DNA of 64,000 nt, taken from positions 88,989 through 152,988 of the forward strand of contig SVSD01000001.1 of assembly GCA_015064485.1 (NCBI GenBank), in the 5' to 3' direction. This document shows positions 1 through 64,000 of this stretch, one piece after another. The translations under genes were made by a program, and so were the position numbers. This DNA is from Oscillospiraceae bacterium. Lineage in GTDB: Bacteria; Bacillota; Clostridia; Oscillospirales; CAG-382. The notes under the pieces are model-generated. The model ran no database searches. It was not told where the DNA came from and was given only the letters and a program-made list of their open reading frames with translations. Positions within the stretch are counted from its first letter, which is position 1. The number at the start of each line of letters is the position of its first letter.

Positions 1-547
1 ACAAGTTCAGTCGTATCTCAACAACGGCGCAAGGATGCTCATAAAACGAGCTCTTCCCGAAACTTTTAGAGATGACGAGAATTTTGTTGATAAAGTCCTT
101 TCTGTCTACATAGAATTCTATAAAGAGGAATGTACAAAAGGCTCGGTCCTTTACGACGGCATATACGAATGTCTGAAAGAACTCAAATCAAAAGGAGCTC
201 TTCTCGGTATTGTGACAAACAAGCCCGATGTACAGACACAGATAATGGTTCCTCATTATTTCGGCGATCTTTTTGACTATATACAGGGCAACAGCCCCGA
301 AGTTCCCACAAAACCCGATCCAAAAAGAGTTGAAATGGCACTTTCTTCTCTTGGAAAATCAAAAAAAGAAACAATTTTTGTCGGCGATTCATGGGTCGAT
401 GCGGAAACTGCAAAAAACGCAAAAATCCCTTGTATCGGTGTAGCCTGGGGATTTTCCGGAAGAAAGGGATTTGAAGGCCATATGCCTGATATGATTGTCG
501 ACAAAGCTGATGAAATAGTACGAATTGCGGCTTGCGGTTTTAATTGA
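1..547 (+). CDS. HAD-superfamily phosphatase, phosphoglycolate-phosphatase-like (5' end cut by window edge)
   Basis: Frame of ORF 35..547 stays open back to base 2 (..YLNNGARMLIKRAL). HAD motifs LGIVTNKP and FVGDSWVDAETAKNA. Confidence 0.75.
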   Translation, partial: QVQSYLNNGARMLIKRALPETFRDDENFVDKVLSVYIEFYKEECTKGSVLYDGIYECLKELKSKGALLGIVTNKPDVQTQIMVPHYFGDLFDYIQGNSPEVPTKPDPKRVEMALSSLGKSKKETIFVGDSWVDAETAKNAKIPCIGVAWGFSGRKGFEGHMPDMIVDKADEIVRIAACGFN

Positions 548-563
548 TTTTGTGAGGTTTAAG

Positions 564-1169
564 ATGCAGATTCTTTGCGACGAGAAGCTAAAAGAAATAT
601 TTTCAAATATTCCGACAATAGAAACCGAAAGGCTTATATTGCGCAAGATCACCCCTTCCGACTCGGATGATATGTATGAGTATTCAAGCCGCGATGAGGT
701 AACGAAGTATCTTACTTGGAATATACATACAGGTCCCAAACAAACCGCCGCATACATACGGCTTTTGCAAAAGAAATATTTACAGGGGGTTTTCTGGGAT
801 TTCGGTCTTGAATATAAAGAAAACGGCAAATTCATCGGCACCTGCGGTTTTTCCTCTTTTGACAAAGACAAAAACTGTGCCGAGATAGGATATGTACTTT
901 CTCCCGAATACCGTGGACGGGAACTTGCAAAAGAAGCTTGTCTTGCCGTTATGAATTTCGGATTTTCGACATTTGATCTTGATAAAATATTTGCCCGCTT
1001 TATAGAGGGAAATACCCCATCTGAGCGGGTTATGCAAAAGCTTAATATGAAACACGAAGCCACATATAAAAACTCATTTTTTATAAAAAACAGCTACAAA
1101 ACAGTTGTGGAATACTCAATCTCAAAAGAGGATTTTTATAAATCTTTTCAACAAAAGGGAAAAATATGA
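564..1169 (+). CDS. GNAT-family N-acetyltransferase (RimJ/RimL-like)
   Basis: ORF 525..1169. ATG 564 chosen to avoid overlap with the upstream gene. TERLILRKITPSD and IGYVLSPEYRGRELAKEA are typical of this family. Confidence 0.7.
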   Translation: MQILCDEKLKEIFSNIPTIETERLILRKITPSDSDDMYEYSSRDEVTKYLTWNIHTGPKQTAAYIRLLQKKYLQGVFWDFGLEYKENGKFIGTCGFSSFDKDKNCAEIGYVLSPEYRGRELAKEACLAVMNFGFSTFDLDKIFARFIEGNTPSERVMQKLNMKHEATYKNSFFIKNSYKTVVEYSISKEDFYKSFQQKGKI

Positions 1170-2404
1170 CAAAATACGGACTTTGCGGAGAAAAACTGGG
1201 ACACAGCTTTTCTCCGATAATACACAAAATGCTCGGAAACGATGATTACAGCCTTTTTGCTATGACGCGCGAGGGCTTCTTATCATTTATGAAAGAAAAG
1301 AATTTTTCTGCAGTAAATGTTACAATTCCGTATAAACAGGATGCACTTTCTGCCTGCGGCGAAGTGTCGGAAGAAGCAAAAAATATCGGTTCCGTAAATA
1401 CAGTCGTAAATAAAAACGGTACACTTTACGGATACAATACAGATATTTACGGCTTTACTTTTATGCTTGAAAACGCAGGAATCCAAATCGCAGGCAAAAA
1501 AGTTCTTGTACTCGGCACCGGTGGAACGAGCCTTACAGCCGTTTCCGCCTGCAAAATGCTTGCCGCCTCCGAAATCATCACAGTATCAAGAAAAGGCGAT
1601 GTAAACTATGAAAATGTTTACGACATAAAAGATGCCGAAATAATTATAAATACCACCCCTGTCGGAATGTATCCTTCAAACGGTATCTCTCCTGTTGATA
1701 TTTCCCGATTTGAAAAGCTTTGCGGTGTAGCGGATGTTATATACAATCCCCAAAAAACAAAGCTTATCCTTGACGCCGAAAAAAGAGGATTGAAAACTGC
1801 AGGCGGACTCTCGATGCTTGTAGCTCAGGCAGTCGAAGCAGACAGGCTTTTCTTTTCAAGGGAAAAGTCTGATGACGATATAATAAAAATTCAAAAGATA
1901 TTAGATCATTTAAACTTTCAGGTTTCAAATATAGTTCTTGTCGGTATGCCCGGCTGCGGAAAATCGACCGTCGGAAAAATCGTATCCGAAAAGCTCGGAA
2001 GAAAATTTGTCGATGCTGACGATTATATAACCGAAAAATACAGAAGAACCCCGGCTGATATTATAAAAGCCGACGGCGAAGAAGAATTCAGAAGGATAGA
2101 AACGGAAGCTCTTCGCGATATTACAAAGCTTTCATCCTGTGTCATTTCCTGCGGCGGAGGCGCTGTCATAAAAGAAGAAAACAGAGATCTTATAAAGCAA
2201 AACGGCGTTTGTTTTTATATCACCCGCGATATCGAAAAACTTGCAACTTACGGAAGACCGCTCTCGTCCGGCGGAATTGACAGTTTGAAAAAGCTTTTTG
2301 AAATAAGAGAGCCTTTATATAAAATGACCGCCGATTTTGAAATCCCTCCTTGTGAAAGTGCAAAAGATTGTGCAGATATGATAATCGAAAGGTTTGTGAA
2401 GTGA
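1166..2404 (+). CDS. aroE: Bifunctional shikimate dehydrogenase / shikimate kinase fusion protein
   Basis: N-half has GHSFSPIIHKML, NVTIPYKQ, GYNTD and LGTGGTS (AroE-like). C-half has VLVGMPGCGKSTVGK, DADD and GGGAV (AroK P-loop kinase). ATGA overlap with the upstream stop. Confidence 0.85.
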   Translation: MTKYGLCGEKLGHSFSPIIHKMLGNDDYSLFAMTREGFLSFMKEKNFSAVNVTIPYKQDALSACGEVSEEAKNIGSVNTVVNKNGTLYGYNTDIYGFTFMLENAGIQIAGKKVLVLGTGGTSLTAVSACKMLAASEIITVSRKGDVNYENVYDIKDAEIIINTTPVGMYPSNGISPVDISRFEKLCGVADVIYNPQKTKLILDAEKRGLKTAGGLSMLVAQAVEADRLFFSREKSDDDIIKIQKILDHLNFQVSNIVLVGMPGCGKSTVGKIVSEKLGRKFVDADDYITEKYRRTPADIIKADGEEEFRRIETEALRDITKLSSCVISCGGGAVIKEENRDLIKQNGVCFYITRDIEKLATYGRPLSSGGIDSLKKLFEIREPLYKMTADFEIPPCESAKDCADMIIERFVK

Positions 2405-2405
2405 A

Positions 2406-2828
2406 ATGAAAATTCTTGTTATAAACGGTCCCAATCTCAATATGCTCGGAATAAGAGAACCGGCAATATACGGTAAAAGCACATATCAGGATCTTGTAAA
2501 TCTTATAGAAGAACACGCAAAAACAAAAGATATCAAAGCCGAATGTTTCCAGTCAAACCACGAAGGATGTATTGTTGATAAGATACAGGAAGCATACGGC
2601 GTCTTTGACGGCATCGTTATAAACCCCGGTGCATACACTCATACAAGCGTTGCTATTCTCGACGCTTTGAAAAGTGTCGGAATTCCCGCTGTTGAAGTGC
2701 ACATTTCGGATGTGGACTCAAGAGAAGAATTCAGGAAACTGTCGTATGTTTCGCTCTACTGCAAAAAACGAATAACCGGAAAAGGCTTTGACGGTTATCT
2801 TGAAGCTATGGATTTTTTTACTGAATAA
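2406..2828 (+). CDS. aroQ: Type II 3-dehydroquinate dehydratase
   Basis: MKILVINGPNLNMLGIREPAIYG, NPGAYTHTSVA, VEVHISD. Confidence 0.9.
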   Translation: MKILVINGPNLNMLGIREPAIYGKSTYQDLVNLIEEHAKTKDIKAECFQSNHEGCIVDKIQEAYGVFDGIVINPGAYTHTSVAILDALKSVGIPAVEVHISDVDSREEFRKLSYVSLYCKKRITGKGFDGYLEAMDFFTE

Positions 2829-2830
2829 AA

Positions 2831-2864
2831 AGATAAAACCCGACAGTAATGCCGGGTTTTATCT
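2831..2864. terminator. Bidirectional intrinsic terminator between convergent aroQ and recG
   Basis: Perfect 12-bp stem agataaaacccg / cgggttttatct with a 10-nt loop. A/T runs on both sides. Confidence 0.75.
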
Positions 2865-4953
2865 ATGCCTTGTTTTTGCTTTTTGTTATCTCATCAGCAA
2901 GTTTCTTTGTTTCCTCAACGAGCGTCATATCCGCCGCAAGGTCTGCGATTTTGAAGGAAAGCTCGCCGTGTTGGCGTCTTCCGAAAAAGTCGCCGGGTCC
3001 CCGCATTTCAAGATCGTACTGCGAGATCTTGAAACCACTTTCGTTTTCACACATTATCTTAAAGCGTTTTTCAGACGGATTATTGCCGTCTGCAAGCTGC
3101 CCCTTTATGACAGGCGACATCAAAACACAGTAGGATTTGTGTTTTCCTCTGCCGACTCTGCCCCTTAACTGATGAAGCTGCGAAAGTCCGAATCTTTCGG
3201 CATTTTCTATAACCATAAGTGCCGCATTGGGAACATTTACGCCGACTTCGATTACCGTTGTCGAAACGAGTATATCAATCTCGCCCGCCGAAAAGGATTT
3301 CATTATTTTATCTTTTGCGGCAGGTTTCATTTTTCCGTGAACAAACTCTATTTTGAGTTTCGGAAATATTTCGGTTTTCAGCTTTTCACAGTATTCCGCG
3401 GCAGACTTAAGTCCGTTTTCATATTCTTCATCAGTCAGAATTCCGTCGGTATTTTCGGCTAAAGGACATACGATATAACACTGCCTTCCTTCGGAAACGA
3501 GCTTTTCGGTAAATTTATATATTCTTTGACGCATACTTTCGCCAACGGCAAATGTATCAACCTTTTGTCTTCCCGGAGGAAGTTCATCAATTATACTTAT
3601 ATCAAGGTCGCCGTAAAGAATAAGCGCAAGGGTTCTCGGGATCGGTGTCGCCGACATTACGAGCATATGGGGAACGGTTTCTTCTCCATCCTCGGAAACC
3701 GCAGTCTTTCCCGAAAGTTTTTCCCTTTGTTTTACTCCGAAACGATGCTGTTCGTCGGTTATCGCAAGTCCGGGATTTTTAAAAATAACATTATCTTCGA
3801 TAAGCGCATGAGTACCGATAATAAAATCTATCTTTCCTTCTTTCAATGCCTCTAAAATATTCCTTTTGTGTGCCGCTTTTGTACTTCCCGTCAAAAGAGC
3901 TGTTGCAATTCTGTGTTCCTCCATCAAAGGAAGAAGCGATGCATAATGTTGTTCGGCAAGGATTTCGGTCGGAACCATCAAAGACGCCTGAAGGCCGTTT
4001 CTGACACAGGCATAAACGGCAGAAGCCGCAACGATAGTTTTACCGCTTCCCACATCACCCTGAACAAGTCTTCGCATAGGTTGTGTATACAGCACTGTAT
4101 CGCTTGCCTGCTGTACCGTTTCGCTTCGCGTCATATCGTAAAGGATATTTTCTATACTGTTTTTCTGTGCATCGGTAAGTCCGAAGGACAAGGAATCGAA
4201 AAATGGCTGCATATCGGGACGATAAAGCTTTATAGCCTTTCCCTTGCGGTTTCGGTCTTTTAAAGAGCGAAGTCTTAATTGGAAATTCAAAAGCTCTTCA
4301 AAGGCAAGGCGTTTTCTTGCCGCTTTCATTTTTTCTCCGTCGCTCGGGAAATGTATTGTATAAAGCGCATCGTAAAGCGACATAAGACCATACTTCTCTA
4401 TTATGTCTTTGGGCAAACTTTCCACACCGAAATAGCAGTCCAGCGCAGATTTTACAAGCCTTGATATCATCTTACAGCTTATTCCGGATGTCAGCGGATA
4501 TATGGGAACAAGGCTGTCAAGCTCTTTTCCCTCGATATACGGTTCATAAGCAGGGGAAGTCATCTGAGGAGAAAGAAAAGTACCTGTCACCTGACCGTAA
4601 AATCTGAATTTTCTTCCTGTAACAAGCGTGTTTTTCAAAAATTCCTGGTTGAAAAATGTAAGTAACACACTTCCCGTTTCGTCATGGGCTGTGACTTTCT
4701 GAACCGTCATTTTTCTCCCGGCTTTTGATGAAATGCGTGTGCTTTTTAACGGAGAAGATATTTCAAGTATGCACGATGAAGTAAAACCGGGAGTAAGTTC
4801 ACAAACTTTTTTTATCTCTCCCCTGTTTTCATATCCTCTCGGATAATGGCGAACAAGGTCATCAACAGTATAAATATCAAGCTTTTCAAAAAGCTTTGCA
4901 CGCTGCTCGCTAACTCCGTAAAGAACCGTTATCGGGCTTTGAGGTGTCGGCAT
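2863..4953 (-). CDS. recG: ATP-dependent DNA helicase RecG
   Basis: 696 aa. Wedge/OB N-terminus, helicase motifs GDVGSGKT, DEQHRFG and SATPIPRT, then QLHQLRGRVGRG. Confidence 0.92.
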   Translation of the reverse strand: MPTPQSPITVLYGVSEQRAKLFEKLDIYTVDDLVRHYPRGYENRGEIKKVCELTPGFTSSCILEISSPLKSTRISSKAGRKMTVQKVTAHDETGSVLLTFFNQEFLKNTLVTGRKFRFYGQVTGTFLSPQMTSPAYEPYIEGKELDSLVPIYPLTSGISCKMISRLVKSALDCYFGVESLPKDIIEKYGLMSLYDALYTIHFPSDGEKMKAARKRLAFEELLNFQLRLRSLKDRNRKGKAIKLYRPDMQPFFDSLSFGLTDAQKNSIENILYDMTRSETVQQASDTVLYTQPMRRLVQGDVGSGKTIVAASAVYACVRNGLQASLMVPTEILAEQHYASLLPLMEEHRIATALLTGSTKAAHKRNILEALKEGKIDFIIGTHALIEDNVIFKNPGLAITDEQHRFGVKQREKLSGKTAVSEDGEETVPHMLVMSATPIPRTLALILYGDLDISIIDELPPGRQKVDTFAVGESMRQRIYKFTEKLVSEGRQCYIVCPLAENTDGILTDEEYENGLKSAAEYCEKLKTEIFPKLKIEFVHGKMKPAAKDKIMKSFSAGEIDILVSTTVIEVGVNVPNAALMVIENAERFGLSQLHQLRGRVGRGKHKSYCVLMSPVIKGQLADGNNPSEKRFKIMCENESGFKISQYDLEMRGPGDFFGRRQHGELSFKIADLAADMTLVEETKKLADEITKSKNKA

Positions 4954-5114
4954 ATCTTCCCCTCCTTTTTATGTGATTTTGGACATTATTTTACTTTTTG
5001 CAATAATAAACATATGTTTATTTATTGAATTGTACCACATTCCCCTTTTGTTTGCAATAGAATTTGCTGTATTTAACAAATATTTAAAGAATGTGAAAAA
5101 TTTAATTATTGCTA

Positions 5115-5143
5115 TTGCAAATTTGAAAAAAATGTATTATAAT
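5115..5143 (+). promoter_or_regulatory. Sigma-A-type promoter for gap
   Basis: TTGCAA (5115-5120), 17-nt spacer, TATAAT (5138-5143), ~55 nt upstream of the gap ATG. Confidence 0.6.
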
Positions 5144-5197
5144 ACTATGGAATGGGAAAATATTCACAAACAAATTATTTTTTAGGAGGACATAAAA

Positions 5198-6226
5198 ATG
5201 TCAGTTAAAGTTGCCATTAACGGTTTCGGCCGTATCGGTCGTCTTGCTTTCAGACAGATGTTTGGTGCTGAAGGTTACGAAGTAGTTGCTATCAACGACC
5301 TCACAAGCCCCGACATGCTCGCTCATCTTCTTAAGTACGATACAGCTCAGGGTTCTTACCTCGGCTACATCGGCGAAGGCAAGCACACTGTTGAATCCAC
5401 AGCTGATTCCATTATCGTTGACGGTAAGGAAATCAAAATCTACGCTTGCAAGGATGCTAATGACTGTCCTTGGGGCGAACTCGGTGTTGATGTTGTTCTT
5501 GAATGTACAGGCTTCTACTGCTCTAAGGAAAAGTCTATGGCTCACATCAACGCAGGCGCTAAGAAGGTTGTTATCTCTGCTCCCGCAGACAAAGAAACAA
5601 AGACAATCGTATTCAGCGTAAACGAAAACACTCTTACAGCTGATGACAAGATCATCTCCGCTGCTTCCTGCACAACAAACTGCCTCGCTCCTATGGCTAA
5701 GGCTCTTAACGATTATGCAGCTATCCAGAGCGGTATTATGACAACTGTTCACGCTTACACAGGTGACCAGATGATCCTCGACGGTCCTCACAGAAAGGGC
5801 GACCTCCGTCGTGCTCGTGCCGGCGCTCAGAACATCGTTCCTAACTCTACAGGTGCTGCTAAGGCTATCGGCCTTGTTATCCCCGAACTCAACGGCAAGC
5901 TCATCGGCTCCGCTCAGAGAGTTCCCACTTGCACAGGTTCTACAACTATCCTCGTTGCAGTTGTAAAGGGCAAGGATATCACTGTTGAAGGCATCAACGC
6001 TGCTATGAAGGCTGCTGCTTCCGATTCCTTCGGCTACAACACAGAAGCTATCGTTTCTTCCGATGTTATCGGTATGAGATACGGTTCTCTCTTCGATGCA
6101 ACTCAGACAATGGTTGCAAAGATTGATGACGACACATATCAGGTACAGGTTGTTTCTTGGTACGACAATGAAAACTCCTACACAAGCCAGATGGTTCGTA
6201 CAATCAAATACTTCGCAGAAATCTAA
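5198..6226 (+). CDS. gap: Glyceraldehyde-3-phosphate dehydrogenase
   Basis: [12 protein letters not shown]-binding N-terminus and active-site [18 protein letters not shown] upstream. Confidence 0.95.
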
Positions 6227-6240
6227 GTTTTTAAAACTTA

Positions 6241-6277
6241 AAAAAAGGAGCTGTAATTTTTTACAGCTCCTTTTTTA
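6241..6277 (+). terminator. gap terminator; member of the GGAGCTGTA hairpin family
   Basis: A-run, stem ggagctgta / tacagctcc, loop attttt, T-run. Confidence 0.8.
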
Positions 6278-6487
6278 AGGTCTGGGAAAAATGCTTCAGA
6301 AAGAACAAACAGCATCCGAAGGCGCACTTCCGTACAACGAGAGATCTGTTTGTCCACAGCAAAAAAAGAATAATTATTTTGAAAAACTCATTTTTTGAGT
6401 TTTTCTTGCATTTTATCTCGATTTTTCTTTTAGTTATCTTTATTTTTCTTCTTTTTTGCGCTCCGGACTTTTTTACATCCCTTTTTT
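6278..6487. repeat. Repeat family A, copy 1 (~210 bp between terminator T-run and ttttttacatccctttttt)
   Basis: Aligns by eye along its whole length with 9320..9540. Contains conserved long stem gaacaaacag..ctgtttgtcc and a second hairpin+T-run aaaaactca tttt tgagttttt. Confidence 0.8.
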
Positions 6488-6510
6488 GTATTTTCAACTC
6501 TCCCGACGGC

Positions 6511-6539
6511 TTGACAAACAGCGGCTTTTATAGTATCAT
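6511..6539 (+). promoter_or_regulatory. Promoter of tRNA-Arg(CCU)
   Basis: TTGACA (6511-6516), 17-nt spacer, TATCAT (6534-6539). Confidence 0.6.
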
Positions 6540-6560
6540 ATTTCAATAAGAAATATTTCT

Positions 6561-6635
6561 GCCTCCATAGTTAAATGGATATAACAAACCCCTCCTAAGG
6601 GTTAGTTATGGGTTCGATTCCCGTTGGGGGTGCCA
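6561..6635 (+). tRNA. tRNA-Arg (anticodon CCU), CCA encoded
   Basis: Hand-folded cloverleaf. Acceptor gcctcca/tgggggt, D stem gtta/taac, anticodon stem aaccc/gggtt with loop ctCCTaa, T arm atggg-ttcgatt-cccgt. 75 nt. Confidence 0.88.
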
Positions 6636-6666
6636 AAAAGCCGTACGCTTAAATGTACGGTTTTTT
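6636..6666 (+). terminator. tRNA-Arg(CCU) terminator
   Basis: ccgtac-gcttaaat-gtacgg followed by tttttt. Confidence 0.7.
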
Positions 6667-6748
6667 GTTTATTTTCTTCTTCGTTACTTGCTTGTATTTT
6701 GCTATTAAATATGATATAATGATGAAAATTTATAAAGGAGAATCGGTT

Positions 6749-7918
6749 ATGGTAAGCTTGCTTATTATAATATATATTGTTTTTATTTCTTTGGGTCTTC
6801 CTGATTCTCTTTTTGGAGTTGCATGGCCGGTCGTTCACAAAGAATTTTGTATCCCCGAAAGTTTTGCATCCGTATACAGTATAATAATCGGTATTTCTAC
6901 AGGCGGTGTAAGCTTTTTTGCAGGAAAACTTATAAGAAAATTCGGAACCGGCAAAGTAACTTTTTTCTCCACACTTCTTACAGTTATCGCTCTTGCCGGC
7001 ATCAGTTTTTCTCCAAACATTGTTGTGATGATGATTTTTTCTGTAATATTGGGTTATGGTGCAGGCGCAATCGATACCGGGCTTAATAATTTCGTTTCTC
7101 TTCATTATAAAGCAAAACATATGAACTGGTTTCATTGTTTTTGGGGACTTGGAGTGACAATAAGCCCGATGATAATGTCAAAGTTTCTCGGAGGAGAAAC
7201 TTTGTGGAGAGACGGGTACAGAGTTATTGCGATAATACAGCTTATAATTGCAGTAATTGTTTTGTTGACCCTCAAAAAATGGAATATAGCCGCTGAAAAC
7301 AGATCGGTATCACAAACACCTGAAAACAATTTGCCCGAAAAGAAATTAGTTGATTTACTAAGAATGAAAGGTGTCAAAACAAGCATTATTTCGCTCGGAC
7401 TTTACTGCGGCGGCGAATTTGTACTCGGCACATGGGGCGCAACTTTTGCCGTTAATACATTTTCCGTATCCCCGGAAGAAGCGGCAAAATGGGTTTCTCT
7501 TTATTATGGCGGAATTATGCTTGGCAGAATTATTTCAGGATTTTTGTCAGAAAAGCTATCCGACAATATGCTCATAAAATGCGGTGCTGCTGTTGCGGCT
7601 GCGGGCATAATGTTTTTCCTTTTGCCGATAGGAAAATTTGCACTTATAGGGCTTGTTTTGATAGGTATAGGTTACGGTCCTATATTCCCAAGCGTACTTC
7701 ACAGCATCCCCGAAAGATTTGGAACGGACTATTCCGCGGATATTACCGGTCATCATATGGGCGGAGCATATGCTATAGGTTTTGCCGTTCAGCTTATATA
7801 TGGATATTTAGCTTCCTCAACGACATTTGCTGTAACTCCGTTTATCCTTCTTGCACTGGCTCTTGGAGTAGTCATCACAACTGTTTATACATTAAGAGTG
7901 CTTAAAAACAACAGTTAA
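6749..7918 (+). CDS. MFS-type transporter
   Basis: Polytopic hydrophobic profile, ~12 segments. ATG 6749 preceded by AAAGGAG. The longer ORF start 6653 would run through the tRNA terminator. Confidence 0.72.
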   Translation: MVSLLIIIYIVFISLGLPDSLFGVAWPVVHKEFCIPESFASVYSIIIGISTGGVSFFAGKLIRKFGTGKVTFFSTLLTVIALAGISFSPNIVVMMIFSVILGYGAGAIDTGLNNFVSLHYKAKHMNWFHCFWGLGVTISPMIMSKFLGGETLWRDGYRVIAIIQLIIAVIVLLTLKKWNIAAENRSVSQTPENNLPEKKLVDLLRMKGVKTSIISLGLYCGGEFVLGTWGATFAVNTFSVSPEEAAKWVSLYYGGIMLGRIISGFLSEKLSDNMLIKCGAAVAAAGIMFFLLPIGKFALIGLVLIGIGYGPIFPSVLHSIPERFGTDYSADITGHHMGGAYAIGFAVQLIYGYLASSTTFAVTPFILLALALGVVITTVYTLRVLKNNS

Positions 7919-8012
7919 GTTCAAAACTGCTTTTTATGCATCCTTTATGCTATGATAAAATGATATTTGGAATAATCATTTTGTATTGGAATTCGATTTC
8001 TTATTTGTCGAC

Positions 8013-8041
8013 TTGACAAGACTCATAATGTGTGTTATAAT
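8013..8041 (+). promoter_or_regulatory. Promoter of tRNA-Val
   Basis: TTGACA (8013-8018), 17-nt spacer, TATAAT (8036-8041). Confidence 0.65.
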
Positions 8042-8111
8042 GACAAAGTCAATAAAATGTTTTTGCAATAACATAGGCAAAAAGCCTTGTTTTTCCGGCA
8101 TTTAAGATTAC

Positions 8112-8188
8112 GGAGGCATAGCTCAGCTGGTTAGAGTACTTGCTTGACATGCAAGGGGTCAGTGGTTCGAGTCCACTTGTCTCCACCA
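8112..8188 (+). tRNA. tRNA-Val (anticodon GAC), CCA encoded
   Basis: ggaggcatagctcagctggttagag.., anticodon stem cttgc/gcaag with loop ttGACat, T arm ggttcgagtcc. 77 nt. Confidence 0.9.
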
Positions 8189-8230
8189 AAACAGTCCTGA
8201 ATTTATAAAATTCAGGACTGTTTCTTTTTT
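8189..8230 (+). terminator. tRNA-Val terminator
   Basis: 12-bp stem acagtcctgaat / attcaggactgt followed by a T-rich run. Confidence 0.8.
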
Positions 8231-8248
8231 ATTTTTTATAATTATCCC

Positions 8249-8277
8249 TTGAAAAAAATGCGGGTTTGATATATAAT
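8249..8277 (+). promoter_or_regulatory. Promoter of the 8333 gene
   Basis: TTGAAA (8249-8254), 17-nt spacer, TATAAT (8272-8277). Confidence 0.55.
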
Positions 8278-8332
8278 TGTTTTAAGATAACCCTATCGTT
8301 AAAAACACATTAAATTTGAAGAGGAAAGTAAT

Positions 8333-9280
8333 ATGAAGAACTTTTGCCGTTATACAAGTTTAGCGATTACATCCGCGCTTATTCTTTTGATGATGATTCC
8401 GTGTTTTGCAGCCGACTCTCTTGTTACGATCGATTCGGTCGAATTTGAAGAATATTCGGACATTTACGGCGAGCGTGATGCACATACAGTCCGCACAAAA
8501 TTAAAATACACTGTCCCCGAAGGAACCGAAAGCGTTACTCTTTCATTCCTCGGAAAAGACACTTCCGTTCCGACAGAATTTGTGCAGAGTACGATATATA
8601 TCGATCAGATAGATGAACCGACCGGAGAATTCGAATTTCTTATCGAGCGTTCAAGAATCGCACAGGCACTCGGAACATCCGATATCGAAGGAAAAACTCT
8701 TTATCTTAAAATGGGCGCTTCCGGAAGCGATGCCGCAGATGTTATGGAAGTTACATATAACACTCCCACTTGTATGACATTTGAAGGAACTCAGATAAGA
8801 ACCGAAGGCGTACAGGGCTTGAGATTTATTTTCTCCATTCCCAAATCTGTTTATGATACCCTGCAGCACCCCGCATCTCAGAATGATACAGATCTTGGCT
8901 TTGGAAGTGTTGTTTTGCCTCGCAGGTATCTCGGAAATGAAAAGCTTGTAAAAGGTTTCGAAACCGCAGAGGGTAAAAAAGCAAAGACCATCCCTGCAGT
9001 AAAGCTTTTCAAGATCACAGACGACCGTGTATATTATACAGTCTGCATAGTAGATATAAAAGAAGCTGGTTACAACGAAGAATATGTTGCAGTTCCGTAT
9101 ATAACATATGAAAAAGACGGTGAAACCGTAACAGAATACGGAATGCAGACAGAAAATGTAAATGTTTTCTCTGTTGCTGAGCTTTACTATAATGATGCAA
9201 AGACAACAGAAGATGAAAAAACTTATCTGTATGAAAACATTTTGTCTTTGGTTGATCCCGAAAATTATCCTAAAGCATAA
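8333..9280 (+). CDS. Secreted protein of unknown function; C-terminal domain shared with the product of 12110..14239
   Basis: Signal peptide ..ILLMMIPCFAADS. C-terminal ~150 aa (GTQIR..GLRF..LPRRY..PAVKLF..YYTVCIVDI..YVAVPYITY) parallels YVLGAQIR..LRF..LPKED..PAVKLF..FTVCITNI..YIVRPYVKY. Confidence 0.65.
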   Translation: MKNFCRYTSLAITSALILLMMIPCFAADSLVTIDSVEFEEYSDIYGERDAHTVRTKLKYTVPEGTESVTLSFLGKDTSVPTEFVQSTIYIDQIDEPTGEFEFLIERSRIAQALGTSDIEGKTLYLKMGASGSDAADVMEVTYNTPTCMTFEGTQIRTEGVQGLRFIFSIPKSVYDTLQHPASQNDTDLGFGSVVLPRRYLGNEKLVKGFETAEGKKAKTIPAVKLFKITDDRVYYTVCIVDIKEAGYNEEYVAVPYITYEKDGETVTEYGMQTENVNVFSVAELYYNDAKTTEDEKTYLYENILSLVDPENYPKA

Positions 9281-9283
9281 TTT

Positions 9284-9319
9284 AAAAAGGAGCTGTAAAA
9301 AATTACAGCTCCTTTTTTA
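9284..9319 (+). terminator. Terminator of the 8333 gene; GGAGCTGTA hairpin family
   Basis: Stem ggagctgta / tacagctcc, loop aaaaat (reverse complement of the loop at 6257-6262), T-run. Confidence 0.8.
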
Positions 9320-9540
9320 GGGGATAGGAAAAAATGCTTCAGAATGGACAAACAGCATCCGAAGGCGTACTTCCGTACGACGAGAGGTGCTGTTTGTTCA
9401 TAGCAAAAAAGAATAATCATTTTGAAAAACTCATTTTTTGAGTTTTTCTTTCATTTTACCGGATTTTTATCTCGATTTTTCTTTTAGTAATCTTTATTTT
9501 TCTTTTTTTGCGATCTGGATTTTTTTACATCCCTTTTTTC
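9320..9540. repeat. Repeat family A, copy 2
   Basis: Collinear with 6278..6487. One ~11-bp indel (ttttaccggattttt). Ends in tttttttacatccctttttt. Confidence 0.8.
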
Positions 9541-9570
9541 ATACAAACATTGAAGAAAATGTTTTGAGAG

Positions 9571-9606
9571 CAAAAACAAAAACGACTTGTTAAAACAAGT
9601 CGTTTT
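9571..9606 (-). terminator. tRNA-Gln terminator
   Basis: 10-bp stem aacgacttgt / acaagtcgtt with loop taaa. T-rich run on the minus strand. Confidence 0.75.
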
Positions 9607-9609
9607 CGT

Positions 9610-9683
9610 TGGCTGCCGGACTAGGATTCGAACCCAGACAAACAGAGTCAGAGTCTGTCGTGCTACCTTTACACAATCCGGCA
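9610..9683 (-). tRNA. tRNA-Gln (anticodon CUG), CCA encoded
   Basis: Minus-strand read tgccggattgtgtaaaggtagcacgacagactCTGactctgt..ggttcgaatcctagtccggcagcca. U1-A72 and G73 as in bacterial tRNA-Gln. 74 nt. Confidence 0.85.
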
Positions 9684-9715
9684 ATATTTAATTGGTTCTC
9701 TTTCGAACAGTCAAT

Positions 9716-9744
9716 ATATTATCATAAATTTACATTTTTGTCAA
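9716..9744 (-). promoter_or_regulatory. Promoter of tRNA-Gln
   Basis: Minus strand TTGACA (9744-9739), 17-nt spacer, TAATAT (9721-9716). Confidence 0.6.
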
Positions 9745-9812
9745 GAGCTTTTTTCAATTTTTTTCATTTTATTTGGTAAAATACTTACAGCAAAACAAAA
9801 ACGGAGAAATAT

Positions 9813-10388
9813 ATGAAGAAAAAACAAAACAAAAACAAGGAACTTATACAAAAATCAGCTTTTGGAGCGGTGTTTTCTGCCTGCGCCTGCGCGCTTTTGC
9901 TTATCGGAGGCATATTCGAAATCCTCGATATGACAGCCTCCGCTCTTGCTTCGCTTGCGGTTTTAATTACATATCTTGAATTCGGATTTTCGACAGCTCT
10001 TTCGGTTTATGCTGTAAGCAGCATTCTTTCTTTTATCCTTAATCCCGTCGCCACATCAAATGTTTATTATATACTTCTTTTAGGCTATTTTCCTGTAGCA
10101 AAGCTTATTATTGACAATAAGTTTAAAAATATCAGACCTCTTCGGGCACTTCTGAAATTTTTGATATTTAATATCGGCTGTGCGGCAATACTTTTCATAT
10201 TTTTTAAACTCACAGGTGCAGACAAGATTATGCAGGAATTCACAATAGGCGCTTTGTCGCCCCGGTATGTGATAATTATCATTTTTGCCCTTTTAAATCT
10301 GTTTCTTGTGCTGTATGACAGAATGATTTCTGTATTATCGGTTTTATATATCCGGGTTTTGAGAAGGCGTTTTTTATCCAAACGATGA
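9813..10388 (+). CDS. Polytopic membrane protein, function unknown
   Basis: K-rich N-terminus then 5-6 hydrophobic segments. GGAGA RBS before the ATG. Confidence 0.55.
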   Translation: MKKKQNKNKELIQKSAFGAVFSACACALLLIGGIFEILDMTASALASLAVLITYLEFGFSTALSVYAVSSILSFILNPVATSNVYYILLLGYFPVAKLIIDNKFKNIRPLRALLKFLIFNIGCAAILFIFFKLTGADKIMQEFTIGALSPRYVIIIIFALLNLFLVLYDRMISVLSVLYIRVLRRRFLSKR

Positions 10389-10548
10389 TCGCACAAAATA
10401 TGTGCGTAAATTTTCATTTTTTGACTTTTTGTTTGCGATTTATTACTAATCCTCATTATTATCAAAAAAAGCTTTGAAATCTTATGTTTATGTGATAAAA
10501 TGTAGAAAACAAGTTGTTGACATAACTTTTTGAAAGGAATGAATCGTT

Positions 10549-11991
10549 ATGACAAGAAAACTTTCCCTCGCCGCAAAAAACGCCGTTATTGCGATAGACG
10601 AGCTTAATCTTAAGGGATGCAAAACAACGGCAGAATATGAAAAAGGCATAGACGAAGTTGCTGAAAAAATGAAAACCGATATCGTTTTTTCTAAAAGCGA
10701 ATATGACTCTTCCCGCCCAACTTATTATGTTTCAAATTCCGGCGATGACGCAAACGACGGTCTTTCTCCCGAAACCGCATGGCAAACACTCGATAAAGTA
10801 AACGACCCCGACAGTTTTCCTGAATACTCAAACATTCTCTTTGAAAGAGGAGGTTTATGGAGAGGTATGATAAAAGTTCCGAAAAACGGAATTACCTTTT
10901 CTGCATACGGTGTAGGACAAAAGCCCCGTCTTTACGGTTCAAAAAGAAATTATGCAAAGCCCGCGTACTGGAAAAAGACAGAATATGAAAATGTCTGGGT
11001 AACAGATCTTTGTACCAAAAATGTCGGTCTTGTAGCGATAAATCACAGCGATGTTCTCGGAAAATATGACGAGATTATGTGTACAAGAAATATTGTAGGA
11101 AAAGATGGATTCGAAGGCCCCGCAGACCTTAAGGGCGAGTTTAATTTTTACGGGCATCTTGATGAAGAACTTGTATATCTCTACAGTCCCTTGGGTAACC
11201 CCGGCGATGTTTATGACAGCATTGAACTTGGAGAGGGTTACACTCTTGTTTCTCCCGCTGCAAATGCGCTTCGTGATCTTACTTTTGATAACCTCCATTT
11301 AAGATATGTCGGTGCACACGGAATCGCAGGTCTTGGCGGAAGAGAAAATGTAACCGTAAAAAACTGCATTATAGCTTATTTGGGCGGTTCTATTCTCGAC
11401 GGCTTCAAAGGCAGCAGAGTTGTCGGCTTCGGCAATGCTGTTGAAACATACGGTGCCTGCAACGGCTATTATGTAAATTCAAACTGGATATATCAGATAT
11501 ATGATACGGCTATCACCCATCAGTTCTCGGTGTGCGGCGAGGATTGCTTTATGGACGACATCGAATATGCAGGAAATCTTTGCGAATACTGCCATTGGTC
11601 AATAGAATTCTACAATCAGCCGGCACAAGGTACAAAGAGATATGTTCACGATGTTGATGTTCACCACAACATTCTCCGCTGCGGCGGTATGGGCTGGGGA
11701 AGCGAAGGAAGAGAAGACGGTGCCGCTCTTTTTAACAGCTTCATTCTTCCTCCCGATACTGTAAACTTTGTTACACACCATAACATTTATGACAGATCTG
11801 CCGGCGGAATTGTCCGTCTTTACAGAGGCGGCGATGAAAACATCAAGGCTTTCAACAACACATACATCCAGAATCGCAACGGTCTTCTCGGAAGCGTATT
11901 CGAAGAAGACAGAGCTTTTGATAACGCCCGCGAACAGATACTCTTGTATTGTAAGGAAGAAAACGCAAGATTTTTCTATTCTGAAGAATAA
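10549..11991 (+). CDS. Right-handed beta-helix (pectate-lyase-fold-like) protein, no obvious signal peptide
   Basis: YYVSNSGDDANDGLSPETAWQTLDKV N-cap motif shared with two neighbouring genes. Glycine/asparagine-rich turns. Confidence 0.55.
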   Translation: MTRKLSLAAKNAVIAIDELNLKGCKTTAEYEKGIDEVAEKMKTDIVFSKSEYDSSRPTYYVSNSGDDANDGLSPETAWQTLDKVNDPDSFPEYSNILFERGGLWRGMIKVPKNGITFSAYGVGQKPRLYGSKRNYAKPAYWKKTEYENVWVTDLCTKNVGLVAINHSDVLGKYDEIMCTRNIVGKDGFEGPADLKGEFNFYGHLDEELVYLYSPLGNPGDVYDSIELGEGYTLVSPAANALRDLTFDNLHLRYVGAHGIAGLGGRENVTVKNCIIAYLGGSILDGFKGSRVVGFGNAVETYGACNGYYVNSNWIYQIYDTAITHQFSVCGEDCFMDDIEYAGNLCEYCHWSIEFYNQPAQGTKRYVHDVDVHHNILRCGGMGWGSEGREDGAALFNSFILPPDTVNFVTHHNIYDRSAGGIVRLYRGGDENIKAFNNTYIQNRNGLLGSVFEEDRAFDNAREQILLYCKEENARFFYSEE

Positions 11992-12109
11992 TTCGTTTTT
12001 ATATACAAAAACACCTCAAATATGAGGCGTTTATCAGTGCAAACTATTGACATATATTTTTTTAGTGGTATAATTATTATAATGAAATATTTTTTTGAGG
12101 TGGTATATT

Positions 12110-14239
12110 ATGAAAATGAGAAAACTTCTTGCATTTTCCATATGCGTAATCACTTTGGTTTTGCTTACCGTAACCTCTGTTGCGGCAGCTGAAATTTTCG
12201 TTTCCTCATCGGGAAGCGATTCAAACAACGGTCTTTCCGCAAGCACTGCTGTTGCTACTTTTGATAAGGCATACGCTCTTATCGGCAACAATGGCGGCAC
12301 AATTAAAGTACTTGACAATATGACTTATTCTGCAGGCGCAGCACATACAGGTGTTGTAACTGTAAAGGGTAATACTGCAAGTGTAAAACTTACTCTTCCC
12401 TCAGAAGTAAGTCTTAACGGTCCTACAACTTTTGAAACTGTTACTCTTTCCGGCGAATCCACAATATATGCTAACGGTCACCCTCTCACAGTACAGAGCG
12501 ATGTTACAAGTGATTCCCTCCTTACTGTTTACGGTGCTAAAAAAGATGCTTGGTTTTCCGGAACTACATCCGTAAAACTTTACGGCGGTCAGTACAAAAG
12601 AGTATTCGGCGGCGGTAACTATCAGGGTGCATCCGGTTCCGATATCGTTTTAGGCGGTAATGCAAACCCCAACGATAAAGCAACCGACAACGGTACATGT
12701 GAAGTATACGGCGGTGCTAACCACCAGTATGTTTCCCATACAAAAGTTACTCTTGAAGGAAACGCTATAACAAAATATGTATTCGGTTCGGGCGACTGGG
12801 GCGGTTCTCAGACAACTCAGATATACATCAAAGGCGGTCAGGCTATGAATGTATACGGCGGTTCAAAAGCAAATGCGCTCGGCAGCGACACAACCAATGC
12901 TTCCGCTACAGTTAAAATGACAGGCGGTAAGGTTGAAAGTATCTTCGGCGGTAACCACATTAGTGTTTCAAACGGCACTTCATACGGCTCTTTTACAGGT
13001 CAGACAATAGTTTCTGTTACAGGCGGAGAGGTTACACGCCGTGTTTATACGGGTTCCTATAACGATGCGGACGGATTTTTCTCTCTCAGCTATTCCTCCG
13101 ACTTGTATATAAAAGGTTCAACATTCCTTGTAATCGGTCCTGATGCGAAGCTTGTTACTAATGTTCAGTCAAACTCCGGTATATTCTCCGGAAGCCGTAC
13201 TGCTTCTCAGCACGACGATGAAATCAACACAGTAATATTCCTTGACGGCTGCTATTCAGCACAGTCCTCAAAGCTTGGCGAAAAAGGTTCTTCTTATGCA
13301 AGCTATTTCAATAGCCACCACGATTATATCGTAAAAGCTTCCGCAAACGGTACTGTTGACCCGGCAGACGCAGCAGGAACAATAAAAATTAGTCCTGCAG
13401 CAAATTATGTCGGTAAAATAGGCACAAAGGCTTACAACGCAAACGACACTTACACTCTTGCCCAGGCAGAAACAGAAGTCAATTTCGTTAAACCCGTTGT
13501 TGAAGAAAACGGAACAATTACAGTCAATGTTGACGGTCAGACAATTGACCTTAAGCAATATGCAAGCTACGAAAAACACGGCGACGGCTATTTCTTCAAC
13601 GGCTGGAAAGTCAACGGTGCATATGTTCCCCTTGGCGAAGACAGAATTTATGAAGCAAATGCCGGTGATGTTCTGACTCCTGTATCTACCGCAGTTTCTC
13701 TTGAAGAAACAGGCGATATGTATGTTCTCGGAGCACAGATAAGAGAAGCTGCAAACGGAAAATACGACTTGCGTTTCGTTACACAGTTCAGCCGTGATTT
13801 CCTTGCAACAGATGTAATCGGCATCACAGCTTACGGCGGAGAAAATGTTCAGTATGGCCACATAGTCCTTCCTAAAGAAGATAAATTTGTCGGAATGAGA
13901 TTGGTTGGCGAAATAGTTCCCAACGATAAAACCGGCGATAATGATGTTGTCTTTGTTGAAAAAGAAGAGCTTCTTGAACTTGACAAACCTACATTGACAG
14001 GTTATATCCCCAGAAATGTTCCCGCTGTTAAGCTCTTTGAAGAACCCTCTGATGATTACATCAAGTTCACTGTATGTATTACAAATATTGCAACAAGAAA
14101 TTACGACAGAAATTACATCGTTCGTCCTTATGTAAAATACACAGACGGCAACGGCGTTGACAGAGTAATTTACGGCGAACAGTATAGCGCAGCAAGCGTA
14201 AACAGCACTCTTGCTGAACAGGCAAAAGCAAACATTTAA
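12110..14239 (+). CDS. Secreted beta-helix-like repeat protein
   Basis: ATG 12110 after GAGGTGG. Signal peptide MKMRKLLAFSICVITLVLLTVTSVAAAE. IFVSSSGSDSNNGLSASTAVATFDKA. Recurrent VYGG/VFGGGN/IFGGN turns. C-terminal domain shared with the 8333 product. Confidence 0.62.
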   Translation: MKMRKLLAFSICVITLVLLTVTSVAAAEIFVSSSGSDSNNGLSASTAVATFDKAYALIGNNGGTIKVLDNMTYSAGAAHTGVVTVKGNTASVKLTLPSEVSLNGPTTFETVTLSGESTIYANGHPLTVQSDVTSDSLLTVYGAKKDAWFSGTTSVKLYGGQYKRVFGGGNYQGASGSDIVLGGNANPNDKATDNGTCEVYGGANHQYVSHTKVTLEGNAITKYVFGSGDWGGSQTTQIYIKGGQAMNVYGGSKANALGSDTTNASATVKMTGGKVESIFGGNHISVSNGTSYGSFTGQTIVSVTGGEVTRRVYTGSYNDADGFFSLSYSSDLYIKGSTFLVIGPDAKLVTNVQSNSGIFSGSRTASQHDDEINTVIFLDGCYSAQSSKLGEKGSSYASYFNSHHDYIVKASANGTVDPADAAGTIKISPAANYVGKIGTKAYNANDTYTLAQAETEVNFVKPVVEENGTITVNVDGQTIDLKQYASYEKHGDGYFFNGWKVNGAYVPLGEDRIYEANAGDVLTPVSTAVSLEETGDMYVLGAQIREAANGKYDLRFVTQFSRDFLATDVIGITAYGGENVQYGHIVLPKEDKFVGMRLVGEIVPNDKTGDNDVVFVEKEELLELDKPTLTGYIPRNVPAVKLFEEPSDDYIKFTVCITNIATRNYDRNYIVRPYVKYTDGNGVDRVIYGEQYSAASVNSTLAEQAKANI

Positions 14240-14246
14240 CTTAAAT

Positions 14247-14283
14247 AAAATGCCGGGGTTTAACTCCCCGGCATTTTTGTTTT
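14247..14283 (+). terminator. Terminator of the 12110 gene
   Basis: aaatgccgggg / ccccggcattt stem followed by tttgtttt. Confidence 0.8.
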
Positions 14284-14330
14284 AATTATACTTAAAAACA
14301 AAAACGCAAATAAGTCAAAGCGGAGGAAAA

Positions 14331-14840
14331 ATGAAGTTTGAAAAAATCTCGCCCTCGGAATTTCCTTTTATATACAAAGAAATGGAAAAAAGCTTTATAA
14401 AAGAAGAAATACGCGACTTTGATGATGCTGTGAAAGTTCTTGAAAACCCGGATTATTCCGTTTATCATATAGAATATGACGGCAAAAAAGTTGGTTTTAT
14501 CACAGTTTGGAAACTCTCGGAGTATTATTTTATCGAACATTTTGCCGTGTATGAAAAATACAGGAATATGGGTTTCGGAAAAACTGCAATCGGGCTTTTT
14601 TGCCAAAAACACAAAAAGGTCTTTCTTGAAGCAGAGCCACCGCATACAGACCTTGCATCACGCCGTATAAACTTTTATAAGCGTTGCGGTTTTTGCATTA
14701 ATGATTTTAAATATATGCAACCGTCCTACCGCAAGAATGGAGACGGAATAGAACTTGTTATCCTAAGCTTCGGAGAAGTTCTTCCCTGCCATAAAAAGAC
14801 CATCAAAGAGCTTTATAAAGCTGTGTACGGGGTATTGTGA
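14331..14840 (+). CDS. GNAT-family acetyltransferase
   Basis: 169 aa. ..IEHFAVYEKYRNMGFGKTAI.. acetyl-CoA-binding-type segment. Confidence 0.7.
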   Translation: MKFEKISPSEFPFIYKEMEKSFIKEEIRDFDDAVKVLENPDYSVYHIEYDGKKVGFITVWKLSEYYFIEHFAVYEKYRNMGFGKTAIGLFCQKHKKVFLEAEPPHTDLASRRINFYKRCGFCINDFKYMQPSYRKNGDGIELVILSFGEVLPCHKKTIKELYKAVYGVL

Positions 14841-14899
14841 TTTTTGAAAATATGCCGTTTAAAGCCATAATGGTAAATCCGGCTTCTATAAGATATATG

Positions 14900-15380
14900 G
14901 AGTTCGGACATAATTTGTTTCCCCTTTACTCCGTTAAAAAAACGCACCTTTGTGTGCGGCTTTTACTGTGATACGAAAACCACGCGATAGTCGCATGGTT
15001 CAACATAGGATAACCGGCGAACAGAAATAGAGTTAGTTGCATAGAACAAATGAGAAAACCGGCAGAAAGTTTAATATTCCCTTGTGTAAAGGGCGATGGG
15101 TTTCTGACACAAACTCGGAGGGATTGTAATAGTCAATGCAAGGAATATAACCAGACGAGCAATCCTTCAGTCAGCTTCGTTGACAGCTCCCTTTACATAA
15201 GGCGGCCTTTTTTTGTGAAAAAGTCACCGACAAGTTTGCTATAACAACCCACTTACGGGTAGCAAGTAAAAGCCCATGGCTGGCAGACTAATTTAAAACT
15301 CACTTGTGCTTTGTCGGTATTATTTAGAGCTTTGCCCGAAAATAAATATTCACCCGCATAGCCGTGGATATTTATTATAA
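14900..15380. ncRNA. Candidate structured RNA of unknown class in a convergent intergenic region (boundaries and strand uncertain)
   Basis: 617 bp between two gene ends with no credible ORF. Interrupted 14-bp helix 15104-15108+15118-15126 with 15160-15168+15170-15174 (one G-T pair that works only on the plus strand). Hairpins at 15079-15093 and 15236-15265. Helix 15226-15233 with 15311-15318. Confidence 0.3.
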
Positions 15381-15422
15381 ACAAAAGTTAACACCCCGAT
15401 AGATAATTCTGTCGGGGTGTTA
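15381..15422 (-). terminator. Terminator of the 1357-aa surface-protein gene
   Basis: aacaccccga / tcggggtgtt stem. T-rich run on the minus strand. Confidence 0.8.
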
Positions 15423-15457
15423 TTTGCATTTTATGTTTTGCTATACAACCGAAAGTT

Positions 15458-18400
15458 TTATTTGACTTCGGGAGCGTATTTGGAGAATGTCATAGACTTG
15501 AGATACACGGTATCGCCGGGAAGTCTGTAACAAGGCAAACTACCGATCGGGCAGAACTGGAATTGTCTGTAAATAGCAGTTGCGGGAATACCCGATTGTG
15601 AAACCACTTCAGAAAGATCAAATGTTACCGCTGCCCACTTGTTTGCTTCAACTTCATTCATACTGATGACATTTTTGCCTATCCAGTTGGATGTTGAGCC
15701 GTTTTCAAGCTTAAAGTTACCGACAAGAAGTGAACCGTAACCGCCCTTGGCAGCTTCAGTTTCTGTCTTGTAGTAATAAACTATTGTTACATACTTATAA
15801 TCGCCGGCATTTGCCCAAGAATAATCAAGCGACCAGTTATTGATCTTTATGGGATTTACGCCGTTATCAGACTTGATTTCTGTTACATCATTTTCGTAAT
15901 CAAATGTTGTTGTCTTGGTCTTCATTGTTCCCGAGATTTCATGTTCAAGGTTTGCAAATGCATTGTCAACAACAATCGGAGCGTCATCAGATCTGTATAC
16001 CGGGTTTCTTCCCTTATCGTTTGCATAAATCGAAAGGTCATAAAGAATCACTATAGAAGGAAGTTCCCATGAAGTACGCTTTATCCATTCAGCTTCAAAT
16101 ACGATAACTGCATTTTCGTCAACCTTAGGAACGGTATAAGAAGTAAGAGCACCGTAAAGCTTTCCGGAATTGCCGTTTATATATTCTCTCCAGCCCGCGA
16201 ACTTGTATCCTGTCTTTGCCATTGTGGATGCGGAAGGAAGTGTGATTGTGCCGAGGATTTCAACCGAAATACCCTCTTCTCCGTAAGGAGCAGTACCGGT
16301 TGCGCCTTCGCCTTTTGTAAATGTAATGGGATTTGCAAGAACAGGGGCCTCGTCTGTCTTTTCTGTAAAGGCGTAAACAAATCTGATCTTGCCGTCGTTG
16401 CCGAGTTTTGCATCGACAGATATTCCGTTGATTTCTACATACGGCGCAAGATAGAAGTCATCAAAGAAGTAGCCTTTATCCGGAACTATGACAAGGTTTG
16501 CGCTGTAAAGGGTGTCATATTCAAACATACCGTTTGACTTTTCAACATCCGGATTCCAGCTTTCAACCATTATTTTAACATTTTCAGTTGCAGGTGTAAC
16601 AGAAACTGTAGCGGCAGGTGCTCCTCCTACAGGAGTTCCGATATCGCCTTCAATAACTACATCCTGCTTCTTGATAGGTTCGCCGAAACGAACTCTGTTT
16701 ATACCGGTATTTATGTTGTATATCGCAACATCCTGAGAACCTGTATAAAGTTCCATAGCGTCTTCTGCGGGATTATAGATTTCAAAGTTTCCGTCTGCAG
16801 TTACAGAAACCTTACCCTTATAATTTATAGGAGAAGTTACTCCTGTTGTACCGCCGATACCGGAATCTATTATAAATACTTTTCTGTTTCTTTCCTTGAG
16901 GTTTGCAATAAGGTTTGCGTCAACATCAGGCATAGAGCCGTCGTTGAAGAAAATCATTGTTGCAAGATTGCTGTCTGCGGCATAATGTGCAAGAGAAGAT
17001 TTGAGTGTGCCGATTTCACTGTTATAAACATTTACGATAATATGTCCGCCGAAAGTAGCCTGAACATCTCCGTAAGGCGAAAGGTCGATATTATTGATTT
17101 CTGCGCCCTTTATTGTAAGCATTACATCTCCTGCAATACCCTGTGCGGAATCCATAAGATTTCGTCCGCCGAGATAATAGGAGCCGATCTTTACATTATT
17201 ATTGATTGTTGTATCAACAAAATCTACTGTTTTACCATAACCGTCACCGTCGATAATATCGAGAAGAGCAGAACCTTCAACATTTTCAAGGTTGGGACCG
17301 ATAACGGCTTTATGTCCGTTTGTTACAAGGTATGCACCCGAGCTTACATTGAGCTTTATGTTTTCGATCACAGTATCTGAACCGAGAAGCATATAACCTG
17401 TGATATTGAGAACAGATTCTTCATCGTCACCTGTGATTGTGATGTTTCCGAGCTGCTCGTCGTTTGCCATACCGAGATCGCCCTTGATATCCGCTTCATC
17501 CAAAACGATAATCGTAGCGTCCTGACCTGCTCCGAGAACCTCAAGAGCTGTTCTTATTGTCTTAAAGGGGTTTTCCTTGGAACCGTCATTGTAATCAGCT
17601 CCTGTTTCCTTATCCACATAGAAGAATTCTCCGCTGAGAGCGTTTTCTTCCCATGCAGCATAAAGACAAATGTTGTAAACGCCGTCTTCGAAAAGCTCTT
17701 CGACATCATAAATTTCACCGGGATAATACTCGTTGTCATTATCGTCAAACCAATGAGTAAACTTATATCCGATATAGGAGTAGTTGTTTTCGGGAATTGT
17801 TACAAAACCGTTCGCAAGAATATCGATATCGTCATGAGAGCCCTTTATCTGAGAAGGATCGCCGTTTTTGGTAGGTTCAAAATTAACAGTATAGATTACT
17901 TCCTCTTCCCATACAGGAACAAGAGTAATTCCTTCTGCTGATATTTCATCTGCTGCGATAATTGCACCAAACTCGTATTCTGCTCCGTTTTGGTCTTCAT
18001 ACTTTGTGTATGTATATCCGAGTTTTGCAAAAACAGGTGTTGAAGGAACTGTATACTGTTCGCCCTCGTTAAGATAAACTGTTGTAGGAACATTGTTTAC
18101 AAGATACACTTCTTCGTCGAATTCATCTGCAAATCCAACAAGAGAAATCTTTTTCATATCCGCAGAGGGTTCTGTATAATCCGCAACATAAGTAAATGTT
18201 ATTGTATTACCGTTCTGTATATGATCTGTAATACGGTAACCGCCCACATTATCCTTGCTGTATGCAGAAAGACCGTTGATCTTAAACTCATAAGCCTTGG
18301 GAAGTACAAAACCGTCTTTTGTTGTAAGGGTTACATCGTATGTATACTTTTCGTAGTATCCGACAGTGTCATCTGTTGTTCCGTTTGAATTTGTAATAAC

Positions 18401-19531
18401 TGCTGAAATTTCAAACTGGTCAGCTTCACTTACTTCAACTGTCCAATCGGATGAACCGGATTCGGCCTCAAGAATGATGTTTACGGAATCCGCAAGTGCT
18501 ATATCGTTTCTGAAAGAAACAGTAACCTCTTCATTTGCGGGAAGTTTGTATGCGCCGGATTGTGCATAGTCTAAGGTTCCGTCAGCATATTCGATTTCAG
18601 CTATATATCCTGCGTCACAGTCAAGAGAGATATAACCAGCTTTATTTGAAAATTCTACTGCTCCGTTTTCAAGACCGGATGCAACATTTACCCAATAGTA
18701 TTCTTTTTTATCGAAATTTGCGATGTCGATGTCACACATCTGACCGCCTTCTTCAACGATAAATACAAGTGCGCCCTTTGGCTGTAAATATGCTCCGCTG
18801 TTTACCATTTTGTTGATAACACCGTCAGCACCTATTCGAACATTGATATTTCCGCCGACATAAATCGGGCCATATCCGCTTCCGTAATAGTCCTGGGCAA
18901 GGCGAAGGCTTTCAAGAGTTCCGCTGAGAACTTCAACCGTAAGATCACCTGCTATAGATACATCATTTGTTACATATCCGCCGCCCATATATGCATTATT
19001 AACCACGCCGCCGTCTAAAACAAAATACTGGTCGGAATCAAGAGTAGTTTCGGTGGGACCTACATGTATAACCGCTTCGTTTTTAGAGCCGGGGCCAAAT
19101 GTGAGCTTATATCCGTTTGCGGAAATATAACCCCACAATTCATCATGATTAACCGATATATCTTCAAATCTAATATCGTTTTTAAGAATTGTAGACAATC
19201 CGTATTCTCCATTATTGGAAGTTTCAATGCTTGACAGTTCCGCTCCGTCACCCTTAATGGTTATTTCTCCGCCGAAATCGGGAGTATTGCCCGACGGAAG
19301 AACATTGTTGCCGATGACATGAATTGTATCTCCGGCATTTATTTTCGAGAACGCTTTGGCGAAAGTTTTAAGCGCATCGTCTCTCGAAAGACCGCTGTTT
19401 GCGTCATTTCCGTTTTCGTTATCAAGATACACAACAACACTTTCAGCATTTGCAGTTACTGCTGAGAATGTGAATGTAGACAAAACGAACACAATTGCAA
19501 GAATTGTGGATAAAATTCTTTTTGTTTTCAT
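15458..19531 (-). CDS. Very large secreted multidomain surface protein (1357 aa) with beta-helix modules and Listeria-Bacteroides-type repeats
   Basis: Signal peptide ..FSAVTANAES. N-cap motif occurs twice (VVVYLDNENGNDANSGLSRDDALKTFAKA and EFFYVDKETGADYNDGSKENPFKTIRTA). GY(T/K)F..W-type repeats (KLGYTYTKY, YIGYKFTHW, KTGYKFAGW). No LPXTG or dockerin seen. Confidence 0.7.
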   Translation of the reverse strand: MKTKRILSTILAIVFVLSTFTFSAVTANAESVVVYLDNENGNDANSGLSRDDALKTFAKAFSKINAGDTIHVIGNNVLPSGNTPDFGGEITIKGDGAELSSIETSNNGEYGLSTILKNDIRFEDISVNHDELWGYISANGYKLTFGPGSKNEAVIHVGPTETTLDSDQYFVLDGGVVNNAYMGGGYVTNDVSIAGDLTVEVLSGTLESLRLAQDYYGSGYGPIYVGGNINVRIGADGVINKMVNSGAYLQPKGALVFIVEEGGQMCDIDIANFDKKEYYWVNVASGLENGAVEFSNKAGYISLDCDAGYIAEIEYADGTLDYAQSGAYKLPANEEVTVSFRNDIALADSVNIILEAESGSSDWTVEVSEADQFEISAVITNSNGTTDDTVGYYEKYTYDVTLTTKDGFVLPKAYEFKINGLSAYSKDNVGGYRITDHIQNGNTITFTYVADYTEPSADMKKISLVGFADEFDEEVYLVNNVPTTVYLNEGEQYTVPSTPVFAKLGYTYTKYEDQNGAEYEFGAIIAADEISAEGITLVPVWEEEVIYTVNFEPTKNGDPSQIKGSHDDIDILANGFVTIPENNYSYIGYKFTHWFDDNDNEYYPGEIYDVEELFEDGVYNICLYAAWEENALSGEFFYVDKETGADYNDGSKENPFKTIRTALEVLGAGQDATIIVLDEADIKGDLGMANDEQLGNITITGDDEESVLNITGYMLLGSDTVIENIKLNVSSGAYLVTNGHKAVIGPNLENVEGSALLDIIDGDGYGKTVDFVDTTINNNVKIGSYYLGGRNLMDSAQGIAGDVMLTIKGAEINNIDLSPYGDVQATFGGHIIVNVYNSEIGTLKSSLAHYAADSNLATMIFFNDGSMPDVDANLIANLKERNRKVFIIDSGIGGTTGVTSPINYKGKVSVTADGNFEIYNPAEDAMELYTGSQDVAIYNINTGINRVRFGEPIKKQDVVIEGDIGTPVGGAPAATVSVTPATENVKIMVESWNPDVEKSNGMFEYDTLYSANLVIVPDKGYFFDDFYLAPYVEINGISVDAKLGNDGKIRFVYAFTEKTDEAPVLANPITFTKGEGATGTAPYGEEGISVEILGTITLPSASTMAKTGYKFAGWREYINGNSGKLYGALTSYTVPKVDENAVIVFEAEWIKRTSWELPSIVILYDLSIYANDKGRNPVYRSDDAPIVVDNAFANLEHEISGTMKTKTTTFDYENDVTEIKSDNGVNPIKINNWSLDYSWANAGDYKYVTIVYYYKTETEAAKGGYGSLLVGNFKLENGSTSNWIGKNVISMNEVEANKWAAVTFDLSEVVSQSGIPATAIYRQFQFCPIGSLPCYRLPGDTVYLKSMTFSKYAPEVK

Positions 19532-19832
19532 GTGTATTCTCCTTTTCCATAGATAAATAGATTGTCCCGAACGCGATTCTTATAACTAAAAAAAAGGCAG
19601 AGTTATAGCCACAGACTTCGAGAGATCCTCAAGTTTATTATATATCAAGACAAGAAAAAAATCAATAGACAAACCAACATTTTGAGATTATTTTTCATTG
19701 TATTTTAATGGCTTTCCGTCTTTATTTGTGCAATATACACCATTAAATTTTTCTTTTCCGTGCAATTTGACGGCAAGCCAAAAAGCTGTTCACACTATGT
19801 TATTATTTTGCCGATAAAAAACCGAAAAACTA

Positions 19833-19861
19833 TTTACAAACACCAAGCTTTTTGATATAAT
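19833..19861 (+). promoter_or_regulatory. Promoter of the tagA-thyX-tmk group
   Basis: TTTACA (19833-19838), 17-nt spacer, TATAAT (19856-19861). Confidence 0.5.
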
Positions 19862-19916
19862 TTATAATATAATGGAATTGTTATAACTATTTTACCCCTC
19901 TTCGAAAGGATAGATT

Positions 19917-20696
19917 ATGTCACAGGTAACAGTAAAAACAGATATACGCGGAGTTTTGTTCGATAATGTAACAATGGACGAGGCTGCCGCAAAAACAGCC
20001 GAGCTGATAAATTCCGAAGGTCTTGATTATATATTTACCCCGAATTCCGAAATAGTACAGGCCTGTATAGACGACCCTTCGCTGTACGATGCGGTAAACT
20101 CCGCTTCTCTTATCATTCCCGACGGGATCGGAGTTGTTTATGCCTCAAAAATTTTAAAAAGGCCTCTGAAGGAAAAAGTGGCAGGTTTTGACCTTTCAAA
20201 AAGGGTTCTCGATTACGCGGCAAAAAACGGCAAAAAAGTATTTTTCTTCGGTTCATCTCCCGCAAAAGATGATGTCCCTGCCGTATGCGATATCGCCGCA
20301 GAAAAAATCAGAGAGATCTACCCCGGTATCAATATCTGCGGAACAAGACACGGTTATTTTTCCCGGGAAGATACCGATAATATCATCGAAGAGATCAATT
20401 CTTCGGGAGCTGACATTCTTTTTGTATGTCTTGGCGCTCCCAAACAGGAAAAATGGATATACGAAAACCGCGAAAAGCTGAAAGTTTCACTTGCTATGGG
20501 CCTTGGCGGAAGCCTTGATGTTTATGCAGGTACCGTAAAACGGGCTCCCGGCATTTTCATAAAGCTCAACCTTGAATGGTTTTACCGCCTTATAAAACAA
20601 CCAAGCCGTATCGGAAGAATGATGAATCTGCCAAGATTTCTTTTCGGAACGATATTCTTCAAGCTTTCGGGCAAAGACAAGAAAAACACCAAATAA
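19917..20696 (+). CDS. tagA: WecB/TagA/CpsF-family glycosyltransferase
   Basis: ..FTPNSEIV..PDGIGVVYASK..LGAPKQEKW..LEWFYRL.. family signature blocks. Confidence 0.8.
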   Translation: MSQVTVKTDIRGVLFDNVTMDEAAAKTAELINSEGLDYIFTPNSEIVQACIDDPSLYDAVNSASLIIPDGIGVVYASKILKRPLKEKVAGFDLSKRVLDYAAKNGKKVFFFGSSPAKDDVPAVCDIAAEKIREIYPGINICGTRHGYFSREDTDNIIEEINSSGADILFVCLGAPKQEKWIYENREKLKVSLAMGLGGSLDVYAGTVKRAPGIFIKLNLEWFYRLIKQPSRIGRMMNLPRFLFGTIFFKLSGKDKKNTK

Positions 20697-20714
20697 TAAA
20701 GGAGCGTACATAAA

Positions 20715-21482
20715 ATGAAAGTTCAGCTTATAGCCCATACTCCCGATCCCGATAAACTTATCGCCGCTGCGGCTAAACTTTGTTACAGTGCTGTCGGAAC
20801 CGACGAAATAATGGAAGGTCTTACCGAAGAAAAGACCGAAAAATTCATAGATATGCTTTCCTCTCTCGGTCACGAAAGTCCTGTGGAACACGCCACATTC
20901 ACCTTTGCGGTTGAAGGTGTTTCCCGTTCGCTTTTGGCTCAGCTTACACGCCACCGTATCGCTTCTTTCAGCGTACAGAGCCAGAGATATGTGGACAAGG
21001 AAAACTTTGAGTATGTCATCCCCCCTGAGATCGACTGTATCCCCGAAGCAAGAGAGCTTTTTATAAAAGCTATGGATGCAGACAGAGAAACATATAAGGA
21101 ACTCAACCGTATTCTTACGGAAAAGCATACGAAAACAAATCTTGATGCCGGCATGGATGAGAAAAAGGCTAAAACCACAGCTGCAAAAAAAGCGCAGGAA
21201 GATGCAAGATATGTTCTTTCCAATGCTTGCGATACAAAAATAGTTATGACATTCAATGTCCGCTCTCTTTATAATTTCTTCTCACTTCGCTGCTGTTCAA
21301 GAGCTCAGTGGGAAATAAGAGATATGGCATGCGAAATGTTAAGGCTTGTGAAGGAAGTTTCACCCGCACTTTTCAAAAATGCAGGTCCTTCATGCGTCAA
21401 GGGCAAATGTGCAGAAGGTGCTTTTTCCTGCGGCCGTGCGCTTGAAGTTCGTGAAATTATAAGAAACGGCGGTAAAGTTTGA
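20715..21482 (+). CDS. thyX: FAD-dependent thymidylate synthase ThyX
   Basis: ThyX motif TRHRIASFSVQSQRY. Confidence 0.9.
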   Translation: MKVQLIAHTPDPDKLIAAAAKLCYSAVGTDEIMEGLTEEKTEKFIDMLSSLGHESPVEHATFTFAVEGVSRSLLAQLTRHRIASFSVQSQRYVDKENFEYVIPPEIDCIPEARELFIKAMDADRETYKELNRILTEKHTKTNLDAGMDEKKAKTTAAKKAQEDARYVLSNACDTKIVMTFNVRSLYNFFSLRCCSRAQWEIRDMACEMLRLVKEVSPALFKNAGPSCVKGKCAEGAFSCGRALEVREIIRNGGKV

Positions 21483-22171
21483 TGAAAAACCGCAAAAATG
21501 CTTATGTCGTCGCCATCGACGGTACCGACGCTTCGGGAAAAGCAACTCAGACCGCTCTTCTTTCGGAACGCCTTAAAAAAGAAGGATATAAGGTCGTAGA
21601 AATTTCTTATCCCGATTACGATTGCCCCTCCTCAGGACCGGTTAAAATGTATCTTGACGGAATGCTCGGCGAGAATGCGGAAGATACCGACGCATATGCG
21701 GCCTCTGTTCTTTTTGCCGTAGACAGATTTGCCTCATACAGAGCAAATTGGAAAAAGTATTATGACGACGGCGAATATGTAATCCTTTTAAACCGATACA
21801 CTACTGCAAATGCGGTTCATCAGCTTTCTAAAATAGAAGATACTGCCGAAAAAGAAAGGTTTTTGTCCTGGCTTTTCGACTTTGAATACAATCTTTTAAA
21901 GATTCCAGCTCCCGATACTGTAATATATCTCGAAATGCCTACAGATATCACCCTTTCGCTTCTCGAAAAAAGATGCGATGACACGGGGGCAAAAAAAGAT
22001 ATACACGAAAAAGATGCGTCCCACCTTTACAAAAGCCATGCTGCGGCAATATATGCCTGCGAAAAGCTCGGCTGGGACAGAATATGCTGCGGAGAAAACA
22101 AAAAACCCTTTTCAAGAGAGGAAATTCACGAAAAGGTTTATGAAGTATTCAAAAAAGGGCTTGGAAATTAA
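21482..22171 (+). CDS. tmk: Thymidylate (dTMP) kinase-like protein
   Basis: P-loop VVAIDGTDASGKATQ. ATG overlaps the thyX TGA by 1 nt (TGATG). Confidence 0.72.
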   Translation: MKNRKNAYVVAIDGTDASGKATQTALLSERLKKEGYKVVEISYPDYDCPSSGPVKMYLDGMLGENAEDTDAYAASVLFAVDRFASYRANWKKYYDDGEYVILLNRYTTANAVHQLSKIEDTAEKERFLSWLFDFEYNLLKIPAPDTVIYLEMPTDITLSLLEKRCDDTGAKKDIHEKDASHLYKSHAAAIYACEKLGWDRICCGENKKPFSREEIHEKVYEVFKKGLGN

Positions 22172-22279
22172 GTTCTTGCTCTGAAAAAAACGGCATATAT
22201 ATTTTAAAGGCAATATTGCAGACATTTTTTGGATATAATTAAAATAAAGAACTTTTCCGCCGAAAGGATTTTTAATAAA

Positions 22280-22822
22280 ATGGTATATATTTTTCTTGCA
22301 GACGGTTTTGAGGAGATCGAAGCCCTGACACAGATAGACTATTTAAGACGCGCAGGAATTGATGTGGTTTCTGTAGGCGTTACAGGAAAAACCGTCAAAG
22401 GTGCTCATGCAATCGAAGTGGCATCAGATATCACAATCGACAAGCTTGCACTTACAGACGATATTGATATGGTAATCCTGCCCGGAGGAATTCCGGGAGT
22501 CCCGAATCTTGAAGCCTGTGAAAAAGTACTTGATGCAATCGAATATGCTTTCAAAAACGGCAAGTTTATAGCGGCAATATGTGCCGCACCCACCCTTCTT
22601 GCCCGTTATGGATATCTTGAAGGCAAAAATGCCGTTTGTTACCCCGCTATGAAAGACGAAATGTGCGGAGCAAACTATCAGAAAACAAGCGTTGTAAAAG
22701 ACGGTATGATTATCACAGCAGAGGCGGCAGGTGCCTCCGAACAGTTTTCGTTTGAGATCATCAAGGCATTAAAAGGCGAGGATGCCGCTCTTAAAGTAAG
22801 AGAGAGCATCTGCGCAAGATGA
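22280..22822 (+). CDS. DJ-1/PfpI (ThiJ) family protein
   Basis: MVYIFLADGFEEIE.. and nucleophile-elbow AAICAAP. ATG 22280 preferred over the upstream TTG 22229. Confidence 0.75.
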   Translation: MVYIFLADGFEEIEALTQIDYLRRAGIDVVSVGVTGKTVKGAHAIEVASDITIDKLALTDDIDMVILPGGIPGVPNLEACEKVLDAIEYAFKNGKFIAAICAAPTLLARYGYLEGKNAVCYPAMKDEMCGANYQKTSVVKDGMIITAEAAGASEQFSFEIIKALKGEDAALKVRESICAR

Positions 22823-22874
22823 CTTCGTTCTTATCCGTTATTTTTCTTCCCGCCAACAAAGAAAGGACCTTATT

Positions 22875-23456
22875 ATGACCGAAATCCGTACACAAAAGTC
22901 AGAAATGAGAGAAAAGTATCTTGCGGTGCGCCTTGCAATGCCGCAGGAGCAAAAGGATGCCTTTGATAAAAAGATCCATTCAAAGCTCACATCCTCTATC
23001 ACATACCGTCACAGTACAGATATCCTTTTATACGCTTCCGCCAAGGGCGAAGTTGATACCTGGGCAATATTCGAACAGGCAATAAAAGACGGAAAAAAAG
23101 TTGCTTTCCCCTGTTGCAACAACGATAACACAATGACCTTCAGATATGTTACATCAAAAGATCAAATGAAAGAAGCCTCCTTCGGTCTTCTTGAGCCTGA
23201 TAGCGGATGTGAGGAATGTAAAGCGGGTAATTTTTCGCTCCTTATAGTTCCCGGCCTTGTTTATGACAAAAGCGGTTACCGCATAGGCTACGGAAAAGGC
23301 TTTTACGACAGATACCTTTCAACATTTGAAGGAGTTGCCATCGGTCTTTGCTATTCTTCGTTTCTTGTTCCCGAAGTTCCCAGAAGCAGATACGACCGCC
23401 ATGCGGATGTAATAATCACCGAAAAAGGAGTGTATGCAGTAAATGCTCCGAAATGA
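22875..23456 (+). CDS. 5-formyltetrahydrofolate cyclo-ligase
   Basis: 193 aa. ..LLIVPGLVYDKSGYRIGYGKGFYDRYL.. family signature. Confidence 0.78.
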   Translation: MTEIRTQKSEMREKYLAVRLAMPQEQKDAFDKKIHSKLTSSITYRHSTDILLYASAKGEVDTWAIFEQAIKDGKKVAFPCCNNDNTMTFRYVTSKDQMKEASFGLLEPDSGCEECKAGNFSLLIVPGLVYDKSGYRIGYGKGFYDRYLSTFEGVAIGLCYSSFLVPEVPRSRYDRHADVIITEKGVYAVNAPK

Positions 23457-24399
23457 CAGCAATAATACAGGCGGCTTTGTTTCATTTATGAAAAATGCGG
23501 AAAACAACGCTCCTTTGTTATGCCTGTGTGTTATGATAATGATGCTGATCTCAGGGCTTATTATACCTTTCCTTTTCCCCGATTTCGGATCGGCAAGTAT
23601 ATTTATAACCGTCTATTCCCTCTCGTTTTTGCTGCCTGCGGCAGTTTTGGGAATAGTTTTCCGCAAAAAGACCGTATATAATTTTTCAAAGCCGTCAAAA
23701 GGCACATTGAAATTTTCTATTGCCGGTGCATTTCTTCTCATAAGCGCCGCGATCCTTACAAAAAGCATCACTTCGTTTATTACGGGAGGCAGCTCTTCAC
23801 AGACTATTTCGCTTCTTTCGGACGCAGGACTTTTTGAATCGCTCCTATGCTATACAATCCTTCCCGCCGTTCTTGAAGAGATTGTCTTCAGAGGCATTGC
23901 TTTTTCACTCTACCAAAAAACCTGCGGAGGCATCGGCGCTATTTTCGCCACATCTCTTTTTTTCGGAATGGCGCATTTTTCTGAAAAAGAATTCTTTTCG
24001 TATTTTATTTGCGGAATAATTCTCGGCACAGCGGCATACATAACCCGTTCGGTTTTCCCTGTTATAATTTTACATCTTGCAAACAACACCGCAAGTTTCT
24101 TCCTTGAAAATGCAGTTTTCAAGGTTGCTTCGGAATCAAAAAGCGGAATTCTTGCCATCTTTCTTCTGACTGCGGCAACCCTTATTATGCTTTTTTGGTT
24201 TTTGTACGAGCTTGAAGGAGTCTGCAAAAAAAGATACCTTTCGTCACACGACGAAAATGAAGACGGGGACATATGCGAATTATATCCCACCCTCTTACCC
24301 CACGACGGAGATATTATGACATCAATGCTGCGAGTATCCCTTTCCCCTTTGTTTTTGGGCGGAATTTTGATTTTTGTAGTATTTTCCATAGTAGTATAA
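23443..24399 (+). CDS. CPBP-family intramembrane glutamic endopeptidase
   Basis: Polytopic. EEIVFRG, FGMAHF and HLANN motifs. Start uncertain (23443 or ATG 23488). Confidence 0.7.
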   Translation: MLRNDSNNTGGFVSFMKNAENNAPLLCLCVMIMMLISGLIIPFLFPDFGSASIFITVYSLSFLLPAAVLGIVFRKKTVYNFSKPSKGTLKFSIAGAFLLISAAILTKSITSFITGGSSSQTISLLSDAGLFESLLCYTILPAVLEEIVFRGIAFSLYQKTCGGIGAIFATSLFFGMAHFSEKEFFSYFICGIILGTAAYITRSVFPVIILHLANNTASFFLENAVFKVASESKSGILAIFLLTAATLIMLFWFLYELEGVCKKRYLSSHDENEDGDICELYPTLLPHDGDIMTSMLRVSLSPLFLGGILIFVVFSIVV

Positions 24400-24423
24400 C
24401 CTTGCAAAAGGAGAAGTTTAAAA

Positions 24424-25755
24424 ATGTCAGATAACAAAAACAACAAAAACGATTCGTTTGATATAATGAAAAAAAGAAGAAACGCCGCATCTGCTTCCCG
24501 AAACACAGGAAAGATGCATGTTGTGGATTTTGATGAAATAGACCCGGAAAACGCAAAAATAAGAAAGCAAAAACAGCTTAAAAAGACTGCCAAAACAGGC
24601 GGAAGTGCCGCAATAAGCCTTGCAAAGGCTCTTTTATATATTTTGGTTGTATCTCTTGTTTCGGTTATACTTGCAAGTATAATAATCTTTACCTGCAACG
24701 ATATTTTTGCTTTTGTAAAAGATGATGTTTCGGCAACCTTTGAGATTCCTGAAGGAGCGGGAGTTTATGATGTCGCTTATATTCTCAAGGAAAACAAGGT
24801 GATAAAATACCCCTTGGTGTTTACTCTTTACTGCCACAAGGAGTTTTCGGGCTCATCTTATTATACCGGAAAATTCAAGTCCGGCGAACATACTCTTGTT
24901 TTCAGAAATGAAGCGGAAAAAACTCAGCAAAACGAAAATACAGTAAGTTTCATTCAGCTTGAAAAGAGCGAGGACAAGGTTCTTTTGCCCTTAAACTACG
25001 ACCGTATAATCTCCTCCCTTGCCGTTACACAGTACAAAAAGCGAGAAGAGGTCCGTGTGACTGTTCCCGAAGGCTTTACTGTTGATGAGATCATAGATCT
25101 TCTCGTTAAAAACGGCGTCGGCACAAGAGAAAAATACATTGATGTTATAAACAACTACGATTATGATTACAAGTTTGTTGACAACATCAAAGTGTCTTCC
25201 GACAGAAAATACCGTCTTGAGGGCTATCTCTTCCCCGACACATACAATTTCTTTACTGATGAAAGCGAAATTTCGGTTATAAACAAGTTCCTTATGAACT
25301 TTGAGAAAAAATTCGAGGATATATACTACGAAAGAGCAAAAGAACTCGGTTACACAACAGATGAACTTATGATTATCGCTTCCATCCTCGAAAAAGAAGC
25401 AAAATATGCAAAAGATCTTACTATGATGTCGTCTGTATTCCATAACAGACTCAAGAGCAGTTATAAACGCCTTGAATCTGACGCAACAATTCTTTATGTA
25501 AAGGACGATTACAATACAAAAGAAGAAATGCAAAACAGCAAATATAATTCGTATAACACATACGGTTTCATTCCCGGACCTATCTCAAACCCCGGTTTTG
25601 AAGCGATCAGTGCTGCCTTTTATCCCGACAAAACAAACTATATGTATTTCTTCTCGTACAAAGACGGCTCTACCAAGTATTCAAAAACTCTTGACGAGCA
25701 TCAGAATGCAGTAGCAAAAGCAAAATCGGAGGGCACATATGCAACTCAGGAATAA
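24424..25755 (+). CDS. mltG: Endolytic murein transglycosylase MltG (YceG-like)
   Basis: N-terminal TM anchor, then YceG-like LEGYLFPDTY and SILEKEA blocks. Confidence 0.85.
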   Translation: MSDNKNNKNDSFDIMKKRRNAASASRNTGKMHVVDFDEIDPENAKIRKQKQLKKTAKTGGSAAISLAKALLYILVVSLVSVILASIIIFTCNDIFAFVKDDVSATFEIPEGAGVYDVAYILKENKVIKYPLVFTLYCHKEFSGSSYYTGKFKSGEHTLVFRNEAEKTQQNENTVSFIQLEKSEDKVLLPLNYDRIISSLAVTQYKKREEVRVTVPEGFTVDEIIDLLVKNGVGTREKYIDVINNYDYDYKFVDNIKVSSDRKYRLEGYLFPDTYNFFTDESEISVINKFLMNFEKKFEDIYYERAKELGYTTDELMIIASILEKEAKYAKDLTMMSSVFHNRLKSSYKRLESDATILYVKDDYNTKEEMQNSKYNSYNTYGFIPGPISNPGFEAISAAFYPDKTNYMYFFSYKDGSTKYSKTLDEHQNAVAKAKSEGTYATQE

Positions 25756-26989
25756 ACCCGAAATACTTTCGCCCTGCGGAAATTTTGAAAAACTACGCTT
25801 TGCTGTGCGATACGGTGCGGATGCTGTTTATCTTGCGGGAAAACAGTTTGGTATGAGAACGGCTTCCGATAATTTCTCGGACGAAGAGCTCAAAGAAGCA
25901 ATAGATTTTGCACATAGTCACGGAGTAAAAGTATATATAACCGCAAATGTTATGCCCAGGGAAAGCGAACTTGAAGCCTTCGGCGAGTATATTTCTTTCT
26001 TAGGAAAGATAAAGCCCGATGCGATAATCGTCGCAGATCTCGGAGTTCTTTCTCTGGTAAAGGAAAAGGCTCCCGGGCTTGAAATACACATTTCAACGCA
26101 GGCGAATACGGTAAATTCCCGTTCCTGCCGTATGTTTTACGAACTTGGTGCAAAAAGAGTGGTTCTTTCAAGAGAGCTTTCGCTTGAAGAAATCAAAAGA
26201 ATCAGAAGCGAGATCCCCGAAGACCTTGAACTTGAAGCTTTTATTCACGGAGCTATGTGTGTTTCCCATTCGGGGAGATGTCTTTTGTCAAACTTCTTTG
26301 TAGGCAGAGATGCAAACCACGGTGCCTGTGCCCAGCCCTGCAGATGGGAATATCACGGAGACGGGCTTCATGCCGATATATTTGAAGTAAAGCGTCCCGA
26401 TATACATCTGTCGGCACTTGAAAACGAAAGAGGAACTTTTATTTTTTCATCAAAGGATATGTGTATGATAGAACATATCCCCGAGCTTGTTGATGCGGGT
26501 ATCAACAGTTTCAAGATCGAGGGCAGGGTTAAAAGTGCGTACTATACCGCAATTACAACAAATGCATACAGAACAGAGCTTGATAAATACTTTGCAGACC
26601 CCGAAGGTTATTCTTTTGACGGCACAGCCTTAACCGAGCTTGAAAGCGTAAGCCACAGAGAATACTGCACAGGATACTTTTTCGACCATCCGATGCAGAA
26701 TGCACAAATAACAAAAAACGGCGGGTACATAAAAGAAAAAGCTTTTCTTGCAACAGTTGAGCGCTTTGATGCAGAAACAGGAAGAGCATATCTTATACAG
26801 CGAAACAAAGCCGTCTGCGGTGACGAAGCTGAGATCATAACTCCCGGCGGATGCGCAAGAAAATTCATTCTTGAGGATATGCAAAACGAAAAAGGCGAAC
26901 CTATCGAATCCGCCCCTCATCCCCAGATGATTTTTTCTGTTAAAATGCCCTTTGATGTTAAAGTCGGAGATATAATCAGAGGAAAATAA
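25739..26989 (+). CDS. Peptidase U32 family protein
   Basis: KPEILSPCGNFEKLRFAVRYGADAVYLAG.. and ..EAFIHGAMCVSHSGRCLLS.. U32 signature. Confidence 0.8.
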   Translation: MQLRNKPEILSPCGNFEKLRFAVRYGADAVYLAGKQFGMRTASDNFSDEELKEAIDFAHSHGVKVYITANVMPRESELEAFGEYISFLGKIKPDAIIVADLGVLSLVKEKAPGLEIHISTQANTVNSRSCRMFYELGAKRVVLSRELSLEEIKRIRSEIPEDLELEAFIHGAMCVSHSGRCLLSNFFVGRDANHGACAQPCRWEYHGDGLHADIFEVKRPDIHLSALENERGTFIFSSKDMCMIEHIPELVDAGINSFKIEGRVKSAYYTAITTNAYRTELDKYFADPEGYSFDGTALTELESVSHREYCTGYFFDHPMQNAQITKNGGYIKEKAFLATVERFDAETGRAYLIQRNKAVCGDEAEIITPGGCARKFILEDMQNEKGEPIESAPHPQMIFSVKMPFDVKVGDIIRGK

Positions 26990-27003
26990 AAAGTTAAAAA
27001 CGC

Positions 27004-27040
27004 AAAAACAGACCAAAAGCAGTTGCTTTGGTCTGTTTTA
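27004..27040 (+). terminator. Terminator of the U32 peptidase gene
   Basis: aaacagaccaaaagc / gctttggtctgttt stem plus T-run. Confidence 0.75.
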
Positions 27041-27122
27041 CTATGATATGGTTGGAGCGTACTTTTCGGTTTTTATAATACCATTCTTTCGGCGGCGAAA
27101 GCCTTCTCAGGCATCACATCCT

Positions 27123-27197
27123 TTGCCTTTAGCATACGAATAACAAAAAGGAGCACCTTTCGGTACTCCTTTTTGTTATGGCGCGCTGCAAGGGACT
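27123..27197 (-). repeat. Distal copy of 75-bp direct repeat: tRNA-Arg(ACG) last 19 nt + its terminator + 18 nt
   Basis: Identical base-for-base to 27323..27397 by eye. Offset exactly 200 bp. Confidence 0.9.
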
Positions 27198-27322
27198 AGT
27201 CTTCGCCTTCGGCTCATCCTCCCTGCTTGTAAATGCTTCGCATTTCCTTCGCACCGCTCGCTACAAAACAGCCGTTTAGGCTGTTTTGCTTTACGCTCTC
27301 GCCCTCTCAGTGTTCGAGTCCC
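27198..27322 (-). repeat. 125-bp insert between the two tRNA-Arg 3'-end copies (repeat family B)
   Basis: Read in tRNA sense it starts gggactcgaacactgagagggc, which is the reverse complement of the host T arm. It contains the hairpin aaaacagcc-taaac-ggctgtttt. Homologous to 47132..47245. Confidence 0.8.
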
Positions 27323-27397
27323 TTGCCTTTAGCATACGAATAACAAAAAGGAGCACCTTTCGGTACTCCTTTTTGTTATGGCGCGCTGCAAGGGACT
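27323..27397 (-). repeat. Proximal copy of the 75-bp direct repeat (includes the functional tRNA 3' end and terminator 27341..27378)
   Basis: See 27123..27197. Minus-strand terminator ggagtacc-GAAA-ggtgctcc plus T-run. Confidence 0.9.
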
Positions 27398-27455
27398 CGA
27401 ACCCCTGACCTTTTGGTTCGTAGCCAAACACTCTATCCAGCTGAGCTAGCAGCGC
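27379..27455 (-). tRNA. tRNA-Arg (anticodon ACG), CCA encoded
   Basis: Minus-strand read gcgctgctagctcagctggatagagtgtttggctACGaaccaaaaggtcaggggttcgagtcccttgcagcgcgcca. 77 nt. Confidence 0.9.
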
Positions 27456-27480
27456 AAGGGTAACTTTCGTTAACTCCTAT

Positions 27481-27509
27481 ATATTATCATAAAAGACTTT
27501 GTTTGTCAA
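27481..27509 (-). promoter_or_regulatory. Promoter of tRNA-Arg(ACG)
   Basis: Minus strand TTGACA (27509-27504), 17-nt spacer, TAATAT (27486-27481). Confidence 0.6.
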
Positions 27510-27587
27510 TATGCTTTTGAGAAAAAATGTAAAGATTTTTAAGTGCTTTTTTGGTTGTTTTAACCGAATATTTGTTGCTGACCATTT

Positions 27588-28226
27588 CTAAACAATTCCT
27601 TCCATCTCATTTAATCCTATCACATACGACGGAATTCCCTCTTTTGCCGGAAACAGCACATCTTCATCATAATAAAAGGCTACTCCCCTTGCTGTGAGAT
27701 AAAATCTGTTTTCGTCAAACAGCCTTTTTGCCTTAAATACCGCGTCGGGAAAATACGAAAAGCCTCCATCGGATGTCATAATTTTTGAGCATATTTCGTC
27801 TGCATAAAGCTTTTTTGCTTTTCTGTTTGTCGGGAAAATCCGGCTTGCTTTCAAGGGCTGAGGGTATTTCTCATTCAAAAGCCAGTTGTCCGTAAACCTT
27901 TCCTTCCTTTTTTCTTTTCCGTCAAAAAATGACGCGCTTGTGATAACGGACATATATTTATCGTCAATATAAGGGATATATGTATGCATCAAAGCAGAGC
28001 ATTTGAAATTTATATTTTGCATTCCCGGAGAAGAAAAAAGCTTTGTTTTACAGTATTTTTCAAATTCTTCTGCACCTTTTTTGTAAAAATCATTGAGCTT
28101 TTCTGTTACAGTATTTCTCTTCTCGCTTTCGAACGAAGGATAAGATATATTTATAAACAATATATCCTTGCCGTCTTTTTCAAGCGTTTCTTTGTTTTGC
28201 ACCATCTTATATGTCATATGCGCCAT
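27588..28226 (-). CDS. Hypothetical protein (possibly DUF3298/DUF4163-like)
   Basis: 212-aa ORF with no signal peptide. Family resemblance is weak and from memory only. Confidence 0.4.
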   Translation of the reverse strand: MAHMTYKMVQNKETLEKDGKDILFINISYPSFESEKRNTVTEKLNDFYKKGAEEFEKYCKTKLFSSPGMQNINFKCSALMHTYIPYIDDKYMSVITSASFFDGKEKRKERFTDNWLLNEKYPQPLKASRIFPTNRKAKKLYADEICSKIMTSDGGFSYFPDAVFKAKRLFDENRFYLTARGVAFYYDEDVLFPAKEGIPSYVIGLNEMEGIV

Positions 28227-28437
28227 AATATCACCTCACAGTTTTTATATAGTATATGTTTTCCTTATTCAAATTGAGCCTTTTTCACTTAACTTTCACA
28301 TCAAAACAAACTTTTTTGTGTCGCTGTTCAAAATTCGGCAACAAATAAATGATATAATTTTTACTATTAAGTATATAATGCGGAGAGTGTTTTTTGAATT
28401 TCCGTATTTCAACAATCCGAAAGGAAAAGAAAAACAG

Positions 28438-29373
28438 ATGATAGAATTATCGGGAATTGTTAAAAAATACGGCAATCTTTATGCCGTAAACGACATCTCG
28501 TTCAAGATTGGAAAAGGCGAGATCGTCGGATTTTTAGGCCCAAACGGTGCCGGCAAAAGTACCACAATGAATATTTTGACAGGCTATCTTTCCGCAACCT
28601 CGGGAACTGTCAAAATCGACGGAATAGATATACTCGAAAATCCCATAAAGGCAAAGCGTCGCATAGGCTTTTTACCCGAACAGCCTCCCCTTTATCTTGA
28701 TATGACCGTAAACGAATATCTCAATTTCGTTTATGATCTGAAACATTGCACACTTAACCGCAAAAAGCATATTGCGGAAATCTGCGATGTTGTAAAAATC
28801 AGCGATGTGAGCCACAGAATAATCGGCCATCTTTCGAAAGGTTACCGTCAGCGTGTCGGTATTGCTCAGGCTCTTATCGGAAATCCCCCCGTACTTATTT
28901 TTGACGAACCGACCGTCGGTCTTGACCCTCAGCAGATAATAGATATAAGAGAACTTATCCATTCTCTCGGTCAGAAACATACCGTAATTCTCTCTACTCA
29001 TATTCTTTCGGAAGTTCAGGCTGTATGTGACAGAATCATTGTTATCAACAAAGGAAGACTTGTTGCAGACGAAAAAACCGCAGATATCGGAAAAGCCGTC
29101 AAGGGCGCAAAAAAGCTTTCTGCAAAAATCTGCGGAGAGCCGTCAAAGGTTTGCTCGGTTCTTGAAAATACCGAAGGCGTTTTTCGTGTCGAATGTGTAA
29201 AGCAGTCGGAGTACGGAAGCTTTGAATACATAATTGATACCGACAGCGGAGTTTGCGTTGAAAAGCCTATATTCTTTGCTCTTGCAAAAGAAGCCCTTCC
29301 CATAATTGAAATCACAAATTCTCAGTCAAGCCTTGAGGATGTGTTTATTTCGATAGTCGGCGAAAACAAGTGA
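28438..29373 (+). CDS. ABC transporter ATP-binding protein
   Basis: ATG 28438 (MIELSGIVKKYG). Walker A GPNGAGKST, signature LSKGYRQR, Walker B LIFDEPTVGLD. Confidence 0.88.
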   Translation: MIELSGIVKKYGNLYAVNDISFKIGKGEIVGFLGPNGAGKSTTMNILTGYLSATSGTVKIDGIDILENPIKAKRRIGFLPEQPPLYLDMTVNEYLNFVYDLKHCTLNRKKHIAEICDVVKISDVSHRIIGHLSKGYRQRVGIAQALIGNPPVLIFDEPTVGLDPQQIIDIRELIHSLGQKHTVILSTHILSEVQAVCDRIIVINKGRLVADEKTADIGKAVKGAKKLSAKICGEPSKVCSVLENTEGVFRVECVKQSEYGSFEYIIDTDSGVCVEKPIFFALAKEALPIIEITNSQSSLEDVFISIVGENK

Positions 29374-29389
29374 AAGGAGAAATAAGACT

Positions 29390-30106
29390 GTGTTTCCTGT
29401 TTATAAAAGAGAAATGAGAGCGTATTTCACCTCTCCGATAGGATATATTTTTATGGCGGTGTTGCTCGCACTTTCAGGCGGTATCTTTTCGCTTGTAAAT
29501 GTCTGGCTTTTCAAAACTACCGACACAACATTTTATTTCATTGCAATGCTTTGTATGTCCACTGTGCTTATCCCCTTGCTTACGATGAAACTTTTTTCTG
29601 AAGAAAGAAAGGCAAAGACCGAACAGATTCTTTTAACTTCCCCCGTCAGCCTTTTCGGAATAGTTTTTGCGAAATTTGCGGCGGCTTTTACACTGTTTTC
29701 GGTAACATTTGTTTTTTCTTGTTCCGTAAACTTTTTAACCCTTTCCCAGATAGCAAAAAAAACTCCTGTTTTTTCCCAGTATGCAGGTAATATCCTCGGC
29801 GTTATTCTTATCGGCGCAGCGTTTATCGCAGTCGGCATTTTTATGTCATCTCTTACTGAAAATCAGCTTATCTCCGCCGTTACCACATTTTGTGTGATCC
29901 TTGTTATGCTTCTTCTTAGAGTTCTTGCCGATTATGTCGGTAACACCCTTTTGCGCTCGGTTGTAAAATGGTTTTCGGTGCTCGACAGATTTGCATATTT
30001 TACCGGCGGAATTTTATCTATACCCGCAATTATATATTTTATAAGCCTTTCGGGAGTGTTTCTCTTCCTTACTGCCCGTGTGTATGAAGCACGCCGCTGG
30101 AACTGA
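29390..30106 (+). CDS. ABC-2-type transporter permease (GldF-like)
   Basis: Six hydrophobic segments. Follows the ATPase gene by 16 nt. Confidence 0.75.
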   Translation: MFPVYKREMRAYFTSPIGYIFMAVLLALSGGIFSLVNVWLFKTTDTTFYFIAMLCMSTVLIPLLTMKLFSEERKAKTEQILLTSPVSLFGIVFAKFAAAFTLFSVTFVFSCSVNFLTLSQIAKKTPVFSQYAGNILGVILIGAAFIAVGIFMSSLTENQLISAVTTFCVILVMLLLRVLADYVGNTLLRSVVKWFSVLDRFAYFTGGILSIPAIIYFISLSGVFLFLTARVYEARRWN

Positions 30107-30124
30107 TATTTGAGGAGGAGAAAA

Positions 30125-31600
30125 ATGCTTAATAAAATTTTACATACCAAAAAATTCAAATACGGCTCTGCCGCCGCAACGCTTACCGCAATATTTATTG
30201 TGATAATTCTGCTTTTTAACGGTATCATCTCGGCTCTCGGTACACAATTCAGCTTATACGCAGAAATATCCGGAGAAAAGTACTATACGCTCGGCAATAC
30301 CACAAAAACCCTTTTATCCGAAACGGATGATGAAATATCTATCGTTTTCTTTGCGGAAAAGGATCTTCTTATCGAAAACAGCTCGATGGAAATGATAGTT
30401 ACTCTTGCCGAAAAATATTCGACGGAATTTAAGAATATCTCGGTAAAATATATTGACCTTGTGAGAAACAACAAGGAAGCAAGGGCTCTTGCAAACCTTT
30501 CCACCGACGGCGGAACACTCCATACAACAGATGTTATAATCCGTTCCGAAAAAACGGGTAAGGTCTCAAAGCCGCTTTCCGGAAATTCGTTTTTTACCGT
30601 AAACGACAGCAACGCTGTTCTCGGATTTAACGGCGAAAGAAGATTTACAGAATCTATACTTGCGGTTGCAAACTCTTCTGATGATAAAGTCGTTATAATA
30701 ACAGGTCACGGAGAAACCGAAAATCTTGTAAACCTCTCGGAGCTTCTTGTGGGTGCAGGATATGACCAAACAGAACAAATAAAGGTTGACCTTTCGAAAA
30801 ACGATATTCCTGAAAACACAAAGCTTGTTATAATAAATAACCCGAAGCTTGACTTCCTCGGAGGAAAAGCAACAAGCGGCAACGGTGTAAACGAGATCGA
30901 AAAGCTCAACCGCTATCTCAAAAACTACGGCAACATTCTTGTTCTTCTTAACAACGAAACAGGCACACTTACAAATCTTTCCGAATTCTTAAACGAAAAC
31001 GGTATCTCCTATACTTCCGGCTATACTGTTTCCGATACTGCAGAGAATTCAAGATACGGCTCGCTTGGAAGAGCGGTACACGCGTCCTTTAAGCAAAACA
31101 CAAACAACGCAGTCGTCGAAAGACTTTCGTCAAAAACCGATATTTCTTCTGCTCATATAGTGATGAATTCCACAACGCCCTTAAAGGTCGATAACGAAAA
31201 AGCAGCAGCCGTTCTTGTAAGCTCTCCCGGAGCTAAGGTTACAAACGGTACCCTTCCCGTAAGTTCGGGCGAACAGGTACTTCTTGCAGTTTCATCAAAA
31301 ATGAATTATGTAAAGAACGAGGAAAAATGGTCAAACCTCTTCGTTTCAGGCTCTACCGACCTTGTTCACGCAGACCTTAATTACTCTACCAAAAACGCAG
31401 ATCTTTTGAGAAATATCCTTTCTGTTGCAGGTACTGTAGATGTTGTAACAGATATCGAAACTGTTCCCTTTGCCGATACAAACATATCGGGTATCACAAC
31501 TGCACAGGCTATGCATATCACAAGAATAACCACTCTTTTCCCAGCTGTCATAATTCTTTGTGTAGGTGCATATGTGTTTATCAAAAGAAAGAGGCTTTAA
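30125..31600 (+). CDS. GldG-like ABC-transporter auxiliary protein
   Basis: ATG 30125 after GAGGAGGAG. N- and C-terminal TM anchors around a large extracytoplasmic domain. Position after the ABC-2 permease is typical. Confidence 0.65.
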   Translation: MLNKILHTKKFKYGSAAATLTAIFIVIILLFNGIISALGTQFSLYAEISGEKYYTLGNTTKTLLSETDDEISIVFFAEKDLLIENSSMEMIVTLAEKYSTEFKNISVKYIDLVRNNKEARALANLSTDGGTLHTTDVIIRSEKTGKVSKPLSGNSFFTVNDSNAVLGFNGERRFTESILAVANSSDDKVVIITGHGETENLVNLSELLVGAGYDQTEQIKVDLSKNDIPENTKLVIINNPKLDFLGGKATSGNGVNEIEKLNRYLKNYGNILVLLNNETGTLTNLSEFLNENGISYTSGYTVSDTAENSRYGSLGRAVHASFKQNTNNAVVERLSSKTDISSAHIVMNSTTPLKVDNEKAAAVLVSSPGAKVTNGTLPVSSGEQVLLAVSSKMNYVKNEEKWSNLFVSGSTDLVHADLNYSTKNADLLRNILSVAGTVDVVTDIETVPFADTNISGITTAQAMHITRITTLFPAVIILCVGAYVFIKRKRL

Positions 31601-33055
31601 ATGACAAAGAATAATAAAATCATAATAATTTCGGGTGTTTTGCTTATAATCCTTCTTGCCGCAGTATACGGTATTATGAGTATTGCGGGAAAATCTTCTG
31701 AAACTGATGACAAAGGCGAAACAAATATAACCGAAACTGTCGTTGAAAAGGTCTTTTCACAAAACACTCCGGATAAGCTTAATTCGATCCTTCTTTCTAA
31801 AGACGGTAAAAACGAATATTTTATCCGCCGTGATGAAACAATCGGTAATTTCCTTATCGACGGTCTTGAAAAGCAAAGCTACTCAGATTCTTTTGATTAT
31901 CTGATCTCATCGGTTATGGGCCTTTCGGTCATCGAAAAAATTGATGATCCCCTTGCCGACAGCGAATACGGGCTTTCGTTCGACAGCAGCCCCTATATTC
32001 TCACAGTTACATTTACCGACGGCAAAAGCGAAACTGTGTATATCGGTTCACAGCTGCTGACAGGAAACGGTTATTATTGCAAAAAAGAATCCGAGACTTC
32101 TGTGTTTGTTATCGGAAACGCCGCAAACAGCTTTCTGAAAGACAAGTATTCGCTCGTCTCTCCGCTTCTTGAAAAGGAGCTTGACAGATCAAAATATCAC
32201 TATACCGAAAATCTTGAGGTATATAAAAACAACGAAAAGCTTGTACATATTGCTCTTGTTCCCGAAAACTTGCAGGATAAGACAGATGCCTACGGATACT
32301 ATACGATGCTTTATCCTTCAAACGAATATTCAGTATCCGATGTGAGCTACGACAATATGCTCAAAATGCTCATCTCCCCTCAGGTAAATACCGTAATTAC
32401 AACAGACCTTTCGGATGAAAATCTCATAAAATACGGGTTTATGGCAGAAGACGGCAGCTTTATGCCGTCCTGCGAAATAAACTACACCCTGGACGGAGAA
32501 AAGCGCATCCTTTATTTCGGGAAGCGCACAGAGGACGGACTTGTTTATATTATGTCCCCCAGAACAAGCTTTATCGGTATTGCAGGGGTTGAAAGCCATT
32601 TTCCCTTTATTGACTGGGAGCTTATAGATTATGTAAATCCCGCACTTTTCGGGATGAATATCAATCATCTTTCAAAGCTTACCGTTCAGGGTTACGGCAT
32701 TACCGACACATATACCACAGAAGGCGAAGGTAAAGAGCTTGTTGTCAAAAACCATCTCGGCGCTGTAATAAACACACAGAATTTCAGAAATTTCTACCGG
32801 GTTCTTCTTATGACAAATATGGAAGGCTACGCAGAAAGCAAAAACACCGACGACTGGATGCTTTCATTCAGAATCGAAAAGCGTGACGGAAGAGTTACCG
32901 AGTACAAATTTTACAGAATTTCAAATCTGAAATGCTTCTACACAGTAAACGGCAAGGGCGAATTTTATGTCAGCCTTGACGATGTGGAAAAAATCCTTTC
33001 GGATGCAAAGAAACTTGCCGCAGGTGAAGAGATAGATCCTGATGCAAGAGTGTAA
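31601..33055 (+). CDS. DUF4340-like protein, fourth member of the ABC/GldG set
   Basis: N-terminal TM anchor. ATG abuts the upstream stop (TAAATG). Confidence 0.6.
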   Translation: MTKNNKIIIISGVLLIILLAAVYGIMSIAGKSSETDDKGETNITETVVEKVFSQNTPDKLNSILLSKDGKNEYFIRRDETIGNFLIDGLEKQSYSDSFDYLISSVMGLSVIEKIDDPLADSEYGLSFDSSPYILTVTFTDGKSETVYIGSQLLTGNGYYCKKESETSVFVIGNAANSFLKDKYSLVSPLLEKELDRSKYHYTENLEVYKNNEKLVHIALVPENLQDKTDAYGYYTMLYPSNEYSVSDVSYDNMLKMLISPQVNTVITTDLSDENLIKYGFMAEDGSFMPSCEINYTLDGEKRILYFGKRTEDGLVYIMSPRTSFIGIAGVESHFPFIDWELIDYVNPALFGMNINHLSKLTVQGYGITDTYTTEGEGKELVVKNHLGAVINTQNFRNFYRVLLMTNMEGYAESKNTDDWMLSFRIEKRDGRVTEYKFYRISNLKCFYTVNGKGEFYVSLDDVEKILSDAKKLAAGEEIDPDARV

Positions 33056-33063
33056 ATAAAAAT

Positions 33064-33101
33064 AAAACGGCAATCCTGTTTGGGATTGCCGTTATTTTTT
33101 T
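33064..33101 (+). terminator. Terminator of the ABC/GldG operon
   Basis: 10-bp stem acggcaatcc / ggattgccgt followed by a T-run. Confidence 0.8.
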
Positions 33102-33127
33102 GTTCTGTTTTCCAAAATGCATATTTT

Positions 33128-33142
33128 TGCACAATATGTGCA
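33128..33142. promoter_or_regulatory. Candidate operator palindrome upstream of the acyl-CoA ligase/ior promoter
   Basis: Perfect TGCACA-ATA-TGTGCA. Further TGCAT-type half-sites at ~33118, 33184 and 33242. Confidence 0.3.
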
Positions 33143-33172
33143 TAAACTTGCGGAAATGGCACAAATCCGCTA

Positions 33173-33201
33173 TTGACAAAAAAGTGCATGGGGTATATAA
33201 T
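33173..33201 (+). promoter_or_regulatory. Promoter of the acyl-CoA ligase-iorAB-aminotransferase cluster
   Basis: TTGACA (33173-33178), 17-nt spacer, TATAAT (33196-33201). Confidence 0.6.
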
Positions 33202-33274
33202 TTAAATGGCTCTTTATTTATATATAAAGAAGATAATTAAATGCATATTGCAATTACATAGAAAGGACACTGAA

Positions 33275-34909
33275 ATGCCCATTACAGAATTTTTGGAAAA
33301 AAATGCCCGCGAATTCGGCGACGAGGTTTGTCTTGTGGAAATAAACCCGGAATTTAAACCCGAAAGCCGTATAACCTGGCGCGAATATTCGCTTATGCAG
33401 CCTGTTCCCGGCGAACCTTTGCGCCGCGAACTTACATGGACCGATTTCGATAAAAAAGCAAACCGCTTTGCAAATCTTCTTCTTTCCAGAGGCCTGAAAA
33501 AAGGTGATAAGGTTGCCATCCTTATGATGAACTCCATCGAATGGCTTCCCGCATATTTCGGTATTTTAAAAGCGGGAGCTGTTGCTGTTCCCCTCAACTA
33601 CCGCTATACAGCAGATGAAATCAAATACTGCCTTAAAAAAGCTGATGTTTCCATCCTTATCTTCGGTCCTGAATTTGTAGGCCGTATCGAGGAGATATAT
33701 AACAGAATTCCCGAAGTAAAGCAGCTGTTTTATGTTGGCGAGGACTGTCCTTCGTTTGCAGACAGTTTTGAAAGCTTTATAACCTTTTGTACATCCCATA
33801 AACCTGAAGTTGAAATCTGCGACGATGATGACGGTGCAATCTATTTCTCGTCGGGCACAACAGGCTTCCCCAAGGCAATTCTTCATAAGCACAGAAGCCT
33901 TGTGCACGCTTGTCTTACAGAGCAGAACCATCACGGTCAGACTCACGACGATGTATTCCTTTGCATCCCGCCTCTTTATCATACCGGCGCCAAGATGCAC
34001 TGGTTCGGAAGTCTTGTTGTCGGCGGTAAGGCTGTTCTTCTCAAAGGTGTACGCCCTGACTGGATAATAAAGACTGTTTCGGAAGAAAAATGTTCTATCG
34101 TCTGGCTTCTTGTGCCGTGGGCGCAGGAAATTCTCGATTCTATCGATTCGGGTGCTATTGACCTTTCCGAATATGAGCTTTCTCAGTGGCGTCTTATGCA
34201 CATCGGCGCACAGCCGGTTCCGCCCAGCCTTATCAAGCGCTGGCTTAAGACCTTCCCTCATCACAAATACGACACAAACTACGGTCTGAGCGAATCCATA
34301 GGTCCCGGTTGTGTTCACCTCGGTGTTGAAAATGTTCACAAGGTAGGTGCCATCGGAAAAGCGGGTTACGGTTGGGAAGTCAAGATTATTGACGAAAATG
34401 GCAACACCGTTGAAAGAGGCGGTGTCGGTGAGCTTTGTGTCAAGGGCCCCGGCGTTATGACCTGCTATTACAAGGACGAAAAGGCTTCTGAGGAAGTTTT
34501 ACACGACGGATGGCTTTATACAGGAGATGTGGCTCAGGAAGACGAAGACGGATTTATCTATCTTGTAGACAGAAAGAAGGATGTTATAATCTCCGGCGGT
34601 GAAAATCTTTACCCCGTACAGATAGAAGACTTCCTGCGCAAGATGGAAGAAATAAAGGATGTTGCCGTAATCGGCCTTCCCGACGCAAGACTCGGCGAGG
34701 CGGCAGCGGCTATCATCGAAGTAAGAGAAGGATTTTCTCTTACCGAAGAGGAAGTAAATGATTTCTGCTGCGATCTCCCGAGATACAAGCGTCCCCGACA
34801 TATTATATTTGCTGAAATCCCCCGTAACCCTACGGGTAAGATAGAAAAGCCCAAGCTTCGTGAAATATACGGAAGCTCAAGCCTTGTGGCTCAGCAGACA
34901 ACAAAATAA
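33275..34909 (+). CDS. AMP-forming acyl-CoA synthetase (ANL superfamily)
   Basis: ATG 33275 after AAAGGA. AMP-binding motifs YFSSGTTGFPKAI, YGLSE, GWLYTGD and GKIEK. Confidence 0.82.
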   Translation: MPITEFLEKNAREFGDEVCLVEINPEFKPESRITWREYSLMQPVPGEPLRRELTWTDFDKKANRFANLLLSRGLKKGDKVAILMMNSIEWLPAYFGILKAGAVAVPLNYRYTADEIKYCLKKADVSILIFGPEFVGRIEEIYNRIPEVKQLFYVGEDCPSFADSFESFITFCTSHKPEVEICDDDDGAIYFSSGTTGFPKAILHKHRSLVHACLTEQNHHGQTHDDVFLCIPPLYHTGAKMHWFGSLVVGGKAVLLKGVRPDWIIKTVSEEKCSIVWLLVPWAQEILDSIDSGAIDLSEYELSQWRLMHIGAQPVPPSLIKRWLKTFPHHKYDTNYGLSESIGPGCVHLGVENVHKVGAIGKAGYGWEVKIIDENGNTVERGGVGELCVKGPGVMTCYYKDEKASEEVLHDGWLYTGDVAQEDEDGFIYLVDRKKDVIISGGENLYPVQIEDFLRKMEEIKDVAVIGLPDARLGEAAAAIIEVREGFSLTEEEVNDFCCDLPRYKRPRHIIFAEIPRNPTGKIEKPKLREIYGSSSLVAQQTTK

Positions 34910-34939
34910 GAAAATTTTACCGAAAGGATATATCCCAAA

Positions 34940-36682
34940 ATGGAAAAGAAAGAGCTGATGCTCGGTAATGCCGCAATTGCCCGCGGTGCATACGAGGCGG
35001 GTGTGCGTGTGGTTTCTTCGTACCCCGGCACTCCCAGCACGGAAATTACCGAAAATATTGTAAAATACGACGAAATATATGCAGAATGGGCTCCCAACGA
35101 AAAGGTTGCGGCGGAAGTTGCAATCGGAGCTGCAATCGGCGGTGCAAGAGCTATGACATGCTGTAAGCATGTTGGTCTTAATGTTATGGCAGATCCCGTT
35201 TTCACAATGAGCTATATCGGTGCAAACGGCGGTCTTGTAATTTGCGTTGCAGACGACCCCGGAATGCATTCCTCCCAGAACGAGCAGGATTCCCGTCATT
35301 ATGCGGCGGCATCAAAAATTATGATGCTTGAGCCCTCCGATTCTCAGGAATGTAAAGAATTTACACGCATCGCATTTGATATGAGCGAAGAATACGATAC
35401 TCCCGCTTTTATCCGTCTTTCCACCCGCGTTTCCCACTCTCAGAGTATTGTAACCTGCGGCGAAAGAAAAGATGCGCCCCTTAAGGATTACATAAAGGAT
35501 CCTCAGAAATATGTTATGATGCCCGCAATGGCTAAAAAACGCCATGTGGTTGTTGAAGAACGCATCGCAAAGCTTAAGGAATTTGCGGAAACTACAGACC
35601 TTAACCCGATCGAAAACAACAACAAGAAGATAGGCGTTATAAGTGCGGGTATTGCGTATGTTTATGCAAAGGAAGCCCTCGGCGACAGCGTAAATTATCT
35701 CAAGCTCGGTATGGTTTATCCCCTTCCCGAAAAAAAGATCATAGAATTTGCGAAAATGTGCGACAAGCTTTATATTATTGAAGAGCTTGATCCCATCATC
35801 GAAACTCATGTAAGAGCACTCGGCGTTGAATGTGTCGGCAAAGAAGCCTTTTCGCTTCTCGGAGAATACACTCCTGCTATGATTAAAAAAGCCGTTCTTG
35901 GCGAAAAAGCTCCCGAATGTGCTGAAATATCCGAAGACATCCCCGTTCGTCCTCCCGTCATGTGTGCAGGATGCCCCCACAGAGGAACATTTTATGTCTT
36001 AAAGAAACTCGGTCTTACAGTTTCGGGAGATATCGGATGCTATACTCTCGGCGCGGCGGCGCCTTTGGCATCGGTTGATACAACCATCTGTATGGGTGCT
36101 TCCGTATCTGCCGCTCTCGGTATGGCAAAAGCAAGAGGAGATGAGTTTGCAAAGAAGCTCGTTTCTGTTATCGGAGATTCAACATTTATGCACTCCGGCA
36201 TAACCGGTCTTATCGATATCGTATACAATAAGGGTATCAATACCGTTATCATTCTTGACAACTCCATAACAGGTATGACAGGCCATCAGGATAACCCCAC
36301 AACAGGCAAAACAATAAGAGGCGAGGCAACAAAGCAGGTAAACCTTATCGAGCTTTGCCATGCCTGCGGAATAGACAGCATCGTTGTGGCAGATCCCTTT
36401 GATGTTAAAAACTTCGAAAAGGTTGTAAAGGAAGAAGTCGAAAAGGATGAGCCTTCTGTTATCATTGCTCAGCGTCCCTGTGCACTTCTTAAAACAGTTA
36501 AATATACAGGTCATTGCAAGATCGGGGACAATTGCCGCAACTGCAAACTTTGTATGAAACTCGGCTGTCCCGCGATTACTATCAAAGAAGGAAAAGTAGT
36601 TATTGATGAAACCCAGTGCAACGGATGCGGACTTTGTATAAATGTCTGCCCGTTTGGCGCAATAAGCAAGGAGGGAAACTGA
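34940..36682 (+). CDS. iorA: Indolepyruvate:ferredoxin oxidoreductase alpha subunit
   Basis: 580 aa. TPP-binding GDSTFMHSG. Two C-terminal ferredoxin motifs CRNCKLCMKLGCP and CNGCGLCINVCP. Confidence 0.85.
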   Translation: MEKKELMLGNAAIARGAYEAGVRVVSSYPGTPSTEITENIVKYDEIYAEWAPNEKVAAEVAIGAAIGGARAMTCCKHVGLNVMADPVFTMSYIGANGGLVICVADDPGMHSSQNEQDSRHYAAASKIMMLEPSDSQECKEFTRIAFDMSEEYDTPAFIRLSTRVSHSQSIVTCGERKDAPLKDYIKDPQKYVMMPAMAKKRHVVVEERIAKLKEFAETTDLNPIENNNKKIGVISAGIAYVYAKEALGDSVNYLKLGMVYPLPEKKIIEFAKMCDKLYIIEELDPIIETHVRALGVECVGKEAFSLLGEYTPAMIKKAVLGEKAPECAEISEDIPVRPPVMCAGCPHRGTFYVLKKLGLTVSGDIGCYTLGAAAPLASVDTTICMGASVSAALGMAKARGDEFAKKLVSVIGDSTFMHSGITGLIDIVYNKGINTVIILDNSITGMTGHQDNPTTGKTIRGEATKQVNLIELCHACGIDSIVVADPFDVKNFEKVVKEEVEKDEPSVIIAQRPCALLKTVKYTGHCKIGDNCRNCKLCMKLGCPAITIKEGKVVIDETQCNGCGLCINVCPFGAISKEGN

Positions 36683-36683
36683 C

Positions 36684-37259
36684 ATGGCAACAAAGAATAT
36701 TATGATAGTCGGCGTGGGCGGTCAGGGAACGCTTCTTGCAAGCAGAATTCTCGGAAATTTATGTACTTCCCTCGGATATGATGTAAAGGTTTCTGAAGTT
36801 CACGGTATGAGTCAGCGCGGCGGAAGCGTTGTTACATATGTAAAATACTCGGGCGAAGAAAAGGTTTATTCCCCAATCATCGACAAGGGTGAGGCCGATA
36901 TCGTTCTTGCTTTTGAACTTCTTGAGGCATACAGAGCACTCCCTTATGTTAAAAAGGGAGGAAAGATGATCGTAAACACACAGAAGATAGATCCGATGCC
37001 CGTAATCACAGGTGCTTGTCAGTATCCTTCCGACATCGAGGAAAAGATCTCCTCCTGCGTCGATCTTACAAGCATTGATGCTCTTTCTCTTGCAAAAAAA
37101 GCCGGAAATATCAAGGCCGTAAATGTCGTTCTTATCGGTATTATGGCTAAAAACACAGACATTCCTTATGATAAATGGATCGAAACCATCAAAACTACCG
37201 TTCCCGAAAAATTCCTTGATGTAAATCTTGAAGCTTTCAACCTCGGTTACAACGCATAA
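36684..37259 (+). CDS. iorB: Indolepyruvate:ferredoxin oxidoreductase beta subunit
   Basis: IVGVGGQGTLLASRIL.. and ..HGMSQRGGSV. Starts 2 nt after the iorA stop. Confidence 0.82.
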   Translation: MATKNIMIVGVGGQGTLLASRILGNLCTSLGYDVKVSEVHGMSQRGGSVVTYVKYSGEEKVYSPIIDKGEADIVLAFELLEAYRALPYVKKGGKMIVNTQKIDPMPVITGACQYPSDIEEKISSCVDLTSIDALSLAKKAGNIKAVNVVLIGIMAKNTDIPYDKWIETIKTTVPEKFLDVNLEAFNLGYNA

Positions 37260-37272
37260 AGGAAGGTCTATT

Positions 37273-38466
37273 ATGGAATACAGAATATCAGACAAAATGG
37301 CGGTAATGAAACCGTCGGCAATAAGAGAAATATTTAAAAGCTTAGGCACTACCGGCGCAATTTCATTTGCGGCAGGAAACCCCGCTCCCGAAAGTTTTCC
37401 CGTTGAAGCTTTTTCAAAAATCTCAGCGGATATTCTTTCGACAAATGCGGTAACCGCTCTTCAGTACGGAACAACCGAAGGATACCCTAAGCTTCGTGAG
37501 CTTGTAAAGAAAAGAATATCCGAAAAGTTCTCTGTAGGCACCGACAATGACGATACAATAATCACCTCCGGCGGTCAGCAGGCAATTGAGCTTTGCTGCA
37601 AGGCTCTTTGCAACGAAGGGGATGCTGTAATCTGCGAAAACCCCAGCTTTATCGGTGCTCTTAACGCTTTCCGCTCAAACGGTGCAAGAACAGTAGGTGT
37701 TCCCCTTGACAATGACGGCATAAATATCGCGGCTTTGGAAGAAACTCTCAAAAATGAGGGCAACAAGGCAAAAATACTTTATGTCATCCCTACATTCCAG
37801 AATCCCGGCGGAATCACAACAAGTCTTGAAAAGAGAAAAGAAATTTATGCTCTTGCAAGAAAATATGATGTTGTTATAATCGAAGATAACCCTTACGGCG
37901 ACCTTCGTTTTGACGGCGAAGATGTTCCAACAATAAAAAGTATGGATGAAGACGGACGGGTTGTTTACTGCGGTTCGTTCTCAAAAATCCTCTCGGCAGG
38001 TATGCGAGTAGGCTTTGCCTGTGCAAACAAGGAACTTCTCCAAAAGATGGTGGTTGCAAAGCAGGTTGAGGATGTTCATACAAATATGTTCTTCCAGATG
38101 ATGTGTGCCGAATATATGGAAAAATATGACCTCGACGCTCACATCGAAACAATTCGCAGCCTCTACCGCCACAAATGCCACAAGATGCTCGAATGTCTTG
38201 ATAAGTATATGCCGAAAGAAGTAAAGTTCACTCGCCCCGAGGGCGGACTTTTCCTTTGGTGTACATTGCCCGAAGGAATTGCTCTTTCTGACTTTGTAAA
38301 CCGTGCAAAGGATTCTCTTGTTTTTGTAGTACCCGGTACTGCATTCAACTGTAACGAAAGTGCTCCTTCCGACTCTTTCCGCCTTAACTATTCGATGCCT
38401 TCGGATGAAGAGATCGAAAAGGGTATAAAGATACTCGGCGATATTATAAAAGATATGCTTAAATAA
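37273..38466 (+). CDS. PLP-dependent aminotransferase, class I/II (aromatic/2-aminoadipate-type)
   Basis: ATG 37273. KPSAIREIFK.., ..NPGG.. and PLP-lysine block GSFSKILSAGMRVG. Confidence 0.8.
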   Translation: MEYRISDKMAVMKPSAIREIFKSLGTTGAISFAAGNPAPESFPVEAFSKISADILSTNAVTALQYGTTEGYPKLRELVKKRISEKFSVGTDNDDTIITSGGQQAIELCCKALCNEGDAVICENPSFIGALNAFRSNGARTVGVPLDNDGINIAALEETLKNEGNKAKILYVIPTFQNPGGITTSLEKRKEIYALARKYDVVIIEDNPYGDLRFDGEDVPTIKSMDEDGRVVYCGSFSKILSAGMRVGFACANKELLQKMVVAKQVEDVHTNMFFQMMCAEYMEKYDLDAHIETIRSLYRHKCHKMLECLDKYMPKEVKFTRPEGGLFLWCTLPEGIALSDFVNRAKDSLVFVVPGTAFNCNESAPSDSFRLNYSMPSDEEIEKGIKILGDIIKDMLK

Positions 38467-38468
38467 TC

Positions 38469-38510
38469 AAAAAAGGACTAATGGATAAATCCATCGGTCC
38501 TTTTTGTTTT
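38469..38510. terminator. Bidirectional terminator between convergent genes
   Basis: aaaaaggac..atgga-taaa-tccat..gtccttttt. Confidence 0.7.
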
Positions 38511-38516
38511 AATTCT

Positions 38517-38987
38517 TCAATAATAAATCCAGCTTGACGGAATCAAAAATGTATACGGAGCCGTAAATACGGCAAAAACTATCGGCATCCAAAGTCTTAT
38601 TTTTCTGTCACATTTTCTGAAAGTGATAAAATAATTAAACACAAAAATAAGAGTTGCCGAAATTAAAAGTCCGGGAAGTGTAAGATAAAGCTCGTCGCCC
38701 ATTCTTCCGATCTCAAACACAAGCACCATAAAAAGCATATATGCCGATCCGATTATGTCGGAGAATAAGCCAAAGGCGAAGATTTTCAATATGTGTTTTT
38801 TGTAAAACTGTTTTTTGCCCGCAATTTTAAGTGCAAACAAGCTTATTATTAAAACAAGGCTGTCAATTATGAAATTGCCCGGCAGAACAATAAGCCATAA
38901 CTGCGGAAAAAGCATAAGCATCCATAAAGGGAATAAAACATTGTAGAGTTTTGTCCCTTTTTTTGTGTTTCCGGAAGATTTTTTCAT
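38517..38987 (-). CDS. Small polytopic membrane protein, function unknown
   Basis: 156 aa, four hydrophobic segments. Confidence 0.45.
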   Translation of the reverse strand: MKKSSGNTKKGTKLYNVLFPLWMLMLFPQLWLIVLPGNFIIDSLVLIISLFALKIAGKKQFYKKHILKIFAFGLFSDIIGSAYMLFMVLVFEIGRMGDELYLTLPGLLISATLIFVFNYFITFRKCDRKIRLWMPIVFAVFTAPYTFLIPSSWIYY

Positions 38988-39009
38988 AACAAACAGCCTC
39001 CTTTTGAAG

Positions 39010-39666
39010 TTACGGTTTTTGTTTCAAGCCTATTATATAACTATACATCTTGACAAGACCTGTACTGAGCAAAGCACCGCCTACAATATCGGTAAGCCAA
39101 TGCACACCCGAAACAAGTCTTGCAAAGACCATAAAGATAATAAACACAAAAATTGCTGTATTTACGGTTTTTCTCAAAACAGGATTTTTAATTCTGCAGT
39201 TTGTTTGCATCATTGCAGTCGGCATTATGCACATTACAAGCATTGTGGTCGACGAGGGGTACGACGCTTCAAGACAGCCGTTTATAAGCAAAGGTCTGTA
39301 ATTCACAACAAATATTTCAAAAAGAACATATACCGCCATTACAACAACATAAAATCCGCCGAGAACAAGAATGCTGTAATCGATTTTTGAAAACTTTTTT
39401 CTCTTTATCCACTGTAAAAGCCCGAGATATGCAAATCCCAGCACAACACCTACAGGTATCAGACTTAACCAATCGGTGATGATGTAAAGATCCATATGTA
39501 CGCCTAAAAACTTATGGACAAGGCTATTTACCTTTGCAAAACCGACGGATGAGCCCTCCGGTCCTATTGCCCTTACATCAACAAGACTTACTGCCGCCGT
39601 CCAAAATAAAAATGCCGACAAAAAGCAAATTGCGATGTACAAATTTTTCTTGTTTTCTTTTTTCAC
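39010..39666 (-). CDS. PAP2-family phosphatase (membrane)
   Basis: ..SYPSSTT.. and C-terminal RLVSGVHWLTDIVGG phosphatase motif. Confidence 0.72.
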   Translation of the reverse strand: MKKENKKNLYIAICFLSAFLFWTAAVSLVDVRAIGPEGSSVGFAKVNSLVHKFLGVHMDLYIITDWLSLIPVGVVLGFAYLGLLQWIKRKKFSKIDYSILVLGGFYVVVMAVYVLFEIFVVNYRPLLINGCLEASYPSSTTMLVMCIMPTAMMQTNCRIKNPVLRKTVNTAIFVFIIFMVFARLVSGVHWLTDIVGGALLSTGLVKMYSYIIGLKQKP

Positions 39667-39773
39667 TTTTAAATTCCTCCTTTTGTTTTCGGCTTTCGCC
39701 TGAATACACTTTACAGGAGGATGGAAGAAACCGCAAGAAACGAGTCTTCACATTAATGACACCTTTCGTGTCA

Positions 39774-40376
39774 TCACTTTTTTATAAGCATCATTGCCTT
39801 TATTAGAAATAATACGAATAAAAATGCCGCCGCATACGGCTGTGAACTTACGATAAAAAGAAGGAGTCCTGACGCATTTAATATCAACGATATTTTATTT
39901 TTGGCATTTTCGGGAAATTTCCCGCAAAAATTTTGAGTTGCAAGAAGAAAAACTCCCGAAAAGAAACTCAAAATAACAAACACATAATACGGAACTTTAA
40001 GATACAAGGCAATTTCCGTTAGCGTTAAGAGAGAAACTTCCTTTATTATCCCTTCTTTGTTTTGTCCGAAAAAAGGCAGAAAAATTAACATCGCAATACT
40101 TATATCGAGTAACCCGAAAACCAATCCGAAAAAACGGTTTTCTTTTTTCTTGCTGTCTTCTTCGGCAATCGTCAGCATTTCGTCGCACGAAAGAAGCTCG
40201 TCTATTGTTACCGAGAAAAATTTTGCTATTTCCTTTAAAGATTCTATTCCGGGATATCCTCTTCCCGACTCCCACTTGGAAATTGCGGTCCTTGACACAT
40301 AAAGAGCACTTGCGAGTTCTTCCTGTGTCAAGCCTTTTTGTTTTCTCAGCGTCTGTAATTTTTCATTGAATTCCAT
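39774..40376 (-). CDS. Membrane-anchored XRE-family HTH regulator
   Basis: N-terminal LRKQKGLTQEELASALYVSRTAISKWESG followed by four hydrophobic segments. Confidence 0.75.
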   Translation of the reverse strand: MEFNEKLQTLRKQKGLTQEELASALYVSRTAISKWESGRGYPGIESLKEIAKFFSVTIDELLSCDEMLTIAEEDSKKKENRFFGLVFGLLDISIAMLIFLPFFGQNKEGIIKEVSLLTLTEIALYLKVPYYVFVILSFFSGVFLLATQNFCGKFPENAKNKISLILNASGLLLFIVSSQPYAAAFLFVLFLIKAMMLIKK

Positions 40377-40589
40377 ACCAAATGCTCTTTCTTTTTACAA
40401 ACTTTATTCTTTATAATATTCTAACACAAAAATGTGTGAAAATAAATATACTGTTTTATTTTTTTAATCGGATGTCGTATCGGTTGAAGAATTATTTACA
40501 ATATGATATAATATAAAAGCAGTCTTTATAATATCGGTACAAGTTTACTAAATTGCCGAAACACTCACACGAAAGAAAGAGGTAAGAAT

Positions 40590-41204
40590 ATGAAACGCAT
40601 ATTTTTGATATTTTCTGCTTTTATTATACTTATGCTTTTTGCCGGATGCAACAATACCGAAGTATCACAGCATGACAAAGATAACAGTGCAGATGTTCCC
40701 CTAAACACCGATCTTTCAATAAACAGTAACACAGCTTTTGCTGAATTCAGAACAAGATATATTATGGAGTTTTACGGTATGCACGATTTTGTTGCAAAGC
40801 TTGTAGATGAAGACCGTCTTTGGGACTGGATGACTATGTTTGAAACCGGTGAACGCTCCTTATGGGAAATGACTTTACTTTCTCAGGTAACAGAGCTTGA
40901 AATTTCGCAAGAAGCACTTCTTGATGCAAACCGGGAAAGCGGAGGGCTTTTTTCGGACGAACAGATAAAATCTCTTTATTCCGGGGATATCAAAAAGGTC
41001 AACGAAGCCTTTGCAAACCCTTATTCACTTGTGGTTGACGGTGAAATATTTACTCCCGACTGGCTTACACAGCATTCGCCGGATGATTATATAAAAAACG
41101 GAATCACATCCGACATTTTAAAGGAATATATGATAAAGATTGATATTCCGGAATTGAACTTTGCCTATGCCTCCATCGCAATCAACGCAAATGCTATTGA
41201 CTGA
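40590..41204 (+). CDS. Lipoprotein, function unknown
   Basis: Lipobox ..LMLFAGC NNTE. Confidence 0.55.
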   Translation: MKRIFLIFSAFIILMLFAGCNNTEVSQHDKDNSADVPLNTDLSINSNTAFAEFRTRYIMEFYGMHDFVAKLVDEDRLWDWMTMFETGERSLWEMTLLSQVTELEISQEALLDANRESGGLFSDEQIKSLYSGDIKKVNEAFANPYSLVVDGEIFTPDWLTQHSPDDYIKNGITSDILKEYMIKIDIPELNFAYASIAINANAID

Positions 41205-41228
41205 TGAATAAGCTAATACTAATAAACC

Positions 41229-41268
41229 CAAATGCGGCGTTTTATATGAACGCCGCATTTTATTGTTT
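41229..41268 (+). terminator. Terminator of the lipoprotein gene
   Basis: aaatgcggcgtt / aacgccgcattt stem then T-rich run. Confidence 0.75.
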
Positions 41269-41288
41269 TACAAATTCACAAATTTTCA

Positions 41289-41317
41289 TTGACTAAACTC
41301 CCGCTTTATGTTACAAT
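41289..41317 (+). promoter_or_regulatory. Promoter of ychF-ybaB-recR
   Basis: TTGACT (41289-41294), 17-nt spacer, TACAAT (41312-41317). Confidence 0.55.
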
Positions 41318-41429
41318 ATAATGAATTGGAATGTGCGGTTTATATACTCCAAAGTACACTTTAGAAGTTTTGGTTAAAAACATTTACAAACACCCAATAA
41401 ACCGTATAAAACGAAGGAGAAACTGAAAT

Positions 41430-42530
41430 ATGAAACTTGGTATAGTAGGTCTTCCGAATGTCGGAAAAAGTACGCTTTTCAACGCCATAACAAAAGCAGG
41501 TGCGGATGCGGCAAACTACCCTTTCTGCACAATCGACCCCAATGTAGGTATTGCCCTTGTTCCCGATTCACGCCTTGATGTACTCGCAAAGATGTACAAC
41601 CCTAAAAAATACACCCCCGCAGTTATTGAATTTGTTGATATTGCAGGTCTTGTAAAGGGCGCGTCAAAGGGCGAAGGATTGGGCAACAAGTTCCTTTCAC
41701 ACATCCGTGAAGTTGATGCGATCGTTCATGTTGTGAGATGTTTTGAAAACGACGATATCGTTCATGTAAACGGTACTGTTGACCCTAAAGGGGATGTTGA
41801 AACAATAAATCTTGAGCTCATCTATTCGGATATAGAAATTCTTGAAAGAAGACTTGACAGAGATAACAAGATATTAAAGGGCGACAAATCCATTTCTTCC
41901 GAAATCGACCTTATCAAAAAGCTCCTTGAAACCTTGAACGAAGGCAAAAGTGCAAGAACTCTTGCAGGTGAGCTTTCGGACGATCAGAAGGAAATGCTTA
42001 AAGATATCCCTCTTCTCAGCATGAAGCCTATTATATATGCTGCAAACATCGACGAAAACGAGATCGCAGACGACCCGATGAACAACAAGTATTATGTAGC
42101 TCTCAAGGAACACGCAGATGCGGAAAACTCGGGGATCATCTCGATATGCGCTCAGCTTGAAGCTGAAATCGCAACTCTTGAAGATGACGAGAAGGACGAA
42201 TTTTTAAAGGATCTCGGTCTTCCTTGTTCCGGCCTTGACAAGCTCGTTTCTGCTTGTTACAGCCTTCTCGGTCTTATCAGCTTCCTTACAGCAGGTCCTG
42301 AAGAAGTCCGTGCATGGACAATTACAGCAGGTACCCGCGCACCTCAGGCGGCAGGAAAGATACACACAGACTTTGAAAGAGGTTTTATACGCGCCGAAAT
42401 CGTAGCGTTTAATGACCTTGTTGAATGCGGTTCGCTTGCGGCGGCGCGCGACAAAGGTCTTATGCGTTCCGAAGGCAAGGAATATGTGATGAAAGACGGC
42501 GATGTTGTGCTGTTCAGATTTAATGTGTAA
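41430..42530 (+). CDS. ychF: Redox-regulated ATPase YchF
   Basis: MKLGIVGLPNVGKSTLFNAIT.. and the C-terminal TGS-type domain. Confidence 0.92.
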   Translation: MKLGIVGLPNVGKSTLFNAITKAGADAANYPFCTIDPNVGIALVPDSRLDVLAKMYNPKKYTPAVIEFVDIAGLVKGASKGEGLGNKFLSHIREVDAIVHVVRCFENDDIVHVNGTVDPKGDVETINLELIYSDIEILERRLDRDNKILKGDKSISSEIDLIKKLLETLNEGKSARTLAGELSDDQKEMLKDIPLLSMKPIIYAANIDENEIADDPMNNKYYVALKEHADAENSGIISICAQLEAEIATLEDDEKDEFLKDLGLPCSGLDKLVSACYSLLGLISFLTAGPEEVRAWTITAGTRAPQAAGKIHTDFERGFIRAEIVAFNDLVECGSLAAARDKGLMRSEGKEYVMKDGDVVLFRFNV

Positions 42531-42551
42531 TAAATTTTGGAGGATTATAAA

Positions 42552-42899
42552 ATGAAAGCAAGATTACCAAAAGGTATGGGCGGCGGCCCCCAGAATATGC
42601 AGTCTATGTTGAAGCAGGCTCAGAAAATGCAGGAGGAAATGGAAAAAACTCAGGCGGAGCTTGAGGAAAAAGAATATGAAACTCAGGCAGGCGGCGGTGC
42701 TGTAAAGGTTAAAATAAACGGCAAAAAGGAAATCATATCTCTTGAAATTTCCCCCGACATTGTTGATCCCGACGACATCGAAACTCTTTCTGATGTTATA
42801 GTTGCGGCTGTTAACGATGCGATTAAAAAAGTAGAAACCTCGAATGCCGAAGCGATGAACAAAATCACCGGAAACCTCAGTGTTCCCGGACTTTTCTGA
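42552..42899 (+). CDS. ybaB: YbaB/EbfC nucleoid-associated protein
   Basis: ATG 42552 after GGAGGA. ..MQSMLKQAQKMQEEMEKTQAEL.. typical of the family. Confidence 0.85.
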   Translation: MKARLPKGMGGGPQNMQSMLKQAQKMQEEMEKTQAELEEKEYETQAGGGAVKVKINGKKEIISLEISPDIVDPDDIETLSDVIVAAVNDAIKKVETSNAEAMNKITGNLSVPGLF

Positions 42900-42905
42900 T
42901 AGACT

Positions 42906-43535
42906 ATGGAAAACAAAAGCGGCTTTGTCGCTCCTCTTGAAAGGTTGGCAGAACAATTCAAAAAGCTTCCCGGAATCGGTAAAAAAAGCGCTTACCGTCT
43001 TGCGTACCATGTGCTTGATTACAGCGATGCCCAGGCGCAAAGCTTTGCTGACGCAATACTTGATGCCAAAAGGCTTATTTGCCGTTGCAGTGTTTGTCAG
43101 AATATAAGCGACAGCGAAGTATGCTCAATATGTTCTCAGGCTAAAAGAAATAAAAACCTCATCTGTCTTGTGGAAGACCCAAGAGATGTTGCGGCAATCG
43201 AAAAGCTTGGCGAATTTGACGGAGTTTATCATGTTCTTGGCGGAGTTCTCTCGCCTCTTGACGGAAAAGGCCCCGACAAGCTCAAAATACCCGAGCTTCT
43301 CAAAAGGATTGAAGTTCTCCGAAAGGAAAACGGCGACGAATATGAGATAGAAGTAATTGCCGCCACAAATCCGAATGTCGAGGGCGAAGCTACCGCTATG
43401 TATATCTCAAGGCTTTTAAAACCGCTCGGCGTCAAAGTAACTCGCCTTGCAAAGGGAATTCCTGTCGGCGGAGACCTTGAATATGCCGACGATGTAACAC
43501 TCTTTAAGGCTATCGAGGGTAGAGTTGAAATGTAA
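42906..43535 (+). CDS. recR: Recombination protein RecR
   Basis: HhH LPGIGKKSAYRLAYH, zinc finger CSVCQNISDSEVCSICS, Toprim LCLVEDPRDV. Confidence 0.92.
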   Translation: MENKSGFVAPLERLAEQFKKLPGIGKKSAYRLAYHVLDYSDAQAQSFADAILDAKRLICRCSVCQNISDSEVCSICSQAKRNKNLICLVEDPRDVAAIEKLGEFDGVYHVLGGVLSPLDGKGPDKLKIPELLKRIEVLRKENGDEYEIEVIAATNPNVEGEATAMYISRLLKPLGVKVTRLAKGIPVGGDLEYADDVTLFKAIEGRVEM

Positions 43536-43540
43536 TGAAT

Positions 43541-43590
43541 TAAAAAGGAGCTGTAAAAAATTACAGCTCCTTTTTTACATCCCTTTCTTA
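43541..43590 (+). terminator. recR terminator; GGAGCTGTA hairpin family copy followed directly by ttttttacatcccttt
   Basis: Hairpin identical to 9289..9312. The T-run runs straight into acatcccttt, the sequence that ends both family-A repeats. Confidence 0.8.
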
Positions 43591-43661
43591 ATCTGTATTT
43601 ACTTCTCCCTTTATTTTGTGTATAATAATTACAGAAAACAAAAGGATATTTAAAGTAAAAT

Positions 43662-44540
43662 ATGAGAAAAGTTTCTTTTTTGATAACAAATGAATATGAC
43701 GGGATGAAGGTCGGCGATATATTAAAGCGAATGAACATTTCCTCAAGGCTTCTTCCCGAACTTAAGCGCACAGGCGGAATACTTTTAAACGGCAATATCG
43801 TAACCGTCAGAGAAAAGATAAAAGACGGCGATACCGTATCTGTCGTTCTTTATGAGGAAAGCTCCTCCGAAAATGTTATACCGACAAATATATCTCTTGA
43901 TATCATCTACGAGGATGAGGACATTCTTGCGGTCTGCAAGCCGAAGGATATGCCGGTCCATCCCAGCGCCTATAATTACGACAACACCCTCGGCAACGCC
44001 GTTATGTATTACTATCGTAATCAGAAATTCGTTTTCCGCCCGATAACCCGTCTTGACAGGGATACGACAGGTATTGTCATCATTGCAAAAAACAAGCTTT
44101 CCGCCGCCATCCTTTCGGATGAAATAAAAAACGGCGATATTAAAAAAACATATCTTGCATATCTTTCAAAAACTCCGAAAGACGATGTCGGCAAGATCGA
44201 AGCTCCGATTTTGCGAGAGACGGAAAGTGTTATAAAGCGCAAAGTGGATAAAGACGGCAAATACGCCCTTACCGAATATGAAATAATAAAAAAGCTTGAC
44301 GATGGCAGATGTATCGCAAAAGTTTCCCCCATAACAGGAAGAACCCATCAGATAAGAGTACATATGGCACATATAGGTTGTCCTCTGACATACGACTACC
44401 TTTACGGCACAGAAATCGAAGGAGAAACTTTATATTTACACTGTATGTCTTTGGAATTTACCCATCCTATAACAAGAGAAAAACTTATTTTGTCCTGCCC
44501 TCCGCCGGAAGACGGAGAGCTTTCACAAAAGCTTTCTTGA
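43662..44540 (+). CDS. RluA-family pseudouridine synthase with N-terminal S4-like domain
   Basis: Catalytic block ITRLDRDTTGIVIIAK and ..GRTHQIRVHMAHIG. Confidence 0.82.
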   Translation: MRKVSFLITNEYDGMKVGDILKRMNISSRLLPELKRTGGILLNGNIVTVREKIKDGDTVSVVLYEESSSENVIPTNISLDIIYEDEDILAVCKPKDMPVHPSAYNYDNTLGNAVMYYYRNQKFVFRPITRLDRDTTGIVIIAKNKLSAAILSDEIKNGDIKKTYLAYLSKTPKDDVGKIEAPILRETESVIKRKVDKDGKYALTEYEIIKKLDDGRCIAKVSPITGRTHQIRVHMAHIGCPLTYDYLYGTEIEGETLYLHCMSLEFTHPITREKLILSCPPPEDGELSQKLS

Positions 44541-45104
44541 ACTGAGTGTTTTTATGACAAAAAATGCGCCGACGGCTGTAAATACAGTTTCGGGAAGCAT
44601 ATATCCGCCGTTATAGAAAAGCGAATATAAATACGGGTTTGCACCGAACTGTTCAATAAAGCTTTCGGGGATCGAGTTTGCCCAGATTGTAACACCCGAA
44701 AGATAATGGCACAAAAATCTCAATGCGCAGACTCCGACCACCCCTAAAACCGAGGAAAGAGCACCTTTGTCCTTCAAAAAGCCAACAAGTCCGAGCACCG
44801 TAAATGCTAAAATGTAGTCAAGGATATAACAAACGATAAGGACAGTAGGCGTAAGTCCCCATCCGACGGCGCCCGACATAAGCGCCTGAGTTATCGAATA
44901 TACAAATGCAGCTCCAAGCCCCCACAACGGGCCGTGACGAAGAGCTGCAACGCACACGGGTAACATACTCAAAAGCGTAACAGCACCGCCAAAAGGCATC
45001 TCCCACACTTTTATAAAGCTTAATACAAATGATAATGCCACCATTATGGCACATTCCGAAAGAGCTCGCAGACGGGCTTTTTCTTTTTTTACCTGAGTTT
45101 TCAT
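44523..45104 (-). CDS. thiT: Thiamine transporter ThiT (ECF S component)
   Basis: ILDYILAFTVLG, RFLCHYLSGVTIWA and YSLFYNGGYMLP match blocks I recall from B. subtilis ThiT. ATG 45104 chosen because the longer ORF would include the riboswitch terminator. Confidence 0.8.
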   Translation of the reverse strand: MKTQVKKEKARLRALSECAIMVALSFVLSFIKVWEMPFGGAVTLLSMLPVCVAALRHGPLWGLGAAFVYSITQALMSGAVGWGLTPTVLIVCYILDYILAFTVLGLVGFLKDKGALSSVLGVVGVCALRFLCHYLSGVTIWANSIPESFIEQFGANPYLYSLFYNGGYMLPETVFTAVGAFFVIKTLSSRKLL

Positions 45105-45162
45105 TTTTATGATGATTCCTTTCGTTTTTTTGCAAACGCAACCTGCGGAAATTATTCTCCGG

Positions 45163-45326
45163 AAAAACAAAAACCGCCCCGAATATATCGGTGCGGTAAA
45201 TCAACATAAAAACTTTTATGAAATATCTTCCTACGCCGGTATTATCCGAACAGGTTAAAAGGGTTCGGGAAAATCCCATCTCAGCCGTATGCGGATATGG
45301 CCATATCCGTAAACAGCACCCCTGAT
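45163..45326 (-). promoter_or_regulatory. TPP (THI-box) riboswitch with terminator expression platform
   Basis: Minus-strand read caggggtgc..ggctgagatgggattttcccgaacccttttaacctgttcggataataccggcgtaggaa. Terminator accgcaccga-tatat-tcggggcggt plus tttttgttttt at 45163..45197. Confidence 0.85.
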
Positions 45327-45356
45327 ATATTCGATTGGTGCGAATGCATTGAAGAA

Positions 45357-45385
45357 ATTATATAACAAAAAACGAATTTTGTCAA
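45357..45385 (-). promoter_or_regulatory. Promoter of the TPP riboswitch/thiT unit
   Basis: Minus strand TTGACA (45385-45380), 17-nt spacer, TATAAT (45362-45357). Confidence 0.6.
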
Positions 45386-45504
45386 TAATATTTTAAAGAT
45401 TTTACTCAAAATAAGAGCAAATTTATCATTTATGTAACAAACACCCTCGTTTGGTATGATATAATCAAACCGTAGGAATTCTTCGATTATGAAAGGATTT
45501 TAAA

Positions 45505-46905
45505 ATGGAAAAAGACATACTTATCGTAGGCGCAGGACCTGCGGGAATATTTACAGCTCTGGAAATGATAAGATGCGGCTGCAAGGAAAAAATTCTTATC
45601 GTCGAAAAAGGCAAGGCTATAGAAAACCGCCGCTGTGCCAAAGACAAATCCAAGTCTTGTGTAAGCTGTAAGCCTTATTGTCACATAACAACAGGTTTTT
45701 CGGGTGCCGGAGCTTTTTCCGACGGAAAACTTTCACTTTCTTCTGATGTAGGCGGCGATCTTCCGGGTCTTATCGGCGAAGATTATGCACAGGAAATGAT
45801 AAATTATGTAGACAGCATATATCTCGAATTTGGTGCGGACACTCATGTTGAAGGCGTAAGCGATCCGGAGGCGGTAAAAGAGATAAGAAAACGAGCAATC
45901 AAAGCAGGACTTAAGCTTGTCGATTGCCCTATCCGCCATTTGGGCACAGAAAAAGCACAAGAAATATACTATTCCATCGAACAATTTCTTTTAAATAACG
46001 GAGTCGAAATTCTTTTCGGTTTCGAATGTACAAACCTTATTATGCACAACGATGTTTGTCTTGGTGCGCACATTACAGACGGAAAAATGGAATACGATGT
46101 GGCGGCAAGACAAACTATTGTTGCAACGGGAAGAAGAGGCGCCGACTGGCTTGAACACCTTTGCACAAAATACGGTATCGCTCACGATCCCGGAACTGTC
46201 GATATCGGTGTCAGAGTCGAGGTCCGCAACGAAGTTATGGAACAGGTAAACGAAGTTCTTTACGAATCGAAGCTTATCGGCTATCCTCATCCTTTTAAAA
46301 ACAAAGTGCGTACCTTCTGTCAGAATCCCGGCGGTTTTGTAAGTCAGGAAAATTACGACAACGACCTGGCGGTTGTAAACGGACATTCCTATAAAGAAAA
46401 GAAATCTTCAAATACAAACCTTGCGATTTTGTGTTCCCACAACTTCTCTACCCCCTTTAATCAGCCGATTGCATATGCGCAAAAAGTCGGCGAGCTTACA
46501 AATATGCTTGCAAACGGTCATATTCTTTGTCAGAGATTCGGTGATATTTTGGACGGTAAGAGAACCTGGCCGAAAGAGCTTGCACAGTCAAATCTGCGCC
46601 CGACACTCCCCGATGCTGTTGCGGGAGATATTACAGCTGCGATGCCCTACCGCGCGATGACAAACATTATCAATTTTATCCATGCGGTAGACGAAGTTGT
46701 TCCCGGCTTTGCATCAACAGAAACTCTTCTTTATTCTCCCGAGCTTAAGTTTTACAGTAACCGTATAAGAATGGATGCGGATTTCAACACAAGTATAAAA
46801 GGTCTTCATTGTCTGGGTGACTCAAGCGGTTGGACACGAGGTCTTATGATGGCATCTGTGATGGGAACAATTATGGGAAGAAAGCTTGCAAAAGACAGCT
46901 TATAA
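45505..46905 (+). CDS. FAD-dependent oxidoreductase (uncharacterised FAD-dependent dehydrogenase family)
   Basis: N-terminal dinucleotide-binding ILIVGAGPAGIFTA. 466 aa. Confidence 0.7.
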   Translation: MEKDILIVGAGPAGIFTALEMIRCGCKEKILIVEKGKAIENRRCAKDKSKSCVSCKPYCHITTGFSGAGAFSDGKLSLSSDVGGDLPGLIGEDYAQEMINYVDSIYLEFGADTHVEGVSDPEAVKEIRKRAIKAGLKLVDCPIRHLGTEKAQEIYYSIEQFLLNNGVEILFGFECTNLIMHNDVCLGAHITDGKMEYDVAARQTIVATGRRGADWLEHLCTKYGIAHDPGTVDIGVRVEVRNEVMEQVNEVLYESKLIGYPHPFKNKVRTFCQNPGGFVSQENYDNDLAVVNGHSYKEKKSSNTNLAILCSHNFSTPFNQPIAYAQKVGELTNMLANGHILCQRFGDILDGKRTWPKELAQSNLRPTLPDAVAGDITAAMPYRAMTNIINFIHAVDEVVPGFASTETLLYSPELKFYSNRIRMDADFNTSIKGLHCLGDSSGWTRGLMMASVMGTIMGRKLAKDSL

Positions 46906-46908
46906 GAT

Positions 46909-46944
46909 AATTCGGGAGGGAAATTCCCTCCCGAAATTTATTTC
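46909..46944 (+). terminator. Terminator of the FAD oxidoreductase gene
   Basis: ttcgggaggg-aaat-tccctcccgaa. Confidence 0.7.
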
Positions 46945-46964
46945 AATATTTTCTCAAAAAAGGG

Positions 46965-46993
46965 TTGACAAAACATTCTTTAGGTGGTATAAT
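46965..46993 (+). promoter_or_regulatory. Promoter of tRNA-Pro
   Basis: TTGACA (46965-46970), 17-nt spacer, TATAAT (46988-46993). Confidence 0.65.
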
Positions 46994-47011
46994 AGCTCTT
47001 GTTGATAAGAT

Positions 47012-47087
47012 CTGGGTGTGGCTCAGGTGGTAGAGCGCTACCTTGGGGTGGTAGAGGCCGTGGGTTCAAGTCCCGCCACTCAGACCA
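47012..47087 (+). tRNA. tRNA-Pro (anticodon GGG), CCA encoded
   Basis: ctgggtgtggctcaggtggtagagcgctaccttGGGgtggtagaggccgtgggttcaagtcccgccactcagacca. C1-G72 as in bacterial tRNA-Pro. 76 nt. Confidence 0.88.
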
Positions 47088-47127
47088 AAAAATACCGATA
47101 CCTTTTTGGTGTCGGTGTTTTTTATTT
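47088..47127 (+). terminator. tRNA-Pro terminator (first)
   Basis: 11-bp stem ataccgatacc / ggtgtcggtgt (two G-U pairs) followed by tttttt. Confidence 0.8.
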
Positions 47128-47131
47128 TGTA

Positions 47132-47245
47132 GGGACTTGAACCCTAAGAGGGCTTTTTGCGTAATGAAAACAGCCTAAATGGCTGTTTTTAGCAAAAAGG
47201 TGCGAGGCCTTTAGGCTGAGCAGTGCAGATCGCATTGCGATATGC
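47132..47245 (+). repeat. 114-bp insert between the two tRNA-Pro 3'-end copies (repeat family B)
   Basis: Starts gggacttgaaccc, the reverse complement of the host T arm gggttcaagtccc. Contains aaaacagcc-taaat-ggctgtttt. Homologous to the reverse complement of 27198..27322. Confidence 0.8.
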
Positions 47246-47269
47246 GTCCCGCCACTCAGACCAAAAAAA
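47246..47269 (+). repeat. Second copy of the tRNA-Pro 3' end (gtcccgccactcagaccaaaaaa)
   Basis: Identical 23 nt to 47070..47092. Offset 176 bp. Confidence 0.85.
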
Positions 47270-47305
47270 TCTCTGTACCGTATGGTGCGGAGATTTTTTT
47301 ATTTT
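47263..47305 (+). terminator. Second terminator after the duplicated tRNA-Pro 3' end
   Basis: 11-bp stem atctctgtacc / ggtgcggagat plus ttttttt. Same architecture as 47088..47127 but a different stem sequence. Confidence 0.75.
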
Positions 47306-47343
47306 GAAGGGACTTGAAGCCTTTCACAATTATTGAGAAAATC

Positions 47344-47377
47344 AAAAAGGAACTGTAAAATTATACAGTTCCTTTTT
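47344..47377 (-). terminator. Terminator of the pel-cotH-c-di-GMP operon; diverged GGAGCTGTA-family hairpin
   Basis: ggaactgta / tacagttcc, a compensatory G-C to A-T change relative to the other three copies. A/T runs on both sides. Confidence 0.75.
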
Positions 47378-47395
47378 ATATGCTTCGTATAATAT

Positions 47396-48949
47396 TTATG
47401 CCATCTGAGCCTTCATTTCTTTTTTATGCATATACATGGCGTGGTCTGCCTTTAAGAAAACATCAGTATATACATGGTCTATAGACGAATCGAAAAGCGC
47501 AACGCCTCTTGCTATTGATACATCAACCCTTTTATCGCCAACTTCAATGTAATCAGCAGAAAACGCTGCATCCATTTTTTCGATAAGTGTCCTGTAATTC
47601 TCAAAATCTCTTCCCTTCAAAACAACTGCAAATTCATCTCCGCCTATTCTGAAGATCGCACTTGTTTTAAATGTATCTGTGAGTATTTTTGCCGAGTGTA
47701 TAATAAGCTCATTTCCGACATCATGTCCATAGGTGTCGTTTGTTTTCTTGAGATTATTTATATCAGCCACTATTACACCAAAGGAAGGATTTCCAAGATT
47801 TATTTCCTTATTAAGCTGTTCTATTGCTTCGGTATAAGCTGTGCTGTTTTTTATACCTGTAAGAGAATCTCTGAACGCAAGGGCGTTTATATATTCAGAA
47901 TACTCGCGTATTTTTCCATATGTATCATTAAGCACACGGGAAAGAATACCTACTTCATCTTTCGAATCAATAATAAATTCTACTTCCTGTATTCCGGATG
48001 AAATATTTCCTGCCGCCTTGGTTAGTTCCTTTAGAGGCTTAACAATTCTGCTCGTCACCCAAAATGTATAAATAATCGAAAGAACAAGTACTACTAAAAA
48101 CGCGATTACTATATGGGTAAGCATCGGGCGTATACCGCTTTGGATATCTTTATATCCCGCGCGAAGTTCAAGGTTCATTCCGTTTACAAGAGCCTGTGTT
48201 GCCTTTGTATACTCGCCGTAAATCTCGGTTTTTTTGGATGTATTATAACAGGTTTCCATATCCTCTCCGATAAGAAGGGCACAGCCGTTTTCATAAACGG
48301 AAATGCTGTTTACCCGGTCAAGCAGATAATCAAAGTCCATATTAAATCCCAAAATACCGACAAAATCATCTTTGCTGTATACCGGAAGAACATACGATAC
48401 AACCATTTCCTTTGTAAAACGGCTGGGATGAGGTTCTACCCACGAACCGCCTATCGGACTTTTAGCGTTACTGTACTCTACGAGCTCCTCGTCGGTTATA
48501 AGAGAAAGTTTTGAAAAATCATCTTTGGAAAGTTCATATACGCTGCCGTCTTCCATATATTGACAGTAAAAACCTGATGTTATCCCTGTAAGTTCAGGTG
48601 AAAAGCAAAGATAATAAGAACTTGCTCCGGAAGTGTTATATGCCACTTCATCAAACAGATGACGAATTTTTTCCGTATATTCTGCAAGGTATTCTTGGTC
48701 GGAAAGCGACCCGGAGCTTATAAGCTCATGTGATACGTAATGTTCCATTATAGCTACAGATTTAACAAAATCATTAAGCATATCATCAATTTGTGCCACT
48801 TCTTTTTGTGCCACATTATTTAAAATTCTGTCAGCATCTTTATGCATTATTTCATGTGTTATTGTAACTGAGATTGATGTCACTATCAAAGTGATGACAA
48901 CAAGTGCTGAAATTACAACAAAAAGTATTTTGCCTTGTATGGTTTTCAA
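47396..48949 (-). CDS. Membrane-bound diguanylate cyclase: Cache-like sensor, HAMP, GGDEF
   Basis: N-terminal TM, periplasmic-type sensor, second TM + HAMP (IVKPLKELTKAAGNISSG), intact active site RIGGDEFAV. TTG start overlaps the upstream stop (TTGA). Confidence 0.85.
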   Translation of the reverse strand: MKTIQGKILFVVISALVVITLIVTSISVTITHEIMHKDADRILNNVAQKEVAQIDDMLNDFVKSVAIMEHYVSHELISSGSLSDQEYLAEYTEKIRHLFDEVAYNTSGASSYYLCFSPELTGITSGFYCQYMEDGSVYELSKDDFSKLSLITDEELVEYSNAKSPIGGSWVEPHPSRFTKEMVVSYVLPVYSKDDFVGILGFNMDFDYLLDRVNSISVYENGCALLIGEDMETCYNTSKKTEIYGEYTKATQALVNGMNLELRAGYKDIQSGIRPMLTHIVIAFLVVLVLSIIYTFWVTSRIVKPLKELTKAAGNISSGIQEVEFIIDSKDEVGILSRVLNDTYGKIREYSEYINALAFRDSLTGIKNSTAYTEAIEQLNKEINLGNPSFGVIVADINNLKKTNDTYGHDVGNELIIHSAKILTDTFKTSAIFRIGGDEFAVVLKGRDFENYRTLIEKMDAAFSADYIEVGDKRVDVSIARGVALFDSSIDHVYTDVFLKADHAMYMHKKEMKAQMA

Positions 48950-51075
48950 TTTTTCTTCTCCTTGGTTTTGCTTATTTCCGTGTTTGTTGTTTCCTCAACT
49001 TCTGTGAGTATTCTGTGGTAACCTTCAAGCATAATCTTTTTGCTTTCATCTTGTGTGCGGATACCGCTGCTTCTCACATTCACTATTCCAGCGGTCGGAT
49101 GATTCCAACGATATTCAAGCTGTACCGCCTTTTCGCCTTTTTTCATCACGCCGAATGAATTAACAACATATTTGATATCTTCTTTTAAAATACGGCTATA
49201 CCAGTAATCATAGCAGTCAACTGCAGACAACTTTTCCGAAAGGCCGAGAATATGTTCCATAACGCTGTCTACATAAAGCTCATATCGGTTATTTATTTCA
49301 TCAATACGAATTATCCACAAGCCGATATTATTTTTGTGAAGAATATTTTTCGCATCAAAATGTATTGCTCCGAATTCCTCTTTGAATCGCTGTATCTCTT
49401 CAAGTGCTTTCGTTCTGGCCTTATATTTCTCGCAAGCGGGCAAGATATATTTCTCCTCTATCTCCTGAGCTGTCAGCGGTTTATCGAAAAGATATCCCTG
49501 GAAAATATCTGCCTGTAAAGGTTCAAGTATTGAAAGCTCTCTTGCGGTTTCAACACCTTCGCAACAAGCGTCGATCGAATTTGTCTTTGCAAATTCAATA
49601 ACATTGCTGATAAGGCGGTAATTATAAGTATTCTTTTCTATCTCTGTTACAAAGCTTCGGTCTATTTTTATTTCATTGACATCAAGCTGCTTGAGATATC
49701 CGAGGTTAGAATAGCCTGTTCCGAAATCATCTATTGAAAAACGAACACCGTACGATTTTATATATTTGATGATCTCGTAATAATGCTTGTTTTCATTAAG
49801 CTGTATAGTTTCGGTAAGTTCTACCGTAAGAGCACTTCCGGGCAATTCTGTTTTTTTCAGTGCATTTATGATCTTATCTCCGAGTCTTGAATCATCAAAC
49901 TGAACTGATGAAAAATTGACAGCTACCTGAAGATCGGGGATACTTTTACGCCATTCTTTACACTGCAAAAGCGAATTTTCAAGTACCCACATTCCGACAG
50001 GATCAATAAGCCCCGTTTGCTCAAGAATCGGTATAAATTCGTCGGGAAACACTTTCCCGCGTTTTGGAGAATTATATCGAACAAGTGCCTCTACTCCGTA
50101 AAGTTCATATGTTAAGCTTTTTATCTGCGGCTGATATTGAATTTCAAAGCCTTCAAAGTTGTTCTGTACGCTCTCCTTTAGTTCTTCGAGAAGTGTAAGT
50201 TCGCATATTCTCTGATTTATCTGATCGGAAGAAAAGAATTCAACTTGTGTGCTTGAATTCTGCACAGCATTGTGCATTGTGATATTTACAGAGTCAATTA
50301 CTTGCGATACATCTATGAAAATGCTGTCGTCAATCGGAACTACTCCGGCAAAAACTGTGCATTTTTCGTTCATTCTGCCAGAAATCTCTTCGTACAGTTC
50401 TTGTATTTTTTCCATACCGCAACGGCTGATAATAATCGCAAACTTATTATGCTCAGTATGGTATGATTCCTCAACAAGTTCCAATTCTTCGAAAATGTCA
50501 GCCATTTCACAAAGAAGGCTGTTTCCGAAATCTCTTCCGTGAGTCAAATTGATGTCTGCAAGCGAAGGAACTACAAGCATCATAAGCCATCCCTTACCGT
50601 TGTAAAGTCTGTTTTTTAAATCGGCACGAAGTTTTGTTTTATTCCAAAGCCCTGTGATGGGATTGAACAGATGGCGTAACGCCTCCTCCGACAAACGGCC
50701 TATCATAACATGCGGAGTACCGTTTTCATCATGCAAAAGCTTTCCGCGCGAATTTACCCAGACAGTTTCGCCTTTTTTGTTGAAAAGTCTGAAATTCATA
50801 TCGTGCGAATCCCTTAAACCGCTTTTTATTTCTTCCAGGTCTTTGCAAAGTAATTTGCGGTCGGCAGGATGCACAACAGAAAGAAGCTCTTCGTGTGTAG
50901 TACCGCCGCTTTCCGCACTTTTCAGCTCAAATGTATCGCTGATATGGCCGAAAAACTGAATTCTGTTTTCAGGAAGATCAAACATAAACAAAAAATCGTC
51001 TGTTGTCTGATTGATCGCCGCAAGGTATTTTTTTATTGTCGAATAATCTTTTACTGAGCCTAATAAATTATCCAT
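48946..51075 (-). CDS. c-di-GMP phosphodiesterase: PAS, degenerate GGDEF, EAL, C-terminal PAS-like domain
   Basis: EAL motifs YGVEALVRY, ELTE, DDFGTGYSNL, KIDRSF, EGVE, QGY. GGDEF position reads EHNKF. ATG overlaps the upstream stop (ATGGATAA). Confidence 0.85.
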   Translation of the reverse strand: MDNLLGSVKDYSTIKKYLAAINQTTDDFLFMFDLPENRIQFFGHISDTFELKSAESGGTTHEELLSVVHPADRKLLCKDLEEIKSGLRDSHDMNFRLFNKKGETVWVNSRGKLLHDENGTPHVMIGRLSEEALRHLFNPITGLWNKTKLRADLKNRLYNGKGWLMMLVVPSLADINLTHGRDFGNSLLCEMADIFEELELVEESYHTEHNKFAIIISRCGMEKIQELYEEISGRMNEKCTVFAGVVPIDDSIFIDVSQVIDSVNITMHNAVQNSSTQVEFFSSDQINQRICELTLLEELKESVQNNFEGFEIQYQPQIKSLTYELYGVEALVRYNSPKRGKVFPDEFIPILEQTGLIDPVGMWVLENSLLQCKEWRKSIPDLQVAVNFSSVQFDDSRLGDKIINALKKTELPGSALTVELTETIQLNENKHYYEIIKYIKSYGVRFSIDDFGTGYSNLGYLKQLDVNEIKIDRSFVTEIEKNTYNYRLISNVIEFAKTNSIDACCEGVETARELSILEPLQADIFQGYLFDKPLTAQEIEEKYILPACEKYKARTKALEEIQRFKEEFGAIHFDAKNILHKNNIGLWIIRIDEINNRYELYVDSVMEHILGLSEKLSAVDCYDYWYSRILKEDIKYVVNSFGVMKKGEKAVQLEYRWNHPTAGIVNVRSSGIRTQDESKKIMLEGYHRILTEVEETTNTEISKTKEKKN

Positions 51076-51739
51076 GGTACTCTCCGTTATACTGTATCAT
51101 TGTTGCATCTTCAACACCTTCGATGGCTCTTATTTTTTCCATAAAGAATGTGTCATTGTTTTTGCAAAATACTTCGATTGCCATTTCGGTCTTTTCTTTT
51201 CTCAAAGTTTTGGATTTGATAAAGTATTTGATTTTTCCGAGAGCGCGGAGGATGTCATCTCCTGCGCTGTCCCCTGTGTAGTGAACAACAAGGATATAAA
51301 TCCTTCCCTTTTGCTGTTTGTTGTAAAAAATCATTATCATTGCCGTCATAACAATTGCGGCAACAACTACAAGCATATACATTCCCGCGCCCGATGTAAT
51401 ACCTGTTGTGATCGCCCAGAAAAGATACAAAAGGTCAAGCGGATCTTTTACCGCTGTACGGAAACGGACAATTGAAAGGGCACCGACCATACCGAGCGAT
51501 ATTACGATATTTGTACTGATTGCAAGAGTAACCATAGCTGTAAGCAATGTCATACCCACAAGGGTTATGGCAAAACTTCTTGAATAGATTACACCTGTAT
51601 AAAACTTTCTGTATACAAAGTAGATAACCGCACCCATAATAAGCGCTGTTATAAGGCCGAGCGCTATATTTGTTATGCCGGCACCGTCAAAAGCACCGGA
51701 CTCAAGTATTGATTTTTTTATAAAATCCTGTACACTCAT
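51068..51739 (-). CDS. DUF4956-like membrane protein (N-terminal 4-TM region + C-terminal soluble domain)
   Basis: ..LGMVGALSIVRFRTAVKDPLDLLYLFWAITTG.. GGAGGA RBS 5 nt before the ATG. Confidence 0.65.
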   Translation of the reverse strand: MSVQDFIKKSILESGAFDGAGITNIALGLITALIMGAVIYFVYRKFYTGVIYSRSFAITLVGMTLLTAMVTLAISTNIVISLGMVGALSIVRFRTAVKDPLDLLYLFWAITTGITSGAGMYMLVVVAAIVMTAMIMIFYNKQQKGRIYILVVHYTGDSAGDDILRALGKIKYFIKSKTLRKEKTEMAIEVFCKNNDTFFMEKIRAIEGVEDATMIQYNGEYHG

Positions 51740-51753
51740 AGTCTTCCTCCGAA

Positions 51754-52476
51754 TTAATTTTCATACCAGTATTTGAAGCTGTTCATATATTCTGTTTTTT
51801 CGTAGCAAAGCACATATTTTGATACCGCCGTAAATTCCGATGCTCTGTCGGGAAGAACATCTCTTACAAAACGAGGTAAAAATTCGGTATATTTTACCTC
51901 CATTACACATTTGCCCGGTTCGAGTACGGGTAATGTAGGAAGAGTGTCATCAAAAATATCATAGCTTCCGATGGCTGCTCTTACATCCATATCGAATGTT
52001 ATGCGAACAGTCCCCGCATCGAGTATCCACGGTTCTCTGTCGTAATCGACGATAGTACGGGGCCGCATCATATTACTGACACATTCAACATAAAACTCGC
52101 GGCAAAGCGGGTATTGGCTATGTAAAAGAAAGTCATAATCTCCGTCAAGTATCTTATATACTTCATCTCTTGTGAGTTTTGCCGCTTCTTTGAAGATATA
52201 GCTTCCGAATTTCTTTTTTCGTTCCAGCTTGATACTGCTGTCAGAGCAGTTATAGATACGGATACGATACTTTTTTCGCTCAAGTACGCCCGCATCCTTT
52301 TCATCGTATGCAGTGTTAAAATAGTCGTCAAAATAAAGACTGCGTATCATATATCCGCCCGCTTTTGCATGTTTGTCAAGCTCTAAAAACGGAGGAAGCC
52401 TTTTACAGATAAGCTCTTTCTGAGCCATATCGATAAGATACTTCCATTCGTGTCTGTATCTTTCAGTCTTCGACAT
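51754..52476 (-). CDS. VTC-domain (polyphosphate-polymerase-like, triphosphate-tunnel fold) protein
   Basis: N-terminal RHEWKY (ExExK-type tunnel motif), later IKLERKKK and VMEVKY strands. ATG 52476 with GGAGGA 5 nt upstream, lying inside the last codons of the CotH gene. Confidence 0.7.
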   Translation of the reverse strand: MSKTERYRHEWKYLIDMAQKELICKRLPPFLELDKHAKAGGYMIRSLYFDDYFNTAYDEKDAGVLERKKYRIRIYNCSDSSIKLERKKKFGSYIFKEAAKLTRDEVYKILDGDYDFLLHSQYPLCREFYVECVSNMMRPRTIVDYDREPWILDAGTVRITFDMDVRAAIGSYDIFDDTLPTLPVLEPGKCVMEVKYTEFLPRFVRDVLPDRASEFTAVSKYVLCYEKTEYMNSFKYWYEN

Positions 52477-54232
52477 AAACATCCTCCACAATGTTGCGGT
52501 TTGCGTCTACATAGAAGCATTTTACACCGTATACTTTACCGTTTTCTACTATATAGGAATCGAATGCTGTCTGAGTTTGTCCGCCGGAGTCTTTTGCAGT
52601 TACACGAATGAAATATTGTCCCTGCGGCGGAACATCGAACTGAACGGTAGGTATTTTCAAATCAGTCATTTTTATAATGGGATTGTTAAAAGTATAATCG
52701 GAAGCAAGTTCAAATGTATAGGAGATCATTTCGCTGTCAAAGGTGTAAGAAGCCTCCCACAAAAGATTAGCTTTTCCGTCTTCAACCGTCGGAACACCTA
52801 TATAAAAGGGCATCGGCTTTTCGTAGGACTCTTTATAACTTATGTAATTGCTCTTAATTTCCGGCACAATTGAATTTACAACCGCATCATACTGAACGGG
52901 AGTTATCGGCATATAGCGAGCATCCTTTCCCGAAAAGACAAGCGGCTTTAAAAGCTCGGAATATGTTTTTACATATTCTTCAACTCTTCCGTCCAAAAGC
53001 TTTTCGTAAAGGTCCTCGACCGCCTCGTCAAGCTTTTCACGGTACAATTCGGATTTAAGACAACGCTTAAAAAGGACATTTCCCCAATAGTTACTTACTC
53101 CGTTTTCCCACTCTGTATAATCATTTCTGCCAAGAAGGGCATATTGTCCTCTGTTCAGCATACCGTCAAGGTCCCATGAAAGGATATAAAAGCGGTCGCC
53201 GTTTAATGGGCTGTACATATAAAAGTTTCGGTTCTGGGTATCAACATTTCCAAGTAAAATCTGGAATGCCATCCAGTAAGCTATATTTTCTATATCAAGA
53301 TCCTCTTCGAGTATCGTTTCGATGGGGATAGAATAATCGTTGATTCTGTCAAGCAGGCGAATAAGCTTTGTATGGTCATCATCGCCCTTGATCTCAAGTA
53401 TTTGTTCGAATGCTGTAAGATTGTATCTTTGGTCGTCTTTCAGAACTATAATATCTTCATAACGGTAAAACTCACACAGATTTATTTTGTAAAGATGGCC
53501 TTTTTTATCAAGACCGTGACGCTCGAGCGCAGTTTTATTAAGCTGTTCGACCTGTGTATATATACCGTAATCCTCAAATTTCGCATCATTACCCGAGGTC
53601 AGATCCTTTACATAAAGATGCACAAAAGTGGTACGAAGACTCATAAGCTCGTCAATGCCTGTGAGAAGATCAAATCCTAATTTGTTTCGGAATCTGAGTC
53701 CGTCGCTTTGATGTTTGTTAAGAGCAATTGTCGTCTGACCCCGCCAATCGCCTTTATTGTCTTTAAGCTTAATTTTATAGTTTTTCTGTACATTTCGGCT
53801 GGAGGACTGACCTCTGATTTGCACGGTACAGTTGGGAGCAACATGACCGTAACCCAGTTCCCCGGGTATAAGGCCGTTTTCATCTCCGACTTGTATGAGC
53901 CCGGCTATCTGGTATCGGTCAACACCCATTTCCTCATAATCGTATGCGGAATATGTGTTTATTTCTTCCCATGTGTGGTCGGTGTTCTCAGCGGAATTGC
54001 CGTAGGAAACCGTAAGATACATTGTTACGATCTCGGTATTGTCAAGATTCTCATAAATAAGGTTTTTGTCGCGTATATGTATATCTTCCTCTGTATTTAT
54101 CTCATCTTTTTCGATCACCATACCGAAATCTGTGTCTATCTCACTTTCAAATTTTTCTCCGCAGCCGGAAAGACACATTGCTGAAAAAAGCATCACAAAT
54201 ATACAAATAAAGGATAATTTTTTATTTTTCAT
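52463..54232 (-). CDS. CotH-family kinase-like lipoprotein
   Basis: ATG 54232 gives MKNKKLSFICIFVMLFSAMCLSGC (lipobox). CotH-type blocks ..GLRFRNKLGFDL.., ..NRNFYMYSP.. and ..ILSWDLDG.. C-terminal beta-rich domain. Confidence 0.7.
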   Translation of the reverse strand: MKNKKLSFICIFVMLFSAMCLSGCGEKFESEIDTDFGMVIEKDEINTEEDIHIRDKNLIYENLDNTEIVTMYLTVSYGNSAENTDHTWEEINTYSAYDYEEMGVDRYQIAGLIQVGDENGLIPGELGYGHVAPNCTVQIRGQSSSRNVQKNYKIKLKDNKGDWRGQTTIALNKHQSDGLRFRNKLGFDLLTGIDELMSLRTTFVHLYVKDLTSGNDAKFEDYGIYTQVEQLNKTALERHGLDKKGHLYKINLCEFYRYEDIIVLKDDQRYNLTAFEQILEIKGDDDHTKLIRLLDRINDYSIPIETILEEDLDIENIAYWMAFQILLGNVDTQNRNFYMYSPLNGDRFYILSWDLDGMLNRGQYALLGRNDYTEWENGVSNYWGNVLFKRCLKSELYREKLDEAVEDLYEKLLDGRVEEYVKTYSELLKPLVFSGKDARYMPITPVQYDAVVNSIVPEIKSNYISYKESYEKPMPFYIGVPTVEDGKANLLWEASYTFDSEMISYTFELASDYTFNNPIIKMTDLKIPTVQFDVPPQGQYFIRVTAKDSGGQTQTAFDSYIVENGKVYGVKCFYVDANRNIVEDVYVED

Positions 54233-55685
54233 TATTACTGCCCTCCAGTTTATCTTCGAGAAATTCGCCAAGACGCGAAAACATTCCTGATCTGTCCTCG
54301 CCGACAAGCGGCTGAACAGACAAAATGTAATACGGCAGCCGCTTTGTAAAATAGTCAAGCCGCAAAACTGTACAAACCGCAAAAACAAGCGATGCAAAAA
54401 GGAAGCCGAATCCGTAATATACTTGCGAGAAAAACAGCGATATTATTGTAAAAATCACAGTTGTTGCCGCAAAAGCCGCTGTGGTAACAAGCGTTCCCGT
54501 ATAATCGGTAAAGTAAAGAAGTATCAGCATCAGCATATTTCCGACAGCGTAAATTCCGTATGCAACGCAAAGTGTGCGGAAGTATCCTCGCATAATTTCA
54601 TTGAAGCCCAAAGGAAGCAGATCAAGAAGATATCCGCCGAGCGCAATTACGACGGCTGTGAACAAAAGCTGTTTCAATGCCGTATAAAAAATTTCGGTTT
54701 TAAGAGTTCCGAGCATTTCCTTTTCTGCTTGTTTTATATTGTCAATTGTTCCTTTATCATTATAAAGGCTGTAATGATTTCTGTATTTGGGATAGAAGTT
54801 TACCTCTACAGACACCACAAAATTTACCGTAGTCATAAGGGCTGTCATAAATGCCAGCAGCGCAGGAACATCATGCCAGGGTGCACCGTAAAAAAGTCCG
54901 TGTACCCGTACACCTATATCGGAAAACCACATAATTACGAGATGGGAAAACATACCGATATTCATAAAAAGTCCCGAAAGCGCAAGGGGTAAAAACGAAT
55001 CTATCCATTTTAAAAATGTAAATGCTCCCAAGGTTGTATGAGGAAAATATCTGTGTAAAAGGATAACATTCCAAACAAGCATTACTCCATATCCGAGAGT
55101 AACTGCAAAAAGCAGGGATTCAATTGCGGGAAGACAAAGCCACAAAAGCCATCCGCCGACAATAAGACTTACAGCAACAGATGTCAGAAATGAAAGAAAT
55201 ATTCCCTTATAGTCCTTTATCGCCGAAAGAAAACTCATCGCATTCCAGACAATAATAAGTTCGCCGAAAAGTATGAAGCAAAGTATCCCTTGCAAAGCCG
55301 TAGCTCCCGAAAAAATCAGAAAAATTCCGTAAAGGATACATCCGATAGACAGCATTATAACCGTCGAACCCCAGAACGAGGGAAGCACCGCTTCTTTCTT
55401 CTCTTCAAAAAGCATATCCGCCACATATCTTGTTACGACCATAGAAAAGAAGGATGTAACCGTAACCGAAGCAAGGAGAGTATATGTTATCATACATATA
55501 AGAAGCTCCCTTTGGTAAAGCGCAGTATTAAAAAATATGCAAAGCATCGTAATTCCGATAAGAAGAAGCACACCGAGAAGCATCGGGCCTGTACATATTA
55601 CCGCCGCATATCCGTATGCCTTACAAGAATTCAGCACACCTTTTTTGGCAAATAGTTTTTTTAGTTCAAAACCGATCCCGGCCAT
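54222..55685 (-). CDS. pelG: PelG-like polysaccharide export/biosynthesis membrane protein
   Basis: MAGIGFELKKLFAKKG.. N-terminus and ~12 TM segments. Position after pelF. Confidence 0.7.
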   Translation of the reverse strand: MAGIGFELKKLFAKKGVLNSCKAYGYAAVICTGPMLLGVLLLIGITMLCIFFNTALYQRELLICMITYTLLASVTVTSFFSMVVTRYVADMLFEEKKEAVLPSFWGSTVIMLSIGCILYGIFLIFSGATALQGILCFILFGELIIVWNAMSFLSAIKDYKGIFLSFLTSVAVSLIVGGWLLWLCLPAIESLLFAVTLGYGVMLVWNVILLHRYFPHTTLGAFTFLKWIDSFLPLALSGLFMNIGMFSHLVIMWFSDIGVRVHGLFYGAPWHDVPALLAFMTALMTTVNFVVSVEVNFYPKYRNHYSLYNDKGTIDNIKQAEKEMLGTLKTEIFYTALKQLLFTAVVIALGGYLLDLLPLGFNEIMRGYFRTLCVAYGIYAVGNMLMLILLYFTDYTGTLVTTAAFAATTVIFTIISLFFSQVYYGFGFLFASLVFAVCTVLRLDYFTKRLPYYILSVQPLVGEDRSGMFSRLGEFLEDKLEGSNNEK

Positions 55686-57091
55686 TCGTTTTCCACCTCT
55701 TTATAGAGATCTCTGTATTTTGTAAGCATAATATTGTATCTGAAATACTCATACGCTCGTTTTTGTCCTATTTCGCCCATTTTAAGACGAACTTCTCTTG
55801 ATTCGCATAAAAGCTCCATCGCATCGGCAAGTTTTTCTCTCTGCATAGGAGGAGCAAAATATCCCGCTTTTCCGAGATTGTCTCCCGGCTTTCCGTTTAA
55901 AAGCTCGCTGCAGCATCCGACATCGGTTGTAACCGCAGGACGCTGTGCTGCAAAAGATTCAAGAACCGATAAAGGCTGTCCTTCCGAAATGCTTGTAAGC
56001 AATGTGAAATCAAGCTTTTCAAAATATTCGATTATATTTACCCGTCCTGTGAAAATTATTTTATCTTCAAGGCCAAGCTGTCTTACCAAAGCATAACATT
56101 CATCGGCATAATCCTGATCGTCAACACCGCCCATTATGTGAAGTCTGACATTATCTTTTCTTGCACAAAGCTCGAAAAATGCGTATATCATTGTTTTTAT
56201 ATCTTTGATGGGTGCAAGTCTTACAACCGCACCGATATCGACAAACCCGTCATCTTCTTTAAGAGGAATATTGCAAAGTCTTTCGTAGCTGATGCCGTTT
56301 TCGATAACTCTGCATTTTGACGGATCGCATCCCATATCTATCTGTGTATGCATCGCCCTTGTGAAAAGCGAAGTTACACGGAATGATCTTTCATATGCAA
56401 GATCTGAAAGCATATAAAAGAAATCTATCCAATGCGGTTTAAAAGCTCTTGCCACCCATTTCGCACGGATTATTTCTTCTTCCCTTTCGCGGGTATAGAT
56501 TCCGTGTTCTGTAAGAAGCATCGGCTTTTTCATAATATACGACGCCATCGACGCCAAAAGGCCGCCGTATCCTGTACATATTGCGTGATAACAATCGGCT
56601 TTGGGTATTCTTGTACCCATCAGATAAAGAACCGGCAAAAGACGGGATCTTACAGAATGGAATGTATCTGAAAATGCGATAAAAGGGAAATCCCTTTTAC
56701 AGGTTTCTGTAAGAGTTTCAAGAAAGCTTTCGCTTTTAAGGTATGACATAGGATTTATACGGCGCACCTGATACATTTCAAAAAGAAGGTTCCAATCAGG
56801 CTTGTCCGAGGAAACAAGGCGTCTGAGCGCCTCCTTTTCCTTTTCGTTAAAATGATGGTCAAATATCCCCGAATCCTTTACTCTCAGTGCATCGTCGAGA
56901 AATACCTGCTCGACTTCCACAACATTCTGCGGAAGAGTATATACAAATTTATCTTTGTCCTGAGCTTTTGCACCAATTACCCAAAGCACAAATTCGTGTT
57001 CGGGCATTTCGTTTATGTATTGATGCATCCAGGTGGAAACGCCTCCGTTGATATACGGATAACAGCCTTCCAAAACCAAACAGATCCTCAC
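55661..57091 (-). CDS. pelF: PelF-like GT4 glycosyltransferase
   Basis: GTG start after AGGAG. MRICLVLEGCYPYINGGVSTWMHQ (PelF N-terminal domain). EX7E block EGQPLSVLE. Confidence 0.8.
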   Translation of the reverse strand: MRICLVLEGCYPYINGGVSTWMHQYINEMPEHEFVLWVIGAKAQDKDKFVYTLPQNVVEVEQVFLDDALRVKDSGIFDHHFNEKEKEALRRLVSSDKPDWNLLFEMYQVRRINPMSYLKSESFLETLTETCKRDFPFIAFSDTFHSVRSRLLPVLYLMGTRIPKADCYHAICTGYGGLLASMASYIMKKPMLLTEHGIYTREREEEIIRAKWVARAFKPHWIDFFYMLSDLAYERSFRVTSLFTRAMHTQIDMGCDPSKCRVIENGISYERLCNIPLKEDDGFVDIGAVVRLAPIKDIKTMIYAFFELCARKDNVRLHIMGGVDDQDYADECYALVRQLGLEDKIIFTGRVNIIEYFEKLDFTLLTSISEGQPLSVLESFAAQRPAVTTDVGCCSELLNGKPGDNLGKAGYFAPPMQREKLADAMELLCESREVRLKMGEIGQKRAYEYFRYNIMLTKYRDLYKEVENEWPGSVLN

Positions 57092-57100
57092 GGTATACTC

Positions 57101-58954
57101 CTATTTCAAAGTTATTTCAACAACAGGTTCAGTTGCCGCAAGCAGATATAATCCGCCGGTTTGATGTGTCAAAGTTGCACCCTTTACATTTTCGGGTGTC
57201 TTTTCATTAAACCGTACAAGCATCTGAACTTCATCGTAAAAATTATCTATTGTTATTTTAACGCAGTCTTCATAAATTTCTGTCTTTGCCGACGCTGCAA
57301 CATACCTTTGTACCGCCGCCGAGGTTTCGGTACCCGTCATATTGCGAAGACCTTTTGCCGAACCATAAAGCCATGACAAAAACGAATTGAATCTTTTTTT
57401 CATTTCTCCCCAGCCAAGCTCCGCTCCTCTTTCGGGGTCAAGAGCATCGTCGGGGTGAGTAAAATGGGAATTGATAAAATGCAGATTAAGCTCGGATACA
57501 GCTGCAAGGCTTTGGAAATCATCAAGAATAAATCCTGAAATTACACGGGGCTGATCGACAATTCCGTTTTTATCCACATCAAACTCCTGCATACAGCCAA
57601 ACTGCAGTTCACCATATGCCTCATCGTCAAAATAAATTCCCGAGATTGTTCTTATTTGAGGATATTCCTTTATTAAGAAATCTCTTCCCTCGTCTGCCAA
57701 AAGGTTTGACGGCGGAACATACAAGGCGAATTCTGTATCGGGGAAAAGTTTGTCGCATAGATCAACAAGCTCATCAAAAGCTTTCTTCATCGCCTCTTCC
57801 GATTCCCATATCTTATACGGAAATACAGACATATAATCGCCGTAAAGACAAAGGGGCTGATGGTTATATCCGTGATATCCCAACTCTCCGCCTTTTCGGA
57901 GAAGCATATTCCCGAAATTTAAAAATGTGCCTGTATCGGGCTTTGCTTCAAGCGTTCCGTCTACATTATCGTCATACGATTCGATGGCAAGACCCGTATA
58001 TTTAATACCGTATTTATCGGCAAAATTCAGCATATCCGGCCACCAGATATTTATGTAAAAATCACGGATCGTCGTCTGATAATCGCGCATAATATATTCG
58101 CTGTTGCCGCTCGGTATCTGCGACGGGAAATCGTCAAGATAATATACCGATGCATTTATGACGGGATATGCACACACATCAGAAAGAAGGCTGTACGATG
58201 CCGCATAAAACCCGCGCATTGCCTTTTCATATATTCCGATATTGTCAACTACAAATATGCCTTCTCCGTATTTCGTTCTCCATACAAGCGGGACACCATT
58301 CTCATTTTCTGCTGCTGCATAAACCTTTGCGTTATCTGACAAAACTACTGTCTTTGCACATTCAAACGGATTTGAAAGTCCGAAAGCCCGGCCGCCGCCT
58401 ATCATAAATCCTTCGTTTAGAAAGATACTTTCAACCACATAATACTCGGGTGCGACATCGTCAATCCCGATCATCTGGATAATTGCCGAGGAATAGGCGT
58501 TTGATTCAAGTGTAAGCGGAAACCAAGCGGCGCCGCCGTTATGAACCCACTCTACAAGATCTATCAAAGACCCACCCATCGGGGAAAGATCTGCAAGAAG
58601 TACGATAACTTCCGAAAAGCCTTCGAACGAAGGAATGCTATCCTTTGAAAGGTCTATATCCTTATATCCGACCTTCATATCGTTGAGAATACAAAAGAAC
58701 TCCTCGTATGCGTCAGATGATGCGGCATCCCCGCTGTCACGCAAAAGAAGCGCCTTTTGCGGAAGGACAGAATATACTTCTTCTTTGGTAAAAGTATTTT
58801 CGTCGGGCAAAAATTCAAGCTGTCTTTGAAATCGGTTTGCCTGAATACCGCTCAGTTCTATAAACAGTATTGTTGCAATAGCCAAAAACACAAAGAGTAT
58901 TGCAAGAATTCCCTTGTATTTGAATTTGTATATCCGATGTATCAATTCGTCCAA
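57101..58954 (-). CDS. pelA: PelA-like deacetylase-domain protein (DUF2194-like), membrane anchored
   Basis: N-terminal TM. Candidate CE4-type metal triad YLDDFPS and YHGYNH. Position between pelE and pelF as in Gram-positive pel loci. TTG start is tentative. Confidence 0.5.
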   Translation of the reverse strand: MDELIHRIYKFKYKGILAILFVFLAIATILFIELSGIQANRFQRQLEFLPDENTFTKEEVYSVLPQKALLLRDSGDAASSDAYEEFFCILNDMKVGYKDIDLSKDSIPSFEGFSEVIVLLADLSPMGGSLIDLVEWVHNGGAAWFPLTLESNAYSSAIIQMIGIDDVAPEYYVVESIFLNEGFMIGGGRAFGLSNPFECAKTVVLSDNAKVYAAAENENGVPLVWRTKYGEGIFVVDNIGIYEKAMRGFYAASYSLLSDVCAYPVINASVYYLDDFPSQIPSGNSEYIMRDYQTTIRDFYINIWWPDMLNFADKYGIKYTGLAIESYDDNVDGTLEAKPDTGTFLNFGNMLLRKGGELGYHGYNHQPLCLYGDYMSVFPYKIWESEEAMKKAFDELVDLCDKLFPDTEFALYVPPSNLLADEGRDFLIKEYPQIRTISGIYFDDEAYGELQFGCMQEFDVDKNGIVDQPRVISGFILDDFQSLAAVSELNLHFINSHFTHPDDALDPERGAELGWGEMKKRFNSFLSWLYGSAKGLRNMTGTETSAAVQRYVAASAKTEIYEDCVKITIDNFYDEVQMLVRFNEKTPENVKGATLTHQTGGLYLLAATEPVVEITLK

Positions 58955-59820
58955 AACGCAAGTGCCTCCTTTGTTTTTGACGATAAGTAAATATGGCTGT
59001 TTTCAACTTTGGTTATGAATTTTCTTATTTCATCGCCTTTATTGAGCGAAGCTAAATACTGTATGTTCAAAAGTATATATTCGTCACAAGCCGGCCATTT
59101 TTCGCCCATTATCGAAATAATATTTTCGGCGGAATAAAAGTTTTTGCGCTTTAGTTCATTTTCCGCAAGCCGGGCGTAGTCAGAAATATCTTCGGAAACT
59201 TCAATCTTTTTGTGCATCAGTTGCGAAAACAATTCTCTGTTCATAACTTCAACCTGACCCTGCATAAGGTTCTGAGATAAACACCCCCATAAGAAATCGC
59301 AGTATTCGGAAAGAACCTTCATATCGTTGGGATTTGCATTATACTCGTTGTCAAGCTTTTGAAGCATATAGTCGTTTTCTTTTGATATTTCCACCATCGC
59401 AGTTACTGCATAATGAACAACTTCTGTATCGTCGTTGTTGCCCGCCTTTTGCAAAAATTCGACATAATCTCCCGGATTGTCATTCAAAACATCCATAATA
59501 AGAGAACGGCGTTCTCTTGCGGAATTTATGATAAGCGCCTCTTCTATCGGGACTGTCATATCAGACCTTTTGTCATCTACTGTAATACTTCGGTAAAGCT
59601 CTGACTCAAGCTTTAACTTTTCCACATCAATTTCCGCCGAATCATCAGCGTCAAAAGCGATCTGGAAATGCAAGATCATAACAATAAGCGGTCCCCAAAA
59701 GGGAAGAAAAAGCGCAACGAAAAACATATATTTATGTACCGACAAAATTTCGAATTGAATTCCCAGGAATATAAGCAGGCACACCAAAAGATGCAAAACC
59801 GCCGGTATTATGTAAATCAT
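58942..59820 (-). CDS. pelE: PelE-like protein (two N-terminal TM segments + helical repeat domain)
   Basis: Architecture and position only. No strong motif. Confidence 0.45.
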   Translation of the reverse strand: MIYIIPAVLHLLVCLLIFLGIQFEILSVHKYMFFVALFLPFWGPLIVMILHFQIAFDADDSAEIDVEKLKLESELYRSITVDDKRSDMTVPIEEALIINSARERRSLIMDVLNDNPGDYVEFLQKAGNNDDTEVVHYAVTAMVEISKENDYMLQKLDNEYNANPNDMKVLSEYCDFLWGCLSQNLMQGQVEVMNRELFSQLMHKKIEVSEDISDYARLAENELKRKNFYSAENIISIMGEKWPACDEYILLNIQYLASLNKGDEIRKFITKVENSHIYLSSKTKEALAFWTN

Positions 59821-59832
59821 ATTTCGCCTTTC

Positions 59833-62619
59833 TTATTTCAGTACGGTTGTAATAATATCAAGATCCTTAAAGCGGGGTAAAATAAAATCAAGATCCTTTT
59901 CGGACGCCTGCGAAAGGATAAGTCTTAGTTTTCCGTCTTCCGTAATTCCGAGGATATCGGTAGTTCTTATCTTTCCCAAAAGCATAGCGTCTGCCTCCTG
60001 CAAAGTATGTCCGTTTAAATCAAACTCAAATATTATGTTTGAAGAAACTTTTTTCTCGGCAAGCGCTGAGAAGTTTTTCATACACTCTGCAAAATATTCC
60101 GCATTCATAATACGGGTTCCTTTAATATACTGTTTTTCTATCAAAGCTGTGTTATAATCATACGCGCGCAAAAGCGACATCTGTACAAGGTCACGCAATA
60201 TCTTGAAAAGGTTCACATAATAAAGCGATCTCTGGTCAATGTCGGCATGCCACAAAAAGATCATAAGTATCAACTCTTCACCTCTGTATACTCCTGCGGC
60301 ATACATCGGATACTCGCTTTTAAGCTCTGTGTTTTTCCATATACCGCCGTCTTTAAGCTGTTCGATAACCGGTGCGTATGCATCTACCGAAACAGAACGG
60401 GCAGCAACATCAAGAAGATCTCTTGATGCAACTTCAAGACGGCCGAAGGCTGTATTTTGCTTAACCGAATATACTGTTATACTTTTGTTTTCAAGTATCT
60501 CTTCAAAGGTTTCTATAATTCTCAGATAAAGCTTTTGAGGGGCGACTGTATTAAGCCGTCTTGTGATATCGAATATCTTGCCGAAGCTGTCCTTGGAGCT
60601 TATTATCTGCTTTTTGAGCTCCTTTTTGTCTTTTAAGGTATCTTCGTATATTTCTGATGTGAAAATCAACTTGTCTTCAAGCAGTTTGTTTTGTTCTTCA
60701 AGAAACTTGTTATGATCCTCTTTTTTGAGATTTACATAACCGCAAAGTGCTCCGACCAAAAAGAAGAATACGAATGCCAGCCAGTTTGTCGGTTCATAAA
60801 AAATGGTAAACGCATTTGTACCTGCCGCAATTTTGGCAAAGAAATATGAGATACTCGAAAGAGTTGCCGCCGCAATACCGTATGAAAGGCCGTAAAGTGT
60901 CGCCATAATAACAATAAATATTGTGCGGAAATCAACAATCGCAAAAATCACCGCGGAATCGGTTATATGTATAAACAGTTCGGAAAGCAAAAACAAAAGG
61001 ATAAGTTCAACTGTTTTTATGATAGGAGAATGGGTTGCTATCCAATCTTTGATTTTGTCAAATAAGCCTTCTTTTTTCTGCTGTTTTGTAGAAAGATAAA
61101 GCTCATACTGTTCTGCCAGTTCCTCAATAATCGAAATTTTTGCAAACCAACCGTATTCGCTTCTCAGCGCAGTATTTATTGTTTTGAGTATTCCGGAACA
61201 TTTGGATTCCACAAAATGTATTTTAGCATTTTTATCCAGCTGATAAATTCTTTCGGCAAAATCCGAAAATGTAATGCCGAACTCGTCACCCACACTCAAA
61301 ATACCACTTCCGGCCTTCCAGTTATCAACAATACGGATGATAAGCTCTGAAAGATCGCAAAGAGAGAGGAAATGCATTCTGGAGGATGCGGCTTCGTGCA
61401 TTTCTACGGTTTTTTTGTTGTATATAGCGTCAAAAACTTTATAAAGAAAATCTTTTTTATATGTTCCCGAATATAGATACGGGATCTGTACAGTTTTTAT
61501 ATCAAGCGAATGATTTTTTGTATAAAAATCGCAAAGCTTTTCGTTGGCAGATGCCATTATCGCCTTATCGGTTTTGTCCGCAAAGGATGAATCAAGCGGT
61601 GAAAGATAGAGTATTTTAGTGCCTTTCTGAAGCTGTGCCGAATACTGCAGAACTTCACGCAGCTCTTCCGCATCATTTTTATCGGTAGAATGAAAACGCA
61701 GCCCTGCAGAAAAGAATACCACAAGGTCAAATTCATATGTTTCAAGTATTGCTTTTATTGACGGTTTCCGTACACGGAAAAGCTTTATCTTATCGGTTTT
61801 TCCAAGTTCTCTGTTGTTAACCACCATAACTTTGCTTTGCGGGAAAGTGGTCTTTACAAATTCTTCGGTAATATATCCTGTATTTCCTATAAGCAAAACT
61901 CTTTTAAGACGGATATCCGAAAAATCACCGATAACGCTCCTCTTTCTTTGAACATTTTCTCTGAATGTGACAAGCTCTCTGTGATTTACGACCCGCATAA
62001 GACATTCGACAAGCTCTTCGTCGAATGTTCCGCACATTCCGCTTGAAATCATCTGGAGAGCAACATCCTGCGAAAAGGCTTCTTTATAGCTGCGGGAACT
62101 TGTAAGAGCGTCATAAGAATCGGCGAGTGAAACCGCCTGCGCCCAAAGGGGGATTTCCTTTCCGCGCAATCCGTCAGGGTAGCCTGTACCGTCAATTCTT
62201 TCGTGGTGATATCTTGCAATCTGCGCAGCATACTCGATAGTTTTATCGCTTATATCTTCGTGCTGTGCTGTGCGGATGATCTGTTCGCCGAACACCGCAT
62301 GTTTTTTAACAATATCATATTCAACCGGTGAAAGAGTACCCGGATAATTGAGAATACTCTTCGGAATCTGAAGTTTGCCTATATCGTGAAGCGTACTTGC
62401 TGTTGATATTGCAGCAATATCCTCTTCCGAAAGGGATATTTCGGGCTTATATACACAAAGTTCACAAAGGAGATATTCACAGATCTTCATTACATGATAT
62501 ATATGATATATGCTCTCTCCGTTAAGCTCTCTTTCTTCCGCATCCTCGGCAAGATATTCTGTTTTTATCTTGTTTATGCCGTTTTCCGAATACAAAGAAA
62601 GAATAGGTGATCCTTGCAT
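59833..62619 (-). CDS. pelD: PelD-like c-di-GMP receptor with extra N-terminal HD-GYP domain (HD-GYP / SDR-like / TM / GAF / degenerate GGDEF)
   Basis: HDIGK and HHERIDGTGYP. Rossmann-like RVLLIGNTGYITEEF. About 4 TM segments at roughly residues 545-650. C-terminal RTTD (RxxD) exactly 5 residues before EDGKL in the GGDEF position. Confidence 0.65.
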   Translation of the reverse strand: MQGSPILSLYSENGINKIKTEYLAEDAEERELNGESIYHIYHVMKICEYLLCELCVYKPEISLSEEDIAAISTASTLHDIGKLQIPKSILNYPGTLSPVEYDIVKKHAVFGEQIIRTAQHEDISDKTIEYAAQIARYHHERIDGTGYPDGLRGKEIPLWAQAVSLADSYDALTSSRSYKEAFSQDVALQMISSGMCGTFDEELVECLMRVVNHRELVTFRENVQRKRSVIGDFSDIRLKRVLLIGNTGYITEEFVKTTFPQSKVMVVNNRELGKTDKIKLFRVRKPSIKAILETYEFDLVVFFSAGLRFHSTDKNDAEELREVLQYSAQLQKGTKILYLSPLDSSFADKTDKAIMASANEKLCDFYTKNHSLDIKTVQIPYLYSGTYKKDFLYKVFDAIYNKKTVEMHEAASSRMHFLSLCDLSELIIRIVDNWKAGSGILSVGDEFGITFSDFAERIYQLDKNAKIHFVESKCSGILKTINTALRSEYGWFAKISIIEELAEQYELYLSTKQQKKEGLFDKIKDWIATHSPIIKTVELILLFLLSELFIHITDSAVIFAIVDFRTIFIVIMATLYGLSYGIAAATLSSISYFFAKIAAGTNAFTIFYEPTNWLAFVFFFLVGALCGYVNLKKEDHNKFLEEQNKLLEDKLIFTSEIYEDTLKDKKELKKQIISSKDSFGKIFDITRRLNTVAPQKLYLRIIETFEEILENKSITVYSVKQNTAFGRLEVASRDLLDVAARSVSVDAYAPVIEQLKDGGIWKNTELKSEYPMYAAGVYRGEELILMIFLWHADIDQRSLYYVNLFKILRDLVQMSLLRAYDYNTALIEKQYIKGTRIMNAEYFAECMKNFSALAEKKVSSNIIFEFDLNGHTLQEADAMLLGKIRTTDILGITEDGKLRLILSQASEKDLDFILPRFKDLDIITTVLK

Positions 62620-62744
62620 TTTAAATATCTCCTTCCTGCGAAATTTTATAGTTATCGCATTATGTCATAAAACTATACATTATAATTATATAATGCATTT
62701 ATTAAAAAAATGTTAACAATGAAGTTTTTATGCCCGCAATCGAC

Positions 62745-62776
62745 AAAAAACAGGCGATAAAAATCGCCTGTTTTTT
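62745..62776 (-). terminator. Terminator separating the acyltransferase gene from the pel operon
   Basis: aaaaaacaggcgat-aaaa-atcgcctgtttttt. Confidence 0.8.
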
Positions 62777-62790
62777 CAATATTAGTATTT

Positions 62791-63750
62791 TTACCGATTG
62801 GAAACCTTTTTTGATTTGAACAATTTCATTATGTATGTAACTAAAGCACAAAACAGCATTGACACAGCTATACAAAGCGCATACCCTATAAGTGTATGCA
62901 TTTGTATATTTCTGAAAACAAGCTCCATTATACCGACTGCAGCTATATGGGTAAGATATATCACAAGGCTGTTTTTTCCCCAGGCAGTGAAAAATGTTTT
63001 TCTTCTCGGCACAAGCACAAGAATAGGAATTCCCGCGCAGACTGCCATAACATAATGGAAGGCACGGAAGAAAATATTATACTGTCCGTTATTATAGCTA
63101 AACGAACCGTAAAGCCATTCGGAATTAATTTCCGGAGAAACAAGAATAAATACTATACACAAAGCCGCAAAAAGGATACCTGCGGTAATTCTTACCGACT
63201 TTCTTCTGAAGCGTTTTAAAAAGTCGGTCTGCGATTTCTCCCTGTCGTATTTCTTTGCAAAAAATCCTGTCATAAAATATGGATAAAATACGATTATTCT
63301 TGAAAAGGATACGAAATATCCGACCGAATCGTCAAAACCGAAAAGACAAGATATGATTATAGATATTAGTATTGTCGGAATTCTCCACCAAGCACCTATC
63401 TTATCAAGCAGAGGTGTTGTAAGCCTCCAGAAGCAGAGGGCAAGAAGATACCACAAAATCCATACCGGCGTCGTTGCCTGAATAACCTGCATCGAAAAAA
63501 TGCAATATATAAATTGGCATATGACATACGGAATGAGTATCTTTTTTACTATTTTATCAGTCGAACTTGAGGCAAGATATCCCGAACAGAAAACAAACAG
63601 CGGCATATGGAAAAGATATATAAGCTTATATCCCGCAAGGGTGTTTCCCATCGGAAGTCTTTCGAGAAGATGCCCGAGAACCACAAGAACGATAAGAATA
63701 CCTTTTACATTATCCCAGAAATTCAAACGGAAAAAAGATTCTTTATTCAT
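62791..63750 (-). CDS. Acyltransferase family 3 membrane protein (sugar O-acyltransferase type)
   Basis: ..FWDNVKGILIVLVVLGHLL.. N-terminus and ~10 TM segments. Confidence 0.75.
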   Translation of the reverse strand: MNKESFFRLNFWDNVKGILIVLVVLGHLLERLPMGNTLAGYKLIYLFHMPLFVFCSGYLASSSTDKIVKKILIPYVICQFIYCIFSMQVIQATTPVWILWYLLALCFWRLTTPLLDKIGAWWRIPTILISIIISCLFGFDDSVGYFVSFSRIIVFYPYFMTGFFAKKYDREKSQTDFLKRFRRKSVRITAGILFAALCIVFILVSPEINSEWLYGSFSYNNGQYNIFFRAFHYVMAVCAGIPILVLVPRRKTFFTAWGKNSLVIYLTHIAAVGIMELVFRNIQMHTLIGYALCIAVSMLFCALVTYIMKLFKSKKVSNR

Positions 63751-63765
63751 ATCTTTTTCGTCCGT

Positions 63766-64000
63766 TTATATATCGTTTCTTACAATATCTTCGAAAGTTT
63801 CGCGCTTTACTGCCACATAATCCCTTTTACCGTCTACCATAATGATGGGAAGACGGGGAATTCTGTTGTAGTTTGATGCCATTGAATAGTTATATGCGCC
63901 TGTTGTAAGAACAGCGATTATATCGCCTCTTTCAACAGAGGATGGAAGATATATGTTTTCCTGTAAGATATCTCCGCTTTCACAGCATCTTCCGACAACA
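63766..64000 (-). CDS. lysA: Diaminopimelate decarboxylase, C-terminal 78 codons (5' part beyond the window)
   Basis: My own minus-strand translation: VVGRCCESGDILQENIYLPSSVERGDIIAVLTTGAYNYSMASNYNRIPRLPIIMVDGK..RNDI*. CESGD and GAYxxSMASNYN are LysA signatures. Not in the ORF track because it lacks an internal start. Confidence 0.85.
   Translation of the reverse strand, partial: VVGRCCESGDILQENIYLPSSVERGDIIAVLTTGAYNYSMASNYNRIPRLPIIMVDGKRDYVAVKRETFEDIVRNDI

Follow-up and report, generated by a model that had tools for sequence, protein, structure and literature searches.

The window, by which we mean the whole 64,000-nt stretch of contig SVSD01000001.1 analyzed here, carries on its minus strand an intact tRNA-Arg(ACG) gene, preceded by a promoter-like site that is the only sigma-70-like match between 26900 and 27650 (Table 1). 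Behind this gene lies an exact direct repeat: 27123-27197 and 27323-27397 are identical at 75 of 75 positions, with an extension of 0 nt on either side, and a looser similarity with mismatches spans 97 nt at 92% (27101-27197 against 27301-27397), all of its mismatches falling within 27101-27122. Each 75-nt copy contains the last 19 nt of the tRNA (AGTCCCTTGCAGCGCGCCA, repeated 19/19 at 27179-27197), an A5-stem-U5 hairpin and 16-18 further nt; what is repeated of the tRNA runs from the T loop through CCA. As to the exact repeat and the content of its copies, our results agree with a preliminary description made from the sequence alone. The two hairpins (A run, GC-rich stem, U run; 27340-27379 and 27140-27179) were missed by a simple terminator scan because the U run lies within an extended stem.

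A 125-nt segment (27198-27322) separates the copies, giving a repeat period of 200 nt. Its length had been reported correctly and it is indeed a miniature element with zero coding capacity, so that "another tRNA-3'-end-directed insertion mechanism", a wording of the preliminary description, was a fair one; it had also been called unrelated sequence, which it is not, since it forms the conserved and covarying core of a family that follows tRNA genes of at least 13 species. An exact 75-nt repeat within 64 kb cannot be of chance origin. Three metagenome contigs of independent assembly, from two JGI samples and one ENA sample, moreover match the 598-nt intergenic region at 100% identity, and since these assemblies agree we regard the array as real and stable in its population. 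No empty site was found at the strain level: every contig with an identical neighboring protein has the identical array. The organism is an uncultured member of the Oscillospiraceae/Eubacteriales, and its habitat is the ruminant gut.

Table 1. Features of the two unit-bearing tRNA loci in the window.
Feature	Position	Strand	Basis
Promoter-like site of tRNA-Arg(ACG)	27481..27509	-	TTGACA, 17-nt spacer, TG-TAATAT
tRNA-Arg(ACG), intact; T arm AGGGG-TTCGAGT-CCCTT	27379..27455	-	ARAGORN; Rfam tRNA 62.5 bits
Proximal terminator-like hairpin (A5, GGAGUACC-GAAA-GGUGCUCC, U5), in the proximal 75-nt copy	27340..27378	-	Inverted repeat
Spacer from hairpin to unit; end of the proximal 75-nt copy (reaching 27323)	27325..27339	-	Sequence
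Unit core: AAGGGACTCGAAC (inverted local T arm), then P2, P3/P4, P5, P6	27198..27324	-	Covariance model, fold, alignments
P4 hairpin AAAACAGCC/GGCTGTTTT of the tRNA-Arg unit	27265-27287	-	Alignment and fold
19-nt tRNA-Arg 3'-end copy (A58 to A76), the 3' tail of the unit	27179..27197	-	Sequence identity
Distal hairpin and spacer, identical to 27323-27378	27123..27178	-	Repeat comparison
Possible decayed start of an older unit (AAAGGATGTGATGCCTGAGAAGGC against AAGGGACTCGAACACTGAGAGGGC)	27101..27122	-	97-nt similarity, 92%
Strong bidirectional terminator closing the tRNA-Arg locus; also ends a convergent peptidase U32 gene	27005..27039	-	Terminator scan
tRNA-Pro(GGG), second host tRNA in the window	47012..47087	+	tRNA search
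Unit behind tRNA-Pro: start TAGGGACTTGAACCC (inverted local T arm), end 18-nt copy GTCCCGCCACTCAGACCA	47130..47263	+	Homology
Shortened start of a further unit (AAGGGACTTGAAGCCTT)	47307..47323	+	Sequence

The tRNA-Arg unit begins 55 nt past the tRNA on the same strand, and our covariance model, R1, matches it at 27179-27323 with 92 bits. A decayed older unit reaching past 27101 was considered and rejected, the alignment score there lying inside the shuffle range, and the claim is kept to the 22-nt similarity of Table 1. Searching the window's own genome (G000) connected part of the 125-nt segment with a site behind tRNA-Pro(GGG), where the order is tRNA, terminator, a homologous segment of about 115 nt, an 18-nt copy of the tRNA 3' end (47246-47263, 18/18 identical), a second terminator and a truncated start, past which the alignment is not significant. 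Model R1 scores this unit at 124.5 bits, and the two terminator hairpins that flank it (47088-47129 and 47264-47306) are unlike each other. Decayed units also stand behind tRNA-Glu(TTC) and tRNA-Glu(CTC) on other contigs of the same genome, in which only 4 of 43 tRNA genes bear units. Recombinase and transposase genes are missing from the neighborhood of both window loci, in the case of recombinases over about 3 kb; the genes that are found there encode peptidase U32, YceG, DUF3298, an ABC transporter, an FAD protein and GGDEF/EAL proteins.

Anatomy and fold of the unit

The consensus anatomy was read from 14 units of six genomes, which align well and have a consensus fold in common. The unit behind tRNA-Arg measures about 145 nt, comprising the 125-nt segment and the distal 19-nt tRNA copy. 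In tRNA sense a unit opens with the local T arm in reverse complement, (A/G)GGGACTCGAAC, and continues with a short hairpin, P2 (CCY-GAG-RGG), and the nested helices P3 and P4, the latter formed by AAAACAGCC-loop-GGCUGUUUU and flanked by near-invariant GCGUUAAG and UAGC. Next comes a junction with a conserved GGUGCGAR; P5 is a variable hairpin with a UGC/GCA closure, followed by CGAGCAG and a second variable hairpin, P6. At its 3' end the unit repeats the final 18 nt of the local tRNA, from G59, or at times from A58, to A76, and positions 59-63/65 of this copy pair with the 5' start to form helix P1, leaving the acceptor 3' strand and CCA single-stranded; in the tRNA-Arg unit it is the first 7-10 nt of the copy that are paired in this way. 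P4 resembles an intrinsic terminator and could halt transcription inside the unit.

The tRNA-Arg unit is predicted to fold at -52.3 kcal/mol (z -3.1). Across 62 units, in an alignment that was fitted to the covariance model and so favors the structure, pairing is kept in 97.7% of cells, against 84.4% in shuffled controls and about 50% with a slid partner, and double changes occur in 17 of the 27 pairs; helix P1 covaries by construction, because both of its strands derive from the tRNA. The same alignment holds 57 G-U cells against 6 A-C cells, which assigns the fold to the tRNA-sense strand. The strand and covariation evidence would also be compatible with a single strand of DNA that folds. 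We also considered a tRNA-like gene on the opposite strand and rejected it: the T-arm-like hairpin of the plus strand is the complement of the unit start, and the G-U and A-C counts disfavor that strand.

Comparison of unit ends with their own tRNA, for 48 units at 42 loci, shows how closely the ends follow the host gene. The reverse complement of the local 7-nt T loop stands at the 5' start of 46 of the 48 units, and all five T-loop variants (TTCGAGT, TTCAAGT, TTCGAAT, TTCAAAT and TTCGATT) are tracked; the tail is identical to the local tRNA at 18/18 positions in most first units. At one exceptional locus, L035, the inverted loop is one base off the local loop. At another, L185, both ends match a tRNA-Thr allele other than the resident one, and the ends must therefore be inherited, at least sometimes.

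Distribution and host tRNAs

Within the family, the covariance model matched in 39 of 151 genomes and 8 of 15 genera, with up to 15 matches per genome; across the class Clostridia it matched in 84 of 300 genomes and 48 of 178 genera. Units of the same layout were found in Coriobacteriia by an exact search for the P3b-P4 motif, and the model recognizes them with E values of 1e-10 to 1e-16; examples come from Slackia (tRNA-Ala), the cultured Adlercreutzia equolifaciens DFI.6.87 (tRNA-Gln(TTG)) and Eggerthellaceae (tRNA-Ser).

Forty matches were fetched with their surroundings. A same-strand tRNA 3' end lies about 43-60 nt upstream of the unit in 31 of them and further upstream, past another array unit, in one (L173); the other eight, whose fetched sequence contains no tRNA, are later units of an array or lie at contig ends. 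Over all the loci read, the host tRNAs belong to at least 13 species: Arg-ACG, Arg-TCT, Pro-GGG, Leu-GAG/TAG/CAA/CAG, Met-CAT, Ser-GGA/CGA, Thr-CGT and Glu-TTC/CTC. Scanned against Rfam, the window region and related loci returned tRNA and noise only, with no match to the units. The shell without its core, that is, an inverted T arm followed 20-50 nt on by the 3' copy, gave a single, unrelated match in 151 genomes.

Arrays, empty sites and movement of the core

The number of units varies between loci, from one full unit at the tRNA-Arg(ACG) gene of the window to two or three in G006, G013, G012 and G002. The preliminary description had proposed looking for an empty site at this gene in relatives, and the comparison, made within one genus (G008, G001, G009, G004, G000, G005, G006 and G002) and with G017 from another genus of the same family, does find it without a unit in G008, G001 and G017. 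G009 has a decayed start only, G004 one unit without a 3' copy, G000 its one full unit and G005 at least two units; in G006 an unrelated integrase-bearing island of about 9 kb has displaced the tRNA half that precedes two units and a remnant, and in G002 the units are broken by a gene of about 1.3 kb.

The cleanest pair of empty and filled sites is provided by the Gly-Arg(TCT)-His tRNA operon. In G000 the Arg-His spacer is 8 nt long and empty; G012 has two units followed by the same 8-nt spacer, and G085, G107 and G128 have one unit each. The inserted block consists of a 55-nt spacer, which we call S, the core and the 18-nt copy, and S moves with the unit and is not a duplicated native flank. 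A staggered-cut target duplication of the tRNA end and terminator, which would fit the tRNA-Arg locus of G000, is ruled out here and wherever the two terminators differ. Truncated or decayed units are tRNA-distal in most of the arrays read, and in G005 and G006 the terminator type of the proximal units differs from that of the distal one.

A tree of the cores alone has two lineages, each spread over many tRNA species. The Arg-ACG cores of G000 and G005 fall with units of genus g5, those of G002 and G006 with Pro units of genus g1, and near-identical cores stand on different tRNAs with fully local ends. Since either core lineage can occupy the same tRNA within one genus, cores are evidently moved or converted from one locus to another. 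An 88-nt module spanning P3 to P5 is found, in genera g4 and g5, away from tRNAs too, inside another small hairpin-rich element, where it is inserted after AAGGG in the 3' strand of an unrelated hairpin, without target duplication; a clean empty allele in G013 (L047: ...CAAAGGG/AGCTGTCG..., the slash marking the insertion point) can be set against the filled orthologous site in G077 (L042).

Relation to E. coli TLRs and to other known systems

Tandem units that copy the 3' end of an upstream gene are known in E. coli as tRNA-linked repeats (TLRs), on which Egan and Landy in 1978 and Rudd in 1999 are said to have reported. To our knowledge, neither a function nor an origin has been accepted for them since 1978. 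The clostridial units likewise lie downstream of a tRNA, have an 18-19-nt identical 3' end and occur singly or as two or three in tandem, within the range of one to five that TLR loci show.

There are 22 TLRs in E. coli, at ten loci with one to five per locus and with no known function; they lie between dual terminators and repeat exactly 18-19 nt of the upstream gene's 3' end (PMC8144298). The rrn TLRs, between T1 and T2, are products of T1 read-through that undergo processing and, in vitro, are bound by Hfq and CsrA (Stenum et al., 2021; PMC8144298), and for RrB it has been proposed that the repeated 3' end directs RNase E cleavage (PMC8144298). In the searchable literature, where existing reports concern enterobacteria, we found none of TLRs outside that group.

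The closest counterparts are the RtT units of tyrT/tyrV (RF00391). Like the units described here, they stand directly behind a tRNA, encode no enzyme, form tandem arrays, of one to five in E. coli, and end with the last 18-19 nt of the tRNA, which pair with an inverted T-arm/acceptor start, diverged in RtT. They share a transcription unit with that tRNA, as our units presumably do. Checked in E. coli K-12, the RtT start GGGGAAGGAU-GAGAA-GCUUC is a diverged inversion of tRNA-Tyr positions 49-68 and the end is 19 nt of tRNA-Tyr, the outer helix of the Rfam model pairing GGGGAAGGAU with AUCCUUCCCC. The differences lie in the topology of the inner helices, in the hosts (Clostridia and Coriobacteriia), in the use of at least 13 tRNA species and in the presence of the core at non-tRNA hairpin sites as well. 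The RtT model, which as a positive control scores 133-137 bits on E. coli, has no match at E values up to 10 in the window region or up to 1 at related loci. Conversely, R1 finds nothing in the E. coli K-12 genome, rrnB included, and its best placements on RtT units are in register at only about 5 bits. Because the layout is shared while sequence homology is undetectable in either direction, we place the units in the TLR class, as a family or variant new to it, and not in RtT, the label TLR being assigned by architecture. It is a widespread family of TLR type that has apparently gone undescribed so far.

With the rrA/rrB/rrF TLRs the units share the order of gene 3' end, first terminator, unit, 18-nt copy and second terminator, which we confirmed at rrnB of E. 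coli K-12 (5S end, T1, unit, 18-nt copy, T2) and which is also that of 27123-27455. Those TLRs, in contrast, follow 5S rRNA and bind Hfq/CsrA through GGA motifs, and no inverted copy of the 5S end was seen in rrB. Integrative elements and islands that use the T-loop sublocation of tRNA genes resemble the units in the 3'-end direct repeat from the T loop and in keeping the tRNA intact. Like them, too, the units lie decayed and distal in most arrays, with proximal units in G005 and G006 that look later-added; they differ in that no recombinase and no core-type site at the distal copy accompany what is a covarying single-strand fold of about 145 nt.

REP/BIME-associated and IS200/IS605-derived palindromic elements also show defined insertion into hairpin stems without target duplication and a strand-specific fold. 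These elements differ in that local tRNA copies form the ends of our units and in that the Y1 transposase is missing where copies abound: PF01797 is absent from the copy-rich genomes G000, G013, G107, G113 and G118 and present in several element-free genomes. The position of the copy boundary after TTCGA had prompted us to consider IS200/IS605 or TnpB-guide activity; the Y1 transposase does not track the family, and a nuclease guided to the intact tRNA would also hit the cell's own gene.

Origin of the repeat

We suggest that the 75-nt repeat is probably the period boundary of a TLR array. Read in tRNA sense, the locus consists of tRNA-Arg, a terminator-like hairpin, a spacer, the unit of about 145 nt, and a second copy of this hairpin and spacer. 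As the case of rrB and the strand evidence suggest, the unit would be transcribed by read-through from the tRNA promoter, and its tRNA-like 3' end may then be trimmed by tRNA 3'-processing enzymes, after the proposal made for RrB (PMC8144298). Unequal recombination or gene conversion between the segments that hold the tRNA end and hairpin would allow arrays to grow, shrink and homogenize, and would be the source of the perfect 75 nt; new loci would be reached through insertion that relies on no gene carried by the element. The present locus, in which an intact core lies between identical 75-nt segments and the next 22 nt are strongly diverged, is not accounted for by array recombination alone. 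The preliminary description had taken the complete identity of the copies as a mark of recency; this is plausible, but gene conversion within the array fits equally well.

Three other readings were weighed against a TLR array. The units might be self-propagating mobile elements that need no enzyme of their own, copy the target whenever they insert and so obtain their tRNA-specific ends, and yield an RNA without host function; template switching at the T-arm hairpin and priming by a tRNA 3' fragment are two ways in which the copying might happen. This we think doubtful, for all that it would accommodate: the two core lineages, each on many tRNA species and either able to occupy the same tRNA in one genus; the near-identical cores with local ends on different tRNAs; the 88-nt module at a non-tRNA hairpin, with its clean empty allele in a close relative; the polarity of the arrays, decayed units being distal and the proximal terminator type differing in G005 and G006; and the spread across phyla and gut taxa. 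However, neither intermediates of insertion nor circles nor fresh insertions were seen, concerted evolution through gene conversion between loci could mix core lineages too, staggered-cut duplication is refuted at Arg(TCT)/His, where S is not native flank, and the L185 ends, matching a non-resident tRNA-Thr allele, are at least sometimes inherited.

The reading that the preliminary description put first, a decayed integrative element, supposes that an integrase crossed over in the T loop and that the interior was lost later. A block of identity from the T loop to CCA, such as the one seen here, is typical of tRNA att sites, and the block at Arg(TCT)/His can also be written as 18-nt copy, spacer S and core, inserted at 58/59, which is the usual logic of integrative elements and which we count in favor of an integrase; the 9-kb island of G006, moreover, does use tRNA-Arg(ACG), in its anticodon loop. 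That island, however, has another sublocation and sits upstream of the array, and the interior of the units is a conserved, folded and covarying module and not a set of decayed genes. No recombinase occurs in any family member found or near the window loci, no full-length relative with an integrase appeared among the more than 100 loci read or listed, and the sequence to the left of the distal copies is the variable hairpin P6, with no similarity to a T stem and T loop and thus no core site; nor does the IS200/IS605 Y1 transposase track the family. A decayed integrase island is thus unlikely, and we give an integrase-driven origin of the units very little credence. Without any element, a single local tandem duplication or an assembly artefact would account for the 200-nt period and the perfect 75-nt identity, and a local duplication had been named as the case that would undo the idea of an insertion; with homologues at three other loci of G000 and at hundreds of loci elsewhere, empty sites in relatives and three other assemblies identical in sequence, its probability is close to nil.

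Significance

In the units described here the TLR architecture recurs in a family of its own with strong covariation, present in roughly one in four of the Clostridia genomes sampled as well as in Coriobacteriia, among them a cultured species, and represented by no Rfam model. The family supplies a large comparative data set on the old question of why copies of the 3' end are carried in units at the tail of tRNA and rRNA operons. It also brings out a further defining feature in the inverted T arm, which covaries with the tRNA that hosts the unit, and offers the first pairs of empty and filled sites for these units. For annotation, it follows that repeats of this kind should not be taken for integration scars.

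A wider proposal, which we put forward as a long shot, is that TLR-type units are selfish structured nucleic-acid elements found across phyla, with no enzyme of their own and with ends built from the target, the E. coli TLRs being their enterobacterial branch. Ends so built would be the T arm, copied in inverted orientation, and the final 18 nt, copied directly, and template switching at the T-arm hairpin or priming by the tRNA 3' fragment are possible routes to them; 3' tRNA fragments and retroviral primer-binding sites have this same length of 18 nt. Besides the Clostridia and Coriobacteriia, weaker or partial matches to the family were seen in Bifidobacterium leontopitheci and in one alphaproteobacterial MAG.

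An island and coding sequences in relatives of the window's genome

In the same-genus genome G006, an island occupies the anticodon loop of tRNA-Arg(ACG) (Table), and the 45-nt 3' half of the tRNA gene that it has displaced is followed by an array of tRNA-linked repeat (TLR) units. Insertion in the anticodon loop, together with a TLR array that still follows the displaced half, indicates that integrase islands and TLR arrays are separate users of one tRNA gene. A tRNA-Arg TLR array of a second relative (G002) contains an open reading frame that is bordered on one side by the start of a TLR unit, which breaks off precisely where P2 meets P3, and on the other by a degenerate copy of the tRNA end with a terminator; cargo is one possibility for this reading frame, an unrelated insertion another. 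Weak, RAYT-like matches to Y1_Tnp were obtained for single open reading frames of ~200 aa in five genomes of the genus (G002, G004, G005, G006 and G007; e.g., G006:C10:3879-4268), and, unlike these, the window's own genome yielded no such reading frame.

TLR units within the window's genome

The terminator that closes the tRNA-Arg locus of the window is common to the tRNA-Arg/TLR transcription unit and a convergent peptidase U32 gene. At the second TLR locus, 3' of tRNA-Pro(GGG), the two terminator hairpins flanking the unit are alike in shape and differ in stem sequence, in contrast to the identical hairpins of the tRNA-Arg locus; the truncated start of a further unit comes next. Both decayed tRNA-Glu units begin with GGGAATCGAACCC, the inverted Glu T arm, and share the same terminator; the unit on C7 has lost its P4 hairpin.

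Location of TLR-related features
Feature	Location
Bidirectional terminator, 14 bp	window 27005-27039
Second TLR locus, 3' of tRNA-Pro(GGG)	window 47012-47323
Decayed single TLR units, 3' of tRNA-Glu(TTC) and tRNA-Glu(CTC)	window's genome, outside window: C9:24375-24498 (-) and C7:85447-85544 (+)
Island, ~9 kb, with tyrosine-recombinase gene, in anticodon loop of tRNA-Arg(ACG)	L028 (G006:C20:8200-10300) and L029
FAD-dependent oxidoreductase-like ORF, ~400 aa, within tRNA-Arg TLR array	L030 (G002:C62:17500-19948)
Tandem array, 123 nt, alphaproteobacterial lake MAG	L209, VGDN01000130.1, 3050-3351
P3-P4 module and following hairpins, Bifidobacterium leontopitheci	L199 5303-5425
Dispersed hairpin-rich element, ~110 nt, intergenic, genus g5	L042 3230-3428, L047, L050, L039-L046

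Matches outside Clostridia and away from tRNA genes

The alphaproteobacterial array carries an exact GCGTTAAGAAAACAGCC..GGCTGTTTTTAGC motif and a CGAGCGAAGCGAGAAAAGCG stretch similar to the Escherichia coli RtT consensus, and no tRNA gene is present on its short contig; it could represent a bridge between the TLR family described here and RtT, or contamination. In Bifidobacterium leontopitheci, where no tRNA-end copy was seen at the locus, the P3-P4 module and the hairpins after it lie immediately 3' of a CDS stop codon; tRNA-Leu(CAG) is encoded on the same strand, ~280 nt farther in the 3' direction. The hairpin-rich element of genus g5 has the ends ACAATCCTCCC and GAGGGATTGT, a terminal stem of 7 bp and three inner hairpins, and some of its copies contain the 88-nt TLR core module.

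Follow-up and report, generated by a model that had tools for sequence, protein, structure and literature searches.

The T loop and T stem of tRNA genes are the classic site for elements moved by tyrosine integrases. Cis-mobilizable elements (CIMEs) lack an integrase, lie between att sites and are set in motion by a related ICE once accretion has taken place, and those described so far are kilobase-sized deletion derivatives of particular ICE. CIMEs are named in two reviews (PMC5704250, PMC7563491), and the tycheposons of Prochlorococcus are tRNA-integrating islands whose serial integration leaves arrays of partial tRNAs (10.1101/2020.12.28.424599).

The window (the whole 64-kb stretch of DNA analysed here, from an Oscillospiraceae bacterium) contains a tRNA-Arg and a tRNA-Pro gene, each followed by a repeating unit formed, in tRNA sense, by a tRNA tail, a terminator, a spacer, an inverted T arm and a body. 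As in tRNA-integrating islands and prophages such as tycheposons, the junction lies in the 3' part of the tRNA, a tail borne by the element supplies the tRNA end and leaves the gene intact, and direct repeats of the tail flank the insertion. Likewise the newest element is next to the tRNA, the older ones are outward and decaying, and integrase islands occupy the same junction in relatives. Unlike these islands, which are kilobases long and carry an integrase, the unit is gene-less, of ~180-200 bp, and presents a conserved four-hairpin body with a covarying helix; no integrase of its own is found in its 177-200 bp. The inverted T arm is always present behind the terminator in the units, whereas it is absent in the ~300 nt behind the terminator of one full island, inspected at both ends.

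Like CIMEs, the units are non-autonomous, flanked by att sites, devoid of recombination and transfer genes and would depend on a recombinase in trans, and in other subfamilies than those of the window some stand beside integrase islands that may be their autonomous partners; they are however about ten times smaller and form a sequence family found across many tRNA species and genomes. With integron attC cassettes they share arrays added at one fixed site, a site that would be set by the fold, the first bases of the following unit completing it, but integron integrase, attI, Pc and R-box consensus are all absent and the 'cargo' is a tRNA tail with a terminator. Single-strand recombination of the units is a conjecture. 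MITEs, REP/REPIN and Rickettsia palindromic elements are also of ~100-200 bp, hairpin-rich, non-coding and multi-copy, and RPE-like repeats of MAGs labelled as Rickettsiales share the P1-P2 module with the units. In contrast to these elements, the direct repeats of the units are long, variable and made of tRNA sequence instead of being short and fixed, their terminal inverted repeats are made of target sequence and their tie to the T loop of tRNA (or tmRNA) genes is strict; no cognate transposase was found.

A full-text literature search yielded no description of the layout and, with neither Rfam nor phage and plasmid records giving a match, the statement of an earlier note that no described family has it stands. 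Apparently the family is widespread and undescribed. The best explanation, given about an even chance of being right, is that the units are miniature, gene-less and integrase-less integrative elements, essentially attachment sites only, which enter the T-loop/T-stem region of tRNA genes and restore the tRNA. The earlier note had also named, as one of two possibilities beside a tRNA-linked small RNA, a non-autonomous mobile element consisting of the insert of 114-125 nt alone; the first part agrees with this explanation, and the second was corrected to a unit of ~177-200 nt to which the tRNA 3' end, the terminator and the spacer belong too.

Anatomy of the Arg and Pro loci

The components of both loci are listed in Table 1. 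Behind each insert the tRNA 3' end recurs together with a terminator, a point omitted in the framing of the earlier note.

Table 1. Components of the two loci in window coordinates, with the basis of each assignment.
Feature	Position	Strand	Basis
tRNA-Arg(ACG), intact, CCA encoded	27379..27455	-	ARAGORN; Rfam tRNA 62.5 bits
tRNA-Arg T-loop/T-stem/acceptor segment GTTCGAGTCCCTTGC, left arm of 15-nt inverted repeat	27388..27402	-	inverted-repeat search
Arg inverted repeat, other arm	27312..27326		100% complementary
Arg X1, direct-repeat copy 1, 75 nt	27323..27397	-	repeat search, alignment
Arg X1: tRNA ~58-76	27379..27397		
Arg X1: terminator-like hairpin and T run	27345..27374		
Arg X1: spacer	27323..27344		
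Arg insert (body), 125 nt	27198..27322	-	CM R1 101 bits
Arg insert: inverted T arm	27312..27322		
Arg insert: CACTGAGAGGG	27302..27312		
Arg insert: P1, imperfect, tandem G-A mismatches	27295..27301 / 27255..27261		
Arg P2 hairpin AAAACAGCC-TAAAC-GGCTGTTTT	27265..27287	-	inverted-repeat search
Arg insert: GGTGCGAAGG	27246..27255		
Arg insert: P3 hairpin	27231..27245		
Arg insert: P4 hairpin	27205..27213		
Arg X2, direct-repeat copy 2	27123..27197	-	75/75 identical to X1
Arg X2: displaced tRNA 3' fragment AGTCCCTTGCAGCGCGCCA	27179..27197		
Arg X2: terminator	27145..27174		
Arg X2: spacer	27123..27144		
Decayed start of older unit (aggatgtgatgcctgagaaggctttcgccg)	27093..27122	-	direct repeat 97 nt, 92%
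tRNA-Pro(GGG), intact, CCA encoded	47012..47087	+	ARAGORN; Rfam tRNA
Pro T arm, left arm of 13-nt inverted repeat (GGGTTCAAGTCCC)	47062..47074		100% complementary
Pro X1	47070..47131	+	repeat search, alignment
Pro X1: tRNA ~59-76	47070..47087		
Pro X1: terminator 1	47087..47123		
Pro X1: spacer	47124..47131		
Pro insert (body), 114 nt	47132..47245	+	CM R1 111 bits
Pro insert: inverted T arm	47132..47144		
Pro insert: small hairpin CCCTAAGAGGG	47142..47152		
Pro insert: P1 CTTTTTGC/GCAAAAAG	47153..47160 / 47192..47199		
Pro insert: P2	47167..47189		
Pro insert: GGTGCGAGG	47199..47207		
Pro insert: P3	47206..47217		
Pro insert: GAGCAG	47218..47223		
Pro insert: P4	47225..47245		
Pro X2	47246..47308	+	repeat search, alignment
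Pro X2: displaced tRNA 3' fragment GTCCCGCCACTCAGACCA	47246..47263		
Pro X2: terminator 2	47263..47300		
Pro X2: spacer			
Remnant inverted T arm GGGACTTGAAGCC of older unit	47309..47321	+	12/13 match; no body behind

Compared in tRNA sense, the two inserts are homologous, with a local alignment score of 64 against 16.0 +/- 2.5 in dinucleotide shuffles (n=2000; z = 19.5); z is still 13.7 without the leading 13 nt. The alignment spans the first ~78 nt and 62 of its 80 columns are identical (77.5%), as anticipated by the hand count of about three quarters in the earlier note, which had asked for shuffled controls. The palindromes that it had seen diverging after the shared part are aaatgcgaagcattt at the Arg P3 hairpin and atcgcattgcgat within the Pro P4 segment. 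A 23-nt hairpin (AAAACAGCCTAAAYGGCTGTTTT) and a 22-nt head (GGGACTYGAACMCTRAGAGGGC) are each present in exactly two copies in the 64-kb window, with 0 expected. Past the inverted T arm the Arg and Pro copies are 64% identical and neither is the closest relative of the other, so there is no sign of a recent jump inside this genome.

The direct repeat begins at tRNA position ~58 in Arg, where it is 75 nt long and 100% identical, and at position ~59 in Pro, where it comprises 23 nt (47070-92 and 47246-68) with a different terminator behind the second copy. The stems of Pro terminators 1 and 2 differ in sequence by mutually compensated changes and their flanks are similar; T run, spacer and inverted T arm after the terminators agree at 26 of 28 positions. 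Since these compensated differences stand behind identical tails, the proximal tail and terminator arrived with the insert from another lineage, which fits an element bringing its own tRNA end and not local duplication followed by drift.

A close relative (L093, a single-unit locus; neighbouring protein 98% identical) was informative on turnover at the Arg locus. Promoter, tRNA and X1 are 97% identical and the distal copy 98%, whereas the body is 80% identical and the spacer ~77% (17/22, hand count); the oldest remnant (27093-27122), by hand count nearer to the body of the Arg copy L009 than to the Arg body of the window, is absent from this relative. Compared with its flanks, the body is replaced or diverges much more rapidly between close relatives. 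This behaviour bears on a distinctly improbable alternative, namely that the units are not mobile as such and represent leftover ends of large islands or prophages, local tandem duplications (slippage, unequal crossing-over) or both. Partial-tRNA arrays and degenerate remnants are indeed common at island-bearing tRNAs (10.1101/2020.12.28.424599), the 75/75 Arg repeats fit a recent local duplication and homologous recombination can alter array length; however, neither the rapid change of the body nor the Pro terminators, homologous but compensated and hence not copies of each other, agree with it, and independent deletions would not leave the same body of ~115-125 nt, with the same hairpin order, at ten tRNAs in different genomes.

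Members in other genomes and host matching

The same layout was identified at 8 further independent tRNA loci (Arg, Trp, Leu, Glu, Pro, Tyr) of uncultured gut Clostridia. The 10 independent loci lie behind tRNAs Arg-ACG, Arg-CCT, Pro-GGG, Pro-CGG, Trp, Leu, Glu and Tyr and, together with the homology described above, bear out the single element family proposed in the earlier note. A direct repeat of the tRNA tail also flanks the insert in L086, L038, L004, L031, L040 and L093, and among loci its length varies from 19 to 97 nt (e.g. 23, 58, 75 and 83 nt); a target duplication by staggered cut was rejected, the lengths being too variable. Tandem arrays comprise five units behind one tRNA-Arg (contig CAKQUX010000007) and two behind the tRNA-Tyr of L040, and the distal copies are the more decayed. 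The structure of the window is identical in three independent metagenome contigs and a variant is present in a close relative, therefore it is not an assembly artefact; in all four the segment between the inverted repeats has the same orientation. Metagenome samples containing this strain include JGI 3300018475 and 3300018495.

Closely related bodies sit behind different tRNAs, with the inverted T arm changed to match: the L009 Arg copy is 80% identical to the Pro copy of the window and only 70% to its Arg copy. The repeat in which each insert opens with an inverted copy of its own host T arm, as first noticed, is exact over 15 nt in Arg and 13 nt in Pro. In a set of 47 tRNAs from the window and the fetched loci, the 10 independent unit-bearing tRNAs presented exact inverted matches of 11-15 nt to their own 3' 30 nt, located 36-101 nt downstream; the longest in the remaining tRNAs, without a unit, was 9 nt, and upstream controls reached at most 8 nt. 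The leading nucleotides, which according to the earlier note had to track the host, do so at all 10 loci, including those with unusual T arms (cacgatttgaac in L036, agatggattcgaa in L040, and L088 with an A mirroring a G-U wobble). Since the mobile unit would bring along the tRNA 3' end, with its junction to the tRNA lying within the T loop/T stem, the sequence that the inverted T arm matches is the tRNA tail of the element itself.

The inverted copy covers tRNA positions ~51/53 to 63/67, ending short of the acceptor end and CCA. Retroelement primer-binding sites are complementary to the 3'-terminal ~18 nt of the tRNA including CCA, and a site of retroviral type was discarded because the complementarity ends before CCA. 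Apparent full-length inverted tRNA tails in L050 and L056 were fragments of tRNAs from oppositely oriented units. In every unit the inverted T arm forms with the next tRNA fragment a closing stem of 4-10 bp made of target sequence, reduced to 4-5 bp in some (window Pro, L086). On our own reading no consensus is common to the final bases of the bodies, the place where a core-type half-site is expected.

Tyrosine integrases were identified at the same junctions in relatives. An island with two of them lies behind the body in L036, the junction being at AATCGTGT (tRNA positions ~58-65), and a 7-kb restriction-modification island with one lies between units of the tRNA-Leu array. Such islands abut or interrupt the unit arrays in L036 and contig CAKQUX010000007, which belong to other subfamilies than those of the window. 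Beside both window loci there are housekeeping genes and no integrase gene, and a tblastn search of the 64-kb window with one island integrase (479 aa, L036) gave no match. The tRNA-Leu array had hinted that the body might be a full island's integrase-proximal arm, a proposal that was withdrawn: homologues of that island's integrase, 89-96% identical, sit in other contexts, and the conserved end of the island stops before the body. A viral-contig search with the same integrase gave one distant match only.

Neither an empty site nor an excised circle was observed. At the orthologous loci, located through neighbouring proteins, the relatives found carry a unit (98% identity) or lack the tRNA genes at that place (82-88%). 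An origin from phages or plasmids was rejected: six unit types, the Pro insert among them, had no BLAST match in 50,697 phage and 72,556 plasmid records, and pattern scans of IMG/VR returned unrelated terminators only.

Folding of the body and the RNA reading

The body is formed by four hairpins, in the same order among loci. In the P1 helix 6 of 8 pairs are changed on both sides, with a covariation score of 0.273 against 0.085 in shuffles (0/500), in an alignment of only six sequences that was fitted to the structure. The two standard pairs of P1 that are not Watson-Crick are both G-U on the sense strand, with no A-C; in the Arg copy of the window and its orthologue the helix is broken by tandem G-A. 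The tRNA-sense strand folds better than the antisense in six of six members, and the Pro unit is predicted to adopt a fold with a closing stem GGGAC/GUCCC, four hairpins and a 3' tail of 13 nt (-55.7 kcal/mol, z = -4.7, MFE frequency 0.33). The Arg P2 hairpin has terminator shape on both strands because an A run precedes it and a T run follows. The module P1-GTAA-P2-TAGC is also present in repeats of Rickettsiales-labelled MAGs, at gene 3' ends and without tRNA-tail repeats; these hits were picked via the same 21-mer used for the scan.

Rfam at the gathering threshold, applied to the window and 18 related loci, identified only tRNA, tmRNA and a TPP riboswitch, and at E<10 nothing credible besides tRNA appeared in either insert region. 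A hammerhead-like core (CUGAGAG...CGAAGG) was dismissed by own inspection, its conserved positions being misfits, and a hidden tRNA or tRNA pseudogene on the opposite strand was called neither by ARAGORN nor by the Rfam tRNA model. The unit presents no ORF of note and no coding capacity.

The two-sided changes and G-U pairs of P1, the better folding of the sense strand and the Pro fold are what a structured non-coding RNA would display, and an unlikely reading is that the body is primarily such an RNA, carried or created behind tRNA genes, the tRNA-tail repeats being parts of the RNA gene and not scars. Transcription reading through the tRNA terminator, or starting at a promoter that escaped recognition, would produce it; the second terminator would give it a tail resembling that of a tRNA (...NCCA), and its 5' end might base-pair either with this tail or with the T arm. 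However, a consensus scan of both units, spacer included, found no promoter-like site, which discards a promoter of its own in the spacer; a terminator-like hairpin with a T run separates tRNA and body, and P2 has the shape of a terminator in the middle of the latter. The disruption of P1 in the Arg copy and its orthologue, the lack of a match in Rfam and the small, structure-fitted alignment also weigh against the RNA, which leaves the foreign terminators, the distally decaying arrays and the integrase islands at the same junction unexplained.

Proposed mode of movement and significance

As a miniature integrative element, the unit would comprise ~177-200 bp: tRNA positions ~59 to CCA, an intrinsic terminator, a short spacer, inverted tRNA positions ~53-67 and a four-hairpin body of ~100 nt. 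It would join the chromosome inside the T loop/T stem, where its own tRNA tail and terminator would complete the gene while the old tail is displaced downstream and older units decay distally. Insertion, amplification and loss would be carried out, probably through a circular intermediate, by a site-specific recombinase that an island or prophage using the same tRNA site provides in trans, and homologous recombination between the repeated tails would alter array length. The inverted T arm may serve a recombinase as an accessory site, or may be the 5' half of a stem that closes the body against the next GTCCC... fragment. Unit anatomy, direct repeats, family, host tracking, arrays, turnover and the integrase-island neighbourhood in relatives were observed directly. 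Integration is favoured by the intact tRNA and by the direct repeat of its 3' part, which begins in the T loop on either side of the insert, and the arrays with more decayed distal copies fit serial integration at one site. The layout shared by ten loci, the integrase islands at the same junction, the turnover in the close relative, the related bodies at different tRNAs and the lack of coding capacity also speak for this explanation.

Some observations do not favour the miniature integrative element, among them the lack of an integrase gene beside the window loci, of an observed empty site or circle and of a consensus at the body ends. A plain integrase model needs neither the inverted T arm nor a freely covarying helix, and the free covariation of P1 in sequence points instead to a folded single strand. 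Circles of DNA as small as ~180-200 bp are stiff, the 75/75 Arg repeat followed by an abrupt drop to 14/22 suits templated duplication or homologous exchange as well, and in L088, which may be a true Trp/Pro hybrid or a chimera, the unit has a tRNA-Trp upstream and the tail of a tRNA-Pro downstream.

The folded form is central to two further readings. It is rather unlikely that the units are cassettes of an unrecognised recombination system, widespread in gut Clostridia, for which tRNA T loops are the docking place and where the ~200-nt unit works single-stranded and folded, either as attC-like DNA or as an RNA guiding or templating the event. There the inverted T arm would give target recognition or site reconstruction, and its base-pairing would explain how related bodies are retargeted between tRNAs. 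Quite improbable is the specific version in which the cassettes are recombined as folded single strands, in analogy to the CTX phage attachment site or integron attC sites. The inverted T arm would then pair with the GTCCC... fragment that borders the body on its far side and rebuild a duplex tRNA site on one strand, while the T-loop region would act as attI and arrays would grow at the tRNA-proximal end. The conservation of structure and not sequence in P1, the closing stem present in every unit, whose 3' strand is exactly the inferred crossover region (~59-65), and the array geometry tRNA(1-58)-[tail-terminator-hairpin]n with the newest unit proximal all resemble such cassettes. However, neither an IntI-like nor any other candidate enzyme was identified, no integrase being found in the window, and the closing stem has just 4-5 bp in window Pro and L086. 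The inverted T arm also spans positions 53-57, for which only the complete tRNA upstream, and not the distal fragment, offers a partner; its match in L088 is to the Trp upstream rather than to the distal Pro fragment. The attC R-box consensus is GTTRRRY, and the T loop of the units (GTTCGAG or GTTCAAG) has a C at the fourth position and does not fit it.

A palindrome of MITE or REP/RPE type, moved by a DDE or HUH transposase that recognises P2 and prefers tRNA T arms, is very improbable, as is an invertible switch using the T arm and its inverted copy. The terminal inverted repeats of 5-10 bp around the body, the 13-15-bp inverted repeat flanking tRNA tail and terminator and the module at gene 3' ends in the Rickettsiales-labelled MAGs would suit them, although the latter hits were selected with the scan's own 21-mer. 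The direct repeats of 19-97 nt are variable, with no short fixed target duplication, and no related IS or transposase was seen; as to the switch, an essential tRNA would be destroyed if the arms recombined by inversion, and the second tRNA tail is left unexplained.

If the units are miniature integrative elements, elements of the integrase type would have a miniature gene-less counterpart, as transposons have in MITEs. These would multiply at tRNA genes, carry terminators, build arrays and offer extra docking sites for larger islands, in hosts that are abundant but uncultured gut bacteria. They would also confound callers of island and prophage boundaries that rely on partial-tRNA repeats, and would add dispersed repeats able to drive rearrangements. 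Two features, the strict agreement between inverted T arm and host tRNA and a helix whose pairing persists despite complete change of sequence, hint at recognition of a single-stranded folded form. In that case the choice of target would be readable from ~15 nt of the element, and the family would represent a compact natural system in which retargeting is directly testable.

Anatomy of the two tRNA loci

The window contains five tRNA genes, of which tRNA-Arg(ACG) and tRNA-Pro(GGG) share an unusual downstream anatomy; nothing comparable was identified behind the remaining three. In tRNA sense both loci start with the gene, its CCA encoded, followed by a hairpin of terminator shape with its T run and by 8-22 nt of spacer. 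Next come the insert, a second tRNA copy running from T loop to CCA, a further terminator and the decayed start of one more insert. The direct repeat of the Arg locus comprises 75 nt with 100% identity (27323-27397 and 27123-27197), falling to 14/22 precisely at the insert start. This locus is 100% identical across three independent metagenome contigs, which rules out an assembly artefact. At the Pro locus the repeated tRNA tail is identical in 23 of 23 positions (47070-92 and 47246-68), the terminator stems differ (ACCGATACC/GGTGTCGGT vs TCTCTGTACC/GGTGCGGAGA), and past them the T run, the spacer and the first 13 nt of the insert match at 26/28. The earlier note described the inserts correctly and missed the duplicated tRNA tail behind each of them, so the start and end of the element have to be reinterpreted: the unit is formed by tRNA tail, terminator, spacer, inverted T arm and body.

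The proposed homology of the two inserts was confirmed by a local alignment score of 64 against 16.0 +/- 2.5 in 2000 dinucleotide shuffles (z = 19.5, or 13.7 once the first 13 nt are removed). Identity across the first ~78 nt is 77.5%, close to the three quarters first estimated; further on the sequences diverge, as had been seen, and the layout stays alike. The leading bases are indeed the exact inverted T arm of the host (15 nt in Arg, 13 nt in Pro). That this end tracks its host also held among 47 tRNAs searched for an exact inverted match to their own last 30 nt: ten independent unit-bearing tRNAs match at 11-15 nt, located 36-101 nt downstream, every other tRNA at no more than 9 nt and upstream controls at no more than 8 nt. 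Atypical T arms are followed as well, GCACGTTCAAATCGTGT of a tRNA-Pro-CGG locus (L036) by CACGATTTGAAC and that of a tRNA-Tyr locus (L040) by AAGATGGATTCGAA. In the tRNA-Trp locus L088 the partner of a G-U wobble is reproduced as A, indicating a faithful DNA reverse complement and not an independently selected hairpin. The inverted copy spans tRNA positions ~53 to 63-67 in all cases (T loop and 3' T-stem strand) and stops short of the acceptor end.

A TPP riboswitch (77 bits; 45211-45333, minus strand) was identified upstream of the ORF at 44523-45170 (minus strand), whose ortholog in L098/L099 bears a Thia_YuaJ (thiamine transporter) domain. It is an ordinary riboswitch with no relation to the inserts.

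Features of the window loci, family members and related repeats
Feature	Location	Strand	Remarks
tRNA-Arg(ACG)	27455..27379	-	
tRNA-Pro(GGG)	47012..47087	+	
Arg insert	27322..27198	-	125 nt
Pro insert	47132..47245	+	114 nt
Arg decayed-insert remnant	27093-27122		
Pro decayed-insert remnant	47309-47321		
Unit, tRNA-Arg-ACG	L009		tRNA sequence same as the window's
Units, tRNA-Arg-ACG	L038 with L033		5 tandem units, ~194 nt each
Unit, tRNA-Leu	L004		
Unit, tRNA-Glu	L031		
Unit, tRNA-Pro-CGG	L036		
Units, tRNA-Tyr	L040/L051		2 units, second with a different hairpin of the same shape
Unit, tRNA-Arg-CCT	L086		metagenome scan with body-head pattern
Unit, tRNA-Trp	L088		metagenome scan with body-head pattern
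Unit, tRNA-Arg	L093		close relative's orthologous locus, found via neighbouring peptidase
Repeats in Rickettsiales-labelled MAGs	L016:4296-4397, L029:1168-1214, L034:6200-6308, L043:391-510, L070:7676-7719, L071:7109-7143, L055, L072		
Family B	L066:7350-8000, L010:5100-5571, L024:1-420, L050:1-300, L056:2500-3200		L066 units after tmRNA 6962-7322

Family members and fold of the body

The first family scan, with the central hairpin and one genome per species, returned many ordinary terminators. Among its matches were also clear relatives located behind tRNA genes in uncultured gut Clostridia, namely L009, L038 with L033, L004, L031, L036 and L040/L051. No account of the layout was found in Rfam, in phage or plasmid collections or by full-text literature search. 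L088 (848-1110) comprises an intact tRNA-Trp, a unit with a Trp-type inverted T arm and a tRNA-Pro 3' fragment (GTCCCGCCACTCAGACCA) identical to the window's, on a contig of 0.7x coverage; this hybrid may come from units at two loci having undergone homologous recombination, or from a chimeric assembly.

The window subfamily comprises six members (window Arg, window Pro, L009, L086, L088 and L093), which align full length with 95-114 bits under a covariance model built from the same six, so the scores are circular for membership and useful for alignment. The body begins with the inverted T arm, followed by CTRAGAGGGC, able to form a small hairpin (CCCU-NAG-AGGG), and by helix P1 enclosing GTAAAG. 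Then come hairpin P2 (AAAACAGCC-loop-GGCTGTTTT), TA, GGTGYGARG, hairpin P3, GAGCARG, hairpin P4 and the junction. P3 and P4 retain their hairpin shape with different sequences.

The sequences of P1 are unrelated among members (CTTTTTGC/GCAAAAAG, GAAAAGC/GCTTTTT, TTACGCC/GGCGTAA and GTTGCGC/GCGAAAC), both sides being changed in 6 of 8 pairs. In these six sequences, with the alignment fitted to the model, pairing is 92% (39-57% in slid controls) and covariation 0.273 vs 0.085 +/- 0.030 in shuffles, none of 500 reaching it. Four members are fully Watson-Crick. Exceptions are the window Arg copy (27255-27301) and its orthologue L093 (3824-3945), with tandem G-A mismatches in mid-helix: the outer C-G/G-C pairs are kept around three consecutive purine-purine oppositions (A-G, G-A, A-G), either a tolerated tandem G-A motif or the sign of a decaying copy. 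Since P1 covaries freely, some single-stranded fold, DNA or RNA, is argued to be under selection, and mainly for this reason two other readings are kept, the body as a structured non-coding RNA and the units as attC-like cassettes folding as single strands. The tRNA-sense strand folds more stably than the opposite one in 6/6 members. Folding of the Pro unit together with the next tRNA fragment (-55.7 kcal/mol, z = -4.7) predicts a GGGAC/GUCCC stem that closes the structure, four hairpins and an unpaired 13-nt tail with terminal CCA; the Arg unit gives z = -3.2. Every unit allows a stem of 4-10 bp to be drawn from the inverted T arm to the tRNA fragment that follows. No promoter-like site was identified within the units.

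Similar modules were observed elsewhere. Just past the decayed third unit of the Arg locus, the convergently oriented U32 peptidase gene has a terminator (27005-27039; AAAACAGACCAAA...TTTGGTCTGTTTT) that resembles P2; this ~140-nt stretch is absent from L093. Repeats in Rickettsiales-labelled freshwater MAGs contain the module P1 - GTAA.. - AAAACAGCC-TAAAY-GGCTGTTTT - TTAGC - P1', followed by GGGCGAGAGC..GCTCCCGCCC and a further hairpin, with up to 45 bits (E 4e-8) under CM R1, a covariance model of units. Their P1 covaries too (gcttaaagc/gctttaagc, gtaaaagc/gcttttac, gaaacc/ggtttc). Because the 21-mer itself served to select these loci, the flanks alone are independent evidence. Like Rickettsia palindromic elements, the repeats lie at the 3' ends of protein genes or overlap them; in L029 and L034 they supply the last codons and the stop. 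A mirror-image case is L043 (200-750), where a body-like repeat upstream of tRNA-Arg(ACG) is flanked by a 27-nt direct repeat (8 nt of leader and tRNA positions 1-19), the 5' and not the 3' part of the tRNA being duplicated.

In a second family (B), units are arranged in tandem after a tmRNA gene and after tRNA tails. Its order is terminator, a body of ~150 nt ending in ...GCGATACCCC..AAAGCAAG.., the same P2 hairpin, TTACTTGCTCAC and an acceptor-end fragment (...GGTTCCACCA), with the junction near the acceptor end instead of the T loop. Units of two families stand head to head around a tRNA-Glu fragment in L056.

Exchange, turnover and integrase islands

The units are built like an element that has entered the 3' part of a tRNA gene and brought its own tRNA end. 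At the Pro locus, local duplication and drift cannot account for identical tails followed by homologous, compensated terminators; the pattern fits a proximal tail, terminator and body arriving from another lineage. In arrays the best-preserved units adjoin the tRNA and the decayed ones are distal, both window remnants included, which matches serial integration at one site.

Turnover was compared between the window and L093, where a neighbouring protein is 98% identical. Identity is 97% for promoter, tRNA and proximal tail-terminator copy (X1) and 98% for the distal copy, against 80% for the body and ~77% for the spacer (hand count); the oldest remnant of the window Arg locus is absent in L093. 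The units turn over faster than their surroundings. Subfamily junctions with the distal fragment lie at G59/T60, and L086 retains G where its host tRNA has A, placing the exchange region at ~59-65. The L009 body, from an Arg locus, shares 80% identity with window Pro and 70% with window Arg, so bodies are not strictly clustered by tRNA, which indicates retargeting between tRNAs with the inverted T arm changing along. The two window bodies are 64% identical past the inverted T arm; they are old residents and not a recent intragenomic jump. No unit-less allele was found, relatives at 82-88% protein identity being without these tRNA loci.

Integrase islands were identified at two loci. The L036 island encodes two tyrosine integrases (Pfam Phage_integrase with SAM-like domain) and starts exactly at the exchange position of the distal fragment (AATCGTGT|). 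In contig CAKQUX010000007 (L033, L038 and L004) a 7-kb island with a DNA methylase, a helicase-type restriction subunit, TIR-like genes and a 304-aa tyrosine integrase lies between units of a tRNA-Leu array. The truncated body beside the integrase gene in this array was first read as the integrase-proximal arm of the island attachment site. This reading was dropped: integrase homologues at 89-96% identity are very common, they adjoin a terminase gene or cassettes of other kinds, their flanks differ, and the island end that is conserved (...GATACAAGTCGGCTCG) does not reach the body. A truncated unit lying against the island is the better view of this body. One full island with both ends inspected has no inverted T arm in ~300 nt behind its terminator, making this arm a property of the mini-units. 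No integrase gene was identified near either window locus, nor a homologue of the L036 island integrase (479 aa, the sole query) in the 64-kb window.

The 304-aa integrase (L033+L038+L004, L104-L111) travels with DNA methylase/helicase-type restriction cassettes and has thousands of homologues at ≥74% identity in gut metagenomes, in clusters of 400-1100 members. It occurs within the tRNA-Leu unit array and beside a phage terminase gene, and upstream of it AACTCGCA-N7-8-TGCGAC motifs recur and a long palindrome (GGCGTGGCTTGTCTT...AAGACAAGCCACGCC) is present.

Known systems and proposed mechanism

Among the closest systems are tRNA-integrating islands with partial-tRNA arrays and integrase-less CIMEs, whose defining att-site features the unit shares; however, islands encode an integrase and the unit does not, and it is ten-fold smaller than described CIMEs. 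It resembles integron cassettes by geometry and fold but departs from integrons in the R box and IntI. By size it is like small palindromic repeats, and unlike a MITE it has no short target duplication of fixed length.

A unit of ~177-200 bp is joined to the chromosome within tRNA positions ~59-65, single or arrayed, and has been exchanged between lineages. It would circularise, the body end joining GTCCC..., and a site-specific recombinase encoded elsewhere in the cell, on an island or prophage of matching tRNA specificity, would carry out its integration and excision. Arrays would grow and shrink through homologous recombination between tails, and allelic replacement would spread the filled locus within a species. 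Two roles are favoured for the inverted T arm: it may be an extra core-like recombinase-binding site, comparable to the accessory integrase sites of attI, or the 5' strand of a stem rebuilding the target duplex in a single-stranded unit.

The textbook mechanism accounts neither for the inverted T arm that matches its host nor for the covarying helix, and there is a minority chance of something more unusual than a variant of tRNA-site integrative elements. The observation is solid and the family widespread; judging from the sequences, the unit may be mobile, moved by a putative recombinase acting in trans.

Follow-up and report, generated by a model that had tools for sequence, protein, structure and literature searches.

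A candidate family of structured-RNA cassettes in the 3' flanks of tRNA genes of gut Clostridia

The attC site of integrons is a single imperfect hairpin with an inverse core (RYYYAAC) and a core (GTTRRRY); to our knowledge, Firmicutes lack integrons. Group I introns possess a conserved catalytic core (P3-P9) with a G-binding site and measure at least about 200 nt, and their guide contacts are P1 plus P10. IS110 bridge RNAs and IS200/605 omega RNAs are encoded at the transposon end, next to a recombinase or TnpB/IscB gene. Integration at tRNA genes leaves a regenerated gene end and a displaced fragment, as described in PMC4383910.

The locus described here lies behind a tRNA-Pro(GGG) gene of an Oscillospiraceae bacterium, in a window of 64,000 nucleotides (GCA_015064485.1 SVSD01000001.1:88989-152988), by which we mean the whole stretch of DNA that was analysed. 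Like tRNA-gene islands and CIMEs, it has a direct repeat that starts in the T loop, a gene regenerated from within the unit, a displaced fragment downstream and tandem stacking. Unlike them, the unit measures 176-200 bp, carries no integrase or cargo, and combines a five-helix interior with a junction-spanning inverse copy of the T arm; the searches turned up no parent island. Integron cassettes likewise form arrays of short units, with a single-strand-folded site that is conserved in structure and has complementary ends, and can carry minimal cargo. The present element, however, is multi-branched and lacks RYYYAAC/GTTRRRY boxes and IntI, its arms (GGGAY.../RUCCC...) are derived from tRNA, and its host site is the T loop. 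As in tRF-3 fragments, retroviral primer-binding-site complements and tRNA-like ends, the copy comprises exactly 18 nt, beginning at position 59 and ending with CCA; unlike in those systems, there is no reverse transcriptase in the vicinity, it is the folding strand that bears the sense copy, and the minihelix is not conserved. The 3'ETS sRNAs (e.g., 3'ETS-leuZ) are non-coding RNAs from a tRNA trailer with no promoter of their own, as is predicted here, but they are short sponges that lack structure, contain the tRNA end in neither direct nor inverse copy and do not behave as cassettes. The features of the tRNA-Pro locus are as follows.

46965..46993, + strand: promoter of tRNA-Pro, sigma-70-type (TTGACA, 17 nt, TATAAT, extended TG), 12/12 hexamer matches
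47012..47087, + strand: tRNA-Pro(GGG), intact, CCA encoded, identified by ARAGORN and Rfam
47070..47092, + strand: direct repeat copy 1, the working tRNA end (nt 59-76 plus A-run)
47087..47123, + strand: terminator 1, stem ATACCGATACC/GGTGTCGGTGT lengthened by A/T runs, -21.8 kcal/mol
47132..47144, + strand: 5' arm, exact reverse complement of tRNA nt 51-63, straddling 58|59
47142..47152, + strand: P2, CCCU-AAG-AGGG, in the most conserved block UYGAACCCURAGAGGGC (96% invariant columns)
47153..47199, + strand: P3 (CUUUUUGC/GCAAAAAG) enclosing P4, with compensatory changes at 4/5 P3 pairs and 7/10 P4 pairs
47201..47222, + strand: P5, UGC-GA(A)-stem-loop-GA-GCA, with a conserved GA-rich internal loop and an inner stem that covaries between species
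47225..47245, + strand: P6 hairpin, GCAGAUCGC-AUU-GCGAUAUGC, species-variable in sequence, with pairing kept, including G.U on the tRNA strand
47246..47268, + strand: direct repeat copy 2, the 3' arm (tRNA nt 59-76 plus A-run)
47264..47300, + strand: terminator 2, stem ATCTCTGTACC/GGTGCGGAGAT lengthened by A/T runs, -22.1 kcal/mol
47308..47322, + strand: stump of a further unit, AGGGACTTGAAGCCT, which is the 5' arm with one change and ends here after 15 nt

As a preliminary description of this DNA had claimed, the end of tRNA-Pro is present twice: the 23-nt repeat GTCCCGCCACTCAGACCAAAAAA occurs in two exact copies 176 bp apart, and its 18-mer core has exactly two matches in the window versus none expected from 100 shuffles. 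The A-run of copy 2 is one base longer, which explains the end coordinate 47269 given in that description. The repeat starts inside the T loop, between tRNA nt 58 and 59 (58|59). Both tRNA-Pro (76/76 bases) and copy 2 (18/18 bases) are identical across four species. The claim that an 11-bp-stem terminator follows each copy was also borne out, with stable folds (z-scores of -7.5 and -9.0 for hairpins 1 and 2) and, on the transcribed strand, the G+C-containing stem and subsequent T-run of an intrinsic terminator. The two stems had been called unrelated, and their sequences do differ, but 7/11 and 6/11 positions are common to both; they appear isostructural because both have been maintained as working terminators during sequence turnover. 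Past the T-runs, the similarity reported to resume was confirmed over 28 nt (47118-47145 versus 47295-47322), with 26/28 bases identical. The tRNA-Pro promoter is conserved in orthologous loci, and ahead of the unit as a whole there is no other good promoter; a promoter was sought between terminator 1 and the element, and none was found.

On the tRNA strand, the stretch between the copies (47131-47263) comprises a five-helix element. Its start, AGGGACTTGAACCCT (47131-47145), holds the reverse complement of the T arm GGGTTCAAGTCCC (47062-47074), matching at 13/13 positions, which the preliminary description had overlooked. The closing helix P1 pairs GGGAC (47132-47136) with GUCCC (47246-47250), and GCCACUCAGACCA within the 3' arm is an unpaired tail with CCA at its end. 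P4 is a terminator-like hairpin, AAAACAGCC-UAAAU-GGCUGUUUU. No ORF fits the insert between the two copies.

Several other readings of the insert were tried and rejected. A small ORF in P4, ATGAAAACAGCCTAA, is not kept at the tRNA-Arg locus described below. The hammerhead-like sequence CUGAGAG...GAA is short of one core nucleotide and gave no model match. The GAA/GA loop of P5 has Watson-Crick flanking pairs, which makes it a GA-rich 3x2 internal loop rather than a canonical kink-turn. ARAGORN and Rfam yielded no tRNA-like gene on the opposite strand, which folds worse in 9/9 members. As a separate observation, the Y of UYGAA covaries with the R of CCCURAG (47137-47148 and homologous positions), being U..A in the Pro and tRNA-Met (L030) lineages and C..G in all others; this reflects either an alternative helix of 3 bp that closes the GAACCCU loop or linkage via tRNA position 57.

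The window contains a second host gene with a paralogous element.

27379..27455, - strand: tRNA-Arg(ACG), second host in the window
27179..27330, - strand: paralogous element behind tRNA-Arg, 109 bits

Here the 5' arm is an exact complement of tRNA nt 53-67 (15/15) and the 3' arm corresponds to nt 58-76, and the tRNA end recurs together with its terminator at a period of 200 bp, with 75 nt identical. The Pro and Arg inserts are homologous, having in common GGGACTYGAACnCTRAGAGGGC, the hairpin AAAACAGCCTAAAYGGCTGTTTT and GGTGCGA. The remaining three tRNA genes of the window have no comparable insert, and a model derived from the alignment (R1) matches only the Pro and Arg sites in the window.

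Strict patterns from the shared core were used to search one genome per species and metagenome contigs for further members of the family. About ten members were available in all, four of which are orthologous Pro loci; those outside the window are the following.

L012, L025, L026: host Pro(GGG), orthologous to the window locus
L009, L032: host Arg(ACG), L009 truncated
L019: host Thr(CGT), followed by a degenerate second unit
L031, L033: host Lys(CTT)
L030: host Met(CAT), copy internally deleted

These complete or partial copies share a common plan and come from gut Clostridia, recurring in seven tRNA contexts and at five tRNA identities (Pro, Arg, Thr, Lys, Met). Read along the tRNA strand, each shows the same succession of tRNA, terminator 1, tRNA-complementary 5' arm, UYGAACCCURAGAGGGC, P3/P4, P5, P6 and a copy of nt 59-76, and the element is always oriented on the tRNA's own strand. 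A second terminator usually closes the layout, following the 3' arm in 7/9 members, although the terminator sequences are unrelated. The exact complement in the 5' arm is 13-16 nt long and spans 58|59 in 8 loci. The 3' arm corresponds to nt 59-76 in 5/7 members that have one, the others being the window Arg locus (58-76) and L031 (59-74). When arms were compared with their own tRNA at the variable positions 57, 59, 64 and 65, 22/28 matched (p = 4e-9). In L031 and L032 the closing helix reaches over the acceptor strand, resembling an acceptor/T minihelix, and CCA is absent in L031. Mimicry of this minihelix was rejected as a general rule, as it is true of L031 and L032 only and P1 of the Pro lineage is 5 bp.

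Two loci show further arrangements. In L030 (2756-2940), tRNA-Met is followed by a mini-element in which the 5' arm and AGAGGGCGTCGAACGTG are fused directly to the copy of nt 59-76. A full second element with an identical 33-nt start and another arm lies 2.6 kb downstream (5574-5677), and between the two are a PemK/MazF toxin gene and an HSDR_N-domain gene; this arrangement may represent a unit carrying cargo. In L012 (1560-1803, - strand), a 5'-truncated relic of the element lies directly behind an AraC-type gene and is followed by ATCCCACCCCCCGCAACCA, which resembles nt 59-76 of tRNA-Met, and then by a terminator; no tRNA-Met is present within the 8-kb locus.

A related intergenic repeat was observed in Bacteroidales/Rikenellaceae MAGs (L011, L013, L014, L016, L017, L018, L020, L022, L023, L027, L028, L029), three of which carry it at two separate sites. 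The core of the repeat reads AGAGGGCCGAGCGT, with the hairpin AAACAGCCC..GGGCTGTTT and then TAGCGAAGGAGCC. A P3 of the form CCGAGCG/GCGAAGG is common to this repeat and to the Firmicutes member L033. Model R1 gave full-length but weaker matches to L017 and L014 (30 and 24 bits). L017 (819-1116) has a mirror-image layout upstream of tRNA-Leu(TAA): the far arm copies tRNA nt 1-11, the near arm contains nt 5-18 in reverse complement, and the two arms pair together (GGAUGGU/ACCAUCC).

The structure of the Clostridia element was assessed by setting a consensus structure on a plain MAFFT alignment, made from sequence alone, of 9 complete members. In this alignment 97.5% of cells are paired versus 46-55% in slid controls, 14/27 pairs have changed on both sides, and 0/500 shuffles attained the observed values. 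Independent MFE folds recovered P1 (5' arm/3' arm), P2, P3/P4, P5 and P6 as a five-way junction in 9/9 members. The tRNA strand is the more stable in 9/9 members, with totals of -533.9 versus -473.6 kcal/mol. Compensatory changes that keep the helices and a strand preference, as expected of a structured RNA, are thus both present; a folded single-stranded DNA site would yield covariation too. Mean pairwise identities across the four orthologous Pro loci were as follows, by segment.

tRNA: 100%
5' arm with P2: 98%
P3/P4: 95%
P5: 79%
P6: 75%
3' arm: 100%
Promoter region: 73%
Terminator 1 with spacer: 57%
Terminator 2 with flank: 44%

Over these loci, conservation of the element ranges from 75 to 100%, the changes in P5 and P6 being mostly compensatory, and both terminators are unalignable. 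Despite the replaced sequences, both terminators remain good in the Pro orthologues, and their types change places: the GATACC type is first in the window and L012 and second in L026, and the GACGTCC type occupies the first position in L026 and both positions in L025. As judged from these alignments, the interior of the element is under purifying selection with compensatory changes.

The similarity downstream of terminator 2, left unexplained by the simple att model of the preliminary description, now proves to be the 5' arm of a further unit that is truncated here and complete in relatives. The tandem units are deduced from unitigs assembled from mixed communities. In three independent gut metagenomes (runs X2, X3 and X7), contigs join 47319 to 47143, so that the stump runs on into a full element in relatives. 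Contigs of the same runs also join 47265 to 47090, such that the 3' arm is followed by terminator 1 and another element. Both joints together indicate that close relatives carry two or three tandem units of 176-177 bp. At the Arg locus and in L026, too, a comparable stump lies behind the second copy. Strain comparison, which the preliminary description had proposed as a check, revealed copy number that varies between related strains, but neither a clean empty site nor an excision joint was seen. In the synteny search for an empty site, relatives whose neighbouring FAD protein is 81-88% identical have no tRNA at that place, the exact FAD protein has no database record, and RecR contigs end before the locus.

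Contigs in X2 and X3 also have a scaffold at least 93% identical from 47147 on and a different 5' arm, ...CAGAGCGGGAATCGAACCCG, which is complementary to the T arm GGGTTCGATTCCCGC of another tRNA in the same communities. A near-identical scaffold with a differing 5' arm, ...GCGGGAATCGAACCCG, in the metagenome contigs points to a further tRNA host.

Partners and known relatives of the element were sought in several ways. At gathering score, Rfam matched only tRNA and TPP in the window and 19 loci, and permissive searches, with E up to 10 for the window and up to 1 for L032 and L033, returned nothing relevant in the element. The group I intron model (Intron_gpI) gave no match, and the ~100-nt scaffold follows another helix plan. 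No integrase, transposase or reverse transcriptase adjoins any copy among the immediate neighbours at the window loci and 9 others, and no TnpB/IscB or IS110-type recombinase gene lies beside any copy. Neighbours in the window include an FAD oxidoreductase, GGDEF/EAL proteins, MltG, a U32 peptidase and ABC transporters. As to a partner protein, the neighbours of the window loci and the immediate neighbours of 9 further loci have nothing in common, being unrelated genes of housekeeping or sensor type. BLAST of the core against plasmid and phage records gave no match, two pattern scans of viral contigs gave a single chance match in a coding region, and no kb-scale element sharing the att-flanking sequence was found in genome or metagenome matches. 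RNA runs were found in which the organism is rare, and their metatranscriptome contigs cover the tRNA part only. Full-text keyword searches of the literature returned no account of such an element, and a catalogue paper that was checked does not mention it; an earlier description is still possible.

A tiny unit with no protein genes and a selected, folded interior is a poor fit to a decayed integration junction, and the locus is therefore read as a structured-RNA cassette. We are about half persuaded that it represents a new family of transcribed structured-RNA cassettes that reside in tRNA 3' flanks and are tied to T loops, with one complete unit and a stump at the Pro locus. Each unit of 176-200 bp contains tRNA nt 59-76, then an intrinsic terminator with a short spacer, a 5' arm that complements the T arm over nt ~51-63 or further, and a ~100-nt scaffold of four hairpins; the folded element comprises ~120 bases. 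The next copy of nt 59-76 pairs with the 5' arm to close the five-way junction (P1), with the acceptor 3' strand and CCA as a tail and a terminator after it. The element would be transcribed from the tRNA promoter via read-through of terminator 1, with terminator 2 ending the transcript, and would act as an RNA that its arms presumably tie to one tRNA. Recombination between repeats may lead to gain and loss of units. New tRNA hosts would be reached through an event in the T loop, at 58|59, that supplies a replacement tRNA end, so that the host gene stays intact. In favour of the cassette are its structure and strand preference, selection on the interior, kept terminators, tRNA-specific arms, co-orientation with the tRNA, tandem units, and the lack of an own promoter or an Rfam match. 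Against it, P1 of the Pro lineage is just 5 bp, the conserved 13-nt tail is unpaired, and terminator 1 is apparently strong, so that read-through may be low. Also counting against it are metatranscriptome contigs that cover the tRNA alone, covariation that a folded DNA site would equally yield, the failure to see a clean empty site or an excision joint, and a membership of about ten with four orthologues among them.

If the family is real, it would be a structured RNA or mini-cassette that is widespread in gut Clostridia, and probably in Bacteroidales, and absent from the catalogues searched, and it would connect three fields, namely integration at tRNA genes, structured non-coding RNAs and the choice of targets by guides. 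Arms matched to the host tRNA on both sides of 58|59 provide a testable handle on how a site is chosen in the absence of a linked integrase. Displaced tRNA fragments are used in annotation to delimit genomic islands, and units of 176-200 bp would be miscalled or missed. Even the modest reading, in which sRNAs arise from tRNA trailers, would itself be a new class.

A bolder reading, which we consider rather unlikely, takes the unit as a mobile cassette of ~180 nt that encodes no protein and whose own RNA or folded strand picks the target, the 5' arm acting by analogy as a guide that spans the insertion point in the T loop and an unlinked enzyme performing the insertion. The cassette would supply a spare tRNA end and terminator, by which the host gene would survive, and a changed arm might direct it to another tRNA or, as in the mirrored Bacteroidales form, to a tRNA 5' end. 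This reading is kept because of the regularity with which arm and junction coincide, including the mirror image in L017. Like the internal guide of group I introns and the loops of IS110 bridge RNAs, the element has a short stretch that complements the target across the junction (nt 51-58 on one side, 59-63 or further on the other). Unlike them, it has no catalytic core, is about half the minimal size, and has neither an Rfam match nor an adjacent recombinase, and its candidate guide would lie ~60 nt from the junction that it spans. By this analogy, the likeness to guide RNAs is one of logic only and not of membership. Were it true, it would constitute a new RNA-guided or self-templated insertion system.

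It is also conceivable, if unlikely, that the element is a folded single-stranded DNA recombination site comparable to attC, at which a recombinase encoded elsewhere inserts a tRNA end, a terminator, occasional cargo and the element into the T loop. The conservation of P5 and P6 in structure above sequence and the preference for one strand are consistent with such a site, as are the arrays of units, the terminators shuffled among positions in orthologous loci, and the inverse and direct arms that flank the structure much as inverse core and core flank attC. The toxin and HSDR_N-domain genes between the two elements of L030 would fit as cargo, but this is the single possible case. The fold is a five-way junction with conserved loops rather than a single imperfect hairpin, and a recombinase is absent near all copies. 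Also against a DNA site, the terminators kept after the element and the strict co-orientation with the tRNA point to transcription.

In a further alternative, likewise doubtful, the element is a cis-acting trailer of the tRNA transcript: the 5' arm would pair with the T arm and the distal acceptor copy with the tRNA 5' strand, thereby sensing or controlling tRNA maturation, stability or quality control. The perfect complementarity of 13-15 bp between 5' arm and T arm, the specificity of arms for the adjoining tRNA and the lack of a separate promoter would suit a trailer, and the MFE folds of 47012-47145 and 47012-47303 use exactly these alternative pairings. This support is thermodynamic prediction only, however, and tRNAs fold co-transcriptionally. 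A trailer also leaves unexplained the tandem arrays, the relics lacking a tRNA (L012) and the multi-copy Bacteroidales relatives, and most tRNA genes of the window have no such element.

The att-type junction favoured in the preliminary description is only partly upheld. As a classical integrase junction, the locus would be a decayed or non-autonomous island remnant (CIME-like), mobilised, if at all, by the integrase of a related island, and we regard this as very unlikely. The layout of a regenerated tRNA end with a displaced fragment is the island signature, as outlined in PMC4383910. The start within the T loop, the recurrence at different tRNA genes (hosts include tRNA-Lys(CTT), Arg and Thr genes), the observed tandem accretion and the differences in copy number agree with it. 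Standing against it, ~10 loci have no integrase, cargo or island genes, the searches of viral contigs, plasmids and phages gave the one chance coding-region match only, and copy 2 offers no symmetric core site because the sequence to its left is unlike a T arm. The interior is a conserved structured module, and its constant size and strong conservation with compensatory changes would be unexpected for a remnant. A plain local tandem duplication of the tRNA 3' end and terminator, followed by drift, is extremely improbable. In its favour, the Arg locus and L025 have repeat copies whose identity extends through the terminator; against it, the 100-nt core is not of local origin, is under selection, and is homologous across unrelated tRNA loci and across orders.

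Other features were observed near the Pro locus. A TPP riboswitch (45211-45333, - strand, 77 bits) lies ahead of a thiamine-transporter-like ORF (44523-45170, - strand), the homologue of which in related contigs matches Pfam ECF_trnsprt and Thia_YuaJ, and the arrangement from riboswitch to tRNA-Pro recurs in L025. Between the stump and a convergent GGDEF gene (47396-48949, - strand) is a near-perfect 17-bp palindrome flanked by A/T runs (47343-47378), which is likely the terminator of the GGDEF gene. The depth of metagenome contigs at this palindrome is above that of its surroundings.
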